DNA from: Mobula hypostoma
Lineage: Eukaryota
NCBI RefSeq assembly: GCF_963921235.1
Contig: NC_086108.1
Span: 23,188,001 to 23,252,000 of the forward strand
Length of the DNA: 64,000 nt
Direction of reading: 5' to 3'
Below the pieces are notes generated by a model. That model saw only the letters and a list, made by a program, of their open reading frames with translations. It was not told the DNA's origin and made no database searches. The position numbers and the translations under genes were made by a program. This document shows, piece by piece, positions 1 through 64,000 of the stretch; the stretch's first letter is position 1, and every line of letters starts with the position of its first letter.

Positions 1-39
1 TGCAGAACAGGGAATATATATCCTTACTAATCTAATGGA

Positions 40-327
40 ATCATAGAGCCATACAGCACTGACACAGACACTTCAGCTCATTCCGAACCTGACAACCATC
101 AAGCTCCCAGTTGACCCTACCTCCACAATACCCTAAAATTTCTCCCAAATTATATCACTCACCGACACAGTTTGGACTGTGGGAGGAAACCAGTGCACCT
201 GGGGCGGGGTGGGGGAAACACTTGAGGTGACAGTCGGAAAGTGCAAACCCCACTCAGACAGCACTAGAGATTGGGTTTGAACCTAAGGAACTGCAGCTGT
301 GGAGCAACAGTCCTACCAACTCTATGG
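40..327 (-). mobile_element. Degraded tRNA-derived SINE (HE1/V-SINE-like)
   Basis: tttggactgtgggaggaaaccagtgcacc...gtgcaaaccccactcagacagcac...gggtttgaacc is the reverse complement of the SINE body seen at 5240 and 58150. Confidence 0.7.
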
Positions 328-2915
328 CCGTCCTACCCACCTATCTACATAAAACCAGTGCCGTCCTCCCCATCTCTCTACATAAAACCAGTGCCGTCCT
401 CCCCATCTCCCTACATAAAACCAGTACTGTCCTCCCCATCTGTCTACATAAAACCAGTGCTGTCCTACCCATCTAACTACATAAAACCAGTGCTGTCCTC
501 TCCATCTCTCTACATAAAACCAGTGCCGTCCTCCCCATCTCCCTACATAAAACCAGTACCGTCCTCCCCATCTGTCTACATAAAACCTGTGCCATCCTAC
601 CCATCTAACTGCATAAAACCAGTGCCGTCCTCTCTATCTCTCTACATAAAACCAGTGCCGTCATCCCCATCTCTCTACATAAAAGCAGTCCCGTCCTCCC
701 CGTCTAACTACATAAAACCAGTGCCGTCCTCCCCATCTATCTACATAAAACCAGTGCCGTCCTCTCCATCTATCTACATAAAACCAGTGCTATCCTCTCC
801 ATCTCTCTACATAAAACCAGTGCCATCCTCTCCATCTCTCTACATAAAACCAGTGCCGTCCTACCCATCTATGTACATAAAACCAGGGCCGTCCTCTCCA
901 TCTCCCTACATAAAACCAGTGCCATCCTCCCCATCTATCTACATAAAACCAGTGCCGTCCTCTCCATCTCTCTACATAAAACTAGTGCCGTCCTCCCCAT
1001 CTATCTACATAAAACCAGTGTCGTCCTACCCATCTAACTACATAAAACCAGCGCCGTCCTACCCATCTAACTACATAAAACCAGCGCTGTCCTACCCATC
1101 TAACTACATAAAACCAGCGCCGTCCTCCCCATCTAACTACATAAAACCAGCGCCGTCCTACCCATCTATCTACATAAAACCAGTGTCGTCCTACCCATCT
1201 AACTACATAAAACCAGCGCCGTCCTACCCATCTAACTACATAAAACCAGCGCTGTCCTACCCATCTAACTACATAAAACCAGTGTCGTCCTACCCATCTA
1301 ACTACATAAAACCAGCGCTGTCCTACCCATCTGTCTACATAAAACCAGTGCCGTCCTACCCACCTATCTACATAAAACCAGTGCCATCCTACCCACCCGT
1401 CTACATAAAACCAGTGCTGCCCCACCCACCCATGTACATAAAACCAGTGCCACCCCACCCACCCGTCTACATAAAACCATTGCCGACTTCCCCATCTCTC
1501 TACATAAAACCAGTACCGTCCTCTCTATCTCTCTACATAAAACCAGTGCCGTCCTCCCCATCTCTCTACATAAAACCAGTGCCATCCTCCCCATCTGTCT
1601 ACATAAAACCTGTGCCGTCCTACCCATCTATCTACATAAAACCAGTGCCATCCTACCCATCTAACTACATAAAACCAGTGCCGTCCTCCCCATCTATCTA
1701 CATAAAACCAGTGCCGTCCTACCCATCTCTCTACATAAAACCTGTGCTGCCCCACCCACCCATGTACATAAAACCAGTGCCACCCCACCCATCTCTCTAC
1801 ATAAAACCATTGCCGACTTCCCCATCTCTCTATGTAAAACAAGTGCCGTCCTCCCCATCTCTCTACATAAAACCAGTACCGTCCTCTCTATCTCTCTACA
1901 TAAAACCAGTGCCGTCCTCCCCATCTCTCTACATAAAACCAGTGCCGTCCTCCCCATCTCTCTACATAAAACCAGTGCCGTCCTCCCCATCTGTCTACAT
2001 AAAACCTGTGCCGTCCTACCCATCTAACTACATAAAACCAGTGCCGTCCTCCCCATCTATCTACATAAAACCAGTGCCGTCCTACCCATCTATCTACATA
2101 AAACCAGTGCTGCCCCACCCACCCATGTACATAAAACCAGTGCCACCCCACCCACCCGTCTACATAAAACCATTGCCGACTTCCCCATCTCTCTATGTAA
2201 AACAAGTGCCGTCCTCCCCATCTCTCTACATAAAACCAGTGCCGTCCTCTCCATCTATCTACATAAAACCAGTGCTGTCCTACCCATCTGTCTACATAAA
2301 ACCAGTGCCGTCCTCTCCATCTCGCTACATAAAACCAGTGCCGTCCTCCCCATCTCTCTACATAAAACCAGTGCTGTCCTCTCCATCTCTCTACATAAAA
2401 CCAGTGCCATCCTCCCCATCTAACTACATAAAACCAGTGCCGTCCTCCCCATCTCTCTACATAAAACCAGTGCCGTCCTCCCCATCTCTCTACATAAAAC
2501 CAGTGCTGTCCTCCCCATCTAACTACATAAAACCAGTGCCGTCCTCCCCATCTATCTACATAAAACCAGTGCCGCCTTACCCATCTAACTACATAAAACC
2601 AGTGCCGTCCTCCCTATCTAATTACATAAAACTAGTGCCGTCCTCCCCATCTAACTACATAAAACCAGTGCAGTCCTACTCATCTATCCAGATAAAACCA
2701 GTGCTGTCCTACCCACCTATCTAGATAAAGCCAGTGCTGTCACACCAATCTATCCAATGCTGTCCTACCCATCTATCCAGATAAAAGCAGTGCTGTCCTG
2801 CTCATCTATCCAGATTAATCCAGTGCTATCCTACTTGTCTATCCGGATAAAACCAGTGCTGGTCTACCTGTCTATCCAGATTATTTCAGTGCTGTCTTAC
2901 CTGTCAATCTGCATA
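328..2915. repeat. 33-bp minisatellite, about 78 units, consensus CTACATAAAACCAGTGCCGTCCTCCCCATCTCT, with higher-order blocks and a diverged right end
   Basis: Directly visible tandem array. The unit length is a multiple of 3, which produces the 817-aa YIKPVPSSPSL ORF. Confidence 0.97.
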
Positions 2916-5239
2916 ACCAATGCCAGTGAAAGATTTCAAATAATTTGTGCTCCAGTCACCAAATTGCCAGCAACACACATCAAAGTTGCTTGAATTTCCA
3001 GCATCTGCAGAATTCCTGTTGTTTACCAAATTGCCAGGCCATTTTATCCACAGAGAAGCCTGCAGAGGTTGGTATTTTTATTTCACCAAGTTCATTGACT
3101 CGACTTTGAGAGGAAATTTATTCTTGGAGAATTTGGCAGCAGCATGTAAAGACTGATCTTTAAAATCCTTGACTCTCTTCCAGGCCTAGCTGCTCAGAAA
3201 CAAGCATGACATAATTTAGCCGACATTCATTCACCTGGACAGCAGGGCATAATTATTTCAGCAGATCATGAGCTTGTCACATCAGCACGTGCACTGCAGG
3301 AGCAAATATTTTCACTGCAGTGTACAATGTGCCCCTTGAGTTTTATTGAAGCCTTGCAGTTGGAAGAGTGGGCGCTTACTGAAGGCAGTTTCCAGGAGTA
3401 TAATTCACTGGCTGACAGGCTTCCCCCTGCTGTACTGAAAATTCATTGAGGCTCTTCTATGGAAAGATAGGCTTTGACAGATATGGTCGGGGATGAATAC
3501 TCTTGCAGCAATGCTGGATGTGTGTTAGCTGCTGTTGATGGGAGAATGGCAGAATATTGGGCAGACTGTGTATCTAATGTACATGTAAACTCAATAAGGC
3601 AGATTGTTTGACCGCATCATCTGCCACAACCTGCTTGCAGCTTGATCTGATAAACTTACCCGTGGTACAGTACAGATCCCACCTACTGTTCCTTTCAAGA
3701 AGCATCTGACAGTATATCACACAATCAATGACTTGGCAAATTTGATTTCTGTGGACTTAATGATCGAGAATGAAATTGGCTGCAAATCAGAGAGCAGAGA
3801 GTAATAATGAACTGCGCATTAGATCAGAGACAAATATACAGTGGCGTCTCCAAGCAATGGTATCAGGAGTACTGCACAACTTGAATCACTTCTCTCTTGA
3901 GATAGGGTTTCAAATGATGCAAGGCTTGGAACAGTCTTTCAAGAAAAGGCAGAGCAGAGTGGTGAAAAGGATAGGCATCTAGCAGGTAGAATCAGTGCGG
4001 GGTTGAGTGGGCTAGACTTTTACCCGTGTCACTGAATGTTCTAGAATGGTCGGGTGTGCCAGTGATGGAGGAAAGCAAAGAGGGCCTTGCCATGTGGTGG
4101 CATTGAATTATTGAAAGTCAGACTTGGTAATGCCTTGCTTGGTTAAATAGTATCCAGCTTATTTCAGTTTTCAAATACTACCTTATTCTGGAGCGTAAAA
4201 GCAAACCTGGATTCTAAATCCTGAATGGAAGATGAATCTTTATGCATCAAGGAGTGGGCAATAATATCAGTTTTGTTAAGTTGTATGATTGGCCTTTGTA
4301 CCTTAAGTTATTTGAATAACAAAAGTGACAGATGATGTGAATCTGAAAACAAAACAGTAACTGTTGGAAACAGTTCTCAGGGAAGGCAGTATATGTGGAC
4401 CTGAGCTCATCAGATCCAGAGTCCGAATCTCAGTGCGATGAATGTATGTTCAGTCTGCCTGATGAAGGGCGTTTCATCTTGTAGGATCTGTGCATGAAAA
4501 TTGGTCCCTTGAGTCAGATCCCCATGAGGCTTCAGCTCCAGTGAACTTGTGTTCCAGCAAGGCGTTGAGAGATCCTGAACTGTGGCTGGCCTGTCCTGAG
4601 ATTGAACTGCAGGGTAATACAAAGGGTAGCTCTCTTGCTGAAATAGTAACTCTTAGGTATTGGAGCACCTTGTCATTTGGGCTCTTGATTTGGCCGACTT
4701 GGGAATGGAGGCCACCAGGTGGTCTGATGCTACTCGAAACTGCTTTGTCACTCAGGCACCCATGGTGACCCCACTAGTCATTCTCTGCCAATTGTGCCCA
4801 TCTCAGCTAGTTGCTAGCCACTTGCCATAATGAGGCTTCTCTATACAACTTCAGTCATTTACCTACTTGGTGTGTCTAAGGGCATACAGAACACTCTACT
4901 ATTACCTTGCTTTTCTCTTGTTGCCTGGTTCTGTTGTTCCAGTGGAGAGGACCAAGCTATTGACATTGATTAACTTGAAGCAGTCACTGATGATTCTGCA
5001 ACCTATACTGGGTGCAGAGTTAGTAGCTTTTGTGCAGGTAGAGCTTTACCAAACTGGACAAGTACACTTAACCTCGGAGTGATACAGTTGAGAAATTGTG
5101 GGTGGGTGTGCTCTCAATCTGAGTTTGCAAATTTCTGGATGGTGTTACTTTGCGCAATAACTTTTCTTTCTATCTTCTTAATGAGCACATGAGTATTTCA
5201 GTGTCATGCCAAATTAAACTGGAGTCGTGCAGCAGGACT

Positions 5240-5590
5240 GTGTCAGTAGCACTGCCAGCTGAACTGCTGCTTCACGGTGCCAGAGAACTGGGTTTAATCC
5301 TTACCTTGGGGGCTGTCTGTGTGGAGTTTGTACAATCTCTCTGTGACCATGTGGATTTCCCCTGGGGGATCCAGCTCCCCCACTCCCAACAGTCCATTAA
5401 CTTGTGGATGTTTGCGTAACTGGCCACTGAATTATCACTAGTGTGACAGGGAGTGGTGGAATCTGGGGGTGGGGGGAGTTGATGTGAATGTTGTGAAAGA
5501 GGTTAATGTAGCACTGGGGTGAATGTATGGTTGATGCTGCCAAAGCCTCAGCAGACTGTCCTGTGCTGTATGGTTTTATGATTTCATAAC
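5240..5590 (+). mobile_element. tRNA-derived SINE (HE1/V-SINE-like)
   Basis: B-box-like gggtttaatcc, then gctgtctgtgtggagtttgtac...ctctgtgaccatgtggatttcc, and a CR1-like tail ctgtgctgtatg. Confidence 0.7.
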
Positions 5591-5762
5591 TCTATTCCTC
5601 ATCATGGTCCTGGAATTTTTTCCAATAGCCTATCCTCATTCCCACCATCCACTAAGTATACCCTTGAGATGGGAGGGAGGAAAGAATACACAAGAGAATG
5701 AGGAAAGAGGAGTTGGAAGGAGCCTCTTGTCCCCTCAAGCCTGCCCCACCAGTCAATAAGAT

Positions 5763-8700
5763 CATAAGACATAGGAGCAGAATTAGGCCATTTAGCCCAT
5801 CAAATCTGCTCCACCATTCAATCATGGCTGATCCTTTTTCCCCTCCTCAACCCCGTTCCCCGGCCTTCTCCCGTAACCTTTGATGTTGTGTCCAATTAGA
5901 ACCTATCAATCTCTGCTTTAAATGCACCTGGCGATTTGGCCTCCACAGCTGCCTATGGTAATGAATTCCACAAATTCACCACCCTCTGGCTAAAGAAATT
6001 TCTCTGCATCTCCGTTTTAAATGGATGCCCCTCTATCCTGAGGCTGTGCCATCTTGTCCCAGACTCCCCCATCATGGGAAACATCCTTCCACATCTACTC
6101 TGTCTAGGCCTTTTAACATTCGAAAGGTTTCAGTGAGATCCTCCTCATCCTTCTAAATTTCAGCGAGTACAAACCCAGAGCATTCAAACGTTCCTCATAT
6201 GATAACCTTTTCATTCCTGGAGTCATTCTTGTAAACCTCATCTGGACCCTCTTCAATGCCAGCACATCTTTTCTTAGATGAGGAGCCCAAAACTGTTCAC
6301 AATACTCAAAATGAGGCCTCACCATCACATCCCTGCTCTTGTACTCAAGACCTCTTGAAATGAATGCTAACATTGCACTTGCCTTCCTCAGCACCAACTC
6401 TACCTGCAAGTTAACCTTTAGGATGTTCTGCGCATGGACTCCAAAGTCCCTTTGCATTTCAGATTTTTGGATTTTCTCCCCGTTTAGAAAATAGTCTGCA
6501 CATTTAATTCTACTACCAAAGTGCACGACCATGTATTTTCCAACATTGGATTTCATTTGCCACTCTCTTGCCCATTCTCTTAATCTGTTTAAATCCTTCA
6601 GCCCACCCGTTCCCTCAACACTACCTGCCCCTCCATCAATCTTCGTATCATTTGCACACTTGTCAACAAAGCCATCTATTCCATTATCTAATTCATTGAT
6701 ATACAGTATAAAAAGAAGTGGTCCTAACACCGACCCCTGTGGAACTTCAGTAGTCACTGGCAGCCTCCTACCAATCAGCCAATGCTTTAATCATGCCAGT
6801 AACTTTCCTGTAATACCATGTGGCCCCTAACTTGGTAAGCAGCCTCATGTGTGGCACCTTGTCAAAGGCCTTCTAAAAGTCCAAATATACAACATCCACT
6901 ACATCCCCTTTAACACTCCTACATGTAAAAGATTTCCAACAGGTTCCTTAGGCAAGATTTTCCCTTAAGCAAACCATGCTGACTTTGTCCTATCTTGTCG
7001 TGTATCACCAAGTACTCCATAACCTCATTCTTAACAATTGACTCCAACATCATTGACCCCATTGAGGTCAGGCTAACTGGTCCATAATTTCCTTTCTGCT
7101 GCCTCCCTCCTTTTTTAAAGAGTAGAGTGACATTTGGAATTTCCAGGCCTCTGGCACCATGCCAGAATCCAATGATTTCTGAAAGATCATTGCTAATGCC
7201 TTCACAGTCTCTAACGCTACCTCTTTCGGAATCCTAGGGTGCAGTTCATCCTGTCTGGGTGACTTATGTACCCTTAGGTCTTTTAGCTTTTTGAGCACAT
7301 TCTCCCTTGTAAGAGTAAATGCACTCACTTCTCTTCCTTCACACTCTACAACATCTGACACACTGCTAGTGTCTCCCACGGTGAAGATTGATGCAAAATA
7401 CTCATTCAGTTCATCTGCCATCTCCTTGTCCCCCATTATTATTGTTTCTCTGGCCTCATTTTCTTATGGTCCTATATCCACTCTCATCTTTTATTTTTTA
7501 CATACTTGAAAAAGCTTTTACTGTCCACTTTGATATTGTTTGCTTGGTTGCTTTTATATTTCATCCTTTTCCCTTCTAATGATTCTTTTAGTTGCTCTCT
7601 GTAGTTTTTAAAAGCTTCCCAATCCTCTGTCTTCTCACTATCTTTTGCTTTGTTGTATGCTCTCCCTTTTGTTTTTACATTAGCTTTGACTTCCCTTGTC
7701 AGCCATGGTTGGACTATTTGCCATTTGAGTATTTCTTTGTTTTTGGAATATATCTGTCTTGAACCTTCCTTATTTTTCCCAGAAACTCAAGCCATTGCTG
7801 CTCTGCTGTCATCCCTGCCAGCATTTCCTTTCACTTATTAGTAGGCTCAATAACAAACTGTTCTAAGAAACCATCTCACAGGTATTCAGCAAACTCACTC
7901 TCTTGAGATCCATTACCAACCTGATTTTCCCAATTGGCATGCATGTTAAAATTTCCCCATGACTATCATAACATTGCCCTTTTGACACCTCTTCTCCATG
8001 TCCCATTGTAACCCGTGGTCCACTTCCCAGCTACAGTAGGGAGGTCTGTATATGACTGTCATCAGGGACCTTTTACTCTTGCAGCTTCTTAACTTAATCC
8101 ACAAGGATTCAACATCTTCTGATCCCATGTCACATACTTCTACTGATGTGATGCTATTTTTTACCAGCAGAGCCACGCCACCCCCTCTGCCTACCTTCCT
8201 ATCCCTCCAAAACAATGTGTAACCCTTGACATTCAGATCCCCACTACAACCATTCTTCAACCCCGATTCAGTGACGGCTACAACATCATACCTGACAATC
8301 TGTAATAGTGAAACAAGACCATCCACCTTATGTCTTTTACTCCGTGCATTGATATAGAACACTTTGAATGTTGTATTTGCTACCCTTTTTGATTTTGTAT
8401 CTCTAATGCACTGATACTCACCCTGCTGGCTGCAATTTTGTCCTATCCTCTGCCTGCCTTTTCTGAGAGTCTGACTGCACACTATCTTTGTTTTTTTTTA
8501 ACCATCTGTCCTATCCTGAGTCCCTTCATTCCTGTTCCCACCCTCCTGCCAAATTAGCTTCAACCCTTCCCAACAAACCTGCCTGCAAGAATGTTGGTCC
8601 CCTTCGGGTTTGGGTGCAAACCATCCCTTTTGTGCAGGTCATAGCTCCCTCAAAAGGGATCCAAATGATTCAAGAACCTGAAGCCCTGCCCCTGCACCAA

Positions 8701-8850
8701 CTTTGCAGTCACGCATTTATTTGCCAGATCAACTTGTTTCTACCCTCACTCACACGTGGTACAGGTAGCAATCCAAAAATACTATCCTGGAGGTCCTACT
8801 TCTCAGCTTTCTGCCTAGCTCTCTAAATTCTCTCTTGCGGACCTCATTGC
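5763..8850 (-). mobile_element. Decayed CR1 (HER1-like) LINE: ORF1 esterase C-terminus, AP endonuclease, RT and 3' tail
   Basis: RT fragments VPQGSVLGPLLF...ANDTK and PRQDELHPR (6113-7436). Endonuclease YINARS...VAVTES...IYRPP (7946-8482). The minus strand of about 8600-8720 reads CRGQGF-like...DLHKRDGLHP, the SGNH esterase DxxH motif. Tail cataagacataggagcagaa at 5763. Frameshifts and internal deletions are present. Confidence 0.9.
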
Positions 8851-9769
8851 TGATTCAGGAAATCATGGCTGATTTGCCTCGGGCATCAACTCCTTCTCTT
8901 TGTCACATCCTGTTAGCCTTCAGTCCCCAATCTTTCACAAAGCAAATGAATGAACAGAGGAATGAAGTGATGTGCAGATATTCTTTGTGAGGTATAAGAG
9001 CACTTCAGAAGCTTGCCTTCTCTGCTTAATCTGTGGTGGTGAAATCTGAAACAGCACATTCAGTAAGCCCGCCCACTATGGATGCCCTCAGTCATGTCTC
9101 TAATGGATTCACATTACTTGGCAATAGGTTGTCTTCCTTGATTAAGTGCATTACAACACTTGTTGGCCACAGATGGATGGATGCATTTTTCGTGTTGTTC
9201 AACTCTGTCCTACTTGCGTAAAACGCAGGAGCTAATTTCCTCCTGTACTTAGTCCCCAGAGCTGCCTGATTTAGCATTCTGGGAAAAAAAACTGTAGAGT
9301 AATAATTTGTCCCTGTGCCAGTATAAATATCTATCTCCCCTGACTGCCCGGTGCCGTGAATATATATAGAACTGGAAAAGGTATCTATGTTACCCCTGGA
9401 TAGTGTTAGGGCTGGATGCCGAATTGCTGACAGTTGAAATTTATTGTTCTTCTGGTAACATTTGCAGTGCCAGAATTCCAGTGAGATGGAAATAGAAACA
9501 ATTCAGGTTACTTTAAACAATAGACTGGATTTGAGCTCTTCATTCCTTCCAAGTTTGGTCTTCACTAAAGAAGGATTCAACCCAATAAACATTGGTTAAA
9601 AGCACAGTCATAGACAAAGGAGGCGCCACTGCCAAATGTCTACTCAGGCCTGCTTTGGCAACGTGTTTTTTTTTGCATCTGTGTTGAATTTTTTAACATT
9701 TTAATTAATTTTATATTGTGTTATTAATGATGGTCAATGTGGAAGATCAGATTAATTATTTATCAAGAA

Positions 9770-11830
9770 GGAAGCTGTTCTTAAACATAGTGATCGTATC
9801 TGATTCCACCACATCCCTGACAGCAAGTTCCAGATATCACCGTTCCTCAAATATCCTTTAAAACTCCTTTCTATTATTTAAAGTCAATGCTTCTGCTACC
9901 CCTACCATGGGAAAAAGAATTTGAATATCTCTCCTATCTATTCCCCTCATAACTCTATATGCCTCTATCAGCTCCTTTGCTCCAAGGAAAAGAGGCTCAG
10001 GCGATACAACCTCAGCTTCTAACTAAAGTTACAATCTAGGCGAATCTCCTCTGCCCTCTCAGTGTACTTATCCTATAATGTGGCAACTAGAACTACACAT
10101 AGTACCTCATGTGCAATCTAACCAGTGTTTTATAACAGCGGCCCCCAACCACCGGGCCGCAGACCGGTACCGGCCGCGAGGAAACGATATGATTTGGCGA
10201 TATGAGTCAGCTGCACTTTTCCTCATTCCCTCTCACGCCCACTGTTGAGCTTAAACACACGCGAGCTCGTTACCCACGCGTCATCCATGTCAGCGCGGGA
10301 AGGAGATCAACTCCTCGAGCTTGCGAATGACGGTGGGCTGAAAAGTATGTTCAACATAACAGCTCTGCCGGCATTCTGGATCAAAGTCAAGGCTAAGTAT
10401 CCTGAGATAACCACAAAAGCACTGAAAATGTTGCTTCCATTTCTAACATATCTCTGCAATGAATGCAACGAAAACTAAATTGCGGAATAGACTGGATATA
10501 AGGAAACCCCTTCGAGTATTGCTGTCTCCCACCACCCCTCGATGGGACCGTCTTGTCAGGGAAACAAGTACTCAGCCCAGGGCTCCCACTGATTCAGTGA
10601 TATTGGTGCGTTGCAATGATTTTGTATGTTCATACAGGGAAAATATGCGCTGTATATTTAATATCCAAACGTTACTTAAAATGTTATGAAGTTATTGACT
10701 TATAAGTGACTGATATAATCATATAACAATTACAGCATGGAAACAGGCGATCTCTGCCCTTCTAGTCCGTGCTGAACGCTACTCTCACCTAGTCCCACCG
10801 ACCTGCACTCTGCCCATAACCCTCCATTCCTTTCCTGTCCATATAGCTATCAAATTTTTCTTTAAATAATAATATCGAACCTGCCTCTACCACTTCTACT
10901 GGAAGTTCGTTCAACACTTACTTCAAGCTCCCCTGTCCTCCCCTGATAATCGACTTACCACTATATTCATGCGAGGAAATATGCGCTGTGTGTTTCATAT
11001 TAAATTTGTTAGATAAACCCTTTTAGAAACAAAATTGAGTGTATTAGCCACTTATCACCTATATTCCGGTCGTGATTAACACCCCACCCCGAACAGAATC
11101 GCCAAAAATGATTTGCAGAAAAGAAATCGGCATGTGCACGCATGCGCACACAGGTGTCTGCGCAAGTCTTCATGGTCATTGCAGTCTTTCTCGGGATAAG
11201 CACAACATATTTGACTGCTACTCTTGTCCGTTGGCAACCCTACCCTACCCCCGCTTCGGTCGGCCGGTCTGCAAGAATATTGTCAATATGAAACCAGTCC
11301 GCAGTGCAAAAACAGTTGTGGACCCCTGTTTTATAAAGTTGCAAAATAACATCCCAGCTCTTATGTTGTGCCCAACCTAGGAAGGGAAGCATGCATTATG
11401 TCTCTTTGCTGCCTATTGACCTGTGTTGCTAGATTCAGGGAACTATGAATTTGTACCCCAAAGTCATCTGTTCACTGACATTCCCTAGTGTTCTGCCATT
11501 TACTTTGAATTTTTCACCCATATTTGAGTACTGATCTCTCAAACTCTGATAGAAGGCTTGCTGGCGTATTTTTACCTGGGTTATCCCTGATGCACTTCCT
11601 TAAATAAAGGAACAATGTTAGCTATTCTTCAGTCTTCTATCTCCTCATCTATGGCTAACTAAGATGCAAAAATCTGTGTCAGCCTCTTAGCTATCTCCTT
11701 CCTTGCTTCTCATAACAGCAAGAGATAGACCTCATCATCTTCTGGGTGCCATCAACCCTTGTGTATCCCATGACATCTAAGTCCTCCTCCTCCTCAATAC
11801 TGACCTGTTCCAGGTTATCCCTCTCCCCTT
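9770..11830 (-). mobile_element. Old CR1-like LINE remnant, interrupted by a hAT element
   Basis: LINE sequence aactacacatagtacc...accagtgttttataa continues as agttgcaaaataacatccc after position 11336. Confidence 0.65.
10136..11328 (+). mobile_element. Non-autonomous hAT (Charlie/Buster-like) DNA transposon with transposase C-terminal remnant
   Basis: Perfect 8-bp TSD TTTTATAA (10128-10135 and 11329-11336). Imperfect terminal inverted repeats (TIRs) CAGCGGCCCCCAACC / CAGGGGTCCACAACT. Peptide FWIKVKAKYPEITTKALKMLLPF...TKTKLRNRLDI at about 10300-10560 resembles the hAT dimerisation region. Confidence 0.9.
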
Positions 11831-11899
11831 TCATTAACTTACCATCCAGCAGGTGGAACAGTCTTTGTTTCAGTTCCACATGGGTCTATAGCCTCAACA

Positions 11900-13120
11900 C
11901 TTTTTCTGGCACGTAGGTGAATACATTAGTGCTATTTCCAGCTTTCAGAGAGAATCTGAAAATTTAATTACTGCACGACCATTTTCCATCCTGATCTCAT
12001 CTTACATGGTCTGATGGACTTTTCCCTTTCTAGATCTCTCCACGTTTATCTCAGAAGAGAGACGAGTCACTTACATCCATTGCATACACCCACAGCTATT
12101 TTGAATATATTTTCTCCCATTCTGCCCATTCCATTCACCAAGTTCATCTGCCTCCATCACATTTGCTCTGATGACGAGACTTTACACATAGCTGCCTCTG
12201 AAATGTCTTTTTTTCTTTCTTAACTGTGGCTTCCCATTGAGCTTAGTGGATGGAGCTCTTATCTTATCCCATCCATTTCCCACGCCCCTCCTCTCACTCA
12301 TTCTCCTCCTGGGCTCTAGACACAGCAACAACAGAGCTTTCCTGCTCCTCATCTTCCCCCTCAACAAATTCTGTATTTAACAGTCATCCTTCACAATTTC
12401 CACCAGCTGTAACAAGGTTCCAGCACCAAACACAACTTCCATTTTGTCCCCTTTCAGTATTTCAAAGGGATCACTCCCCTCATGACTCTCTGATCTGTAC
12501 TCCTGTCCCAGCCTGCCTCTTTCTGACTTATGGTACTTGACCTTTCACATATTGCCTTCTTACCATTCAGGATCCCAAACAGTTTCTCCAGCTAAGGCAG
12601 TGATTCACTTGTACTTCTTCCAGACCCATTAACAATGTGGCCTTCTCTACATTGGTGAAACCAAGAGCAGATTGGGCAAATGCTTTGTGGATCAAGGTGT
12701 TCAGTCTGCGGGAGTGACTGTAAGCTTCCTGTTAATTCTCCATCCCACTCCCCTTCTGATTCTTGTTACAACAAGGCCCAACACGAGTATGAGGAAATGC
12801 TGTCTGTCATTATTTCCTACTTCAGTTCGGATGTTCTCTCCCTACTGGTATTGTCTATCCTGCAAGAAATATCCCACAGCCCTGCTATTGCAACAAATAA
12901 CAGGGAGAAAGAGACATAATGTTTTCTCACTGGAACAATAGCCCATTGGTCTCAACTCTCCAGAGATATTCCCTTCACCTGGCACCCCCTTCCCTAATAT
13001 TTTTTCTCTTGTCCCCAGCTCAGACTCAGGCTGTCAGTCCTGAAATGGTGCCATTGTTTCACTTTCCATGGATGCTGCCTGACCTGCTGATTCTTTCTAG
13101 CAATTTATGTTTTGATATTA
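11900..13120 (+). mobile_element. Highly decayed Penelope-like element 3' portion
   Basis: IPFTKFICLHHICSDDETLH and ctctacattggtgaaacc (LYIGET) parallel the younger copy at 18450-19020. The same terminal gatgctgcctgacctgctga motif is present. Confidence 0.75.
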
Positions 13121-13291
13121 GATGTTGAGTATTAGCCATTAAAAAAAATGTTTGCACTCTGTGTTTGATTTATGTTCTTGAGTGTAAATCCATGACCCAT
13201 TTTAGATTTGATGTGCAGTACTTGTAGGGACAGGTCTGTCATTGTATATAGCACTATGGTACAAACTATTGGGGATGGGTCTGTAACAGTA

Positions 13292-14356
13292 TTGAATTGA
13301 ATTGACTTTATTTCTTACATCCTTCATATACATGAGGAGTAAAAATCTTTACATTATGCCTCTGTCAGAATGTGCAATTCATTGTAATTTGTAATAAATA
13401 GTATGTACAATAGAACAGTAAATCTAGGATAGAAATACAATTGTATCAATGTGAATTAATCACTCTGATGGCCTGGTGGAAGAAGCTGTCCTGGAGCCGG
13501 TTAATCCTGGCTTTAATGCTGCGGTACTGTTTCCTGGATGGTAGCAGCTGGAACAGTTTGTGGTTCAGGTGACTTGGGTCCCCAATAACCCATTGGGCCC
13601 TTTTTATGCATTTGTCTCTGTAAATATCCTGAATGGTGGTAAGTTCACATCTGCAGATGGGCTGGGCTGTCCGCACCACTCTGTAGAGTCCTGCGATTGA
13701 GGGAAGTACAGTTCCCATACCAGGCAGTGATGCAGCCAATCAGGATGTTGTCAATTGTGCAGTAGAAAGTCCTTAGGATTTGGGGACTCATGCCAAACTT
13801 CTTCAACTGTCTGAGGTGATAGAGGTGCTGTTGTGCTTTTTTCACCACACAGTCGGCCTGTACAGACCACGTGAGATCCTCGATGATGCATATGCCGAGG
13901 AACTTAAAGCTGTTCACCCTCTCAACCCCAGATGCATTGATATCAATAGGGGCTAGCCTGTCTCCCTTCCTCCTGTAGTCCACAACCAGCTCCTTTGTTT
14001 TTGCAACAATGAGAGAGAGGCTGTTTTCTTGACACCACTGTGTCAGGGTGATGACTACTTCTCTGTAGGCTCTCTTGTTATTATTTGAGGTAAGGCCAAT
14101 CAATGTAGTGTCGTCAGTAAATTTAATTAGCAGGTTTGAGCTGTGGGTGCGACACAGTCATGGGTCTACAGAGAGTAAAGGAGGGGGCTTTTACATTTAA
14201 CATTTAACTGTCATTCATTCTTTGGGGACACTCATCCGTTTTCGTGGATGGTTGCAAAGAAAAATCATTTCAGGATGTATATTGTATACATTTCTTTGAC
14301 ATTAAATGTACCTTTGAAACCTTAGGACACAGCCCTGAGGGGCTCCTGTGTTGAGC
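13292..14356 (-). mobile_element. Rex1/Babar-type LINE 3' fragment, with a nested ~130-bp LINE tail (14191-14320, +)
   Basis: RT C-terminus WCQENSLSL...KTKELVVDYR...FKFLG...CITAWYGN. (caatt)n tail after aataaa. Host sequence gggggctt resumes as aggacacagccctgagg (PQGCV) after the insert. Confidence 0.85.
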
Positions 14357-14539
14357 ACCAACACTAAGGTGAGCACTAACACTAGGGTGAGCACACCCCT
14401 GACATGGTGGAAGGCGTGAATAATGGGTCAAATAGACAAGAGAAGTGGCATCCTGTGCAGGTTGTGCGTGAAGCAGCAAGAAGGCAGCAAATAGGGTAGA
14501 GCACGGCAGTTGAGAGAGCAATGAGATCTATGGCATTTG

Positions 14540-14850
14540 TGCCCCCACCACCTCCCTCCCTTTCTTTCATGGCCCACTCTCCTGTCCTATCAGAATTTTT
14601 CTTCAGCTCTACATTTTCCACCTATCTCCTCCCAGCGTCTTACTTTGTCCCCAATGCCCCACCCACCTTCCCTCTCGCCTGACTTCACCTATGACCTGCC
14701 AGCCTGTGCTCCTCCCCTCCCCCACCTTCTTATCTTGGCTTCTTATCTTTTGGTCTTGGTGAGGGACTTGGTCCAAAACATCAACAGTTTATTTCTCTCC
14801 ATTGATGCTGCCTGACTTGCTGGTTTCCTCCAGTATTTTGTGTGTGAAGA
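14540..14850 (+). mobile_element. Penelope-like 3' UTR fragment with degenerate hammerhead
   Basis: Pyrimidine-rich UTR, then cttggtgagggacttggtccaaaacatcaac...gatgctgcctgacttgctg. Confidence 0.7.
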
Positions 14851-16464
14851 CTGGGTGGTGCCTGCCTGTGCAGGCCTGACAGAATCTGGAGGAATAAACG
14901 CTGGTGGAATTCTATACGTCAAGTAGCGTCTGTGGAGGGAAATGGACAGTCATCATGAAGGGCTAGCTGTCCATTTCCCTTCACAAATGCCAAGTGACTC
15001 ACTGAGTTCCGCCAGCAGTTTTTTTTGTTCTTGGCCTGAGTATCAGAGTATCAGATGGATGGATGCAGATTCAAACCCCTGCATCTCCAGTACTTTAAAT
15101 TCTAACTTTATTTCCCACACTCAACCAGCATCATGATCCAGTTTAATGAAAACTTGTCCTATGCTGGGCATTGGGCATCTTTCATACAGGGTGCTCAGTG
15201 AGTGGAGTAATTTTATATTTTCAGTCCTGGCTAGTTTACAATAGGAGTCCAGAAGGCTGCAACTTGCCCAAATGGGAGATGAGGAGCTGTTCCTTGAACT
15301 TGTGTGCAGTCACGTAATAGCAAAGTACCTTATTACTGGTTTGAAATCTAGTAGTGAACTGATATTTGTATTTGAATGTACAGTACCTTCTTGTGCTTCC
15401 AGTTTAAGAGCAAAAGTTACCTCTTAGTGTCCCTATAGTATAAGAATTGCTTTTCATTATGTACTTGGTAAGTTCATTCAGATCTATTTAACACAGCTAC
15501 ATTGTGCAGATATGAACCAACACCTATAAAGACTGGAAGTTTGTTAGCAGCATTTATACTTTGTTTGCAGAACATATCCGATACATCTCAAAAACCTAAG
15601 CTTAGGGGAAGAGAGGGGGAGCACCCTTCAGAAGCAGGAATGTAATTAAGAGTGTTCTGTCATACTAAAGTGCTCTCTGAAGGTGAAATTGCAGATATGT
15701 AATGTTTTTAAGATTAATGAATACAGTTCTCTTTTATGCTAATTATATGGATCCAGTGCATAATGTACTGTAACATTGGTATTTCTAATGGGATATATTG
15801 GTGGTGGTAATAGAATGGGTGTTAGATTGATGTAGTCATTATCTTTGTAAGATAACCTGCCTGCTACTGTGGAAGTGAGAAATTCTCTGGGTCATTAAAT
15901 ATAAAATTGTGGGTATTGGTGATGACAATTCTGGCTTGGCATTTAGAGCTGTTAATATTTTTCAGTACCAGTACGTGGAATGAACAGTTGGTTGACAAAT
16001 GAATTACAGTAGGAACACTGCCCAAATCACATAAAGTGGTAATATGATGTGAGAGGTTCCACAAGCACACTGTCAGTTCAGTTTTTCTGTGGGTTTTGAT
16101 CACAAGTTTTGAACAATTGTGTGTTTGGTAAATACTGAAATAATTTCATTACATTCATTGTTTGGTTGGTAGCGTCTTTTTTATAGTTACTCATGGGATG
16201 TTCACATGTTCTCCATCTCAGTTGTCCTTGAATGGATGGAACGCTTTGAGACAGTTAATGTATAAGCACAGAGTTTAGCAGACTAGGGGAATGAGAAACT
16301 CTGATTATACATGAAAAGTCAAGTGAAAGGAAGGAAGACAATCTTATGACAAGACAACATCTTCATGGTCAGTGAAGTACTTCTGAAATGCAGTGGCATT
16401 TGTGATGTGGGATATTGCTGAAGCCAATTTACTCTAAGATTCTGCAAATATTAATAGGACAATA

Positions 16465-16731
16465 TCGCAAAAACAAAGGAGCTGGTTGTGGATTACAGGA
16501 GGAATGGAGACCGGCTAACCCCTATTGACATCAATGGATCTGTGGTTGAGAGGGAAAACAGCTTTAAGTTCCTCGGCATACACATCACCGAGGATCTCAT
16601 GTGGTCTGTACACACCAGTTGTGTGGTGATAAAAAGCACAACAGCGCCTCTTTCACCTCAGATGGTTGAAGAAGTTTAGTAGGGGCACAATTGAGAGCAT
16701 CCTGACTGGCTGCATCACTGCCTGGTGTGGG
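16465..16731 (+). mobile_element. Rex1/Babar-type RT fragment fused to the 5' end of the Penelope-like element
   Basis: KTKELVVDYRRNGDRLTPIDING...FKFLGIHI...ESILTGCITAW. Very similar to the reverse complement of 13715-14005, with a ~30-bp internal deletion. Confidence 0.88.
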
Positions 16732-17262
16732 CCCCGTCCCTCTCTCTGCCACCAATCTGGGACTCACTCTCCACCATCTGCCAGGGACCTCTCCTACACT
16801 TCATTCTCCGTCGGATTCACACCTCCAAGAAGGACAACAAGCTCGCCCACCTGGAGCCCACGACGACAACTGGCTCCAGCCTGGACCAAAACCCCTCGGA
16901 CCGCTCTTACTGCTGCTGGGTCCTACCGCCCATCTTATTCTCCCACTACCCTCTTTCCTCCCATTGACTCCCAAACATCCCTCTATCCCTCATCGTCCAT
17001 CCATTCCTCTGATTCCCCATCCTCTCCCTCCTGAGACCACCCAGTCTTCACCCTCCTCCAACCCCAGCCCCAACCATTGCCATGTCTTCACCATCCCTGC
17101 TGACCTTCCTCTCTCTGAGGCAGAACATTCTGTCCTTAGCAAGGGCCTCACTTTTGTCCCCCTCCGTCCACACCTCAGTGAGTTCCGTGCCCGCCATGAT
17201 GTTGAACTCTTCTTCCGTCGCCTACGTCTCCGAGCCTGCTTCTTTGGCAAGGATTCCCTCCC

Positions 17263-19260
17263 CCTACTGATGACCCCTTCTCCTGTCTTCAACCCTCCTC
17301 CTCCTCCTGGACACCCCGCCCGGGCCTTCTACCTGCACTCGATCTCTTCATCTCCAACTGTCACCGAGACATCAACCGTCTCAACTTCACCACTCCTCTC
17401 TCCTGTTCCAACCTCACTCCCTCTGAACGCACTGCCCTCCACTCTCTCCGCACTAATCCAAACCTCACCATCAAACCTGCTGACAAAGGTGGTGCCGTAG
17501 TAGTCTGGCGGACGGACCTCTACCTCACTGAGGCCAAACGGCAGCTCTCTGACACCTCCTCTTACTTACCCCTGGAACAGGACCCCACCAAAAAACATCA
17601 AACCATTGTCTCCCGCACAATCACCGCCCTTATCAACTCCGGAGACCTTCCATCCTCAGCCGCTAAACTCATTATTCCCACACCCCGTACCGCTCGGTTT
17701 TACCTCCTCCCAAAGATACACAAGCCTGACTGTCCTGGCAGACCCATGGTTTCCGCCTGCTCCTGTCCCACTGAACTTGTATCTGCCTACCTGGACTCCA
17801 TTTTATCACCCATAGTTCAGTCTCTCCCCACCTCCATCCGGGATACATCCCATGCCCTCCACCTCTTCAATAACTTCCAGTTCCCCGGTCCCAACTGCTT
17901 CATTTTTACTATGGATGTCCAATCCTTATACACCTCCATTCACCATCAAGAAGGCCTTAAAGCCCTCCGCTACTTCCTGGATAATAGACCTCACCAGTTC
18001 TCCACCACCACTACCAACCTCCGGTTGGCGGAACTGGTTCTCACACTTAATAACTTCTCTTTTGGCTCTTCCTACTTCCTTCAGACTAAAGGTGTAGCTA
18101 TGGGAACTCGCATGGGACCCAGCTACGCCTGCCTCTTCGTTGGTTATGTGGAACAGTGTGTGCTCCAAACCTATTCTGGTACTGCTCCCCAACTTTTCCT
18201 TCGATACATTGACGACTACATTGGTGATGCTTCCTGCACCCATGCTGAGCTCGTCAATTTCATCGACTTTACTTCAAACTTCCACCCAGCCCTCAAATTC
18301 ACTTGGTCTATCTCTGACACTTCTCTCCCCTTTCTCGATGACTCGGTCTCCATCTCTGGAGACAGACTGTCCACTGACATCTTCTACAAGCCCACTGACT
18401 CTCAAAACTACCTCAACTATACCTCTTCCCACTCCGCCACATGCAAAAATGCCATTCCCTATTCCCAGTTCCTCCGTCTCCGCCGCATCTGCTCCCAGGA
18501 TGAGGCTTTCTGTTCCAGGACATCTCAAATGTCCTCTTTCTTTAAGGATTGTAGTTTCCCTTCTACGGTGATCAATAATGCCCTCACCCACATCTCCTCC
18601 ATTTCCTGCACTTCGGCCCTCACCCCGTCTTCCCACCACCACAACAGGGACAGGGTTCCCCTTGTCCTCACCTACCCCCCCTCCAGCCTCTGGATCCAGC
18701 ACATTATCCTCCACAACTTCCGCCGCCTTCAACAGGACCCCACCACTAAGCACATCTTTCCCTCTCCACCCCTCTCCACTTTCCACAGGGATCGATCCCT
18801 CTGCGACTCACTTATCCGCACGTCCATCCCCACGGATCTCCCACCCGGCACTTATCCCTGTAAGCGTAAGTGCTACACCTGTCCCTACACCTCCTCTCTT
18901 GCCACCATTCAGGGCCCCAAACAGTCCTTCCAGGTGAGGCAACACTTCACTTGCGAATCTGTTGGGGTCATCTATTGCATTCGGTGCTCCCGGTGTGGCC
19001 TCCTCTACATCGGTGAAACCCGACGCAGATTGGGGAACCGCTTCGTCGAGCACCTCCACTCCGTCCGCCACAACAGACAGGATCTCCCGGTAGCCATCCA
19101 CTTCAACTCTGCTTCCCATTCCCATTCAGATATGTCCATACATGGCCTCCTCTACTGCCATGATGAGGCTAAACTCAGGTTGGAGGAGCAACACCTCATA
19201 TACCATCTAGGTACTCTCCAGCCCCTTGGTATGAACATAGAATTCTCCAACTTCCGGTAA
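17263..19260 (+). pseudogene. Penelope-like RT/GIY-YIG open frame (about 665 codons), N-terminus frameshifted
   Basis: Same frame at 17461 (NLTIKPADKG) as the listed ORF from 17746. The upstream part lies in ORF 16727-17500. Confidence 0.85.
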
Positions 19261-19446
19261 TTCCCTCCCCCTCCCTTCCTCTATCTCTATTTCACATCAC
19301 CTCCCTCATAGTTCCGCCTCCTCCTACTGCGCATTGTTCTCCTGCCAATGACCTCCCTGCTTCCCCTCCCCCACCCCTTTGTCTTTCAAATTACTGTATT
19401 TTTCAGCTACCAGCATTCTTCAAACCCTCCCCAAAGTTCTTCCTTC

Positions 19447-19482
19447 AGTCCTGACGAAGGGTTTCGGCCCGAAATGTCGACT
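19447..19482 (+). ncRNA. Minimal type I hammerhead ribozyme motif
   Basis: AGUC-CUGACGA-A-GGGU(UUCG)GCCC-GAAA-UGUC^GACU. Stem I is AGUC/GACU, stem II has a UUCG loop, core nucleotides are conserved, and the predicted cleavage is after C19478. Confidence 0.85.
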
Positions 19483-19944
19483 AATCTTTTCAACTGATGC
19501 TGACTGACCTGCTGAGTTCCTCCAGCGCATTGTGAGTGTTCCTTTGACAACAGTATCTGCAGATTATTTTGTGTTTAATAGGACAATAACCAGATACTCT
19601 GCTTTTGTGATGCCGATTAAGGGATGAATACATACTAGGATGCAGAGTAACTGTTCTGCTCCCAGTATGTACAAATGTTTGTATTAAGAACACCCTTAAC
19701 TACATTCCTGCTCTGCTCTTATTAAATATTTTACATTTATTGATGGTTCTAACAAGTCATCTGAAAGATGTTGCTTCTGACAGCACATTTCCCTAACAAT
19801 ATCACACTATCTAGGTTACTTCTCAAGAGTTGAACCTACAAGCTGTTGACACAGATTCTGAAACAACGTTGGTGCTTTGAAACGCCAGTGAATTGAACCA
19901 AGCATTAGCAGTAGGAAATAATTGCTCAGAAGTACAAACACTTG

Positions 19945-20115
19945 GTCGGTACAGTGGCATTTCTAGTAGATCTGCCTCACTGCTCCACCAACAGGAGTTC
20001 ACTCCTGACCTCGGGTGCTATTTGTGTGGAGATTTCATGCTCTCCTTACAACTGCATGTCCTTCCTGTGAGTGCTTCAATTCCCTTCCACATCTGAGGGA
20101 TGTGTGCGTTAGTGG
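19945..20115 (+). mobile_element. HE1/V-SINE-like SINE 5' part
   Basis: gagttcactcctgacctcgggtgctatttgtgtggag. Confidence 0.65.
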
Positions 20116-21567
20116 AACGTAGAATATGGAACAGGCCCTTCAGCCCACTATGCAGTACTGAGCTTGGTGCAAATCTAAACTAATCCCATCTACCTGCACA
20201 CAGTCAATATTCCTCTATTCCCTGCTATATTCTCTATTCTAGGTTGATACAAATTGCCCTTAGTGTGTGGGTGAGTGATGCATTTTGGGCAGAGCTGGTA
20301 AGAAAGTGGGGAGAATAAAATGGGACAAGTACAGGATTAGTGCGCATACTGTCAGTGTGTGATGATTGGCATGGTGTTAGTGAGATGAGGGACCTGCTTG
20401 CACTGTGTATCATTGAATGTGAATATGCGTGTATCTGAGAGAGAGAGAGAGAGAACAAACTGCTTATTGTTGTGGAACCAGGGCATGCAGAGAAACCATC
20501 CTCATATATCCAGGTAATAGTGGATGTGGCCAGTGAATGGAGTAGAGGCAAGTGAAGTGGCCTAGCATCATCTGACTCTGGAAAGCTACGAAACGCTAGC
20601 TTAGAATGTTTGTGGGTGAAACAGAAGAATGTAACAGGTCAGTAAAAGATAGATGCAAGGGGCAGGATAATACACACTGATAATGGCACTAAATGGAATC
20701 CCTTGGCCTGTATCCAGGGGCAGGCAAGAGGGAAAAAGCAGGTAGTACAGACCACAAACAGGCTGTGGGTGGAGTGCTGCTTACAATTTTTTTGATGAAA
20801 TAGTACTTATTTGATGAGTATACAACGAAACTTCCAGGGATTGGTGTTTCATTCAATAGGATGCAGGAGTGACTTGACGGAACTCAAATTCTGTAGGCTT
20901 TTGCTGAGGAAGATGTTGAATTACAGGTTTCCATTTGTCGGAAGAAGCCCCTTATTGTACTTATTGTTGTGTTTGTGTTTCCTAAGTCTGGAAGCTGTTC
21001 AGGTTGTAAACAGAATGGAATATTCATTACAACGTCATAAGAGGTCTACAATACAGTAACAGAATGGGATCTTGTGTGTTAACCCTTCCCCACCCTGATC
21101 ACCAGTGCTTCAGTCCTAAACATGTCTTCAACTACCCACCACTCTGGGATAACTCCATGGGAGAGACAAAAACATGGAGGAAAGTTCCCAGCAATTTTTG
21201 GATCAGCAATCTGGAGAACACTCATCGCAATACTGGCAACTTGGTGACTCTGAGCAGTAGAATTACTGGTTAAGTACCTAACAGGTTGACCAAAGTCCTT
21301 GGGTGAAAGCAAATTGCAATCCTTCCTTGGTCAGCCCTGTAGGTGAATTTCATTCCACACCATCACTGTTCAGTCACAATGATATTGAGTTACATTCAAA
21401 CCCACAGCAGAGTGTAACTGGTGATGGTGTCATAAATACTGACTCTAGTGGTGTTCTGCACACCCTGAGAAAGCTATCAAATGCAGCAGTTCTTCTACAT
21501 CTATTATTATACTTTCCTGCACAATCTCCTCCAATCCATTTAATGATTTGTTTTCTTGTTGAAAATG

Positions 21568-21640
21568 ATAATAGAATGCTAATAGAATAAAGAATAAATG
21601 GAATAGAGTAGAATAAATGCTAATAGAATAATAGAATAAA
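21568..21640. repeat. Imperfect (AATAG)n simple repeat
   Basis: aatagaatgctaatagaataaagaataaatggaatagagtagaataaatgctaatagaataatagaataaa. Confidence 0.8.
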
Positions 21641-23479
21641 GGTAAAGCTTTCTATGGATTTGGAGGCCGAGGGAGAGGAGAGCGGACAAGGAGGATTTAA
21701 AGGTGATATGGTACAATGCTGATATTCCACACTCAGTACACTAGGTTTAGTGTGCAGTTTCAGGTGTCCATCGTGAAAAGGATCTGAAGTCATGTAACAC
21801 AAAACCATTGAGGTGAAGCCAAAAGTGAGAGAGTTTTGCATTTTTAACAGATGTGAAAACGTGCCAAGAATCCGATGATTGCATTGTAAACCATGAAAGG
21901 GTAAGAGGAGAAAAAATTACTTTATCCAATCAAAAATCTGTACTGAAATCACAAACTCAGGATTAGTAAATGCAAGAGACCTGAAGGAATGTTTTACATC
22001 TCCATCCAGTTAGATTTTTAGAGAGTGGGGGTTGGGTTTATGGTTTATGAGGCTGATGCATAGAAAAGGCACTGACTTGCTTTAGACAAGTCTCAATATT
22101 GACTTGCTGGTAAGCCCCTGACCCAAATTTAACCAACCTATCCTGTTGTCCTGGCTGTGCATTGTGGAATAAACTATGTGCCGTCACACCCAATAAATGG
22201 AAGAGAATGTGTGGGCTGCTGGTCACTCGTGCCTATGTTTGACAGCTGTGAAGGACTTGGCATGCTTTTCCGAGTAGCCAGCAAGATCACTACTTCAGTG
22301 TTCCGGTGGGAGTTTCTTCTTGACTTACTGGGTGCAGAACTGCCTGTATCTCCCAGTGTGCAACAGTCTGTTTAACTTCACGAGTGATATAGAATAGGGA
22401 GTAGCTGTAACATAATCGAGCAGAAAACACTTGGCTGTAGCACCAGTGGGATTTGAACTCAAGAGTCTGAGGCAAGAGTTCTGCCAATTCAGCCACAATA
22501 CAAATCATCTGCCTCACTTACTATGTTACAATAGTTTATGCTTTTGGAACGGGGGAGAATCTCCTACAAGCCGCAAACCTATCTGGGATATCCTGCCCTG
22601 CTGTAGAAATACAAGTTCTTTTTTTGATTATTTAATTTAACGACAAAACAAACCTGATTTGGACAGCTGCTAAATGGAAATGAGATAGATTACCTTTGGA
22701 GAAACTTGAATCAATTACAAACTGAAGAATGATAACTTGCGATGGAGGCAGTTGGCTGTTGATATTGAGTAATGAGCATGGACACAGTTAGAAAACGTGC
22801 ATTCAATATGACAGGCTACATTTTTGAATAAGATGAAGGGCTCTTTATTTAATATTAATCACAAGTTTTGGATTAATCATATCCCTAACCATTAGTACTT
22901 AAGGGATTCACTGAAGATTGTTCCAAGCAAACTCAAAAAAAAAAGAATTAAAAGTGAGTCAATAAGAATAATATGTAGATGACCTGGAGGTGCAGGGGAT
23001 CTGATTTGGAGGAGCTATGGAAATGTGACAAAAATTGGCTAGAGTGGACAGGCAAAGTCAAACAAAAATGGTGTCTTTGGAAGCGTGCTTACTCTTGATG
23101 GTGGGTAAGGACCTGGTCGTCATTTGTGAGGTGCTCCTGGTGTTGCTGTGTGTGAGGCAAGGTGTGTCCTGACCCTGGCAGTTGCCTGAGCCATCTTTTG
23201 TTTCATCTTGAGATTCCAAGCTGGAGCTTGTTTGAGGGGCTGGATGCAATTGCCCCAAGAGAATGGTCAAAATAATGTACCCAATGTCGTTCTCATTCTA
23301 ATAGCCACTTTTAAGTGTGGCTGAATCAGGCTGTGTATAGAAATGAAGTACATAAAGGCCAAGTGTTACTGTGTACTGAGTTCCTACCTGTCCTAGTGTG
23401 GGCTTGGTCTTGTTGCTGCACAATGGTCCATTCAGTTGGACTTAGTCGCACTATATCTCCTTCATAGAAAAACTATAGA

Positions 23480-24170
23480 AGAATTCCTTTGGGCTCTGTA
23501 GAGGAAAAACACGGTAGCTCCTGTGGGATGGTTTCCCAAGTAGACTGCCAAAATTATTTGGCAGAATGCCTCTTTGTCAGATCTTACCAACATGTAACAA
23601 GTCTTCACTTGGCTTGCTGTGAGAGGAGCCCTCTCTGTCAGATCCTTTGGAATCTCAATACAAATATATTCTGCCCTTGGAACAGTTATGATGCGGAAGG
23701 AACAATAGATCATCTCTGTGAACTGTGCTTTTCTAATGAAGATCTGGAAAAGGGATAGATACAAGGATCCTTGTCACAGTTCATTCCAAGCAGTTGTGTA
23801 ACTGAGGTCTCTCTAATCTGTGGGCTGTGCCCAGTGTGATGCACACTGGTGCAGACATTAAATCCTGCTGGAAAACATCAACTTTGTAAAAGATGCACTT
23901 TGGTCTGCTCAAAAATTGCTGGACTTCAGGCATAAGGAGATGACCATAAATTAATATTGCCAACTGGCACATTCCAAGCTGCAGGCATATTTGTTGAGGA
24001 ATGCACTGATGCCACTGGTCACTGAGCGCTTTTAACAGTCCCTCTAATGCTAAAAGGATGTGTTGTATTGGTACTTTACGAACAGAATGTATTGATTTGA
24101 TTACATTACGATTGACTATATTGTATTTTCTGTATGTATTTTATGAACAAATTTTTTTTGAAATAGAAAA
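23480..24170 (+). mobile_element. Decayed Tx1/L1-clade LINE 3' end
   Basis: Broken peptides WQNAS...WLAVRGALSVRS...VKDALWSAQ, followed by an AT-rich 3' UTR. Confidence 0.6.
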
Positions 24171-25094
24171 ATATAATGTAAATAAAATCAGAAAGTAGTG
24201 GAGATGCTTAGCAAGTAGGGCGGCATCCATGAAGGGAGGAACAGAGTTAACATTTTAGACATATTAAATAAAATATTATAATTTTTTTAATGTGAGCTCC
24301 CTCCAATCAAACTGCTTTGCTTTCCCTTACCAGCCATCAAATAGGGCCATCTCACCTAGTCTGCAAACCTGGGGACCTTAGTTGGTGTGGAATAAGATTC
24401 TGCTTAGTTGGGGGACAGTTTGCAAGAGGGCTGGATGTGAGTTGTGAGTGAACAAAAGATGTCGCTAAACCTAACTTGTCTTCAAGTAAGGTATGGGAAG
24501 AAATCCTTCTTGAGGATAGAAATTTCTGCGATTCTCAATATTAAACATAAGCTTGAAACTTCACTGCAGTGTAAGGTACATTAGGATCATCATTCTAACC
24601 TCACTGAGCTCTAACTGCTTATCTTCCTCTATTCCACTGCAGAACATGCTGGTTGCTTATTATATCCCAGTTCACTAAGTGCTCTCTGCTTCATTCAATT
24701 CTCTTCTGTTTTTTTTAGTGTAAAGCAAACTAAAACCCTCATTACAGCCAACATGCTATGCATGATTTAACTCCTTTAGGTATAAACAGCCACTGCCTTT
24801 CATCATGCATTTAGGTGCCTCACAAGAAGCTTGCAAGGGTGCAGAATGAATGTACACATGGGGCAATCTGAGAGGAAAGTCAAGCTGAAATCTCACCATA
24901 TGTATATATTATTGTCACTGAGGTATTTCTCTGATTCAACATCTATATGTATTTATTACTGTGTATGCCACTATTAATACAGTTCTCAGTAATCAGTATT
25001 AAGTGATTCAGTGAGGAGAGGAACACTGTAATGTTTCTGGTACATTGAACAAAAGCTTTCAGTTCTTATAATTCCATCCCCCCCACCGCCCCCG

Positions 25095-25725
25095 AATCAG
25101 AAAATCAAAAAAAAATCAAATGCTGGAAATCTACAACAAAACAAAATGTCAAATAAGGTGGATATACTCAGCTGATTGGGTCATATCTGTGAGGTAGAGA
25201 TAATGTTTTAGCTCAAGGGTCCTTCCAAACTGGGAAGGAGACAAAAGAAGCTCATTAACTGCAAGGAGGGTGGGATAGGGGGAATACCTCTGATTGGGAA
25301 AAACTGCGATGACCATGGACATTAGCTATAAACACGGTTTTCTAGTCAGTGCAAACACTTAGGGAATGAGAATGTGGGAGTTGCAAAATTTGGAGCAGGA
25401 ACGTGTTCCCAGAAGGTCAGGCTAGGCATGTCCTTCAATGTCAGACATTTAAAAAAAAGAGGAATTAAGAGGAAAGAAACAAGAAAGCTGAGCCAATATC
25501 ACAGATGGATGACTGATCCAGACAGAGAAACCAAGTTACCTGATGCTGTTGAACTCTAAAGTCCAGAAGGATGAGGTGCTGTTCCACAGGCTTGAATTGG
25601 ATTTTATTGTAACGGTTCAGTAGAGCACAAATCAATAGATCAGAGGGTCTGTTGGATGGAGAATTTAGGTGGCAGGCGATGGGAAGCTCATGGTCGTCCC
25701 TGGAGAACGAACACTGGTGTTCCAT
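25095..25725 (-). mobile_element. Decayed Penelope-like 3' fragment
   Basis: ELPIACHLNSPS...VEQHLIL parallels LPVAIHFNSAS...LEEQHLIY of the 19080-19200 copy. The terminal atgctggaaatct motif is present. Confidence 0.7.
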
Positions 25726-26019
25726 GAAGTTCTTATTCAGAGAGTGGTGGAGTCATTGACAGCAATTAAGAGGAATCTAGACAAGCACCTGAATGACTCA
25801 GGTATAGGAGGATGTGAACCATATACCAGAAGGTGAGATTAATACAGATGGGAACCCACTGGTCAGTGTGGATGTAGTGGGCTGAATAGCCTTTATCTAT
25901 GCTATATGATTCCATAATTAATCAAAAGGCCTGAAATTTGGAGATTCTGAGTTCTAGAGAAGAACTGGTGTTTGAAAATTTGAATTCAATTCGGGGAAAT
26001 TCAGAAAATGTTGTTATCT

Positions 26020-26515
26020 GCACTCAGTGGCCACTTTACTAGGTACACCTGTACACCTGCTTGCTAGTGCAAAATCTAATCATCCAGTTATGTAGCAACA
26101 ACTTAATTCATAAAAGCATACAGACGTGGTCAAGAGATTCATTTGTTGTTCAGAGCAAACTTCACAATTGGGTAGAAATGTTGACCATGGAGTGATTGTT
26201 GGTCCCATTCGGGGTGGTTTGAGTATCTCAGAAACTACTGATCTCCTGGGGTTTTCACACACAACAATGTCTGGAGTTTCAAGAGAATGGTGTGAAAACA
26301 AGATCACCAATGACTAACAGTTCTGTGGGAGAAAATGGCTTGTTAATGAGAGAGATCAGAGGAGAATGGCCAGACTGGCGCAAGCAGACAGGAGTGTGGA
26401 TGTAACTCAACTAGCCATACTTTCCAATAGTGGTGTGCAGAAGAGCGTCTCTGAATGCACAACACATCAAACAGCAGCAGGAGACCTCGAACATACACTC
26501 AGCGTTTATTAACAG
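26020..26515 (+). mobile_element. Tc1-like non-autonomous DNA transposon remnant
   Basis: Terminus cactcagtggccactttactaggtacacc. HTH peptide VIVGPIRGGLSISETTDLLGFSHTTMSGVSREW. Confidence 0.75.
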
Positions 26516-26870
26516 TGAGCAAGGCTGTTGAATTATCATTAGGGCCAAGTGAAATTGGAAGTAAGAACAGAAAATTCTGGAAACTCTCAGCAAGTCAGGT
26601 TGCAGCTGTGGAGGGAGAAACAGTAATGTTTCAGGTGAAAACCCTTCATCAAAGCTGGTCACAGGTTTGAAAAGCTAACTGTCTCTCTTTGAACAGATGC
26701 TGCCGGAATTGTTGAGTGTTTTCATTATTTTCTATTCTCCTTTTAGGCTTTTGGCATCTGCAAGTAATTTTCACTTTCATTTGGTTCACTAAAATCTGTT
26801 ACATAAAAAACCTTACTGTATTCCCTGGTCTGGGTAACTTTTACAGCAACTTGGATGGAAAAATTTAGAA

Positions 26871-26948
26871 AGAGGACCCCAATCTTTATTTATGCCGTGG
26901 ACCCCTACCATTAACAAAGGGTCCATGGACCCAGGTTGGGAACCCCTG
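26871..26948. mobile_element. ~78-bp hAT-type MITE
   Basis: Ends agaggaccccaatc / ggttgggaacccctg, flanked by atttagaa (26863-26870) and atttagag (26949-26956). Confidence 0.7.
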
Positions 26949-27242
26949 ATTTAGAGGGATTTGGCAGGCATATGGGACAAGCTTAGGTGGGCTTCTTGGT
27001 TGGCATGAATGGGTTGGGCTGAAAAGCCTGTTTCTGTGCTGTTTGACTCTATAATTCAACAAGTCAAGTTTATTGTCATATTTACAAGTATGATAAGCTA
27101 CAGGTAAACTGAAAAACTTATGTGCAACAACATCACAGGCACATAAATTCAGCCTGTTCTGGGGAATGGCCCCTAAGACATTAATGTTTAAAAGGGGGAG
27201 AAGCCATCACAGTGGACAATAAGGTGAGAAGTTTTCATAGCA

Positions 27243-29330
27243 CCATAACACTATAAAACACAGAAGCAGAATTAGGCCATTTGACCCATCAAGTCTATCC
27301 CACGAGTCTTTCCAGCCATTCGACCATATCTGACCTATTTTCCCTCCAACTCTATTCTCCTGCCTTCTCCTTGTAAATCTTAACGGGTTTATTAATCAAG
27401 AACTTATTAACCTTTGATTTAAATATACCCAAATGACTTGGCCTCTATAGCAGTCTGTGACAGTGAATTCCACAGATTCGCCACTCTCTCGCTGAAGAAA
27501 TTCCTTTTCACCTCTGTTCTAAAGGGATGTCCTTCTTTTCTGAAGCTGTGTCCTCTGGTCCTAGCTTCTGCTACAATTGGAAACATCCCCTCTACATCCA
27601 CTCTATCTGGACCTTTCAATATTCAGTAGGTTTCAATGAGATTCCCACTCACTCTTCTAAACTTCAACGAGTACAGGCCAAGAGCCATCAGATCTTACTC
27701 ATGCAGTAACCTTTTAATTTTTGGGATCATTCCTGTAAACATCCTTTGGACCCTGTCCAATGCCAGCACATCCTCTCTTAGACAAGAGAAAATCCGCAGA
27801 TGCTGGAAATCTGAGCAACACACACAAAATGCTGGAAGAACTCAGCAGGCCAGGCAGCATCTATGAAAAAGAGTAAAGTTGACGTTTTGGGCCAAGACTC
27901 TTCATCAGAGCTGGTTCTGATGAAGGATCTCGGCCTGAAACATTTACGGTTTACTCTTTTCCGCAGATGCAGCCTGGCTTGCTGAGTTCCTCTAGCATTT
28001 TGTGTGCATTGCTTTGTGCCTTTGTAGCTTGTCAAAAGCCTTCTGATAGGCCAAATAAACAAGATCCACTCACTCTCCTCTGTTTTTCCTGCCTGTTATT
28101 TCATCAAAGGATTCCAACAAGTTTGGCAGGTAATATTTTCCCTTAAGGAAATCATGCTGATTTCCACCTGTTTTATCATGTGCCACTCAGTAACCTGAAA
28201 CCTCATCTTTAATAATGGACTCCAACATCTTAGCACCCACTGGTCAGGTTAACTGGCGTATCATTTCTTGTCTTTTGCCTGCCTCCCTTCTTAAAGAATG
28301 ATGTGATAGTTTCAATTTTCCAGTCCTCTGGAGCCATATTAGAATCTAGTTTCTTGAAAGATCACGACTAATACCTCCACAATCTATTCAGCCACAGTTG
28401 CTTCATCCTCCCTTTAAAATGCTGCTACTTCTTTGGGTTGAACCAATTTTGCATCTTCTGAATTACTCCCAGAAATTTCAGCCATTGCTGCTCTGCCATC
28501 ATTCCCGCTAGTGTGCCCTTCCAATCAACTTTGACCAGCTCTTCTCTCATGATTCTGTAGTTACCTTTACTCCATGATAATACTGAAACATCTGATTTTA
28601 GCTTCTCCCTCTCAAGCTGCAAGGTAAATTCTATCATGTTATGATCATTGCCTCTTATGAGTTCCTTTACCTCAAGCTTCTGAATTCAATCTGGTTCATT
28701 AAACAACACCAAATCCAGAATTGTCTTTTCCCTGGTGGGCTAGAACACAAGGTACTCTAAAAAACTATCTCATAAACATTCTATGAATTCCTTCCCCTGG
28801 CATGCAGCAGCAACATAATTTTTCTAGTCTGCTTGCATATTGAAATTTCCCATGACCATCAAAACATTGCCCTTTTTACAGGCCTTTTCTATATCCTGTT
28901 GCAATCTGTACCCCACATCTTGGCTACTGTTCAGAGGCCTGTATATAATTCTCATTCGGGTCTTTTTACCCTCGCTGTTTCTTAACTCTACCCACAAAGG
29001 ATTCTGGATCGTCTGATCCTATATCACTTCTTTCACAGGATAAGATTTTATTTTTTACCAACAGAGCCACCCCACCCCCTCTGTTACCTGCCTGAACTTT
29101 CAATATTATATGCATCCTTGGATGCTTAACTCCCAGCTGTTATCTTCTTTCAACCATGACTCAGTGATGCCCACACATCATACTTGCCAATTTCTAACTG
29201 CGCTGTAAGTTCATCTACCTTATTTTGTATACCGTATGCATTGAGATATGGCACTTTATAGTCCGGCATTCACCTCTCTTCGTTTCACTCTTCTTTTCGT
29301 TTAAAGCCCTATCCACAGCCCTTGTTTGTA
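27243..29330 (-). mobile_element. Decayed CR1 LINE (endonuclease to 3' tail) with deletions and a nested fold-back insertion
   Basis: Colinear with the 5763-8480 copy. RTRGHSFRKEGHPFRTEVKRNFFSERVANLWNSL. Confidence 0.85.
27782..28013. mobile_element. Penelope-derived fold-back element with two divergent hammerhead cores
   Basis: Arms cacacaaaatgctggaagaactcagcaggccaggcagcatct / agatgcagcctggcttgctgagttcctctagcattttgtgtg. Cores TCATCAG at 27902-27908 and CTGATGA at 27917-27923. Confidence 0.85.
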
Positions 29331-30957
29331 ATCCCAGATCTTGGTTCCAGCAAAGTTTATGTTCCATTGGAACAGCTCCCTCCTTCCCCAATACTGGGGC
29401 CAATGTCTCACAAATTCAAGCCCACTTCTCCCACCCAGTTTTCCATCCACACATTCACACCCCAACAATGAAAGGAAAGGAAGATGCTGTTGGCTAACAT
29501 CCGATAAGATGAAGGAAAATTTTTAAAAAAGTGGATATTGGAAATCTGAAACAAAAACAGAAAATGCTGGACACAACTGAATGTCATCAGCATCAGTGGA
29601 ACCGTAATTGATGTGAAATGTTGCCTGACCTACTGAGTGTTTCCAGCACTTTCTGTTTTTACTTCTGACGCAGTAGATTGTATAATTATGACTGTAGTGA
29701 AAGAGTGTAGTTGTAGCCACAAGTGACAGCAGGTGTTGGAATCCAGAGTAAAACACCAATAGCTGGACGAACTCAGTGTTGGGCAGTGTCTGTGGGGCAG
29801 AAGGAATCATCATTTTTCTCGACCCAAAATATCTACAATTCCTTTTGCCCCACAGATACTGCTTGACCTACTGAGTTCCGTCAGCAGTTTACTTTTTGGT
29901 GTAGTTTGCATTTGGACCAGTTACATGTTGGCATTGAGAGAAGGATGCACTGTACAATTTGGTTATACCCTTAGATCTGCACAAACTGTGCGTCACCTAC
30001 TGGTTGGCGTGTTTCTGTGCATGTTGTAATAATACTAGTGAGAATTGCGAGCAAGTTCAAATAAAACTCTGGGTTGCCTCATCTCAGGCCAATTGAAAAC
30101 ACATTTTCTGGCTTGGCTCTTACTGTGGTATTGGTTTCCAGACAATGTCAACCTCGATTGTAGTAAGTTTTCCCTGAAACTGTTTTGTAAACACACAGGA
30201 GGCCTTGGGAACACTTTGTTATGTTTGCATAATTGACCACAGAGGACCAGATCTTCAGTTGTTTATACTAAAAGCCTGGAACTGCCAGCTTCATTTGTAT
30301 CTTTAGGGAATGACCTGCTAATGTATGTCCCTGTGGAGAACTCCCATTCAAAGGCTGTTATATTTATGACTCTCTTTTATTACTTCTGTTGATATCTCCT
30401 GTTTAAAGGGAAACCCTAGCTAAAACATCAAATTGAGAAAAGCTCCACTGTTTTTTTAATGAAAATGAATGAAGGGGCAATACCTGCAATGCAGGAAGGA
30501 TCAGGCAGGAACTGGAAGATCTGTTACACCTCCAATGTAGCTTTGAAGGCTGTAAGATGTATCTGCATACAAACACACAAAAGAGCAAGAACCTGCATTT
30601 GTATATTGTCAGTCACATCCTCTTGACATCTGAAATTAATTTTTAGTGAATGATGTACTTTAGTCTCAGAGTCACAGAGAAATACACAACAGAAACAGGC
30701 CCTTCAGTCCACTAACTAACCTTCAAACATCCACGGACACTAATCCTACATTATTGCCAAGTTTTTATTCTCCCCACATTTTCAATATTTTCAATTGCTC
30801 CTACCTACCCCCACAAACCCCAAACACATTCAACCACTCACCTACTGTACACACTGGGGGCAACTTACTGTGGCCACTTAACCTATAAAGCTGTAGGTCT
30901 TTGGGATGTGTATGGAAACTGAAACACTTGGTGGAAACTCCATGCGGTTAATGCCCA

Positions 30958-32142
30958 GGGTGGATGGACAAAGGAGAGGCATTTACTTGGATTTTCAGAA
31001 GGCGTTTGATAGGGTGCTGCACATGAGGCTGCTTAACAAGATAAAATCCTATGTCGTTACAGGAAAGATACTGACATGGATAGAGGAATGGCTGACAGGC
31101 AGGAGGTAGTGAGTGGGAATAAAAGGAACCTTTTCTGGTTAGCTGCCAGTGACGTGTGGTGTTCCTCAGGGGTCACTATTGGGATTGCTACTTTCATATT
31201 GTTTGTCAATGATTTGGATAATGGAATTGATGGCTTTGTGGCAAAGTTTGTGGATAATACAAAGATAGGTGGAGGGGTAGGTAGAGCTGAGGAAGCAATG
31301 TGATTGCAGCAGGACTTATAGAAATTGGAAGAATGGGCAAAAGAGTGACAGATAGAATACAGAGTTGGGAAATGTACGATAATGCATTTTGGTAAAAGGA
31401 ACAATAGTGTGGACCGTTATCTAAATGGGGAGAAGGTTCAAACATCAGAGGTGCAGAGGGACTTGGGAGTCCTCATGCAAGACTCCCAGAAGGTTAATTT
31501 ACAGGTTGAGTCAGTGGTAAAGAAGGCAAATGCAATGTTGGCATTTATTTCAAGGGGAATAGAATATAAAAGCAAGGAGATAATGCTGAAGCTTTATAAC
31601 ACGCTAGTCAGGTGGCATTTGGAGTATTATCAGCAGTTTTGGGCTCCTTATCTCAGAAAGGATGTGTTGTCATTGGAGAGAGTCCAGAGGAGGTTCACAA
31701 GGATGATTCCGGGAATGAAGGGGTTAACATGAGGAGCATTTGGCAGCTTTGGACCTGTACTCACTGGAATTTAGAAGAATGTTGGGGGGAGGTTGGGTAG
31801 GGGAGGACCTTGTTGAAACCTAGTGAATGCTGAAAGGACTAGATAGGGTGGATGTGGAGAGGATGTTTCCGATGGTGGGGTATCCAGAACTAGAGGGCAT
31901 AGCCTCAAAATTGGGTGGCAACATTTTAGAACAGAGGTAAGGAGGAATTTGTTTAGCCGGAGCATAGTGAATCTGTGATGGAGGCCAAGTCTGTGGGTAT
32001 ATTTAAGGCAGAATTTGATTGTTTCCTGATCGATCAGGGCATCAAAGGATATGGCAAGAAGGCAGATGTAAGGGGTTGAGTGGGATCTGGGATCAGCCAT
32101 GATGGAATGGTCTAATTCTGCTCCGATGTCTTATTGTCTAAG
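30958..32142 (+). mobile_element. 5'-truncated decayed CR1 LINE (RT and 3' tail)
   Basis: IYLDFQKAFDRV, VAKFVDNTKIGG, MHFGKRN...LERVQRRFTRMIPG. Confidence 0.9.
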
Positions 32143-32689
32143 GTCATTATTCAACCTGGGTCAGTACTGGTGCTGGGAGGGAGCAACTGTAATAGCTGTA
32201 CCAACATCCTGCCATTTTGAATTGTTGTTACCAGTGTAATTTAGGACATGAAGCTTCTCAAAGTGAATGACCACAAAAGAATGTGATTATGACCAGCCTG
32301 TTTTTGTGATCGTCCTCAACACTGAGGAGAATTCTTCAGCTCTTCAAAATCTATCTGAGGAGTCTGCACTTCCTGAGGTGTATCAGAGCTTTAGGACTGT
32401 ACTGCATTGTCAGGCTGGAGAAGGTGCTCAGCTCAGAACCTCTTAACTCAGATGGGAATGCCACACTGAACCAGGCCCCATTTTCGACCAGATGAGTCTA
32501 GTTTACAGTATTCAGTTCTCTGTGGGAAGTTTTGCTGCTGATTTGACCTGCAACCAAGCTTCCTCCTGAGATTTTGAATGAAGGGCTTGAACTTGGTTCA
32601 AAATGTGAAAGTGGTCAGCCATTGGTTAGCATCCCAGATTGGCAAGATATCTGTATCTCTGTATCTGGTTCAAGCAACGTAATTTATTT

Positions 32690-32970
32690 TTTATTTATTT
32701 TCTGTGGCACAGCATGGAATACCCCCTTCATGCCACGCCATTTAGCAATCCCTCAATTTAATCCTAGCCTAATCACGGGACAATTTATAATGCCCAATTG
32801 ACCAGCAACCAGTACGTCTTTGGACTGTGGGAGGAAACCAGAGCATGTGTAGGAAAACCAGGAAGTAATGGGGAGAACGTACAAGTTCCTTCCAGGCAGC
32901 GGTGGGAATTGAAGTCCAGTTACTGGTTCTGTAAAGCATTGTGCTAACCACTACACTGTCGAGCTGCCCT
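32690..32970 (-). mobile_element. tRNA-derived V-SINE-like element
   Basis: gtacgtctttggactgtgggaggaaaccagagca...gggaattgaagtcc...gtgctaaccactacac. A related plus-strand piece lies at about 41590-41770. Confidence 0.7.
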
Positions 32971-33740
32971 GGTAGTGAATCAGTCTATTCATTGGCACCA
33001 ACCTAACAAAGTATTTGCACATAGTGCAAAATAATCTGTGGCCATATCTTTTCATTGCTGACCCGTGATAAACTGCCCATATTAACATAATGCAGGTGTC
33101 CTAGGGCCAGATTGCTGTAGGCCTTTTGCAGTATGAGGCCTATGGGTCAGAAGAAGCCCATGTCCATGAAGATCTTGAAATTATTTGACAGCTGTCAAAA
33201 AAGCTGAATATTTTTCACATTCAGGTACGTTAAAACATTTCTCAAATCTGTTAAAAAGAAATTACCTATTTTAATTCTTTTTAATAGGACACAAAAATAC
33301 ACGAAGCTGCTTGTTACTTGTAGGTTTTAAAAAGGATTTCAAAAAGGGCAGAATTAATTAAAATTTGCTCTGTTGCGCCTAAAATGCTACCAGTGAACAA
33401 GACCTCCTTTTAAGTGAATATTCAATAGAGATGCTTCATTGGATCCAACCTGCGATGAGTTATGGACTGATTCCTTGGCTGGTGGGTGAAACCATTTCAC
33501 TGCAAAGCTGAGGCCCATAAAATGTGAAAGAATTGGGTTGAGGATTCAGTTGGAATCAAGTGTTTCTAACTAAATCTATTGCTTGTCATTACACATCCAC
33601 CAATGCACTGCAGTGACTGGAAGAGAAATTGAGGAATAATCATCTTGCTCTCCCCGCAGGTGGCTTCTCTGCTGGGAATTCTGGATGACTGAAATTATTT
33701 GGTCACTTTTACTGTGTAGGCAAACAATGCCTGAAGTCAT

Positions 33741-34664
33741 ACATAGAAACATAGAAACATAGAAAATAGGTGCAGGAGTAGGCCATTCGGCCCTTTGAGC
33801 CTGCACCGCCATTTATTATGATCATGGCTGATCATCCAACTCAGAACCCAGCCTTCCCTCCATACCCCCTGACCCCTGTAGCCACAAGGGCCATATCTAA
33901 CTTCCTTTTAAACATAGCTAATGAACTGGCCTCAACAGTTTGCTGTGGCAGAGAATTCCACAGATTCACCACTCTCTGTGTGAAGAAGTTTTTCCTAACC
34001 TCGGTCCTAAAAGGCTTCCCCTCTATCCTCAAACTGTGACCCCTCGTTCTAGACCTCCCCAACATCGGGAACAATCTTCCCGCATCTAGCCTGTCCAATC
34101 CCTTTAGGATCTTATACGTTTCAATCAGATCCCCCCTCAATCTTCTAAATTCCAACGAGTACAAGCCCAGTTCATCCAGTCTTTCTTCATATGAAAGACC
34201 TGCCATCCCAGGAATCAATCTGGTGAACCTTCTTTGTACTCCCTCTATGGCAAAGATGTCTTTCCTCAGATTAGGGGACCAAAACTGCACACAATACTCC
34301 AAGTGTGGTCTCACCAAGGCCTTGTACAACTGCAGTAGTACCTCCCTGCTCCTGTACTCGAATCCTCTCGCTATAAATGCCAGCATACCGTTCGCCTTTT
34401 TCACCGCCTGCTGTACCTGCATGCCCACTTTCAATGACTGGTGTATAATGACACCCAGGTCTCGTTGCACCTCCCCTTTTCCTAATCGGCCACCATTCAG
34501 ATAATAATCTGTTTTCCTATTTTTGCCACCAAAGTGGATAACTTCACATTTATCCACATTAAGTTGCATCTGCCATGAGTTTGCCCACTCACCCAACCTA
34601 TCCAAGTCACCCTGCATCTTCTTAGCATCCTCCTCACTGCTAACACTGCCACCCAGCTTTGTGT
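33741..34664 (-). mobile_element. Young 5'-truncated CR1 LINE with uninterrupted ORF2 C-terminus
   Basis: The 258-aa ORF 33841-34617 is intact. The 3' tail is made of (TTTCTATG)n octamers. Confidence 0.95.
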
Positions 34665-35029
34665 GGCTTTGGACATTTGATTCAGTGACTCAGAGCCAAC
34701 CATAAAATCAAATGTGGGTCTCCACAGGCCTTTGAAGCCAAAAATCATTTCTGCTTTGATCTGATCCCTTCACTTCAATATACAATTGCTGGTCAAATAT
34801 TATTACTTTGACCTACTACTGTTCTGCAGAATATACTATCACAGAATGACTGAAGACATTGAGGATTTGGCACAGAAGGTGACTTAAAGCCACAGCAGAT
34901 CAGTAGGAAAGTTTGTGGGCCAGAAGGTCTATTTATTTTCTTATATGTTCTGGTATGATACAGCAGAGAAAGAAACCACTTGGTCAATACAGAGTCAAAA
35001 AGCGTGGAAATGAAGACCTGCAGCCCAAT

Positions 35030-35318
35030 AAGTCAGTGCTGACCATCAAGCATCCAGTTACACTATTCCTGTTTTATTTTTACCACCGTCCCTTCATCTC
35101 CTTCACATTCTATCACTGTTCTGTGTATTTGGGACAATTTTCAAGTAGCCAATCCACTGCCAACCTGCATACCTTTGGGATGAGAGATGAAAATGGAGCA
35201 TGTGGAGGTTGCAGTGAGAATGTGCAAACTCCACACTGATTGCTCCTGGGGTCAATATTGAACCCATGTCTTTGAAGCTGTGAGGAATGGCTCAACTAGC
35301 TGGGTCACTGTGCCATCC
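35030..35318 (-). mobile_element. HE1/V-SINE-like SINE
   Basis: gagaatgtgcaaactccacactga...attgaacccatgtctttgaagctgtgagg. Confidence 0.65.
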
Positions 35319-35417
35319 ACCAACATAGCCAGCATTGAACACATTATTAAATTGGCCTCATTACCCTAATTTTGACCCTTAGCCCTGAAAAGTTCTCACT
35401 TTAAATAAATTATCTAA

Positions 35418-35805
35418 AGCAACACACACAAAACGCTGAACGAACACAACAGTTCAAGCAGCATCTATGGAAAAGTGTAAACGGTCAATGTTTCTAGCCA
35501 AGACCCTTCTTCAGGACTGAGAAGGAAGGGGGAGATGCCAGAATAAAAAATGTGGGGGGAATGGAAGGAGGCGAGCTGGAAGGTGAAAGGTGAAACCAGG
35601 TATGTGGGAAAGGTCAAGCGCCAGAGAAGAAGGAATCTGATAGGAGAGGAGAGTGGACAATAGGAGAAAGGGAAGGAGCAGAGGACCCAAGGGAAAGTAA
35701 TAGGCAGGCACGAAGAAGTAAAAGGTGAGAGTGGGGAATTTGGGGGGGGGGGGTGATTTGTTCGCCAGAAGGAAAAATCAGTATTCATGCTATTAGGTTG
35801 GAGAA
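35418..35805 (-). mobile_element. Penelope-like 3' end with hammerhead-like motif
   Basis: The minus strand reads MNTDFSF (compare MNIEFSNFR), a pyrimidine-rich UTR, then agtcctgaagaagggtcttggctagaaacattgacc. Confidence 0.85.
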
Positions 35806-36460
35806 TGACCTAATTGCCTTTTGAGAGGAGCAAGTGAATTTCCTCCACTTTCCTGTCAGATGATGTTTTCCTGGCCATGATACATAGAACACAGAGTACA
35901 GAATACTGACAGGCTCTTTGGCCCACCATGATGCCAGATTAATCTAAACCTGTTTGCATGCATATGATCTATACTCCTCTGTTCCATGCACGCTTATGTG
36001 CCTCTCTAAGTGCCTCTTAAATGCCACTATTGTACAGTCCCTGGTTCCATCACCACCCTTGGCAGTGCCTTCCGGGCACCTACCACTCAAGTATAAAAAA
36101 ACTTAGAAAAGCACATATGTAAATTTTCTTCCTCTAGCCTTCAAGCTATGTCCTCTAGTATTTGACAATTCTGTCCTGGTTTAAGGACTCTCACTATTTC
36201 ACCTATCTATGTCCGTCTTAATTTTACAAACTTCTGAGTTCTGCTCTCAGCCTCCAACTGAGAAAACAATCTTGTTTTGCTGAATCTCTTCTATGAGTGA
36301 AACATTTCGAATCCAGGCAGCATCCTGGTGAGTCTTTTCTGCACCCTTACTTAAGCCTCCACATTTTTCCTGTAATAGAGTGAACAAAACTGCTCACAAT
36401 AGTCCAAGTGCAGCTTACTAAAGTTATATACATCTGTAACATGGCTTGCTGACTCTTATA

Positions 36461-39343
36461 CAGACAGACAAACATACTTTATTGATCCCGAGGGAAATTG
36501 AGTTTCATTACAGTTGCACAAACCAAGAATAGAGTATAAATATAGTAATATAAAACCAAATATAATTAAATAATAATATGTAAATTATGCCAGATGGAAA
36601 CAAGTCCAGGACCAGCCTAGTGGCTCAGGGTGTCTGACCCTCCAAGGGAGGAGTTGTAAAGTTTGATAGCCAAAGGCAGGAATGACTTCCTATGATGCTC
36701 AGTGTTGCATCTCAGTGGAATGAGTCTCTGGCTGAATGTACTCCTGTGCCCACCCAGTACATTATGTAGTGGTTGGGAGACATTGTCCAAGATGGCATGC
36801 AACTTGGACAGCATCCTCTTGTCAGACACTACCATCAGAGAGTCCAGTTACATCCCCACAACATCACTGGCCTTACGAATGAGTTTGTTGATTCTGTTGG
36901 TGTCTGCTACCCTCAGCCTGCTGCCCCAGCACACAACCGCAAACATGATAGCACTGGCCACCACAGACTCGTAGAACATCCTCAGCATCGTCCGACAGAT
37001 GTTAAAGGACCTCAGTCTCCTCAGGAAATAGAGATGGCTCTGACCCTTCTTGTAGACAGCCTCAGTGTATTTTGACCAGTCCAGTTTGTTGTCAATTCGT
37101 ATCCCCAGGTATTTGTAATCCTCCACCATGTCCACACTGACCCCCTGGATGGAAACTGGGGTCAGCGGTGCCTTAGCCCTCCTCAGGTCCACCATCAGCT
37201 CCTTAGTCTTTTTCACATTAAGCTGCAGATAATTCTGCTCACACCATGTGACAAAGTTTCCTACTGTAGCCCTGTACGCAGCCTCATCTCCCTTGTTGGT
37301 GCATCCAACTATGGCAGAGTCATCAGCAAACTTCTGAAGATGACAAGACTCTGTGCAGTAGTTGAAGTCCGAGGTGTAGATGATGAAGAGAAAGGGAGAC
37401 AAGACAGTCCCCTGTGGAGCCCCAGTGCCGCTGATCACTCTGTCTGACACACAGTGTTGCAAGCACACGTACTGTGGTCTGCCAGTCAGGTAATCAAGAA
37501 TCCATGACACCAGGAAAGCATCCACCTGCATCGCTGTCAGCTTCTCCCCCAGCTGAGCAGGGTGGATGGTGTTGAACGCACTGGAGAAGTCAAAAAACAT
37601 GACCCTCATAGTGCTCGCTGACTTGTCCAGGTGGGCGTAGACACGGTTCAGCAGGAAGACGAAGGCATCCTGAACTCCTAGTCGGGGCTGGTAGGTGAAC
37701 TGGAGGGGGTCTAAGTGTGGCCTGACCATAGGCTGGAGCAGCTCCAGAACAAGTTTCTCCAGGGTCTACATGATGTGGGAGGTCAATGCCACTGGTCTGT
37801 AGTCATTGAGGCCGCTGGGGTGCTGCGTCTTTGGCACAGGGACGAGGCAGGACGTCTTCCACAGCACAGGAACCCTCTGGAGCCTCAGGCTCAGGTTGAA
37901 GACATGGTGAAGTACTCCACATAGCTGGGGGGCACAGGCTTTGAGCACCCTGGTGCTGACACCATCCGGGCCTTCAGCCTTGCTTGGGTGGAGATGTTTC
38001 AACTGTCTTCTCACCTATTCAGCTGTGAAGCCCACCATGGTGGTTTCATGTGGGGAAGGGGTGTAGTCATGAGAGCAGGGTGGGGGGCTGTGAGGAGGGG
38101 TAGGAGGGGAGAGTGGAGTATGTGTTGGTTTGGGGCCAACAACAGATGAATCATGTGGGGGATGGGCAGGGGCCACAATGTCAAATCTGTTTAAGAACAG
38201 GTTAAGTTCGTTGGCCCTGTCCACACTGCCTTCAACTCCTCTGTTGTTAGTTGGCCGGAACCCAGTGATGGTCCTCATCCCACTCCAGACCTCTCTCATG
38301 TTGTTCTGCTGGAGTTTCCACTCAAGCTTCCTCCTGTACCTGTCTTTAGCCTCTCTGATCCTGGCTTTCAGGTCCTTCTGTATTGTCCTCAGCTTCTCCC
38401 TATTTCCATCTCTAAACGCCCTCTTTTTAGCATTCAGGATGTCCTTAATGTCCTTTGTCACTGATGGCTTGTTATTTGAATAACGAAGGACACTTCTTGC
38501 CGGAACATTACAGTCCACACAGAAGTTGATGTAACCAGTGATGCACTCTGTGAGCCCATGAATATCCTCTCCATGTGGCTCACAGAGTGCCTGGCAGTCT
38601 GTCACCTCAAAACAACCCTGAAGCACCTCATAAGCCTCCTCCGACCATTTCTTCACTGTCCTCGAGGTTGCAAGTTTACTCTTCACCAGAGGCACGTAGC
38701 ATGGTTTGAGATGCACCAGGTTGTGATCTCACCTTCCCAATGGGGGGAGGGGAGAGGAACTGTATGCATCCTTAACGTTAGTGTACATCAAGTCCAGAGT
38801 CCTCTCCCCTCTGGTTGTAGAGCTCACATACTGTGTGAAGTTGGGCAGTGTTCTCGCCGTGGTAACATGGTTGAAGTCACCCAAGATGGTAATGAGGGCA
38901 CTCGGGTGCTGGGTTTGTAATCTGGCTATGACGGTGTAAATGATTTTACATGCCGATATCGTGTTGGCAGAGGGAGGGATGTACACAACAACAACAACTG
39001 CATGCGAGATTTCCCTTGGCAAATAATATGGCCGGAGTCCAACAGCAAAAAGTTCAATATCTGGGCTACAACCACGTTCCTTGATCGTAATATGACCAGG
39101 ATTGCACCAACTGTTGTTAACCAGAACAGCAAACCCCCCTCCTTTACGCTTACTGCTCTCAGTGCAATTCCAGTCAGCCCGAACGGTCTGGAAGCCCTCT
39201 ATGGAAACGTTTTGGTCGGGTATGTCCTCATGCAGCCACGTTTCAGTAAAACACATAACATTGCTCTCCCGAAATGTTCTCTGACTCCTGGCTAGTGCCG
39301 TCAACTCGTCCATTTTTTTAGCCAGCGATCTCACATTGCCCAT
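36461..39343 (-). mobile_element. Near-full-length Rex1/Babar-type LINE (endonuclease + RT), nested in an older CR1 remnant (about 35880-39680)
   Basis: GNVRSL...CFTETWL...GDFNH...TLDL, then KAEGPDGV, DYRPVALTS, FFDFSSAFNTI, PQGTVLSPFLF, FADD. Few stops or frameshifts. 3' end aataaagtatg(tctg)n. The host CR1 continues across the insertion. Confidence 0.93.
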
Positions 39344-40277
39344 ATTCGATGCTCCAACTGATCAACTGATGAAGGCAAACATACCATATACCTTCTTTAT
39401 CACCCTATGTAATTGTGTTGCCACTTACAGTGAGTTATGTACTTGGGCCCCAACATGCCTCTCTCTGCACATCAGAGACCTGAAGGGTCCTGCCATTTAC
39501 TGTTTAGCTTCCTCTTACGTTTGATCCCTCATTTTACAGCATCTCACACCTGCTCAGATTAAACTTTGTTGACTAGTTCTCTGCCCATATCTGCAGTTGG
39601 TCTATGTCCTGCTGTCTCCTTCATTGTCCACAACTCCATTAATTTTTGTGTCATCCACAAATTTATTAATAAGCCCATCTTCAAAATGTCAAAATGGACA
39701 GCATTCTGAGCCCTAAGTCCTGTTGAGTTTCATAAAGGAGGAGAAATGTAAAGATGAAGAGGAGCTTTTGTGAGGACCTTCCAGGGAAACTTGGAATTAG
39801 AGTAATCTTTGGAGGATTTGAGTAGTCATTAGGACTGGAGGTGATTACTAAGAAAGGGAGGGTAGGAACTTGGAGAGACTTGAAAGTAACAGTAAAAGGC
39901 ATGACTGGAGACAGTGCTTAATTGATATACATTGATATTTGCTGACAATTGAAAAACTAAAGCTAAAGAAAAACACAAATTAAAAGCTGTAAGTTCTGGG
40001 AATACTCAGCAGGTCAACAGCATCACTGTTGGGAGAAAAAGAGTCAATATATCAGGTCAAAAATTTCACTATTGCTCATTTCTTCCATTATGATGGAAGC
40101 ACATAATTGGCTGTAAGGCATTTAGGACATGCTGAGTTCTTGAGAAGTACAATTGAAAAGCAAGTTCCTTCTTCGCATACATTGCAGGAATAATGACCGA
40201 ACATATTGTGCTGTTGTTACTAATCTCGTAAGAAATGATACATAGAAAGTGAATGCTCTTTCTGCCTTTTATTGCAG

Positions 40278-41340
40278 GGCTCTTTGATAATTGCTCCTAT
40301 TCACTCAGTGAGAAGGGTTGGAAGATTGGCATTCAATCATTAGAATATTCCGGAAGGAAGGATCCTCGCTTTTTCTTCTCTCTCCGCACAGACAGAGCCA
40401 GAAAAGCCACCACCATCTTTGCCCACCACAATTACCATCCCAACTCTTGGACTTACCTAGCTGTCTCTTACGATGGCCGGCAGATGCTGCTCTATATCAA
40501 TGGAGCCAGAGTTGGGGCCAGCACCAGGCAGTCAGGGAATCTGCACAGTGAGTTCATGAGTTCTTGCCGGACGCTACTGATCGGTGGGGACAGCTCTGGG
40601 AATAGACATAATTTCCGTGGTTACCTGGCCAGCTTTACCCTGTGGAGGACCGTGAAGTCCCAGGCTGAATTAGTGAAGAGCTACCACCAAAGTATGCCAG
40701 GAAGAGATTCCTCCTTGGTTTTGATGGCAGATTTCTCCAGGATGGAAGAACAATGGATTCCAAATAAGGACTCCCGTTATCCCATCCGCAACATAATGCT
40801 TCTACCAGAGCCAGAGTTAGCATCTCCCTTGACTCCTCCACCCTGTGGGCTGACAGTTTGTGACAATATTGATGTTATCAAGAACTACAACAGTTATTGG
40901 CCACTAAGGGGAGAGAAGCTGATACGCTACCGAGTGATTAACATTTATGATGATAATCGGCAAAACCCCACAGTAACAAAACAGCAGATTGAGCTCCAAC
41001 ACCAAGCACTGAACAGGGCCTTCAGCAGGTATAACATAACCTGGGATCTCACTGTCACTGAGGTCCTCAACTCGACCATTCGGAACCGAGTAGTCCTGGT
41101 CAACTGTGAGACGAGCAAAATTGGGAATGACCACTGTGACCCCGAGTGTGATCACCCCATGACTGGCTATGATGGTGGGGACTGTCGATCCATGGGAAAG
41201 TGCTATCTGTGGAAGAGGCGGGACGGGATCTGCAACATGGAATGCAACAACATGGTGGATGATTTTGATGACGGTGACTGCTGTGATCCCATGTTTACCA
41301 ATGTGCAGAAAACTTGTTTTGACCCTGACTCTCCAGAAAG
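40278..41340 (+). CDS. pappa2: Internal coding exon of pappalysin-2 (PAPP-A2 metzincin): LamG-like domain, N-terminal part of the protease domain, LNR1 and LNR2
   Basis: Translation GLFDNCSYSLSEKGW...RFFFSLRTDR...FMSSCRTLLIGGDSS...YWPLRGEKLIRY...KIGNDHCDPEC...CNNMVDDFDDGDCCDP...TCFDPDSPER. As I recall the families, YWPLRGEK, FMxSCR, GNDHCDPEC and DFDDGDCC are PAPPA2-type rather than PAPPA-type. Acceptor: pyrimidine tract plus ttgcAG ending at 40277 (phase 1). Donor: AG|GTAGGA at 41340/41341 (phase 2). Confidence 0.95.
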
Positions 41341-42254
41341 GTAGGAATACTTTACTTTCATTGGCATTCATGGAAGATCACTACTCTGGAGCGTTTTGAA
41401 TGCTAGATCCCTGGAAGTATTTAGCGAGGAGGGAAATACATTAATAAAAGACTGCGTGACTGAAGTGGGGCTGAGGCTTGGGGCAGATCAATCATGATCA
41501 TATTAAATGGTGGGACAGATTTGTCAGACTGAGTGGCCTATTTCTGCTCCTATGTTCTTGCATCCTTGTATGATTGGTACTGTGAATTGAAACATTCACT
41601 AGTTCAGCGTGACCTGCCACCATCTGTAAGGAGTTTGTACTTTCTCTCCGTGACTGTGTGGGTTTCCTCCAGGTGCTCTGGTTTCCTCTTATAGTCCAAA
41701 GATGTACCGGTTGGTAGGTTAATTAGTCATTGTAAATTGTCTTATAATTAGGCTAGCGTTAAATCTGGTGTTGCTATTTCAAGTTGAAATAGTATGATAT
41801 TAGAACAATGTTGAACAACCACCATAAAGAGTACTGATATGGGACTTCAGTTACTGCTTGCTTCAATTACAACTTGGTTGCGAACAATCATGGACTAGTT
41901 GGGTCAAAACGGCTGGATCCATGCTGTATTGCTCTATAACTCTAATCCCACAATTAACCAGTTTTTGTTAGTTCTCTGCTGTGGCAGTTATTACAGATTG
42001 TAGTCAAACTGAACCTTGACACACCCCCTAAAAAAATCTTGGGACACTATGCTTAAACTTTTTAACCAGCAGTCCAAAGTCTTATTGATACATAAATATT
42101 GGACGAAATTATTTGTTTCTGTAATATGTGTGTTCTTAAATTATTCAGGCCCCTGATAATACACCGGAAATTTAGGAAGCTGAGAGTGACTTCCACAGCC
42201 AAGGCAATCTGGAAGTGGGTGCAATGCTGTATTTGAGGCTGTATGGCACATATA

Positions 42255-43598
42255 CAGGTTTCCCCCACTATCCGAAGGTAGAGTGTTCCTATGAAACGGT
42301 TCGTAAGCCAGAATGTCGTAAAGTGAATAACCATTTATTAATATGGGAAAAATTTTTGAGCATTCCCAGACCCCAAAATAACCTACAAAATCATGCCAAA
42401 TAACACACAAAACCTAAAATGACAGTAACATATAGTAAAAGCATGAATGATATGATAAGTACACAGCCTATATAAAGTAGAAATACTTTTCTGCTGCACT
42501 GTCTAGTGCAGCAAAAATCTCGCAGAAGTGTTCTCGGCAGAAACACTCTCTCCAGTAACCTTTAAGCTATGAAGCTGCCAAATCATACCAAATAACACAT
42601 AAAAATACACAACCTATATAAAGTGGAAATAATGTATGTACAGTGTAGTTTCACTTACCGGAATTGGGAAGACTCCAATAAATTGCAGTTTCGTCACAGT
42701 TAAACACTTGCTTATACGAATAACCACCTGACGCAATCGGTAATTGCCTCTGACCTGGGTCGACATTTACGTGTCGGGCGTCACCTAGTTAATTAGCTTG
42801 TTTATTTCTGCTTTTTTCTTAAAGATGTGTTGGGTGCATTTCGACTACCGCTGCACCGCTGCATTCTTCGGGGCAATGTATCAGTCCGCTGCCCAGAGGT
42901 TGGGGATCACTGCTTAAACTATGAAGCTGCCCTCACCTCAGAAACCGATCAAACCACCCATGACTACCTTTAAATTCCACTTTCGCAACACTTTCATCAC
43001 CATCTTCCAGTGCTTTCTGTTTCAGCTTATTAAAAAGACTGACTGATTTCTCCTTATGTATAAGAAAACTTAACGGAACACCACACTTTGTACACCCATC
43101 AATCCACTCAAGCAACAGACTTTCTATTTTATCCATTATTGGATGCCGACTAAAAGAGACCACTTTGCTATGAGCAGAACCAACAATAACATCGTCAACT
43201 TTCAAAATTCTTTCTCTCTGCGTATAAATAGTGCGAATGGTGGACGTAGGCAAGTTCAACGCGCGGACAATGTCCTTACTTCATTCACCACGGTCAAAAC
43301 GCTTAATTATGTCTAGTTTTACGGTAAGTGTAACACCCTTATGAGCTCTTTTAGGCTTTTCCGATACCTTAGAACAAATCTTGCTAACGGATGCACAAAA
43401 TAAATCGAGGTAGAGCTCGTGTTTAAGCAATGCCGGCTAGAATGCAGTTCCGGGGGAGGAGCCTGGCTGTTCAGGTGCGTGCTGCCTTTTTTCGTAACAG
43501 TGAAAACAACTTCTGTTAGTGAAAACAGATAACTAATGTAGGTCTTTTGTAACAGCGAGGTGTCGTAAAGCGAATGTTAGGAAAACGGGGGTCACCTG
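42255..43598 (-). mobile_element. Tigger/pogo-like DNA transposon, internally deleted
   Basis: TA TSDs at 42253-54 and 43599-600. TIRs CAGGTTTCCCCCACTATCC / CAGGTGACCCCCGTTTTCC. CENP-B-type HTH peptide LPTSTIRTI...LLLEWI...FKGSHGWFDRF at 42933-43259. No DDE domain seen. Confidence 0.9.
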
Positions 43599-44107
43599 TA
43601 CCTTAGTGAGGACTCCTTTGGTGAAGCCCTAGTTTGTGTTGACACACCTTCTCAGAAAGGTCTAGCTCTAAGAATGGACTTCTGTAAACTGGGTGAATAA
43701 GGTCTTGGATGATGAGTTCATCCAGGCTTCCTCATTGTCCCCATGTTTGGCTACAATACCTCTGATGCCTGTGGCTTATGGTTGACATTGATATCTGTTC
43801 ACAAGTTGCATAGGGTTATTTTTTCTATAGAAGTGTTACACTAATTCTGAAACTTTTGACAGTAATAGATTGAGGGAAGGAAATAGTCAATAATGTGGAG
43901 GTCTCATGCAGGTACAAGATGTTTAATAGAATGGCCACATGTATGGCAAATTAATTTAACCACTGACAAACAAAAACTGGAACATTTTGATTAGAAAAAT
44001 AAGAGATCATATAATACTTAGAAAATGATTTGGAAAAAGCAATGGATCTGGGAGTACAAATGTAGACACCACTAAAAATTTGCCACTTAATCTAGTAATT
44101 TTAAAAA

Positions 44108-45420
44108 ATCATAAGAAAGTAGGACAAATAAGCAGAATTGGGCTATTTGGCCCATGGAATCTGCTCTGTCATTTAATCATGGTGTTTATTCTTCTGTCTC
44201 ACCTTCATTCACCTGCCTTCTCCCTGTATCCTTTGTGGCCCTTACTAATTAAGAACTCATGAACCTCTGCTTTAAGTAAAACTAATAACTTGGCTTTACA
44301 AACTATCTGTGGCAATGAATTCCACAGATTCACCATCCTCTTGCTAAAGAAATTCCTCCTCATTTCTATGCTAAGGAGAGGTCCTTTTATTCTGAGTCTG
44401 TGCACTCTGGTCTTAGATTCTTCCACTATTGGAAATATCCTCTTTATATCCACTCTGTCTAGACTTTTCAATTATCAGTAGGTTTAAATGAGATCCCTTC
44501 CCCTCATTCTTCTAAACTCCAGTGAGTACAGGCCCTGAGCCATCAAATGCATCTCATTTAACCCTTTCGTTCCCAGGTTAATTCTTGTAAATCTCCCCTG
44601 GACTCTCTCCAATGCCAGCACATCCTTTATTAGATATGGGCCTCAAATCTACTCACAATACTCCAAGTGTGGTCTGACTATTGCCTTGTAAAGTCTCAGC
44701 ATTACATCCTTGCTTTTATATTCTAGTCTGTTTGAAATGAATGCTAACATTCTATTTGCCTTCCTTATGATCAACTCAACCTGCAAGAAATCCTGCACAA
44801 GGACTCCCAAATCTCTTTGCATCTCTTATTTCTGAATGTTCACTCTGTTTAGAAAATAGTCTATGCCTTTATTCCTTGCACCAAAGTGCATGACCATACC
44901 CTTCCCTGCACCATATTCCATCTGCCACTTCTTTGCCCATTCTCCTAATCTGCCTAAGTCCTTCTGCAGACTCCCTGCTTTCTCAACACTACCTTTCCCT
45001 CCACCTATCTTTGTATCATACACAAACTTGCCCACAAAGCCATTAATTCCATCATCCAGATCATTAACAAATAACATTAAAAGACAATGAACCGTGTAGA
45101 ACACCACCAGTCATTGGTAGCCAATCATAAAAGGTCCCCTTTGTTCCCACTGTTTTGCTCCTGCCAGTCAGCCAATCTTCTACCCTTGCTAGCATCTTTT
45201 CTATTATACCATGTGTTGTTATCTTGTTTATCAGCTTTATGAGAAGTACCTTGTCAAAAACCTTATGAAAATCCAAGTAAACAACATCCACTGACTCTCC
45301 TTTGTTATCTTATCTGTGACCTGTTTTATCCTGAGCTTCCAAATACCCCAAAATGTCATCCTTAATATGACCTCTAACATTTTGTCAAGCACTGAAGTCA
45401 GGCTAACTTGCTTACAACTT
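44108..45420 (-). mobile_element. Decayed CR1 LINE 3' part
   Basis: MDVVYLDFHKVFDKV, KFVYDTKIGG, RNFFSKRMVNLWNSLP. Confidence 0.88.
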
Positions 45421-47512
45421 CCTGTCAGAGAAACAATTTTGTAGTTCAGCATCAAAGCATTGGAATAATGAAACATAATAATTGATGTTAAGCTGATGTT
45501 CCAGAACATCATTATTTAGCATTTACAATGTTGTTTGTACCTATGTTGCAGCAGTTTTCATACGAAGTCTATCCACAAAGTACCCAATAATTTACTTTGG
45601 CAAAATTGGTTGTGTGATGAATACTTGGCCAGGACGTCAGAGAGAGGAACTTCCCAGATTTATTTCAAAGTGGTGCCACGGAACTCCTGCAAGGACAGAT
45701 AGAGCTTCAAATTAACATCTCCCTGACAGTGCAGAAAAGTCCATGAGGTGAAGTTCCTGCTGCTTGGATAACTGTGGATGGAAAATTGTGCGATGAAATC
45801 TTGGCATTTTGAAGGGGTTTGAAGAGCCAGTTTAGAGAGCCAGCTGCTTTATTTACTGTCTTTTGAGTGAGTTACTGGAGCTAGCCATGGTGCTGATTAA
45901 GCATTCAAGCAGGTTGGTCACATTGTTCTTAAGAAGTGCTGGGACTTTTCATTCATAGTGCCTAAATGGTGAACAACTGGTAAAAACAAAGTGTGAGTTC
46001 TGCCTAGACATGTAGAAAACTAAAGCCATTGTTTTAATGTGGCTTTCATTTATCTCTCTAAGTACAAAAGGGGAAATGATTTGTTTGTTGCTAACACTTA
46101 CAAGCTTATTATAAATGTCTGAGCTTGGTGCTCAGTGCTGAATAAAAAAAACACTTTGGTTTTTAACTCATCAGCGTTATAATAAGAAAGGAAAGAACCT
46201 GAATGGATCTGGGATATTCTAAATGTTACATGTAGGAAAAGCAGCAGAAACTTATACTTAGAGCAATATCCTGCAAACAACCAAGTAGGGATGGATGACA
46301 AAAGAAGACCGCAGAAGCTGGAATATGGATAAACACACAAAAAGCTGGAGGAGCCCAACAGGTCAGGTAACATCTATGGAGGGAAATAGCAGTTGCTGTT
46401 TCTGGTCAAGGCCCTTAATCTTGATGGAAAAATAGAGGGGAGGTCCCCCATTTGAAAAGGAGGAGAGAAAGAAAGAGCAATGTAGGATTCGGCAACTAGT
46501 CTGTTTCAGTGACTTTGGTTGAATGGTAGATGTTGCCTAGTCAGCTGCAAAAGCTCTCAATCTTAGCAATAATGCCATTCATTCTCTGGAATCTTAATGA
46601 AAAGGCATATGGGGTCTCACTTTAAAATGGCACCTTAAGAAAAATAGCAGTCCCAGTGATGTAGCTCTCTCTCAGCACCACACTGGAATAATAGCTTAGG
46701 ACTTATTTTCAAAATTTTGGGATCAGGTTTGACACTATAACCTTCTGATTTGGAGTCAGATCAGAAATCAAATGGTGAGGACCAGCCTATCAGGAGTTTT
46801 GTATTTCACCACCTTCGAAGCTCAAGAGAGAAAAAGGAGAAATTTGGTTGTAGAGTGAAATAATGGCATTAGATCATTTCCATAATGCTTTACGTCAATG
46901 AGATGGAGTAGGTGTTGCAGCTACCACTTTAAGAAAAGTCTCTGCAAAGGACAATATGATAGTGATTTGCTATACTCCTGTGATACTTACTGGAGAAAAT
47001 ATTAACCAGAATTAGATTAATTGTGGAAAGACTTGAATATCGCATGGTTACCTAGACTTCCAGTCATTTTTTTTTCATGTGCATGAATTCTAATGTCAGT
47101 GAAGTGTAACAGGCAGTGCGGCATCAGTTAAAGAAAATTTTCAGAAATTTAGATGGGGAGAACCTATTGAATAATCAGTAGCAATGATTACTCAATGTCA
47201 ATGCTGAGTAGTTTGGTTAAATGGTCTGATTCCATGGTGTATTTTTATTATGTGGAGTATAGGATTGCATATGCCATTATCAGAGTATTGATGACAACTT
47301 TGGTTCTAACACTGAGTAGAATTTGAGTTATCATTGAATTTTCATATTATCTGATTAACCTATGTGGTATTTTAAGGCTTGTGATATCTCGGTTTATAAT
47401 TATGATACCTGCATTTTTCTTTTCAAAGTATATATCCAATGTTGCCTTGATTCCTCAAGCTCGGGAGCCTGTGAAATAATTATGCTCTTGCAATTCTGCT
47501 TCGAATACCTTC

Positions 47513-48728
47513 TTTCTTTCTTTTTAAATCTTTTTATTGAATAAGTATACAAAAAGGTAAGCCATATAGGCACTAATACACTGTTAGAATATACTAAAAT
47601 TACAGAAGATATTAATACAAAAAAAACTACAATGTAATTTAAACATAACGTACCAAGGTAACATAATAGTATACTAATTTTTATATATATATCAATAGAG
47701 AAAAGGAAAAAAGAAACCCCCCCCAAAAAACCCACCATGCAACTAACTAAAAGCAAAGCAAAGCAATGGGCTAACTTGAAACCAAACAGAGTTAAAAAAC
47801 TTAAAATCACGTCCTCAATCCCGACCTCCATTAAAAACAGTAAAAAAAACAAGAAGGGTATATATTACATTAAATGAAAATATTGAATAAAAGATCTCCA
47901 GGTCTGTTCAAATTTAAATGAGGAGTCATAAAGATTGCTTCTAATTTTCTCCAGATTCAAGCATAATATCGTCTGAGAAAACCAAAAAAAGGTAGATGGA
48001 GCATAGAGCTCTTTCCAATGTTGTAAGATACATCTTTTCGCCATTAAAGTAAGAAATGCAATCATTCTACGGGCTGAAGGGGAAAGATTACTGGAAATTT
48101 TAGGCAGTCCAAAGATAGCAGTAATAGGGTGAGGAGAGATATCTATATTCAATACCTTGGAAATAATATTAAAAATGTCTCTCCAAAAAGTTTCCAGAGT
48201 AGGGCAAGACCAAAACATATGAGTTAAAGAAGCTATCTGCCCCGGACATCTATCACAAAAAGGATTAATATGAGAATAAAAGCGCGCTAATTTATCTTTG
48301 GACATATGTGCTCTATGAACAACTTTAAATTGAATTAGGGAATGTTTAGCACAGATAGAGGAAGTATTGACTAATTGTAAAATCTGCCCCCAGTCATCCA
48401 CAGAAATGATAAACCCCAATTCCTGTTCCCAATCTACCCTAATCTTATCAAATGGAGCTTTCCTAAGTTTCATAATAATATTATAAATCATAGCCGATGC
48501 ACCTTTCTGACATGGATTAAGGTTAATTATAGTATCTAAAATGTATGTAGGAGGAAGCATTGGAAAGGAAGAAAATATAGTACTTAGGAAATTTCTAACT
48601 TGTAAATATCTAAAAAAATGTATTCTTGATAAGTTATATTTATCAGATAATTGTTCAAAAGACATAAGGGAACCATCTAAAAATAAATCCAAAAACCGTG
48701 AAATACCCTTAGTCTTCCAAATTTGAAA
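47513..48728 (-). mobile_element. Young 5'-truncated L1-clade LINE
   Basis: Open ORF2 C-terminus with CDRC...HMFWSC zinc knuckle. aataaa plus A-rich tail. 10-bp TSD GAATACCTTC at 47503-47512 and 48729-48738. Confidence 0.92.
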
Positions 48729-51388
48729 GAATACCTTCAATCTTCAAAGTTCAACTTTCCCTAGCCCTCAGACATTATGTTCCATAATACACTGCCTAAA
48801 ACGCTCTGAAATTAAATGCCTGATGGGCTCTGGATACCCACTTCCGCACCTCCACCCAGAGCATGCTCCCAGGTGTGTGTTCCCCCAGCACACTCCAGAG
48901 CTCAATTCCTATCCACCCGGTCTCTCTCCAACATTGATATTTTTCTTTAAAATACAGAATGAGTTTTTGATTGCCTTCTTCATCTGTACTAATTATCAAA
49001 TTGTGCCTGCTAATACCTGCGGAAGGGATCTCAAGGCACTGGGTTCAATATAGATGAATTATAAATGCAAATTTTTGCTGTCATTTGTGGAAAAATGCTT
49101 TTCTAAGTCTTGTTTCTGTTTGTACATTACTAGTGGCTGCTTCTTATAGGTAAGTCAAAGGATCCCTCTTGGCATTCAGAGCCAAGCTCATCTGGGCTGT
49201 TTGCAACATCGTTTAAGCTGCATAGTGGTTGTCGCTGTGTAGTGATTAGAAGCAGCATCCTTGTCTTCTTTTCACCAGCCTTGGTCCATATGCTGTGAGC
49301 ATCCCAATTGTTGCCTAGGCTGAATTGCCTTTACTGGGGAGTTTCCTGATCTATAGGGCTCATTTTTCATCATCTGGCCCATGTATCCACAGATCTAATT
49401 CAAACCCACATTTGGAATGTTTTATAAATTATAATATAATTATAATTAGTCTGTGTGGCCAAATAATTTGTAGGTATACTTTTTAATATTTTTAAGATGG
49501 CAACTTTGTCATAGGGGGTATTAATAAATTGACAGATGTAGAATAAAATATTGTCTTCGAAGGAAAATTATTTTATTATTGCCCAGAATGTTAATAGAAG
49601 ATTCAGAACAGCTGCTTAAAGACTTAAATGCTAATCTGTTTACGATGACAAAAGACAGTAAGTAATAAAAGAAAGTTGGTAATCTTCAAGAGAATTTTGT
49701 ACATTTATTGTCTCTGATGTAGAGGAATAAAGCATTCATGCAGATTTCCTAGATTATGTCCATTAACACTAGATCAGTTAATTCTCTTTAAAAAAAAGTG
49801 CTGTAAACTTGTTCAGAAGAGAATTGATTATTACAGATTAATTACTAATGCATTAGGAATAAATCATCCTCTCAAACTAAATTAGCATGTACTGTGCTGA
49901 AGATCAACATTTAATCTGTTGGAAAGCGTGCATTTCAGAGCCAGGAATGTGGTGTGCCCATTCAGTTCATTTATTGTCATGGTCATGTCAAAGTAATTCA
50001 ATCTTTCTCTCTCTGTTGTGAAAAGAAAACAAGTAGGAACCTTGATTTGAAGTATCTCTTGTGTGGCAACACATCACCTAATTGGTCCACCTTAAGGATA
50101 TTTATTAATATGCATGAATGCATATATAATTGGTTTATTATTGTCATATGTACCAAGATGCTAGGGAAAGCTTTTGTTTGCATGCCATCCAGACAGATCA
50201 TTCCATATGTAAGTATATTAAAGTAATACAAAAAAAAACCCAAATGCAGAATATAGTGTTACAGAGCAGGTAGACAATTAAAATTCAAGGGCAATGATGA
50301 GGTAGCTTGAGAGATCAGGAGGTCCTCTTCAGTGTGTAAAAGTTCTGTTCATTATCCCAATATGCATATTCAAAAACATTATCGCCACATTGAAATATTC
50401 TACTTATAGTGAGCGCATGTGTGTGTGAGAAGTCACACCTTCCTAATATTTGTAGAAATCATGGAATATCATTGGGACCGGTGTCAATTTCAGTTTCTTC
50501 ATCTGTAACCAAATCAGTATGGAGATTAAAGCTAAAGGGGCTAGGTCTTTATGCTGCCCTACTACAGGATTTTTATACCACTGCCCCTTTGGAAAGCTAG
50601 TAAATGAATATACTGTACTTCTGAATAAGTTATTTGCATTGATAATCTTAAAAAAAATGGGTTTGGCATTGATTTCAAATGTGCAGACACCAGGAAATTA
50701 GTTTTCGAGTTTAAATATCTGCTTAATTTTAGGATAAGGGTATGTTCTAATCTTAAAGTGAGACACATACAGCCTTTTCCAATATATACAGGCACACATA
50801 CCTGTTGCATTCAGGCCAGGACGGAGCCTGCTCTCAGTGGTAAGTGATTTACTTTGGAGGATGAAGTCATACAAACAGCCTTTAATAGTTCCTTTTTTTA
50901 AATTCTAAACATTTCATCTTTTGCCAAATACAACTGTTACAACCAAAACATTTGAGCAATAAACTAGGGATTTAAATGTCCTTGTGCAGCTTTCACTTGA
51001 CAGCATTCCAAATACAGAAGCAATTAACTATGCTGTGGATTAGAAGGAAGCTGGAGGAACTCAGTGTTTGTACAGGTGACGAAATATTTCATTTGATGGC
51101 GCATATTTTTGTTGCTAAGTTCATCAGCTAGTCACAGTTCTCCGGCTGTGCGAGTTGAGTTTCAGAAGTTGAAAGAATTGTACTCTGTCATGTCGGCAAT
51201 TTGACTCCAAAAGAGGGGCCAACACGTGCCCTTATCTTCTCCCTCATCACAATACAGGGGCTGATATCTCAATTCTGAGCTTTGCCGCAGGTGTTCTTCC
51301 AGCTTGAATGGCCCATCAACTTACAGAATGCTTAAGGCACACATAAGACTATCTGATATTTCTTGTGCTCTTGTGAACTATTTCTGTA

Positions 51389-51750
51389 ATCTGAAAAGAG
51401 GATGCTGTCTAAGTTGCATGCCATCTTGGACAATGCCTCCCATCCACTACATAATGTACTGGGTGGGCACAGGAGTACATTCAGCCAGAGACTCATTCCT
51501 CTGAGATGCAACACAGAGCGTCATAGGAAGTCATTCCTGCCTGTGGTTATCAAACCTTACAACTCCTCCCTTGGAGGGTCAGACACCCTGAGCCAACAGG
51601 CTGGTCCTGGACTTATTTCCTGGCATAATTTACATATTACTATTTAATTATTTATGGTTTTATTACTATTTAATTATTTATGGTGCAACTGTAATGAAAA
51701 CCAATTAACCCCCGGGATCAATAAAGTATGACTATGACTATACTACTATA
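51389..51750 (+). mobile_element. Rex1/Babar-type LINE 3' end (same family as 36461-39343)
   Basis: MLSKLHAILDN...HRSTFSQRLIPLRCNTE is nearly identical to ORF 36617-36835. (tatgac)n tail. Confidence 0.9.
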
Positions 51751-51934
51751 AAGGTCCTTTGGGGGTTGAGCTCAACAATCTCTCATCACTATTGTACTGT
51801 ATGTTGTAGTCTCTTCTGACTGATTCTTTTCCTGAGGGTGAGTGTATGCTGGGCTGTGAGATTCCTGTTTTTAGATGTAGTCCTCAATACTTGACAGTTA
51901 TTGTCTGCGGGTCCATCCAATTAATATCCCTAGA

Positions 51935-52363
51935 TCAGCATGGATCCCACCACCAGTCATACTCTCTTCCTGCTGCTGCTATCAGGAAGAAGGCACAGGA
52001 GCCTCAGAACTCGCACCACAAAGTTTAGGAGCAGTTATTACCCCTCAACCGTCAACCACTTGAATCAAAAGGAATAACTCCACTTGTCCTATCACTGAAA
52101 TCTTCCCACAGCCTATGGACTCACTTTCAATGACTTTTCATCTCAAGATCTCAATATTTATTGCTTATTTATTTACTTATTATTATTATTGTTATTTATT
52201 TCTTTTTGTATTTGCAGGTTGTTGTCTTTAGCACAGTGGTTTACTTCCAGTTGGTGTGGTCTATTATGGTTATTAGATTTAATGAGTATGCACACAAGAA
52301 AATGAATCTCAGGGTTGTTACTGGTGACAGATATGTACTTTGATAATAAGTTTACTTTGAACA
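51935..52363 (+). mobile_element. Rex-type LINE 3' end (different subfamily)
   Basis: gctatcaggaagaagg...cagttattacccctcaacc...aatgaatctcagggttg...aataagtttactttgaac. Confidence 0.65.
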
Positions 52364-53720
52364 TGAGGACGTATAGAGCAGTTCAACACTTGCAGGCATC
52401 AATAAAAGTATGAAGTTTTTTTTTACTTTTGCGTGGGTGACAATGCCAGCATTTTGTTTTTCTGTGACTTTATGTCGTACTTCCATCCAGTGTTCTATTC
52501 TTTTGAGTCAGTGTCTCACGTTTTGTGCGTTGGAGCTTCCCCAGGGTCACTCGGAAGCTGCCTGATTATTAATATGACCCTCACCTTGTTGCTGGGTTCT
52601 TCATAGAGGGCTTGATTCAGGGCCTGATATTACCCCACATTCTTGTCGCAACTTTCTCCTGTACTGACATAGGACATGGCTTTAAATCAAAAGTGTGATT
52701 CTCACCTGTGTTTGAAGGGACTAAAGACAATTGTCAGAGTCCGATGGTCAATGTGTCCAAGGACATTTGGGAATTCAGCCATTCGATCTTTCCAAACTTC
52801 TGTGGCTCAGCATCAGACCTAACCTGTCAAAATGCTTCTTGGCATTCTGATCAAAGGTACGTCATTAAAATTGATCTGATTTATCATATTTATTACTTAC
52901 TTTGAACTTGGCTTGTGCACTCATCCTCCACATACTTTTTGTCATAAAGTTGGCTGATTATCTCACTGAGAGTTCCAGTTAATCTGAATTTGCCTCTTGA
53001 AATGTCTTAAAGAGTCATCATATACTTGTCACCAAGCTAGAGAAATAAGGAGAGAGAGCTGCCCACTCCTACTGTTAACCTCTCTGTCCATCTGATTAAT
53101 TCAGTTCTTGGAATTGGCACAGGCCTCTGGATGAGCTGTGAGCTTGGTTTGTTGCCCAAATTATTAAGTAATTGGGACACCTAGAAAATCTTTGATACCC
53201 TTAGTAGAACAATAGTCCAACAAAATATTGAGTATACAGGTGGCCAGGTGGTACTGAAAAGTGAACAGGATCCATTCTTGATTTTTGTGGTGCTCTGTGT
53301 CTGGGAACACCATTTTTAGACTATACAATTCACACTTAGGGCAGTTTCAAGTGGGGAGCAGGTCCCAGGGAGTGTGATCAGATATTAGCAGCAGAAAGAT
53401 CAACCATCACTCCATTTATGTTGCAATTAGTGTAATGACTTCCTGGCGAAAACTCATTTGGCACAGCTTCATCTTCTGATGCGATGATGTCACATCCACC
53501 ACTTTGTTGCCCCGATGAATTACTGATGCTGGAATTAATACCCTAATCATAATTAAACTTGGCCTCTCCCAAACCTTCTGAAGCCACATGGTCTATCCTC
53601 TCCTTTGAACCCTTCTGCCAATTACAGCCTCTGGACTGAGAATCAGTAACCTGGCATTCCCTTGGAGTGAACCTGCTATCTTCTAATACTGGGCAGCAAA
53701 GTACTTCCATCTCTGTCACT

Positions 53721-53907
53721 AACAGGAGAAAATCTGCAGTTGCTGCAAATCCAAGCAACACACACAAAGTGCTGGAGGAACTCAGCAGGCCAGGCAGCAA
53801 TTACAGAAAGAAGTACTGCCGAAGGGTCTCGGTCCAAAACGTCGACTATTCTTTTTGCCATAGTTGTTGCCTGGCTGCTGAGTTCCTCCTACATTTTGTG
53901 CGTGTTG
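53721..53907. mobile_element. 187-bp Penelope-derived fold-back element with 14-bp TSD
   Basis: Inverted arms caacacacacaaagtgctggaggaactcagcag / ctgctgagttcctcctacattttgtgcgtgttg. Flanks are CCATCTCTGTCACT (53707-53720) and CCATCTCCATCACT (53908-53921). Confidence 0.85.
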
Positions 53908-54099
53908 CCATCTCCATCACTTTTTTTTTAAGTATACTTACTGATGCCATTTTATTCCTGTTTTGTGACATTGGCCTTGCAAGTTCACAGGTCATCATTT
54001 CTTATGGTAAGATGAGTCAGAAACCCTGAATTTTATTTTCTGTTTTACATCTCCTCTATTTCAGTTATTTTTTTTTCATTTCAGTTTACAAAAAAAAAA

Positions 54100-55660
54100 A
54101 TTCCAATTTAGGATGATATATGACTTGCAGTGGAAATGTAGGTGGTGGCATTCCATGTGACCACTTTAAAAGCAGACTGACTTGTCCCGGATGGTGTTGC
54201 TGGGACTAAAGCTATCCAGGCAAATGGAGAGTATTCCATCATGGTCCTGACTTATGCCTTATGGATAGTCGAAAGTCTTTGGGATGCATAAATCAAGTTA
54301 CTTGCACCCTGTCTTGGACCTGCTATTGTAAACAGAATATTTATGTGATTCAGAATGTTGATGGTGGAGGACTCAATGATGATAATGGCATTCACTGGAA
54401 AGAGCAGGTGATGGCTCTTGTTGTACATGAGCAGTGTCCTATGCTTTTGTGGCAGATATATTACTTGCTACTTCATGGCTGAAGCCAATACCTGAATGTT
54501 GATTTTGTTTACTACATGCAGACATGGACTGCTTCATTTGTTGAGGGGTTGCAAGTAGAACTGAATATTGTGCAGTTATCAGTAAACATACCCTTCTCCA
54601 TTTTCAATGGATAGAAGCTCATTGATGTGGAAGCTAGAGATATTTGGGTTCTGGGCCTGAGGAACTCTTGCAGTAATGCCTTGCAGATGGGATGACTGAC
54701 CTTCAAAATCTGTGCTGCCTTCTTATTGTGACAAAGGTGATTCGAGCTAGGTGATATCAGATGTGAGGAATCAGATTGGTTGAAAATCAGCATCTGGTGC
54801 TGATCACCCAGTTAACGATTCTTGCTAACATGGTTTCAGATGTTTATATAAGACCATAAGATACAGGAACATAATTAGGCCATTTGGTCCATTCCATCAA
54901 GATTGATTTATTATCCCTCTCAACCCCATTCTTCTGCCTTCTAATTGTAATCTTTTACACCCTTGCTAATCAATAACCTATCAACCTCCGCTTTAAATAT
55001 ACCCAATAACTTGGTCCCCTCAGCTCTCTGTGGCAACAAATTCCACTTCCACATCCACTACTCCCCGGCTAAAGAAATTCCTCCTCATCTCTGTTCTAAG
55101 TGGATGCCCTTCTATCCAAATTTCTCTAAAATGTTGAAATCAAACCCGCATCCACCACTTCCGCTGGCCACTTGTTGCACACTCACCATCCTTTAACTGA
55201 AGAAGTTCCCTCTCATGTTCCCTTTAATTGTTTCACCTTTCACCCCAACCCATTACCTCTAGTTCTTGTCTCATCTAAACTTGGTGGAAAAAGCCTCCTT
55301 ACATTTACCCTATTTATGCCCTCATAATTTTTTATATGTCAATCAAATCTCCCCTCATTTTCCTATGCTCTGAGGAATAAAGTCCTAACCTGTTCAAACT
55401 TTCACTATAACTTAGGTCTTCAAGTCCTGACAACATCCTTGTAATTTTTCTCTGTACTCTGTCAATCTTATTCATATCTTTCCTGTGACCACATCTGCAC
55501 ACAATACTCCAAATTAGGCCTCACCAATGCCTCAACATGACATCCCAACTCCTGTACTCAATACTTTGATTTTTGAAGGCCAATGTGCCAACAGCTTTTT
55601 TTATGATTCTATCTACCTGTGACCCCACTTTTAAGGAAATATGGATCTTCAGAACTAAGC
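54100..55660 (-). mobile_element. Cluster of decayed CR1/L2-like LINE fragments
   Basis: MFTDNCTIFSS (FADD-like) at about 54560. CR1 tail cataagatacaggaac at 54855. RIIKKAVGTLAFKNQSIEYRSWDVML at about 55530-55620. Confidence 0.65.
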
Positions 55661-56764
55661 GATCTCTGCATATGGTGGAGCCACCAAACTGCTCTTGGTG
55701 GTGGATGCTTTGCTCCAGCTTTATTAGGCCAGTAGTGATGGTAAGCACATTGCTGTGGGACTGGATTTTATGCAGGCTGCACTGCGTAAGGATGATAGAT
55801 TTCCTTTTGTAAAGGGACATTAGTGAGTTAGATATTTCGATCAGCAGTACCAAAATTATTCTTTTAAGACTTCATACAACTAATAGCATTTGAATTGTAC
55901 ATTTGCCATGCTGAGATTTATTAAACGCTCTTTTCATTTTTAGTCTGGTAATTTAACTGCTGTACTACCACCATCACAGTAAGGATGCACTTTTACAGAC
56001 CTTGGACAGATGAAGTCTAGCTATGATTTTGATAGCATGCCAATAACTGCATAAAGAAATAAATACAATTTTTTTCCTCTCCTCTGTAACATTCCCCATT
56101 TCGTAACCAGAACGTTCATTTTGAATGAGTACCAGCCAAGCAATAATTTTCCCTGTAAGCTTTCAAGTCAATATTCTGGATGTGGTCTCACTACATTGAT
56201 ATTGGATTTAAAATTCTCCTGTATCTATACATTCTGGCATCTTTTTAAGCTGAATTTTGAGAAGCACCAAGATTTTGTTTTAGAAGGGAAAACTCTTTCC
56301 ATCTCAAAATAATTCTGGAGGATCCAGCAAAATAAAACCTTTTTTATCTTTGCCCTGAAGTATATATTGCAAATCTGAGCAATTACACTGGGAGTAATCA
56401 TTACATAAAGAGTACATTTACAATTATATTTACACTGGGCATAATCATTACATAGAGTACACTGCAAATAACCACTATCCTGCTGAATAAGTAGAAACTC
56501 CACATAGTTGTGCAAAGTGAATGACCCTTATACTGCTTAATTAACCAGAACTCTACACACTTGGTAAATGAGCAGGTGTTTCCTCACTGAATAAACAGGA
56601 AATGCACAGGATTAGTGATTAATTCCTTAACCATCTACACAGTTTGAGACGCACATTTCCATGTCTGTACACTGTGAGCAACACTTACTCTGATAAATAG
56701 TTGTTTGGATTCTTGACACCAAAATGCATGACTACTGTTAAAAACTTTTCAGACTGAGCAGTAT

Positions 56765-57110
56765 GTCTCCTCCCCCTTCCCTTTCTTCCATGGCCTTCTG
56801 TTCTCTCCTTATCAGATTCCCCCTTTTCCAGCCCTTTATCCCTTTCACCAATCAACTTCCCAACTCTTTAATTCACCCCTCCCCTTCTCCTGTTTTCACC
56901 TATCACCTACTACCTTGTGTTTCTTCCTCCCCTCTCCTCACCTCCTTACTTTTGACTTCTCATCTTTTCTTCTCCAGTCCTGATGAAAGGCCTTGGCCTG
57001 AAACATCCATGTTTATTATTAACCATAGCTGCTGCCTGGCTCGCTGAGTTCCTTCAGCATTTTGTGTGTGTTGTTTGGATTTCCAGTATCTGCTGATTTT
57101 CTCTCGTTTG
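56765..57110 (+). mobile_element. Penelope-like 3' UTR with decayed hammerhead
   Basis: agtcCTGATGAaaggccttggcctGAAAcatc at 56976-57007, followed by the shared terminus ...ttccagtatctgctgattttctc. Confidence 0.85.
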
Positions 57111-57269
57111 GTATGTGCAGTGTGCTTTTTAAGGTATAGCAAAGGGAAACACGACAGTCGAGATAGTGGAGTATGTTGTCTCCTCTCGGTGGCGCCCTAT
57201 AAATGGGCTAATTTATTCACATTTGAAATACTTTGTTAATAATTGAAATAATTATGCACTCTTTTGTAG

Positions 57270-57630
57270 GAATAGTGATGTCGTAGTTAACTTAGTGGAC
57301 TAGCAGCCAGTGCTCTGCACCATTAATCTAGACATGTGATTTAAAATACTACTATGGCAACGGGGGAATTTAAATTGAATACAGTACATCTCGAAAGTAG
57401 AAAGAAAACCTGAGCTAGAATGATAACCATACAGTTACTGGATTATTGTAAAAAGCCCATGCTTTAATGTCCTTCAGGGAAAGAAGTCTGCTGCCCTTTC
57501 CAAATCTGGCATATATGTGACTCCAGTCCCACCAATGGGGTTGACTCAAACCGTCCCCACTGTTCAGTCGCAAATAGGGGTGGACAATAAATAATTCCCA
57601 GAAAAATCCAAATCCCATATGAAAATGAGT
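57270..57630 (+). mobile_element. Old SINE-like interspersed repeat (second copy on the minus strand at about 55670-55975)
   Basis: taatgtccttcagggaaagaagtctg...gtgactccagtcccacc matches the reverse complement of gtgggactggat...gatttccttttgtaaagggacattag. Confidence 0.6.
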
Positions 57631-58040
57631 CCATTAATTTGTGTCCAAATCCCAAATGGCTCGTCTTTAAATGGAAAATCCAGGTGATTACTGAGGGTCA
57701 CCCTTTCTAAATGTGAATATATTTCTGGTCAGCCAACTGATACAGAAATCCATCAGTTCAACAGCCGTAAAGTGTTGAGAAATTCATGCAGATAGCTGTT
57801 GTTTTGTGATTTCTCCCCACTCCAACTTGCGCAATTTCAGAGAGCATTGTTATATTTAGAAGAGGAAAGCTTTATGGTTTTCTAGGTGGAGTTTAACCAG
57901 TTCAAAAATGGAGAGTGAATTAGGCACTGAAAATGATCCTATTTCTTGTTCAGGAAGGAGCATGTTGTGTCTGGTGTGTTATCTGAGAGGATTACATGGA
58001 GTTGATTATTGGAATTCCAGATCCTCTGTAGTTACTTTCC

Positions 58041-58113
58041 CAGGCACCATACCTCACGTTACATTAAAGAGAAGACAGGCCCCATACCTCATGTTACATT
58101 AAAGAGAAGACAG
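58041..58113. repeat. 35-bp tandem duplication
   Basis: caggcaccatacctcacgttacattaaagagaaga / caggccccatacctcatgttacattaaagagaaga (2 mismatches). Confidence 0.9.
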
Positions 58114-58147
58114 CTAAATGGACAAGAGAACCCTGAAATATTGTTGC

Positions 58148-58425
58148 CCCAGTGGTAGAGGCTGCCTGACAATTGCAGTAGTTCAGGTTTAGACCTGATC
58201 TTGGGTTCTATCTGTGTGGAATTTATATGTTCTCCCTGTGATGTGAGAGTTTCTCCTGAACTTTTTGGTTTCTTCCACGTCCCAAAAATGTGAGGGGTTG
58301 GTGGGTTAGTTGGCCATCATAAATTACCCTAAAAGCACAAGTGTGTGGCGAATGTGGAGAGGGTGTAAATAGTGCATTGGGCTGGTATAAACACAATGGG
58401 ATGAAATGGCTTCCTCCAATATCAT
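58148..58425 (+). mobile_element. HE1/V-SINE-like SINE
   Basis: cagtggtagaggctgcctgac...caggtttagacctgatcttgggttctatctgtgtggaattt. Confidence 0.7.
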
Positions 58426-58785
58426 AAGGTTGCTAAGTTTGTGTCAGAGGGCTGAAATGTTTCTAAGTTCTATTGCCATTATGACCCGACCTGTCCTTTC
58501 AGCTTAAACATGCAGTGTCCTCTGAAATGCATTAACTTCACCATTGTGCTTGCTCTGTGTAACCCAATGTGAGTGGCACTGGGGGTGAATGTGTGAGCTG
58601 GCAGCTGACTTCTAGATACTACCCTCGACTGTCTGTCCTCCCTGTCCATTCATAGGTTGTCACTTCCATCATGGATGGCAGCTGATGTTTTGCCACCCAG
58701 ACTGCGGATTTCCAAGCATACAAGGTTGGCCACCATTTACTCCTTAAACAATATTCTCATGTCAGGGCTGTTGGCAAAGAGATGC

Positions 58786-59990
58786 TCCTTTGCACCTCTG
58801 ATTTTTGACATTTTTCCCCATTTAGAAAATAGTCTATACCTTTATTCTTTCTACTAAAATGCACAACCATACGTTTGCCTACAGAATATTCAATCTGCCA
58901 CTTCTTTGCCCATTTTCCCAATCTGTTTAAGTTTTTTTGCAGTCTCCCTACTTCCTCAAGACAACAGCATTGTCTGCAAACTTGGCCAGAAAGACATCAA
59001 TTCTGTCATTCAAATCATTGACATGTAACATGAAAAGAAGTGGTCCCAACATCAAGCCCTGCACAACACCACTGGTCATCGGTAGCCAACTAGAAAAGCT
59101 CTCTTTATTCCCTCTTTTTTGCTTTGCTCCTCTGCACTGGCTGTCTATTCTCTTTCCCTCTCCTGACACCTGCAATTTAGGGATGGCTACCTCCCTTTAG
59201 CTCCTGTCTATCACCTTCTCATTCTCCCATATGAGCCAAGGGTCAACGAATTGGGACTCTAGGTCCTTAACACGGTCCCTGAGGAACTGCAGTTTGACGC
59301 ACTTCGTGCAGCTGTAGTTAAAGGTTGAATCGGTGGGAAGTAAGGCAAATGAAGTGTTACTATTCATTTCAAGAGGACTAGAATATAAAACCACGTATTT
59401 AATGCTGAAGCTTTATAAGGCATTGGTCAGATCACACTTGGAGAAGTGTGAGCAGCTTTAGGCCCTTTATCTATGAAAGCATGTGCTTTCATTGGAGAGT
59501 GTCCAGAGAAGGTTCACAAGAAAGATTCCAGGAATGAAAGGGAACATATGAGGGGTGTTTGATGGCTCTGGGCCTGTACTCACTGGAGTTTAGAAAAATG
59601 AGGGAGGATCTCACTGAAACGTATTGAATATTGAAAGATGTGGATAGTGTGCATGTAGGGAAGATGGTTCCTATAGTGGGTGACTCTAGGATAAAGAGGG
59701 CACGGACTCAGAATGCAGAGATGTCCATTTGGAACAGAGATGAGAAGGAATTTTTTTAGCCAAGGGATAGTAAATCTGTGGGATTCATTGCCACAGATGG
59801 CTTTTGGGGGCCAAGTTATTGTCTATTTAAAGCGGATGTTGATAAGTTCTCGATTAGCCATGACATCAAAGGTTATGGGAAGAAGGCAGGAGAATGGGAT
59901 TGAAAGGGATAATAAATCAGCCATGATAGAATGATGGAGCAAACTTGATGGGCTGAATGGCCTGATTTTGCTCCTAGAGCATGGTTTTAT
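58786..59990 (+). mobile_element. CR1 LINE with inverted 5' segment (58786-59320 minus, 59321-59990 plus)
   Basis: Minus part: RT (VVQGLMLGPLLF, KFADN) and ORF1 (CTKCVKLQFLRDRVKDLE). Plus part: RT C-terminus and 3' tail. Confidence 0.8.
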
Positions 59991-61394
59991 ATTTATATTA
60001 TAAGGATGAATAACCCTCCTGGGCACTGAATAAAAAGACACAACTATCCAAGGGTGAAGCTGATGGGAAAGAATGAGAATTCTTTTCAAAGATTTCTTCA
60101 GTGTAGTGAAGATTGTTGTCTAAATTATATTATGACTTAAACTGGCAGAACAAGCCCATTTTTTTTCAAATTAATGATTTTTAAACTGATTTTACAATCA
60201 TTTTCTCAATAATTATGTAAAGCTGGTGTTCTGTCTGTGATTAGATAAGCTGATGTTGTGGAATTTATTCCATGCTATCAATCCCTACTAATCCACGTAG
60301 AGGCCCCAAGGGGAGTAGAGATTTGGTTTGGACAGGCTTTGTTTATAATAGCAATGTCTGCGACGTCGAGAATGTTCAATGTTGCCTCTCTCTGTTACTC
60401 ATTTTGACATTGCAGCAACATTAATGTAGTTTGTGATAAGTGCCTTCGGATGATATCATGGGTTCTTGCAATAATTATTTATGTATTTATTTTAAAAGTG
60501 GAGTTGTATAAAATCCACAAGGTTACATGATAAAGGAGGTCCAAGAACTGCAGCTTCTGTTTAGTTTTCCTCTGTCACGGCAAAATCCATTACCACACAC
60601 AGTTTCTGAAGATGCATACTGAAGATGAGAAGGTTGATTGTAGTGCAGGCAGAAGAGTGAAAAGAGTTTGTTGTTAGAGTGAAGGATGTGGATTATCGGA
60701 TGGTGCCTAATGCATGAGGCAGGCAATCAGAAAATGGCAGAGGGAACTAGCTGACTGGGGAGAAGAAATGCAGGCAAAGTTGATCTTTTTTAGAGGTTCA
60801 GTGGTGAAGGGTTACTGTGAATGAGAGTGAAAGTAATCTATTGTTGGAACATGAGGGAATATGTTGGTTGTTGGTAGTGCAGTGATGGGTGAGAGTGAAT
60901 TAGATGGGTTGGAAGAAATAAAGGCTGAAATATTTTGATGCAATGTGAATGATATAAAATGTTTACTGCTCCTTTCTCCACAATGCTGTTTAACCTACTG
61001 AGTATCTCAATAATTTCTATCTTTACTCCAAATTTTTTGAGAGTCAATTTTATTTTGCAATAAATTTGGAAGGAAGCTGAGCAAATCACACATGGGGTGC
61101 AGGACTAGATAATATATGGCCAGTGTGTATTTACTTGCTTATACTATATTGGTGAATAATTATACATTTAGAAGATGCAGTATTATAGCACTGGAATCTA
61201 TTCTGACAGTGATGTGTATGAGTGAATTCAGGTAATAGTGTAGCCTAGTGTTTAGTGATCTGTATTTCAGATCACATAAATTTACATCATAGTAGATGGC
61301 TACTTGGTCCATTGTGCCCATACTGGCTGAAGAAGAACTGTCCAACATAATCCACTTATATATATTTATAGCACATCAAGTGTATATCCAAATA

Positions 61395-61830
61395 CTTAGA
61401 CAGGTCCATGCTCAAAGAATCAGCAGTCAACATAGATGAGTATGCCAGCACTGTCACGGACTTCGTCAGCAACGCGTACCGAGGACGACAATTGAAGTCT
61501 AGGACTGTGGCATTCAAATCAGCTGATGTTGATCTTTACAAGAAATTGAGATGTGACCTCTGTGACCTATTAGGGATGCCAAGAGACGATACATACAAAA
61601 TTGAGTTACCGTTGTGGATGTAAGATTAGTCTTCAAGAGAATGAACTCAGGGAAAGCATCTGGCCCGGATGGTGTTCCTGGCTGTGTCGGATCTTGCACA
61701 GATCATTTGGCAGGGGTATTTGCAGACATTTTTAACCTTTGAGGTTTAATCTGTGTTTTCCAACTCCTTCAAGAAGCACTATCATTCTAGTAAGAAAAAC
61801 AAGGTAGCATTCAATTAATGATCACCACAC
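61395..61830 (+). mobile_element. Heavily deleted Rex-type LINE fragment
   Basis: ggaaagcatctggcccggatggtgttcctggc (KASGPDGVPG)...gtatttgcagacatttttaacc (VFADIFN). Confidence 0.7.
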
Positions 61831-62299
61831 CCACTGTATGCCTTACCCATTTCCAGCAGTCTATCCAGATTCTCTCTCCTTTTGTTCAGCTTTTCCACCC
61901 TTCTTCCCCTCACCATCTGGACTTACTATCTTCTTCCATTTAATTCCTTCCACCCATCACCCACAAATCCATCCACCTGGGTTTCTTCTGCCTTGGTTCA
62001 CCTTTCCTATCCCTGCACCCCTATCTGGCTCCATCTGCTCATTTTCCCTTGTTATCATTCTCCACCTGTCACCTACCAGCCTCTATCTCACCCGCACTCT
62101 CTCACTTCTGGCAGCATTTCTAAAATCCATAGCCTGTACCATTAACAAGCACATAGGAAAATACTGGAAATAGCAGCTCAGGTAGCATTTGTGGGAGGGA
62201 AATAAAATCAATATTTTAGATTCTTGAGATCATCAATCTGAGACATAACTCCGTTTCTTTGTTTCTTTACCCATGGATAATGCTGATCTGCAGAGTAGG

Positions 62300-62800
62300 G
62301 TTTATATTTATTTTTGGTGTTATAAGGGATTAGATTCAAAGGATAGATAAGTTATTATTAAATTGTTCTAGCCATTAACACAACTACATTTTGGAGTACT
62401 ATCATTTGGTCATCTTACCAGTAGACGATACATTGGCCTTGAAGATATTGTAACAAAATATATGAGTTAATTCCTAAGATGAGGAAAAATTAAGCAAGAT
62501 TGTCCTCTGTTTACTGAATTTGGAAGAGTCAGAGGTGGTCAGAATGAGGCATACAGGATGCTGAGAGAGATTGAAAGAATAGATCTTGAGAAATTCCCTT
62601 CGAGAAATGAGAAATGCTACCTTAAGAGTAAGGTTTGGCCATTTTGGGCTGAGATGGGGAGAAAATTCAGAATATTTTAAATGTTTAGAGCTCTAATTCT
62701 AAGTGAGAAATCACCACTTTGTGGAGTTTATTCAAGGCTCTGTCAGAATTTTGACAGGTTATGGTGACTAAGCAGGAAAATGGAGTTATAGTACAGGATC
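62300..62800 (+). mobile_element. Very old CR1 3' remnant (another CR1 tail on the minus strand at about 63680-64000)
   Basis: catttggagtac...cattggccttgaag...ttttgggctgagatggggagaaaattc resembles the CR1 ORF2 end. Confidence 0.5.
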
Positions 62801-64000
62801 ATCTATCTTCTAACTAAATACCTGTAAGCAAATGAATCTTTAGGTGGCATATGGTAACATATACAGTACATACATTGATAATAAATGTTATTTTGGACTT
62901 TGAAATGATGAACCAGCCTTAAGGGACATTACAGTCTTCTCTATGGTTTCCTTTGTCTGTTTACCTTTCGTTACAATTCTCACTTACGATAATACAATTT
63001 CTTCCTTGATGCTCACTAATATCACTGTTTTCTTTTTCAAGGTTCTCTATCCTTTTCCTGTAGTCCTTCTCAGTTCTTAAGTTTCATTCTTCATCCCAAC
63101 CACTTTGGAGCCATATCAAATCCACTATGCTGCAATTCATTCTGTTTGCTCTTTATATCCAGTGCATCTATTTACAAATGTTTATTTGGACTGCACACTC
63201 TTATTTCCCTCTATTCTCCAAAGTTGTTGTCCTCTGACATTTCCCATGTCTCTTTACTAATTGAATCATCGATGCTGCCCATCTTAGAATTTCTTACAAT
63301 GACATTTTTTTCTTCTTTTCAATTGTTACAGAATTATCATTTTTTATAATTTTCCTCTTTTTTTAATTATGGACTAGTTTAAAAACCTTAAGATTGCCAT
63401 ATTTATACTTTGCCATTCTAATTCCAGTTTTCCTCATGGTGAAACCCATCAAAATGGTACAATTCATTTGCCAACACTGTCGCTCACCAGTAGAACACTT
63501 TGTTCCTCATGTTGTGTATTCACTTCTTTTACCGATATATCATTATTCAAATTTGCATGGTGCAGGTTATAAATTATAACTTTTGAGGTTCTCCTTTTGT
63601 TAAATTTAGTCGTAGCTCTTAACCTCTGAACAGAAAACCTGGCTACAAATGTGGTTGGCTTGAAGATGGGGAGATGCGGAAAGGGGGCAGAAGCAGATTA
63701 TGTGGCTACTCAAGCCTGCTCCCCATAATGCAAAGTAATAGCTCATTTAAGCATAGCTTCAACTCCACACTCTGACTTGTTTCCCCAGCCCTTCACTCTC
63801 CTAATGACTTGTCACAGTTCCTCCTTGCCTTGAGTATATCAATGGAGACAATCTATACAACTGTTTTGAATTGAGAATTCCAAAGACTTACAACCTTTTC
63901 TGAGAGGAAATTTTTCTCCATCTTAGTCTTAAATGGGTGTTCACTTATACTGACCTATGCGGCCCAGTTCTTGGCTTTACATAAGGAAATCTTCTCTTAA

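Follow-up and report, generated by a model that had tools for sequence, protein, structure and literature searches.

How a piece of a LINE came to lie against a Penelope-like element within a single target-site duplication is the question raised by this locus of Mobula hypostoma. As had been described beforehand, TTAATAGGACAATA occurs exactly at positions 16451–16464 and again at 19575–19588 of the window (the whole stretch of DNA analysed, 64 kb in length); no third site was found in the window when up to one mismatch was allowed, and two matches were obtained in none of the shuffled controls (0/100). These two + strand copies of the 14-bp target-site duplication enclose, in 5′ to 3′ order, an internal piece of a Rex-type LINE (16465–16731) and a 5′-truncated, non-inverted Penelope-like element (16729–19577), both of them also on the + strand. 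The last 4–5 bases of the left copy (CAAT/CAATA) fit the LINE as well, and the right copy begins with TTA, 3 bases that equally fit the usual 3′ end of the Penelope-like element. The evidence leads us to conclude that the 267-bp young Rex-type LINE piece was very probably carried in as the 5′ cargo of one insertion made by Penelope, because the duplication is a signature of this Penelope and is hardly ever found at copies of the LINE.

The LINE piece of 267 bp covers the end of the reverse transcriptase (RT) and the thumb region, without a 3′ tail. The preliminary description had presented it as a tail-less LINE RT fragment joined at about 16731 to a 5′-truncated Penelope on the same strand, which stands with the refinement that GGG at 16729–16731 fits both elements. 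Among the LINE family copies examined, 25 of 29 continue for ~425 bp past the end of the piece, to an AATAAA-(TCAAT)n tail, and longer copies match RVT_1 and PF09004 above cut-off. Two traits of Rex1/Babar LINEs, an RT of the non-LTR kind and a 3′ tail of short tandem repeats, are seen in the family; the Rex1/Babar label itself is presumed from the TIESILTGCITAWYG motif and from the earlier naming. It is an abundant family, with 5904 exact genome matches for one 22-mer. Relative to the family, the piece bears a 1-bp insertion near 16630 and a 30-bp deletion after 16680; the latter has one occurrence in the genome (≤2 mismatches), and no source copy with the same deletion was found. The piece differed from two family majorities at 7/255 and 9/254 non-CpG positions, and of 22 copies scored in a position-ordered sample, 21 were further from the majority than the piece, as expected of an active element and not of a random old copy. 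A neighbouring LINE copy, situated 2.3 kb away at 13293–14190, was rejected as the template (10.2% different from the piece, vs 4.9% for the nearest copy compared).

The Penelope-like element lacks ~350 bp of the family 5′ end. It contains a stop-free frame of 684 aa (17206–19260, + strand) with an RT and, at the C terminus, a GIY-YIG domain, and this frame is severed from its upstream part by a frameshift, a 1-bp deletion near 17255. RVT_1 (E 4e-6, aa 171–339) and GIY-YIG (E 3e-4, aa 587–661) were both matched in the frame with scores slightly below the Pfam curated cut-offs, and two cysteines are present between GIY and YIG (GVIYCIRCSRCGLLYIG in the translation); an RT and such a nuclease in one frame characterise EN+ Penelope-like elements. 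The linker that precedes the endonuclease carries a C-x3-C-x2-C motif, CKRKCYTC (18859–18882, + strand), of the Neptune/Nematis type. A CX2-5CxxC motif in the RT–nuclease linker defines the Neptune/Nematis clades (PMC8557442), and from this motif the element appears to belong to that type. Family copies have their 3′ end upstream of the ORF as well (pseudo-LTR) and as inverted arms, an inverted arm being present in ~60 of 99 sibling copies, whereas the chimeric copy has only the 3′ one. Within this 3′ terminal repeat, words found by eye at 19451–19474 (+ strand; CTGACGA, a short stem and GAAA) resemble the core of a hammerhead ribozyme, which in EN+ Penelope-like elements lies in the pseudo-LTR; the repeat gave no Rfam match at the gathering score, and its folding was unremarkable (z 0.41). 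The nominal divergence of the LINE piece, 2.8–3.5%, is greater than that of the Penelope body, 1.9% (38 of 1992 non-CpG positions different from the family majority), and in an age comparison the two were similar (P 0.34 and 0.10 for the two LINE majorities).

As for the origin of the duplication, 62 of 99 sibling Penelope termini had a duplication of at least 12 bases at the element edge, the commonest length being 14 (21 copies), and 28 of the 99 had no duplication; the swapped-flank control gave 0/196. By contrast, only 1 of 25 LINE family copies had a duplication of at least 12 bases, that one being a tail microsatellite (P 4e-8 for Penelope vs LINE copies). The site before insertion is seen in a related organism, here D, where one contig joins 16182–16450 to 19575–20400 with a single 14-mer and no extra letters. 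The claim that the old flank, presumed to be SINE-like, reads through when the interval is removed holds in this contig, which also provides the orthologous empty site recommended earlier as a check, and one old copy of the flank repeat elsewhere aligns across the rejoined site (65% identity, E 2e-4); when the genome was queried with the right flank, and then with this paralogous repeat, each matched itself only. A second related organism, B, has one contig running from the left flank into the LINE, to 16489 (25 element letters), and another that starts within the end of Penelope, at 19555, and passes into the right flank (20 element letters), overlaps that are below the 31-letter guide in contigs with a depth of 3.7 and 2.7. 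Taken together, the empty site of D, the outer junctions of B, the Penelope-typical duplication and the similar ages give good support to the proposal that both pieces arrived in a single event. No allele with the LINE piece and no Penelope, or other intermediate, was seen in the contigs compared. Among the matches listed for organisms A and B, those of the likely source sample included, no contig crosses the inner junction or reads through the deletions described below (including 16600–16960), and both could therefore postdate the insertion.

Shared bases were found at all three joins: CAAT/CAATA at the target, GGG inside and TTA at the 3′ end. The inner GGG (16729–16731, + strand) lies where the family majorities read TATGGG for the LINE and TACGGG for Penelope, 5/6 alike, and the junction is unique, with 1 match in the 3.48-Gb genome at ≤2 mismatches. 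Downstream of it, Penelope bears three deletions at 16819–17021 (+ strand), of 30 bp (near 16823), ~224 bp (near 16898) and 38 bp (near 17021). They are private to the chimeric copy among the loci examined, and most have 2–8 shared bases at their ends, which are short and missing against some reference copies. The preliminary description had mentioned neither the indels of the LINE and Penelope nor the Penelope frameshift. All four deletions of at least 10 bp fall within the first 560 bases, while the last 2.5 kb is free of them (~0.5 expected, P ~0.002, a value for a cluster that was spotted before the test and against a background rate that undercounts large alignment-breaking deletions); background deletions in this genome amount to 0.3–0.9 per kb of repeat. 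This crowding at the 5′ end suggests an enzyme hopping between templates.

The best reading of the locus, which we hold at about even chances, is that the Penelope RT slipped onto RNA of an active Rex-type LINE, the switch likely having occurred near the end of the copying of Penelope RNA. The Penelope GIY-YIG nuclease would cut the two strands of AT-rich DNA with a stagger of 14 bases, and the RT, beginning at the 3′ end of the Penelope RNA, would copy ~2.5 kb of it with no skips. It would then repeatedly lose its template and re-anneal via 2–8 shared bases, skipping 38, ~224 and 30 bases, until at TACGGG it would re-anneal to TATGGG in same-sense LINE RNA, of which ~300 bases would be copied with one 30-base skip; the end of the copy would pair with CAAT at the upper cut of the target, and repair would close the gap. 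In vitro, the site where a Poseidon-clade Penelope RT initiates has no homology to the cut DNA (PMC11167929), so that the overlap at TTA does not have to reflect homology used in priming. The LINE piece carries no intron or other mark of RNA, and its having the same sense as Penelope gives only a 2:1 argument for an RNA template over DNA. We tentatively extend this reading to five hops of the Penelope RT via short shared words in the last 560 bases, one of them into a different retroelement class, onto LINE mRNA, with Penelope RTs being promiscuous internal switchers, an extension that is possible but leaves us more doubtful than convinced. Priming of a LINE RT on the upper cut end was rejected, since the piece would then be antisense and begin at the LINE tail.

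Identical structure, orientation and shared bases are also predicted if the LINE piece was a patch of DNA, in which case the upper 3′ end of the target (CAAT) would anneal to a LINE copy, either cDNA or young genomic DNA, be extended by a host repair polymerase or the RT and be joined to the Penelope cDNA at GGG, the whole still being one Penelope-made insertion. Such a patch could draw on thousands of genomic copies of the LINE family, short fillers of 17–18 bases do exist in 2 of 62 sibling insertions, and for fish LINEs one study reports extra 5′ nucleotides and host-factor-dependent annealing-type 5′ joins (PMC4245944); however, the extras in that study are mostly derived from the flanks, and few of the sampled copies are as little diverged as the LINE piece. 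The exclusion of the neighbouring LINE copy, the lack of any copy found with the deletion of the piece, and the skips to either side of the junction, as would suit a single enzyme, also weigh against a patch, which we regard as rather unlikely. Alternatively, the RNA may have been chimeric before it was copied, as a read-through transcript of a donor Penelope in or just behind a LINE, with the junction representing the 5′ edge of the donor, an extra skip or a later deletion. Penelope copies have indeed landed in LINEs in this genome (L098, L181), carrying of host DNA mediated by Penelope is described for a rotifer (PMC3846280), and the inner junction looks like the adjacent deletions, but among surviving, assembled copies with at most 2 probe mismatches, a LINE family copy within 1.5–2 kb upstream was found at none of 98 loci, which account for 99 of 120 further copies of the Penelope region, and none of the loci examined shares any of the four private deletions of Penelope and the LINE. 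We consider this origin improbable. Of the two routes contemplated in the preliminary description, template switching is favoured, and the amplifying chimeric family is rejected, because the proposed comparison of the junction with the genome returned its single match, pointing to a one-off, and not several sites, and no donor was found at the loci examined.

Two successive insertions would require either a LINE landing at the 5′ edge of Penelope and then losing its 3′ part, or Penelope landing where a newly inserted LINE copy had its 3′ edge and deleting ~425 bp of it. Later inserts within Penelope copies exist (2/99, L138 and L151), termini without duplication are frequent as given above, and deletions are common in this genome at the background rate given above; yet a second element would have to strike the edge of the duplication to within a few bases, and an additional deletion would have to follow, all between the split of D and that of A and B, 14-bp duplications are not made by the LINE copies, and the intermediate allele is absent from the contigs compared. 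This makes two insertions very unlikely. Finally, an assembler might have fused two repeats in the interior, where the inner junction is crossed by no contig among the matches listed, even for the likely source sample, but contigs from flank into LINE and from Penelope into flank are found in two organisms, so that the LINE-to-Penelope transition must lie between these outer junctions, and we give mis-assembly hardly any credence. The survey of 5′ junctions for foreign sequence, also proposed beforehand, came back empty: long foreign 5′ DNA was found in 0/64 sibling Penelope copies with a duplication, and this type of event is therefore rare. Three candidate long 5′ captures were discarded, L138 and L151 being inverted Penelope arms broken by later inserts and L097 being at chance level (control 5/196).

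For U6/L1 chimeras, a route through RNA ligation is known. Template-switch chimeras have been reported for the L1, L2 and RTE clades, and internal switching for U5 (PMC4476161). As in the U6/L1 chimeras described there, the foreign piece at this locus lies 5′ of a truncated retroelement, in the same sense and within one duplication; unlike in them, the carrier is a GIY-YIG Penelope, its passenger comes from the interior of a retroelement of another class, and the copy is single and not recurrent. The capture by Penelope in the rotifer Adineta vaga (PMC3846280) likewise shows foreign sequence in a Penelope-made duplication, an empty allele and 5′ microhomology joins, but its cargo lies between terminal repeats, whereas the cargo here lies outside Penelope, against the target, and no 5′ terminal repeat is present. 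With the inverted (head-to-head) EN+ Penelope insertions presented in PMC8557442 the locus shares 5′ truncation, the C-terminal GIY-YIG, the linker zinc-finger motif and the variable duplication, except that the inverted arm is missing and a same-sense LINE piece occupies its usual place. The 5′ joins of fish LINEs also show microhomology and additional sequence, although these extras are several nucleotides long (PMC4245944) and mostly come from the flanks, in contrast to 267 bp of another element. No published Penelope–LINE chimera was found in the literature searched, which comprised main texts only and few subscription papers. The general kind is already in print, both as foreign cargo in Penelope insertions and as 5′ chimeras in LINE insertions.

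The chimeric copy is a frameshifted, dead one-off that has not spread, and the locus is a useful case and not a new system. How a Penelope-like insertion is completed is an unsettled question (PMC11167929, PMC8557442), for which the locus, with its empty site in a related organism, provides a clean, dated case showing that the 5′ side of a Penelope insertion can be closed by sequence from a different class of retroelement. Joins of this type give mobile elements one way to exchange parts.

The 14-mer TTAATAGGACAATA occurs exactly at 16451-16464 and 19575-19588, as the preliminary description had claimed for a target-site duplication around the chimera; no third match was found within the 64-kb window, part of contig C50, with up to one mismatch allowed, and two matches appeared in 0 of 100 shuffles. 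Between the repeats lie a LINE piece (16465-16731) and a Penelope-like element (16729-19577). The Penelope 3′ end was probed with an exact 33-base word, which gave 367 genome matches; the first 100 (contigs C1, C2, C5 and C9) were fetched, and leaving out L121, an internal repeat, 99 termini were scored. A direct repeat of at least 12 bases (up to one mismatch) was present at the Penelope 5′ edge in 62 of these 99 (6, 11, 21, 11, 6, 4, 2 and 1 copies for 12, 13, 14, 15, 16, 17, 18 and 20 bases, respectively), compared to 0/196 in a swapped-flank control, and the remaining termini had only a short repeat (6), no repeat (28) or a distant repeat (3). The distant repeats were rejected as captures: two are inverted Penelope arms interrupted by later inserts and the third is at chance level. 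For the LINE, 29 copies were fetched by likeness to the query and 4 without a tail of their own were dropped; a repeat of 12 was seen in one of the other 25, and that one is tail microsatellite. The 14-base duplication is thus the mark of Penelope, not of the LINE (P = 4e-8).

The LINE piece is an internal fragment of an abundant non-LTR family (one 22-mer: 5904 exact genome matches), whose longer copies match RVT_1 and PF09004 and whose end, AATAAA-(TCAAT)n, lies ~425 bp beyond the captured piece. The family is putatively Rex1/Babar, a label drawn from the protein motif. A second, older copy with a tail lies at 13293-14355 on the minus strand, where 130 bp of a different repeat split it at ~14190-14320; this neighbour (13293-14190, 2.3 kb upstream) was rejected as the source, being 10.2% off the piece versus 4.9% for the nearest fetched copy.

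The Penelope copy carries a stop-free frame of 684 aa with RT and, at its C-terminus, GIY-YIG, both with profile scores slightly below the cut-off, and has a frameshift near 17255. Its linker has a C-x3-C-x2-C motif, a type assigned to Neptune and Nematis in PMC8557442. It ends at the same 3′ place as its siblings, matches them at 90–96% identity over long matches, and is indeed 5′-truncated, with ~350 bp of the family 5′ end absent. An inverted arm was flagged in about 60 of the 99 sibling termini (script count 62, a few matches being older related repeats), and the LINE piece occupies its place in the window copy. Across these termini (L093-L192) the inverted arms usually start 30–45 bases inside the 3′ terminus, and their overlap with the direct arm may reach hundreds of bases, as in L138, so that head-to-head insertions seem to be two separate cDNAs joined. 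Both L138 arms lack the same 66–67 bp (region 4034-4983), and the deletion was therefore already in the RNA template; its inverted arm also holds a 440-bp younger repeat inserted later. A 320-bp piece within the Penelope copy of L151 (~1720-2040), surrounded by short direct repeats and unmatched in other loci, looks like a later insertion. Long copies at 97.1–98.1 Mb of C1 (L227-L232, L269) cluster in pairs ~14 kb apart and one variant probe sequence is common to the small contigs C152, C162, C175 and C193 (L309-L312), which suggests Penelope copies within larger duplicated units. Short matches of 70–81% to the 3′ terminal repeat at window 14700-14850, 27791-28016, 53731-53906 and 56967-57098, some back-to-back, are older relatives or derived short elements.

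At all three joins, bases are common to both partners. On the right, TGTGTTTA, the usual Penelope terminus, runs into the repeat by three bases; on the left, CAAT(A), the end of the repeat, also fits the LINE, whose copies there mostly read CCTCAATG, with CCTCAATA in 3 of those matched. At the inner join (~16731) GGG fits both elements, and the six bases seen most often there are TATGGG for the LINE (31 copies) and TACGGG for Penelope (32 copies). Annealing-type joins and extra 5′ nucleotides are described in PMC4245944. Four deletions fall within the first 560 bases, 30 in the LINE piece and 30, ~224 and 38 in Penelope, with 0–8 bases common to their ends depending on the reference copy, and the last 2.5 kb has no deletion of at least 10 bp against three long siblings. 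With background densities of 0.27–0.37 per kb in Penelope copies against 0.90 per kb in LINE copies, ~0.5 would be expected (P ~0.002, the test following notice of the cluster and the background undercounting large deletions). Deletions of at least 10 bp are ~3 times denser in LINE copies (L194-L223) than in Penelope copies, as fits a higher average age of the LINE copies.

Non-CpG differences from the family majority were 7/255 (nearest 29 copies) or 9/254 (30 copies in genome order) for the LINE piece and 38/1992 for the Penelope body; the LINE is nominally higher and the gap not significant (P = 0.34 and 0.10). The Penelope 5′ part differs by 3.9% from a mixed majority, with private changes of 3/149, 3/184 and 2/270 against the ten nearest copies. 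Among the genome-order LINE copies, 22 of 30 were scorable (3.0–8.7%, median near 6), and one of the 22 is less diverged than the captured piece (3.5%). The template was either a young LINE copy or an active element's RNA or cDNA.

Searching public runs with the left flank turned up organism A, the likely source sample, together with the relatives B and D; a small share also came from C. The orthologous empty site, whose inspection had been proposed, is present in D, where a 1144-base contig runs through 16182-16450 and passes on to 19575-20400 with zero letters between, leaving a single 14-mer copy. In B, a left-flank contig reaches 25 letters into the LINE piece (depth 3.7) and another begins 20 letters within the Penelope end and enters the right flank (depth 2.7), both overlaps being shorter than the 31-letter guide and both contig ends coinciding with those of A's own contigs. 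With LINE at left and Penelope at right in B, the insertion therefore dates between the D split and the A/B split (flank difference from A: 2.8% for B, 4.3% for D). As described before, the flanks read through without the interval: at another place, one old copy of a repeat aligns at 65% over the rejoined site. An inverted match of 26–36 bp (86–92% alike) at 15633-15668 and 19678-19712, either side of the insertion, probably represents fragments of a small, old repeat.

The empty site in D, the outer junctions in B and the Penelope-type duplication uphold the earlier view that both pieces arrived together, and we consider a single event, all such routes combined, very probable; two insertions are improbable, and a mis-assembled interior is more improbable still. 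Among the filtered contigs listed for A and B over 16600-16960, none crosses the inner junction, and the genome search proposed for that junction gave one match in the 3.48-Gb assembly at up to two mismatches, as did the LINE deletion junction. The weights given to these readings, like those below, are judgements and not computed.

The best route, which we hold about evenly balanced, is that the Penelope RT switched onto LINE RNA. The Penelope nuclease would cut the target 14 bases apart and the RT would copy 2.5 kb, then start skipping via short common words and jump at TACGGG/TATGGG to a same-sense LINE RNA, and the copy end would be tied to the target via CAAT. A Penelope protein from a lizard is shown to cut as well as extend both strands and to prefer AT-rich DNA, later steps being left untested there (PMC11167929; PMC10760644 and PMC7599744 are background only). 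A DNA patch during 5′ repair, with either LINE cDNA or a young copy in the genome as donor, is an unlikely alternative origin of the piece, and a chimeric read-through RNA is slightly less likely than that, its donor being lost or outside the listed matches. A probe placed slightly within the 5′ part of Penelope gave 121 matches, and in 98 loci covering 99 of the 120 other copies (21 outside the listing) neither the same LINE family within 1.5–2 kb upstream of Penelope, nor the inner junction, nor any of the four deletions was found; two 67% upstream matches belong to an older family.

In the proposed survey of sibling 5′ junctions for foreign sequence, the longest fillers were 17 and 18 bases, and long foreign DNA between duplication and element was found in 0/64 siblings with a defined duplication (upper bound ~4.6%; 28 unscorable copies without one lie outside the count). 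Rotifer Penelopes are described as carrying host DNA flanked by terminal repeats, with an empty allele as the check (PMC3846280). The main texts searched, mostly open-access, gave no account of a Penelope insertion that starts with a LINE piece on its 5′ side. Template-switch chimeras of L1, L2 and RTE LINEs likewise lie inside one duplication (PMC4476161), whereas the carrier here is Penelope. The chimera is real, well bounded and dated, and is dead and single-copy; 5′ capture in retro-insertions is already known, and this locus adds a different form of it.

Follow-up and report, generated by a model that had tools for sequence, protein, structure and literature searches.

A truncated Penelope-like retroelement in the first coding intron of pappa2 of Mobula hypostoma carries a minimal hammerhead motif in its 3′ end repeat, and this copy is very probably an inert passenger. 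The motif occupies 36 nt (positions 19447–19482, + strand) of the window, the whole stretch of 64,000 nucleotides that was analysed (NC_086108.1, 23,188,001 to 23,252,000). Its carrier element lies between target-site duplications at a site that is empty in two relatives, the motif is present in the genome at high copy number and decays at core and neutral positions alike, and copies in host genes show no strand bias. Judged by its layout, the 36-nt sequence is a genuine copy of the Penelope-like minimal hammerhead motif, for which self-cleavage, as a dimer only, is putative. The motif class is already published (PMC4209133).

The motif and its carrier element

Direct reading of the bases gave a minimal type I hammerhead layout with a complete core. 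The 5′ strand of stem I (AGUC, 19447–50) is followed by CUGACGA (19451–57), by an extra base, A19458, between A9 and G10.1, and by stem II (GGGU 19459–62, loop UUCG, GCCC 19467–70), in which G19459 and C19470 form the G10.1–C11.1 pair. GAAA (19471–74), UG (19475–76), U16.1 (19477), C17 (19478) and the 3′ strand of stem I (GACU, 19479–82) complete the motif, all on the + strand. On this layout cleavage is predicted between 19478 and 19479. There is no helix III, as two nucleotides separate A15.1 from U16.1. Positions 15.1–16.1 are a palindrome, ACGU, in the family majority; the window copy has U19475 at position 15.2 where the majority has C (a CpG transition), and its AUGU pairs with itself only via two G-U pairs. 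The sequence-only reading of this DNA had given the core, the 4-bp stem I, the pairing of stem II and the position of the cut site as we find them, but it had overlooked A19458. The extra base is one of four hallmarks listed for these minimal hammerheads (Cervera and De la Pena 2014, PMC4209133), and a search pattern that followed the earlier description, without it, gave zero matches.

The loose core pattern alone matched the window 12 times against 6.4 expected, barely above chance, and stems were therefore added. The resulting structure descriptor (core, stem II of at least 3 pairs, GAAA-N0-4-UH, stem I of at least 4) had one match in the window, the motif at 19447, and one match in total in 30 shuffled windows. 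The family 36-mer with C15.2 is found in 267 exact copies in the 3.48-Gb genome, compared with 0 for the reversed control. On both counts the motif is not a product of chance. The hammerhead search that had been proposed as a check thus succeeded with the descriptor and failed with the Rfam models, whose 11 matches at E ≤ 10 included no hammerhead family; since helix III is missing, this was to be expected. The stable helix III and covariance-model match of a canonical, monomer-active type I hammerhead are absent here. What is present is the core CUGANGA/GAAA/UH in type I order, helices I and II and the extra nucleotide, the features of the minimal hammerheads of Penelope-like elements.

In metazoan Penelope-like elements, single minimal hammerheads are inactive and dimers are weak (PMC4209133), and a review gives the same low cleavage rates (PMC6765202). 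The ray motif shares with them the type I layout, the intact core, a 4-bp helix I, the extra base between 9 and 10.1, the G10.1–C11.1 pair, the missing helix III, the palindrome at 15.1–16.1 (in the family majority), the location in end repeats and the thousands of dispersed solo copies. It differs in U15.2 and in its helix II of 4 bp, which has 7–8 bp in the Schistosoma motifs. Rays are not named in the accessible part of that paper, whose supplements may list shark or ray motifs.

The motif starts 190 nt past the stop codon of a 684-aa open frame (17206–19260, +) with a DKG motif, a reverse transcriptase (RT) with YIDD, a CX3CXXC linker (residues 552–559) and, at the C terminus, a GIY-YIG endonuclease. 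The Pfam matches, RVT_1 (E 4.3e-06) and GIY-YIG (E 2.6e-04), are both slightly under the curated cut-offs. A single frame in which RT precedes GIY-YIG, here also with the YIG motif, is that of an EN+ Penelope-like element. The proposals that this is a Penelope-type minimal hammerhead and that stem III could form only with a partner are borne out by the layout and by this element context; the link to the RT/GIY-YIG element directly upstream had been missed. A linker of the CX2-5CXXC type between RT and endonuclease marks both Neptune and Nematis elements (PMC8557442), and the window element likely belongs to the Neptune clade. It has in common with Neptune elements the order of RT and C-terminal GIY-YIG, the DKG motif and the linker, and the family also shows the partial tandems and inverted 5′-truncated copies described there. 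What sets the window copy apart is that its target duplication measures 14 bp and that it is joined to a captured piece of a LINE.

Copy alignments place the 5′-truncated element at 16729–19574 (+). Its 3′ end is fixed by the other best-matching copies, 29 of 29 of which cease to align at 19571–19583, and the 3′ untranslated end, or pseudo-LTR, covers 19261–19574 (+). About 220 bp are missing at 16902 and there is a frameshift near 17255. The end sequence of the pseudo-LTR recurs upstream in longer copies, for example L209 and L211, and 8 of 29 other long copies have an upstream motif in the same orientation (L206, L209, L211, L213, L216, L218, L223 and L224). Two repeats arranged in this way could give rise to a dimer. 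The window copy, truncated within the body, lacks the upstream end repeat. We also considered and rejected a non-LTR retrozyme. Vertebrate non-LTR retrozymes share a type I hammerhead from Penelope end repeats (10.64898/2026.07.22.740005), but they are built of non-coding tandem units, whereas here a single motif lies behind an RT-endonuclease frame in a 3.1-kb coding insertion.

Insertion into pappa2 and neighbouring copies

On the + strand, pappa2 extends over about 408 kb. Its first coding exon (G000:C50:23143972–23144589, +) lies 44 kb before the window, and its second, which encodes LamG and LNR domains, was located by protein identity and Pfam at about 40268–41341 (+; approximate ends), with 95–96% identity to stingray pappalysin-2. 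With exons at both sides, all on the + strand, the motif is indeed sense within a pappa2 intron, as had been claimed, namely the first coding intron, which is 84 kb long. Intron 2, beyond the second coding exon, contains the copies at 53816 and 56980. In intron 1 there is also a minisatellite of about 2.4 kb (268–2724), built of 33-bp units and readable as an 818-aa open frame. On a larger scale, the pairs pappa2–astn1 (G000:C50:23.1–25.9 Mb) and pappa–astn2 (C67:30.0–32.0 Mb) are each arranged tail to tail and form paralogous blocks on two contigs.

Two identical 14-bp copies of a target-site duplication, at 16451–16464 and 19575–19588 (+), bracket the 3.1-kb insertion that carries the motif. 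Among the four runs compared, contigs of two related organisms (X19 and X20) join 16450 directly to 19575, while the other two had no bridging piece among the matches listed. In the two relatives with the empty site the flanks diverge by about 4–7% from the window. Since they lack the insertion at the orthologous site, it is younger than the split from them. Inside the same duplication lies a 267-bp fragment of another, high-copy LINE (16465–16731, +; end of the RT region), which we take to be Rex1/L2-like. The LINE's own continuation leaves a loose end at 16731, and the fragment's translation resembles that of the open reading frame at 13645–14157. The fragment is absent from the alignment in 29 of 29 other long Penelope copies, and about 3 bases are shared at its joint with the Penelope sequence. 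It was likely captured in a template switch that led from RNA of the Penelope element to RNA of the LINE.

Motif alignment identified five further copies in the window, all decayed. The antisense copy at 27791–27908 (−) has a changed G12 and is the inverted arm of the sense copy at 27914–28016 (+), which keeps the core but has lost its own stem I and carries ACAU and U17. A second antisense copy lies at 35416–35528 (−). In intron 2, the sense copy at 53812–53906 (+) has a core broken at A6 and G12 and an inverted arm at 53731–53799, and the sense copy at 56972–57098 (+) keeps the core, carries ACAU and has lost the 3′ strand of stem I. Several entries in the earlier list of copies must be corrected accordingly. 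The copy named 27880 is the one on the minus strand with G12 changed; 53816 and 53839, counted separately, are a single copy with A6 and G12 changed. Those at 27917 and 56980 do keep the core in sense orientation, but they have ACAU and no own stem I and failed the descriptor, which none of the other copies in that list passes. Fold-back (inverted) short insertions of the element end were seen at 27791–28016, 53731–53906 and 29774–29876; a microRNA reading of the last was rejected, its Rfam matches being weak and all below the gathering score.

The possible partners at 27917, 53816 and 56980 lie 8.5, 34 and 37.5 kb from the 19447 motif. On paper, 27917 could serve as the catalytic half for the 19447 site with a Watson-Crick stem III and wobbles in stem I, and 56980 could do so with both stems all Watson-Crick. 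One has to go 48 kb upstream for the nearest perfect sense copy, which has an inverted twin at a distance of 731 nt. Dimer cleavage within the pappa2 transcript, which the sequence-only reading had thought conceivable, is unsupported: the partners are degenerate and distant, two relatives lack the insertion, the decay of the window copy matches that of its siblings, and introns show no purge of copies in sense orientation.

Abundance, decay and strand of the motif family

With its five CpG sites allowed to vary, the family 36-mer was found in 638 copies in the 3.48-Gb genome, and a looser pattern that still excludes copies with U11.1 gave 11,171 exact matches; both reversed controls gave 0. 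Extrapolated to the whole genome, the densities in four genes (see below) amount to about 350,000 remnants, and about 70,000 motifs would pass the descriptor. CpG changes were counted by eye in the first 100 of the 638 copies, some rows of which are inverted pairs and thus non-independent. Each site was changed in 9–25% of copies: U at N7 in 25, G8>A in 9, loop C>U in 16, loop G>A in 12, C11.1>U in 17, G12>A in 15, C15.2>U in 11, G16.2>A in 15, C17>U in 14 and G1.1>A in 11. Changes that kill the core (G12>A, G8>A) are about as frequent as neutral changes in the loop, which points to neutral decay after insertion. C15.2 is kept in 89 of the 100, and U19475, a change that 11 of 100 family copies share, is best read as ordinary CpG decay. 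Over 191 nt the window copy departs in 4 places from the majority of 28 close copies (one of the 29 was omitted for an indel). The family majority, in a position table from the four-gene sample, retains every core position, the extra A and the palindrome.

The four-gene sample comprised 1.70 Mb: pappa2 (408 kb) and pappa (294 kb) in full, plus partial stretches of 600 kb from astn1 and 400 kb from astn2. The strand was taken as that of the host gene, with nested opposite-strand genes left out of account. If sense cleavage of pre-mRNA were harmful, sense copies should be purged. The sample held 171 motif copies, 90 sense and 81 antisense, with 0 in the reversed control. Descriptor-intact copies were 21 sense and 15 antisense (p 0.41), strict copies 11 and 9, and core-broken copies 54 and 49, and intact and broken copies did not differ by strand (Fisher p 0.57). 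When copies with an inverted neighbour were dropped, the sense/antisense counts were 40/31, 12/5 (intact) and 6/4. The whole of pappa2 has 8 sense and 3 antisense intact motifs, not significant alone. No sense-strand deficit of intact copies was thus found in the 1.70 Mb, where the share of intact copies that are sense has a 95% interval of 0.41–0.74, compatible with mild depletion. For these four genes the result argues that such motifs are harmless in pre-mRNA. Selection that inactivates sense copies was rejected as well, broken cores and G12>A being without strand bias.

The CpG formed by C11.1 and G12 is altered far beyond other sites in the four-gene sample, with U11.1 in 88 of 171 copies and G12>A in 43 of 171. 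Among the 79 copies with C11.1, 43 carry G12>A, more than at other sites, and the strand split is 21/22 against 18/17 (sense/antisense). Young U11.1 copies have common flanks, which suggests that there are source subfamilies whose stem II base is shifted or paired as G-U, and perhaps that subfamilies with a dead core have been mobile.

Possible activity and alternative explanations

For the 36-mer alone the predicted fold is a rod that pairs core bases G5–G8 (19453–19456) with the cut-site strand (19475–19478), an inactive form into which monomers are predicted to lock. C at position 7 makes G5–G8 complementary to the cut-site strand, perfectly so in the family majority. With natural flanks, stems I and II are predicted to form at 4–17%. 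The predicted energy of the double hammerhead is −12.0 kcal/mol for the window copy and −16.3 for an ACGU sibling, a cost of about 4 kcal/mol for the U, and separate monomers reach −22.0 and −25.4 kcal/mol, respectively. Nearest-neighbour energies omit the non-canonical contacts of the core, and even consensus dimers come out 9–10 kcal/mol uphill, so that these values serve only to rank variants.

In the source element, one motif per end repeat would allow two to pair, through their ACGU palindromes and by an exchange of stem I strands, in a double hammerhead that would be slow and probably helped by the element's protein. The window copy would have lost its upstream repeat on insertion, which leaves it without a near partner. 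Alone it would adopt the rod, U15.2 would weaken the dimer helix further, and the intron would be spliced out well ahead of any encounter with a partner 8–48 kb away.

Cutting in trans at a low level, by element-derived RNA or by a far copy in the same pre-mRNA, perhaps with protein assistance and without effect on the gene, is rather unlikely. All core and stem I bases of the window motif are intact, copies with ACGU or ACAU can be paired with it on paper into heterodimers that have a 4-bp stem III and a 4–6-bp stem I, and partner sequences are very abundant in the genome. A Poseidon element of Anolis, moreover, has a motif that is cut only with the element's protein (PMC11167929). It resembles the ray motif in its stems I and II and core within an end repeat and is weak alone; it belongs to another clade, and the ray motif is known from sequence, with no intact source frame in cis. 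Against trans cutting stand the small number of intermolecular pairs (8–10), a loop-closure penalty of about 14–15 kcal/mol at 8–37 kb by extrapolation from hairpins, the competing folds, and the Anolis RNA-seq data, in which no ends at the cut site were found (PMC11167929). In Xenopus, 1 of 9 dimers cut in vitro, and about 43% of copies are intronic (10.64898/2026.07.22.740005). A somewhat stronger case, though still an improbable one, is that the sequence is non-catalytic even in source elements and persists at the beginning of the element RNA as a signal for folding or for protein binding. Anolis core mutants inserted in vitro unimpaired (PMC11167929), Naiad elements spread without canonical motifs (PMC8557442), and many ray copies carry G12>A. 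The family majority nevertheless keeps the core, the extra A and the palindrome, and the Anolis core-mutant and rescue data demonstrate genuine cleavage (PMC11167929). This explanation concerns the family, and the window copy is inert under it too.

The least probable explanation, to which we give hardly any weight, is co-option, in which the motif would regulate pappa2 by co-transcriptional cleavage of the intron. It would resemble the amniote intronic ribozymes, the RECK hammerhead and the HDV-like CPEB3 ribozyme, with which it shares the sense orientation and a large intron, and there is precedent for intronic ribozymes that affect host mRNA (PMC10919898; PMC6155905). Those that play a role in the host show conservation across species and a monomeric fold (PMC6155905; PMC10919898), whereas the ray motif is one among thousands of like copies, has neither stem III nor the extended stem I of the conserved type, and has a CpG change in the dimer helix and the 4 differences from the majority noted above. 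The orthologous site, where a domesticated ribozyme would be conserved, is the one found empty in X19 and X20. A host-domesticated ribozyme was rejected on these grounds: the motif is lineage-specific, decaying and without stem III. The inert passenger in a truncated Penelope-like element remains our preferred explanation, and as found the window motif is one decaying copy of a published motif, of little importance in itself.

A better, though putative, dimer candidate than the 19447 motif, and the best local one, lies outside the window in pappa2 intron 4. There, locus L041 has two intact ACGU motifs in sense orientation, 487 nt apart (G000:C50:23304406 and 23304893, +), the only same-strand intact pair closer than 5 kb in the 1.70 Mb scanned. 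The pair stems from an end repeat, in partial tandem, of a related Penelope family, and its flanks are themselves repeats. Its double-hammerhead fold is predicted 31 kcal/mol above the minimum-energy fold, in a model that lacks core contacts. For an assay of dimer cleavage, this natural tandem would be much the better substrate. It is a long shot that such tandem motifs in ray pre-mRNAs would fold as double hammerheads with Penelope protein and be cut before splicing, a reading whose premise is tens of thousands of sense-oriented minimal hammerheads in ray pre-mRNAs. A literature search that left most subscription journals outside its scope found no report of such cutting of host pre-mRNA for sharks or rays. 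The strand comparison is a first small test of bias, in which sense intronic copies were not purged from four ray genes. If host pre-mRNAs were cut, the output of host genes would depend on retroelement activity via RNA catalysis, an undescribed route from transposon to gene control.

Follow-up and report, generated by a model that had tools for sequence, protein, structure and literature searches.

The 187-bp insert at 53721-53907 was, with a probability of about 0.9, produced in a single event by an endonuclease-positive (EN+) Penelope-like element (PLE) and was dead on arrival. Within the window (the whole 64-kb stretch of DNA that was analysed), it is best read as a doubly 5'-truncated, inverted PLE copy with the known inverted-copy-plus-tail layout, which has since decayed. 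It is probably an ordinary feature and not a new self-copying element. The first-pass annotation had proposed a protein-free hairpin product of the Penelope machinery, either a retrozyme-like non-autonomous family or an extreme truncation with an inverted terminal repeat. The hairpin product and the truncation are retained. The retrozyme-like family is unsupported because the unit is not in tandem, two core bases of its hammerhead are lost, the joins of seven fold-backs in the window differ, and the tail is one-sided, as left by fresh PLE integration. The insert and its flanks consist of the following parts:

53707..53720, no strand: left copy of the target-site duplication (TSD), 14 bp, 12/14 match to 53908-53921
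53721..53754, minus strand: PLE 'tail', a 34-nt extension on the left arm only, aligning with the copy ends at 27782, 57107, 19574 and 3022
53755..53815, minus strand: left arm, antisense pseudo-LTR terminus, profile positions 157-251 (cut site after 150)
53812..53848, plus strand: decayed minimal type-I hammerhead forming the loop, identified by a motif match with 3 mismatches and by alignment with other copies
53844..53907, plus strand: right arm, sense pseudo-LTR terminus to the tail-less end, ending like the copies at 28013 and 35416
53908..53921, no strand: right copy of the TSD, 14 bp, 12/14 match to 53707-53720

What is seen directly is the anatomy, the constancy of the two outer ends, the variation of the inner joins, the TSD and the presence in relatives. 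The annotated length and coordinates, with flanks at 53707-53720 and 53908-53921, were recovered as given, with a 1-nt ambiguity at the right end. The left arm, described as the reverse complement of the Penelope terminus, is 81% identical over 69 nt to 19498-19565 (E 2e-12), and the right arm, described as a sense copy of the terminus starting at a mutated hammerhead, is 76% identical over 96 nt to 19447-19540. The expected hairpin is likewise borne out by an RNA fold of -92.5 kcal/mol (z -9.8), as good as which none of 200 shuffles was found, with 53755-53815 pairing with 53842-53908. The annotation missed that the fold-back is asymmetric: the left arm is 34 nt longer and 53721-53754 has no partner. 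Profile matches at 53722-53816 (minus strand) and 53812-53915 (plus strand) lie head-to-head, and the left arm ends about 4-6 nt before the predicted hammerhead cut site. Aligned with one another, the window copies have two alternative ends, one including the 34-nt piece and the other lacking it; contig joints at 53720-21 and 53753-54 occur in the runs of all four relatives, so that the two outer ends recur. In their core, the arms are nearest each other (88% identity, against 72-85% to seven other termini), which fits a single template subfamily.

The flanking 14-mers match at 12 of 14 positions (chance <1e-3), so that the proposed 14-bp TSD is upheld by flank similarity and not by an empty site. 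In 20,000 trials with random 187-bp stretches of the window, an end match of at least 12/14 had a frequency of 5e-5 without slack and 8.5e-4 with 5 nt of slack. The two mismatches form one dinucleotide, TG versus CA, as had been annotated, for which CpG decay on opposite strands would be the parsimonious explanation; the 40 of 96 rows listed for the relatives give no letters for these two positions. The window has 42% GC and a CpG observed/expected ratio of 0.26. The duplication length is the same as that of a related element in the window, as also claimed earlier, where the repeat is 14/14:

16451..19588, plus strand: related PLE, 5'-truncated, with RT and GIY-YIG; frame 17206-19260, hammerhead 19451, tail end 19574, 14-bp TSD

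The 684-aa frame at 17206-19260 has matches in Pfam to RVT_1 (E 4e-6) and to GIY-YIG (E 3e-4), each falling a little short of its curated cut-off. Its best named relatives are ray and shark proteins, from Hypanus, Mobula, Chiloscyllium and Rhincodon (61-81% identity), so that the host is probably a ray. The insert is 75% identical to this PLE in the arm core, a value which places it, as judged from sequence, in another subfamily. The frame has a CxxxCxxC motif ahead of the GIY-YIG domain, a feature which may correspond to the Zn-finger-like motif between RT and endonuclease of Neptune and Nematis PLEs (PMC8557442). The TSD of this PLE also encloses, at the 5' end (16451-16731), a 265-bp LINE reverse-transcriptase fragment which is 81% identical to 13714-14004 and suggests template switch or capture at integration. 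In three long termini (19435-19450, 56965-56979 and, on the minus strand, 35515-35530), a pyrimidine tract followed by CAG stands just before the hammerhead core and recalls 3' splice sites; the Penelope element of Drosophila virilis has an intron whose end maps to the start of helix I (PMC4209133).

The hammerhead core of the insert starts at 53816 and the predicted cut falls between 53843 and 53844. Its motif (up to 3 mismatches) has seven matches in the window and none in 100 shuffles, the nearest to the insert being 3.2 kb away. The core is changed at 53819 and 53836, which we take to be A6 and G12 on our numbering of the hammerhead core. Both are important for hammerhead catalysis, and the ribozyme of the insert should therefore be inactive: its catalytic core is not intact and inactivity is predicted from the sequence. 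The change at 53836 is such as CpG decay would be expected to give. The motif has an extra base after A9, a G10.1-C11.1 pair, a palindromic 15.2-16.2 and a short helix I. It agrees with the minimal hammerheads described for PLEs (Cervera and De la Pena 2014, PMC4209133) in having no true helix III, in the palindromic 15.2-16.2, in the extra base between positions 9 and 10.1, in the short helix I, and in the dispersion of copies, some of them close together on opposite strands. It differs from them in the loss of A6 and G12 and in having no partner for a dimeric fold. Such hammerheads, 100-700 bp apart on opposite strands, have been ascribed to truncated PLEs, and elasmobranchs are not named in the accessible text of that source (PMC4209133). 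A search of the window with Rfam gave no match at gathering scores and, at E up to 10, seven sub-threshold matches without a hammerhead; these, five of them to miRNA hairpin models, were rejected as generic hairpin matches.

The layout is that of inverted-terminus insertions of EN+ PLEs, with which the insert has in common the head-to-head termini, the tail on one arm (here of 34 nt), the TSD, a palindromic segment where the arms meet and, here in the same window, a cognate element with RT and GIY-YIG. In contrast to those insertions, both arms are cut to about 95 nt, which leaves no coding sequence, and the loop is the hammerhead itself. Rotifer examples have an inverted pLTR, an optional 31-bp tail at one inverted copy and TSDs of 8-10 bp, compared with 14 bp here, and palindromes occur at the inverted junctions (Arkhipova et al. 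2013, PMC3846280). Indeed, an inverted 5'-truncated copy with a 30-40 bp tail at one end is typical of PLEs (Craig et al. 2021, PMC8557442). A literature search (titles and opening abstracts, with most subscription papers and Repbase/Dfam outside its scope) returned no description of this elasmobranch family, and a search of like scope found the inverted join nowhere tied to the hammerhead.

The insert is one of seven PLE fold-backs in the 64-kb window, which range from 55 to 232 bp. The census profile was seeded with ten window termini, which match by construction; at E up to 1 it gave 23 matches in the window, and 0 or 1 in each of 10 shuffles. Twelve of the 23 matches form six head-to-head pairs, one of them the 187-bp insert. 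The other fold-backs are:

2970-3024 (2958..3036 with TSD), no strand: 55-bp fold-back, the smallest, both outer ends as in the 187-bp insert, no hammerhead; read by eye
14896-15021: head-to-head pair (profile)
26565-26724: head-to-head pair (profile)
27782-28016: head-to-head pair (profile); as a 232-bp fold-back at 27782..28013, no strand, with both outer ends as in the 187-bp insert, two head-to-head hammerheads and no TSD found
29534-29674: head-to-head pair (profile)
29726-29890: head-to-head pair (profile)

The two outer ends are common to the fold-backs where readable, the inner joins differ, and one of the seven has no hammerhead. On the profile scale, where the core starts at 123 and the cut falls after 150, the inner arm ends of the insert lie at about 157/119-123 and those of the other six at 117/120, 148/about 123, 117/138, 165/172, about 150/134 and 214/about 203 (values with 'about' were read by eye). 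A tail is found on one arm only in all five window fold-backs in which it is recognisable. Most inner joins are in or near the hammerhead, two of them at stem I (the 187-bp insert and about 14881-15032); those of the 55-bp and 29534-29674 fold-backs are away from it. The 55-bp fold-back combines a 15-nt tail-less arm with a tailed arm and has a TSD of 12/12 (13/14 when extended). The TSD search revealed no convincing repeat at 27782-28013, 29722-29878 or 29550-29663, and 7/8 only at 14878-15026. Four fold-backs (14881-15032, 26565-26724, 29534-29674 and 29726-29890) are older and belong to other subfamilies, and that at about 14881-15032 has an internal loop deletion as well as its stem I join. 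The two-hammerhead fold-back lies within a LINE copy (27245-28385) from which about 580-610 bp are missing there relative to two other copies. The lack of a TSD at 27782-28013, together with this gap, points either to insertion with target deletion or to a later deletion.

How the insert acquired its form is less certain than what it is. In LINE-1 twin priming, two target 3' ends prime two cDNAs, which gives an inversion inside one TSD. The insert is similar in that it can be read as two primed cDNAs within one TSD: each arm corresponds to an antisense cDNA reading inward from a target 3' end, with the tail on one arm alone. However, the two LINE-1 cDNAs come from different parts of one RNA, whereas both arms here copy the same segment, so that two templates or a tandem transcript would be needed. 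It is reasonably likely that each of the two target strands primed a cDNA and that the pair was joined at the hammerhead; that the event involved twin priming, and that the annealing took place there, is what we infer. The GIY-YIG endonuclease would nick both target strands 14 nt apart. On the PLE RNA, one target 3' end would prime cDNA synthesis from the outer start site (that of the tail) and the other from the inner one, which lies at a distance of 34 nt. Each cDNA would come to a stop after 90-95 nt, within the hammerhead, and the two could anneal via the self-complementary stem I region. Once filled in, the product would be an inverted repeat that has its tail on one side, the hammerhead as its loop and a duplication of 14 bp, and it would then decay. 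Staggered nicks, dual priming, early stops and annealing would together account for the inverted arms, the tail on one of them, the TSD and the differences between joins.

Part of this pathway has been observed in vitro. The protein of a lizard PLE cuts the two strands of its target and extends each of them, the tail is the segment between two internal RT start sites, and hammerhead cutting is not needed for insertion in vitro. RNA-seq reads that end at the cut were not seen (Frangieh et al. 2024, PMC11167929). No demonstration that twin priming gives such products for PLEs was found in the accessible text of the PLE literature cited here. Several observations speak against this reading: the join falls 4-5 nt short of what a clean stem-I join would give, a second, older fold-back (about 14881-15032) is likewise joined at stem I, two contig pieces from relatives cross the join of the insert gaplessly, and no empty site appears among the joints listed for the relatives.

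Palindromes at inverted junctions have been interpreted as traces of self-priming, in which one cDNA or antisense template folds back at, in this case, the hammerhead palindrome (model of Arkhipova et al. 2013, PMC3846280). The partial self-complementarity of the hammerhead region and the position of the join within it agree with such a course. The outer ends do not: copy-back on one strand gives arms with equal ends or a shorter second arm, and the cDNA-sense strand which bears the loop starts at the tail-less end, so that the 34-nt tail would be untemplated without a second priming event. Moreover, the 55-bp and 29534-29674 fold-backs are joined away from the hammerhead. Self-priming thus seems improbable here.

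The history of the insert can be followed in four relatives (B, D, G and K), which provide four of 24 runs listed and were compared as contigs from one run each. Left-flank contigs of single-copy depth enter the element in all four, to 53750, 53768, 53751 and 53750, respectively, with 14/351, 22/369, 24/352 and 26/349 differences. They carry 30, 48, 31 and 30 letters of the element, two of the four reaching the 31 letters taken as the threshold, and on the right-flank side one contig reaches 53884. As orthologous contigs enter the element in 4/4 runs, the insertion is old and probably predates the four relatives. No joint that skips the element, as expected of an empty site, is present among the 15 of 142 joints listed for them. 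The PLE terminus family is very abundant in these relatives: 48,296-67,545 contigs per run carry the terminus, a figure for abundance and not for copy number. A pattern scan for other copies, which is silent on copy number, gave none in viral, genome and metagenome contig collections, which are not of animal genomes.

The best-supported loose ends behind 53797-53799 run on as ordinary terminus into the antisense hammerhead. Over 53805-53831, the summed depth amounts to 1.0-1.2% of its peak (53751-53777), a share which is a loose bound on the join owing to the insert's own changes at 53800-53815 and to best-place assignment. Other fold-back skips (53793 to 53876; 53799 to 53875 or 53877) are among the joints listed, as are tandem go-backs, none of them found in more than 8 contigs per run; a copy with the insert's own join would produce no joint in this comparison. 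Among the rows listed, two contig pieces, from relatives D and K, align gaplessly across the join of the insert, one over 94 nt and the other over 88 nt; each shows 15 differences, compared with 6-7% in the flanks. From their sequence they may be orthologues, or paralogues which share the join. Three gapped pieces that extend a few bases past the join were rejected as evidence for a shared join because, as a control showed, ordinary terminus aligns past it via the near-palindromic hammerhead.

These pieces bear on a different origin of the short join, according to which a longer two-hammerhead inverted copy, comparable to 27782-28013, later lost its antisense hammerhead by deletion between stem-I direct repeats. 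Near-perfect palindromes are prone to losing their centres, a two-hammerhead form with matching outer ends is present in the window, the 14881-15032 fold-back shows an internal loop deletion, and the 4-5 nt shortfall at the join would also be accounted for. Nevertheless, the short join is already present in the gapless pieces from D and K, so that, if they are orthologues, the deletion would be nearly as old as the insertion, and no longer allele appears among the rows listed. Although unlikely, a later deletion, in the same way as self-priming or twin priming, would leave the insert a dead PLE insertion.

Only a self-propagating, ORF-less hairpin family, copied in trans by the PLE protein (retrozyme-like, or a 'retro-MITE'), would alter this assignment, and we consider it very unlikely. 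It would find room for the second stem-I-joined fold-back of the window and for the two gapless join-crossing pieces, which are more diverged than the flanks. In rotifers, pLTR sequences suffice for mobilisation in trans (PMC3846280), and retrozymes have been proposed to be PLE derivatives (10.64898/2026.07.22.740005). The insert indeed resembles the non-LTR retrozymes (PMC7229834; 10.64898/2026.07.22.740005) in being small, non-coding and PLE-related, with a type-I hammerhead, a TSD of more than 4 bp and an RNA that would be self-paired if transcribed. Retrozymes, however, consist of head-to-tail tandem units, each with a complete hammerhead, and form circular RNA (Cervera and De la Pena 2020, PMC7229834; Li, Clavereau and Pollet 2026), whereas the insert is one inverted unit whose only motif is dead and which lacks a second cut site. 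In its mode of origin it is best likened to a twin-primed retro-insertion, and not to a retrozyme. A hairpin family is also at odds with seven fold-backs of differing joins and subfamilies, with the single mutated hammerhead outside any tandem unit, and with the fact that no second copy of the insert's join and subfamily was found in the 64-kb window. In addition, regeneration of the unit would require the transcript of each strand to begin precisely at one outer end, and no feature observed marks such a start. Since stem I gives every integration a similar short homology, a breakpoint shared there is by itself no proof of a replicating family.

In two of the seven fold-backs (53721-53907 and about 14881-15032), one arm ends at most about 6 nt from the cut and the other starts at the core. 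This pattern could be produced if the hammerhead itself set the join, a cDNA that ran off at the ribozyme-cut 5' end of the RNA annealing via stem I to a cDNA of uncut ribozyme. Such a role is doubtful, as stem-I homology alone, or a later deletion, explains the 2/7 pattern equally well. If it were true, single-hammerhead hairpins would be recurrent and a genomic footprint of PLE ribozyme cleavage in vivo, and some might spread as an ORF-less hairpin family.

Taken as a single insertion, the insert is of little weight, an old, decayed copy common to relatives. The fold-back class to which it belongs is nevertheless dense (seven in 64 kb). With outer ends that stay fixed and joins that vary, the class documents the integration process of PLEs, on which there is no agreement yet. 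Joins surveyed across ray genomes could discriminate between twin priming and self-priming and show whether PLE hammerheads cut in vivo; if they peaked precisely at the cut site, this would speak for a ribozyme that shapes its template.

Other arrangements of the same terminus occur in the relatives. Joints from 53720-21 to 53753-57, present in 4/4 runs, fuse a tailed end to a tail-less end on the opposite strand, tail-to-tail, which is the rarer PLE arrangement (Arkhipova et al. 2013, PMC3846280). Joints from 53797-53800 to 53753-53768 show that, in the relatives' contigs, the arm that follows the hammerhead also occurs in short repeats arranged head to tail, possibly mini-tandem products of the same machinery. 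In the window itself, a large pappalysin-2 exon on the plus strand (40253-41344, E 8e-154, with LamG and LNR domains) indicates that the insert probably lies within an intron of this gene. At 268-2925, a tandem array of a unit of ~33 bp with an 818-aa repetitive open frame is probably a minisatellite.
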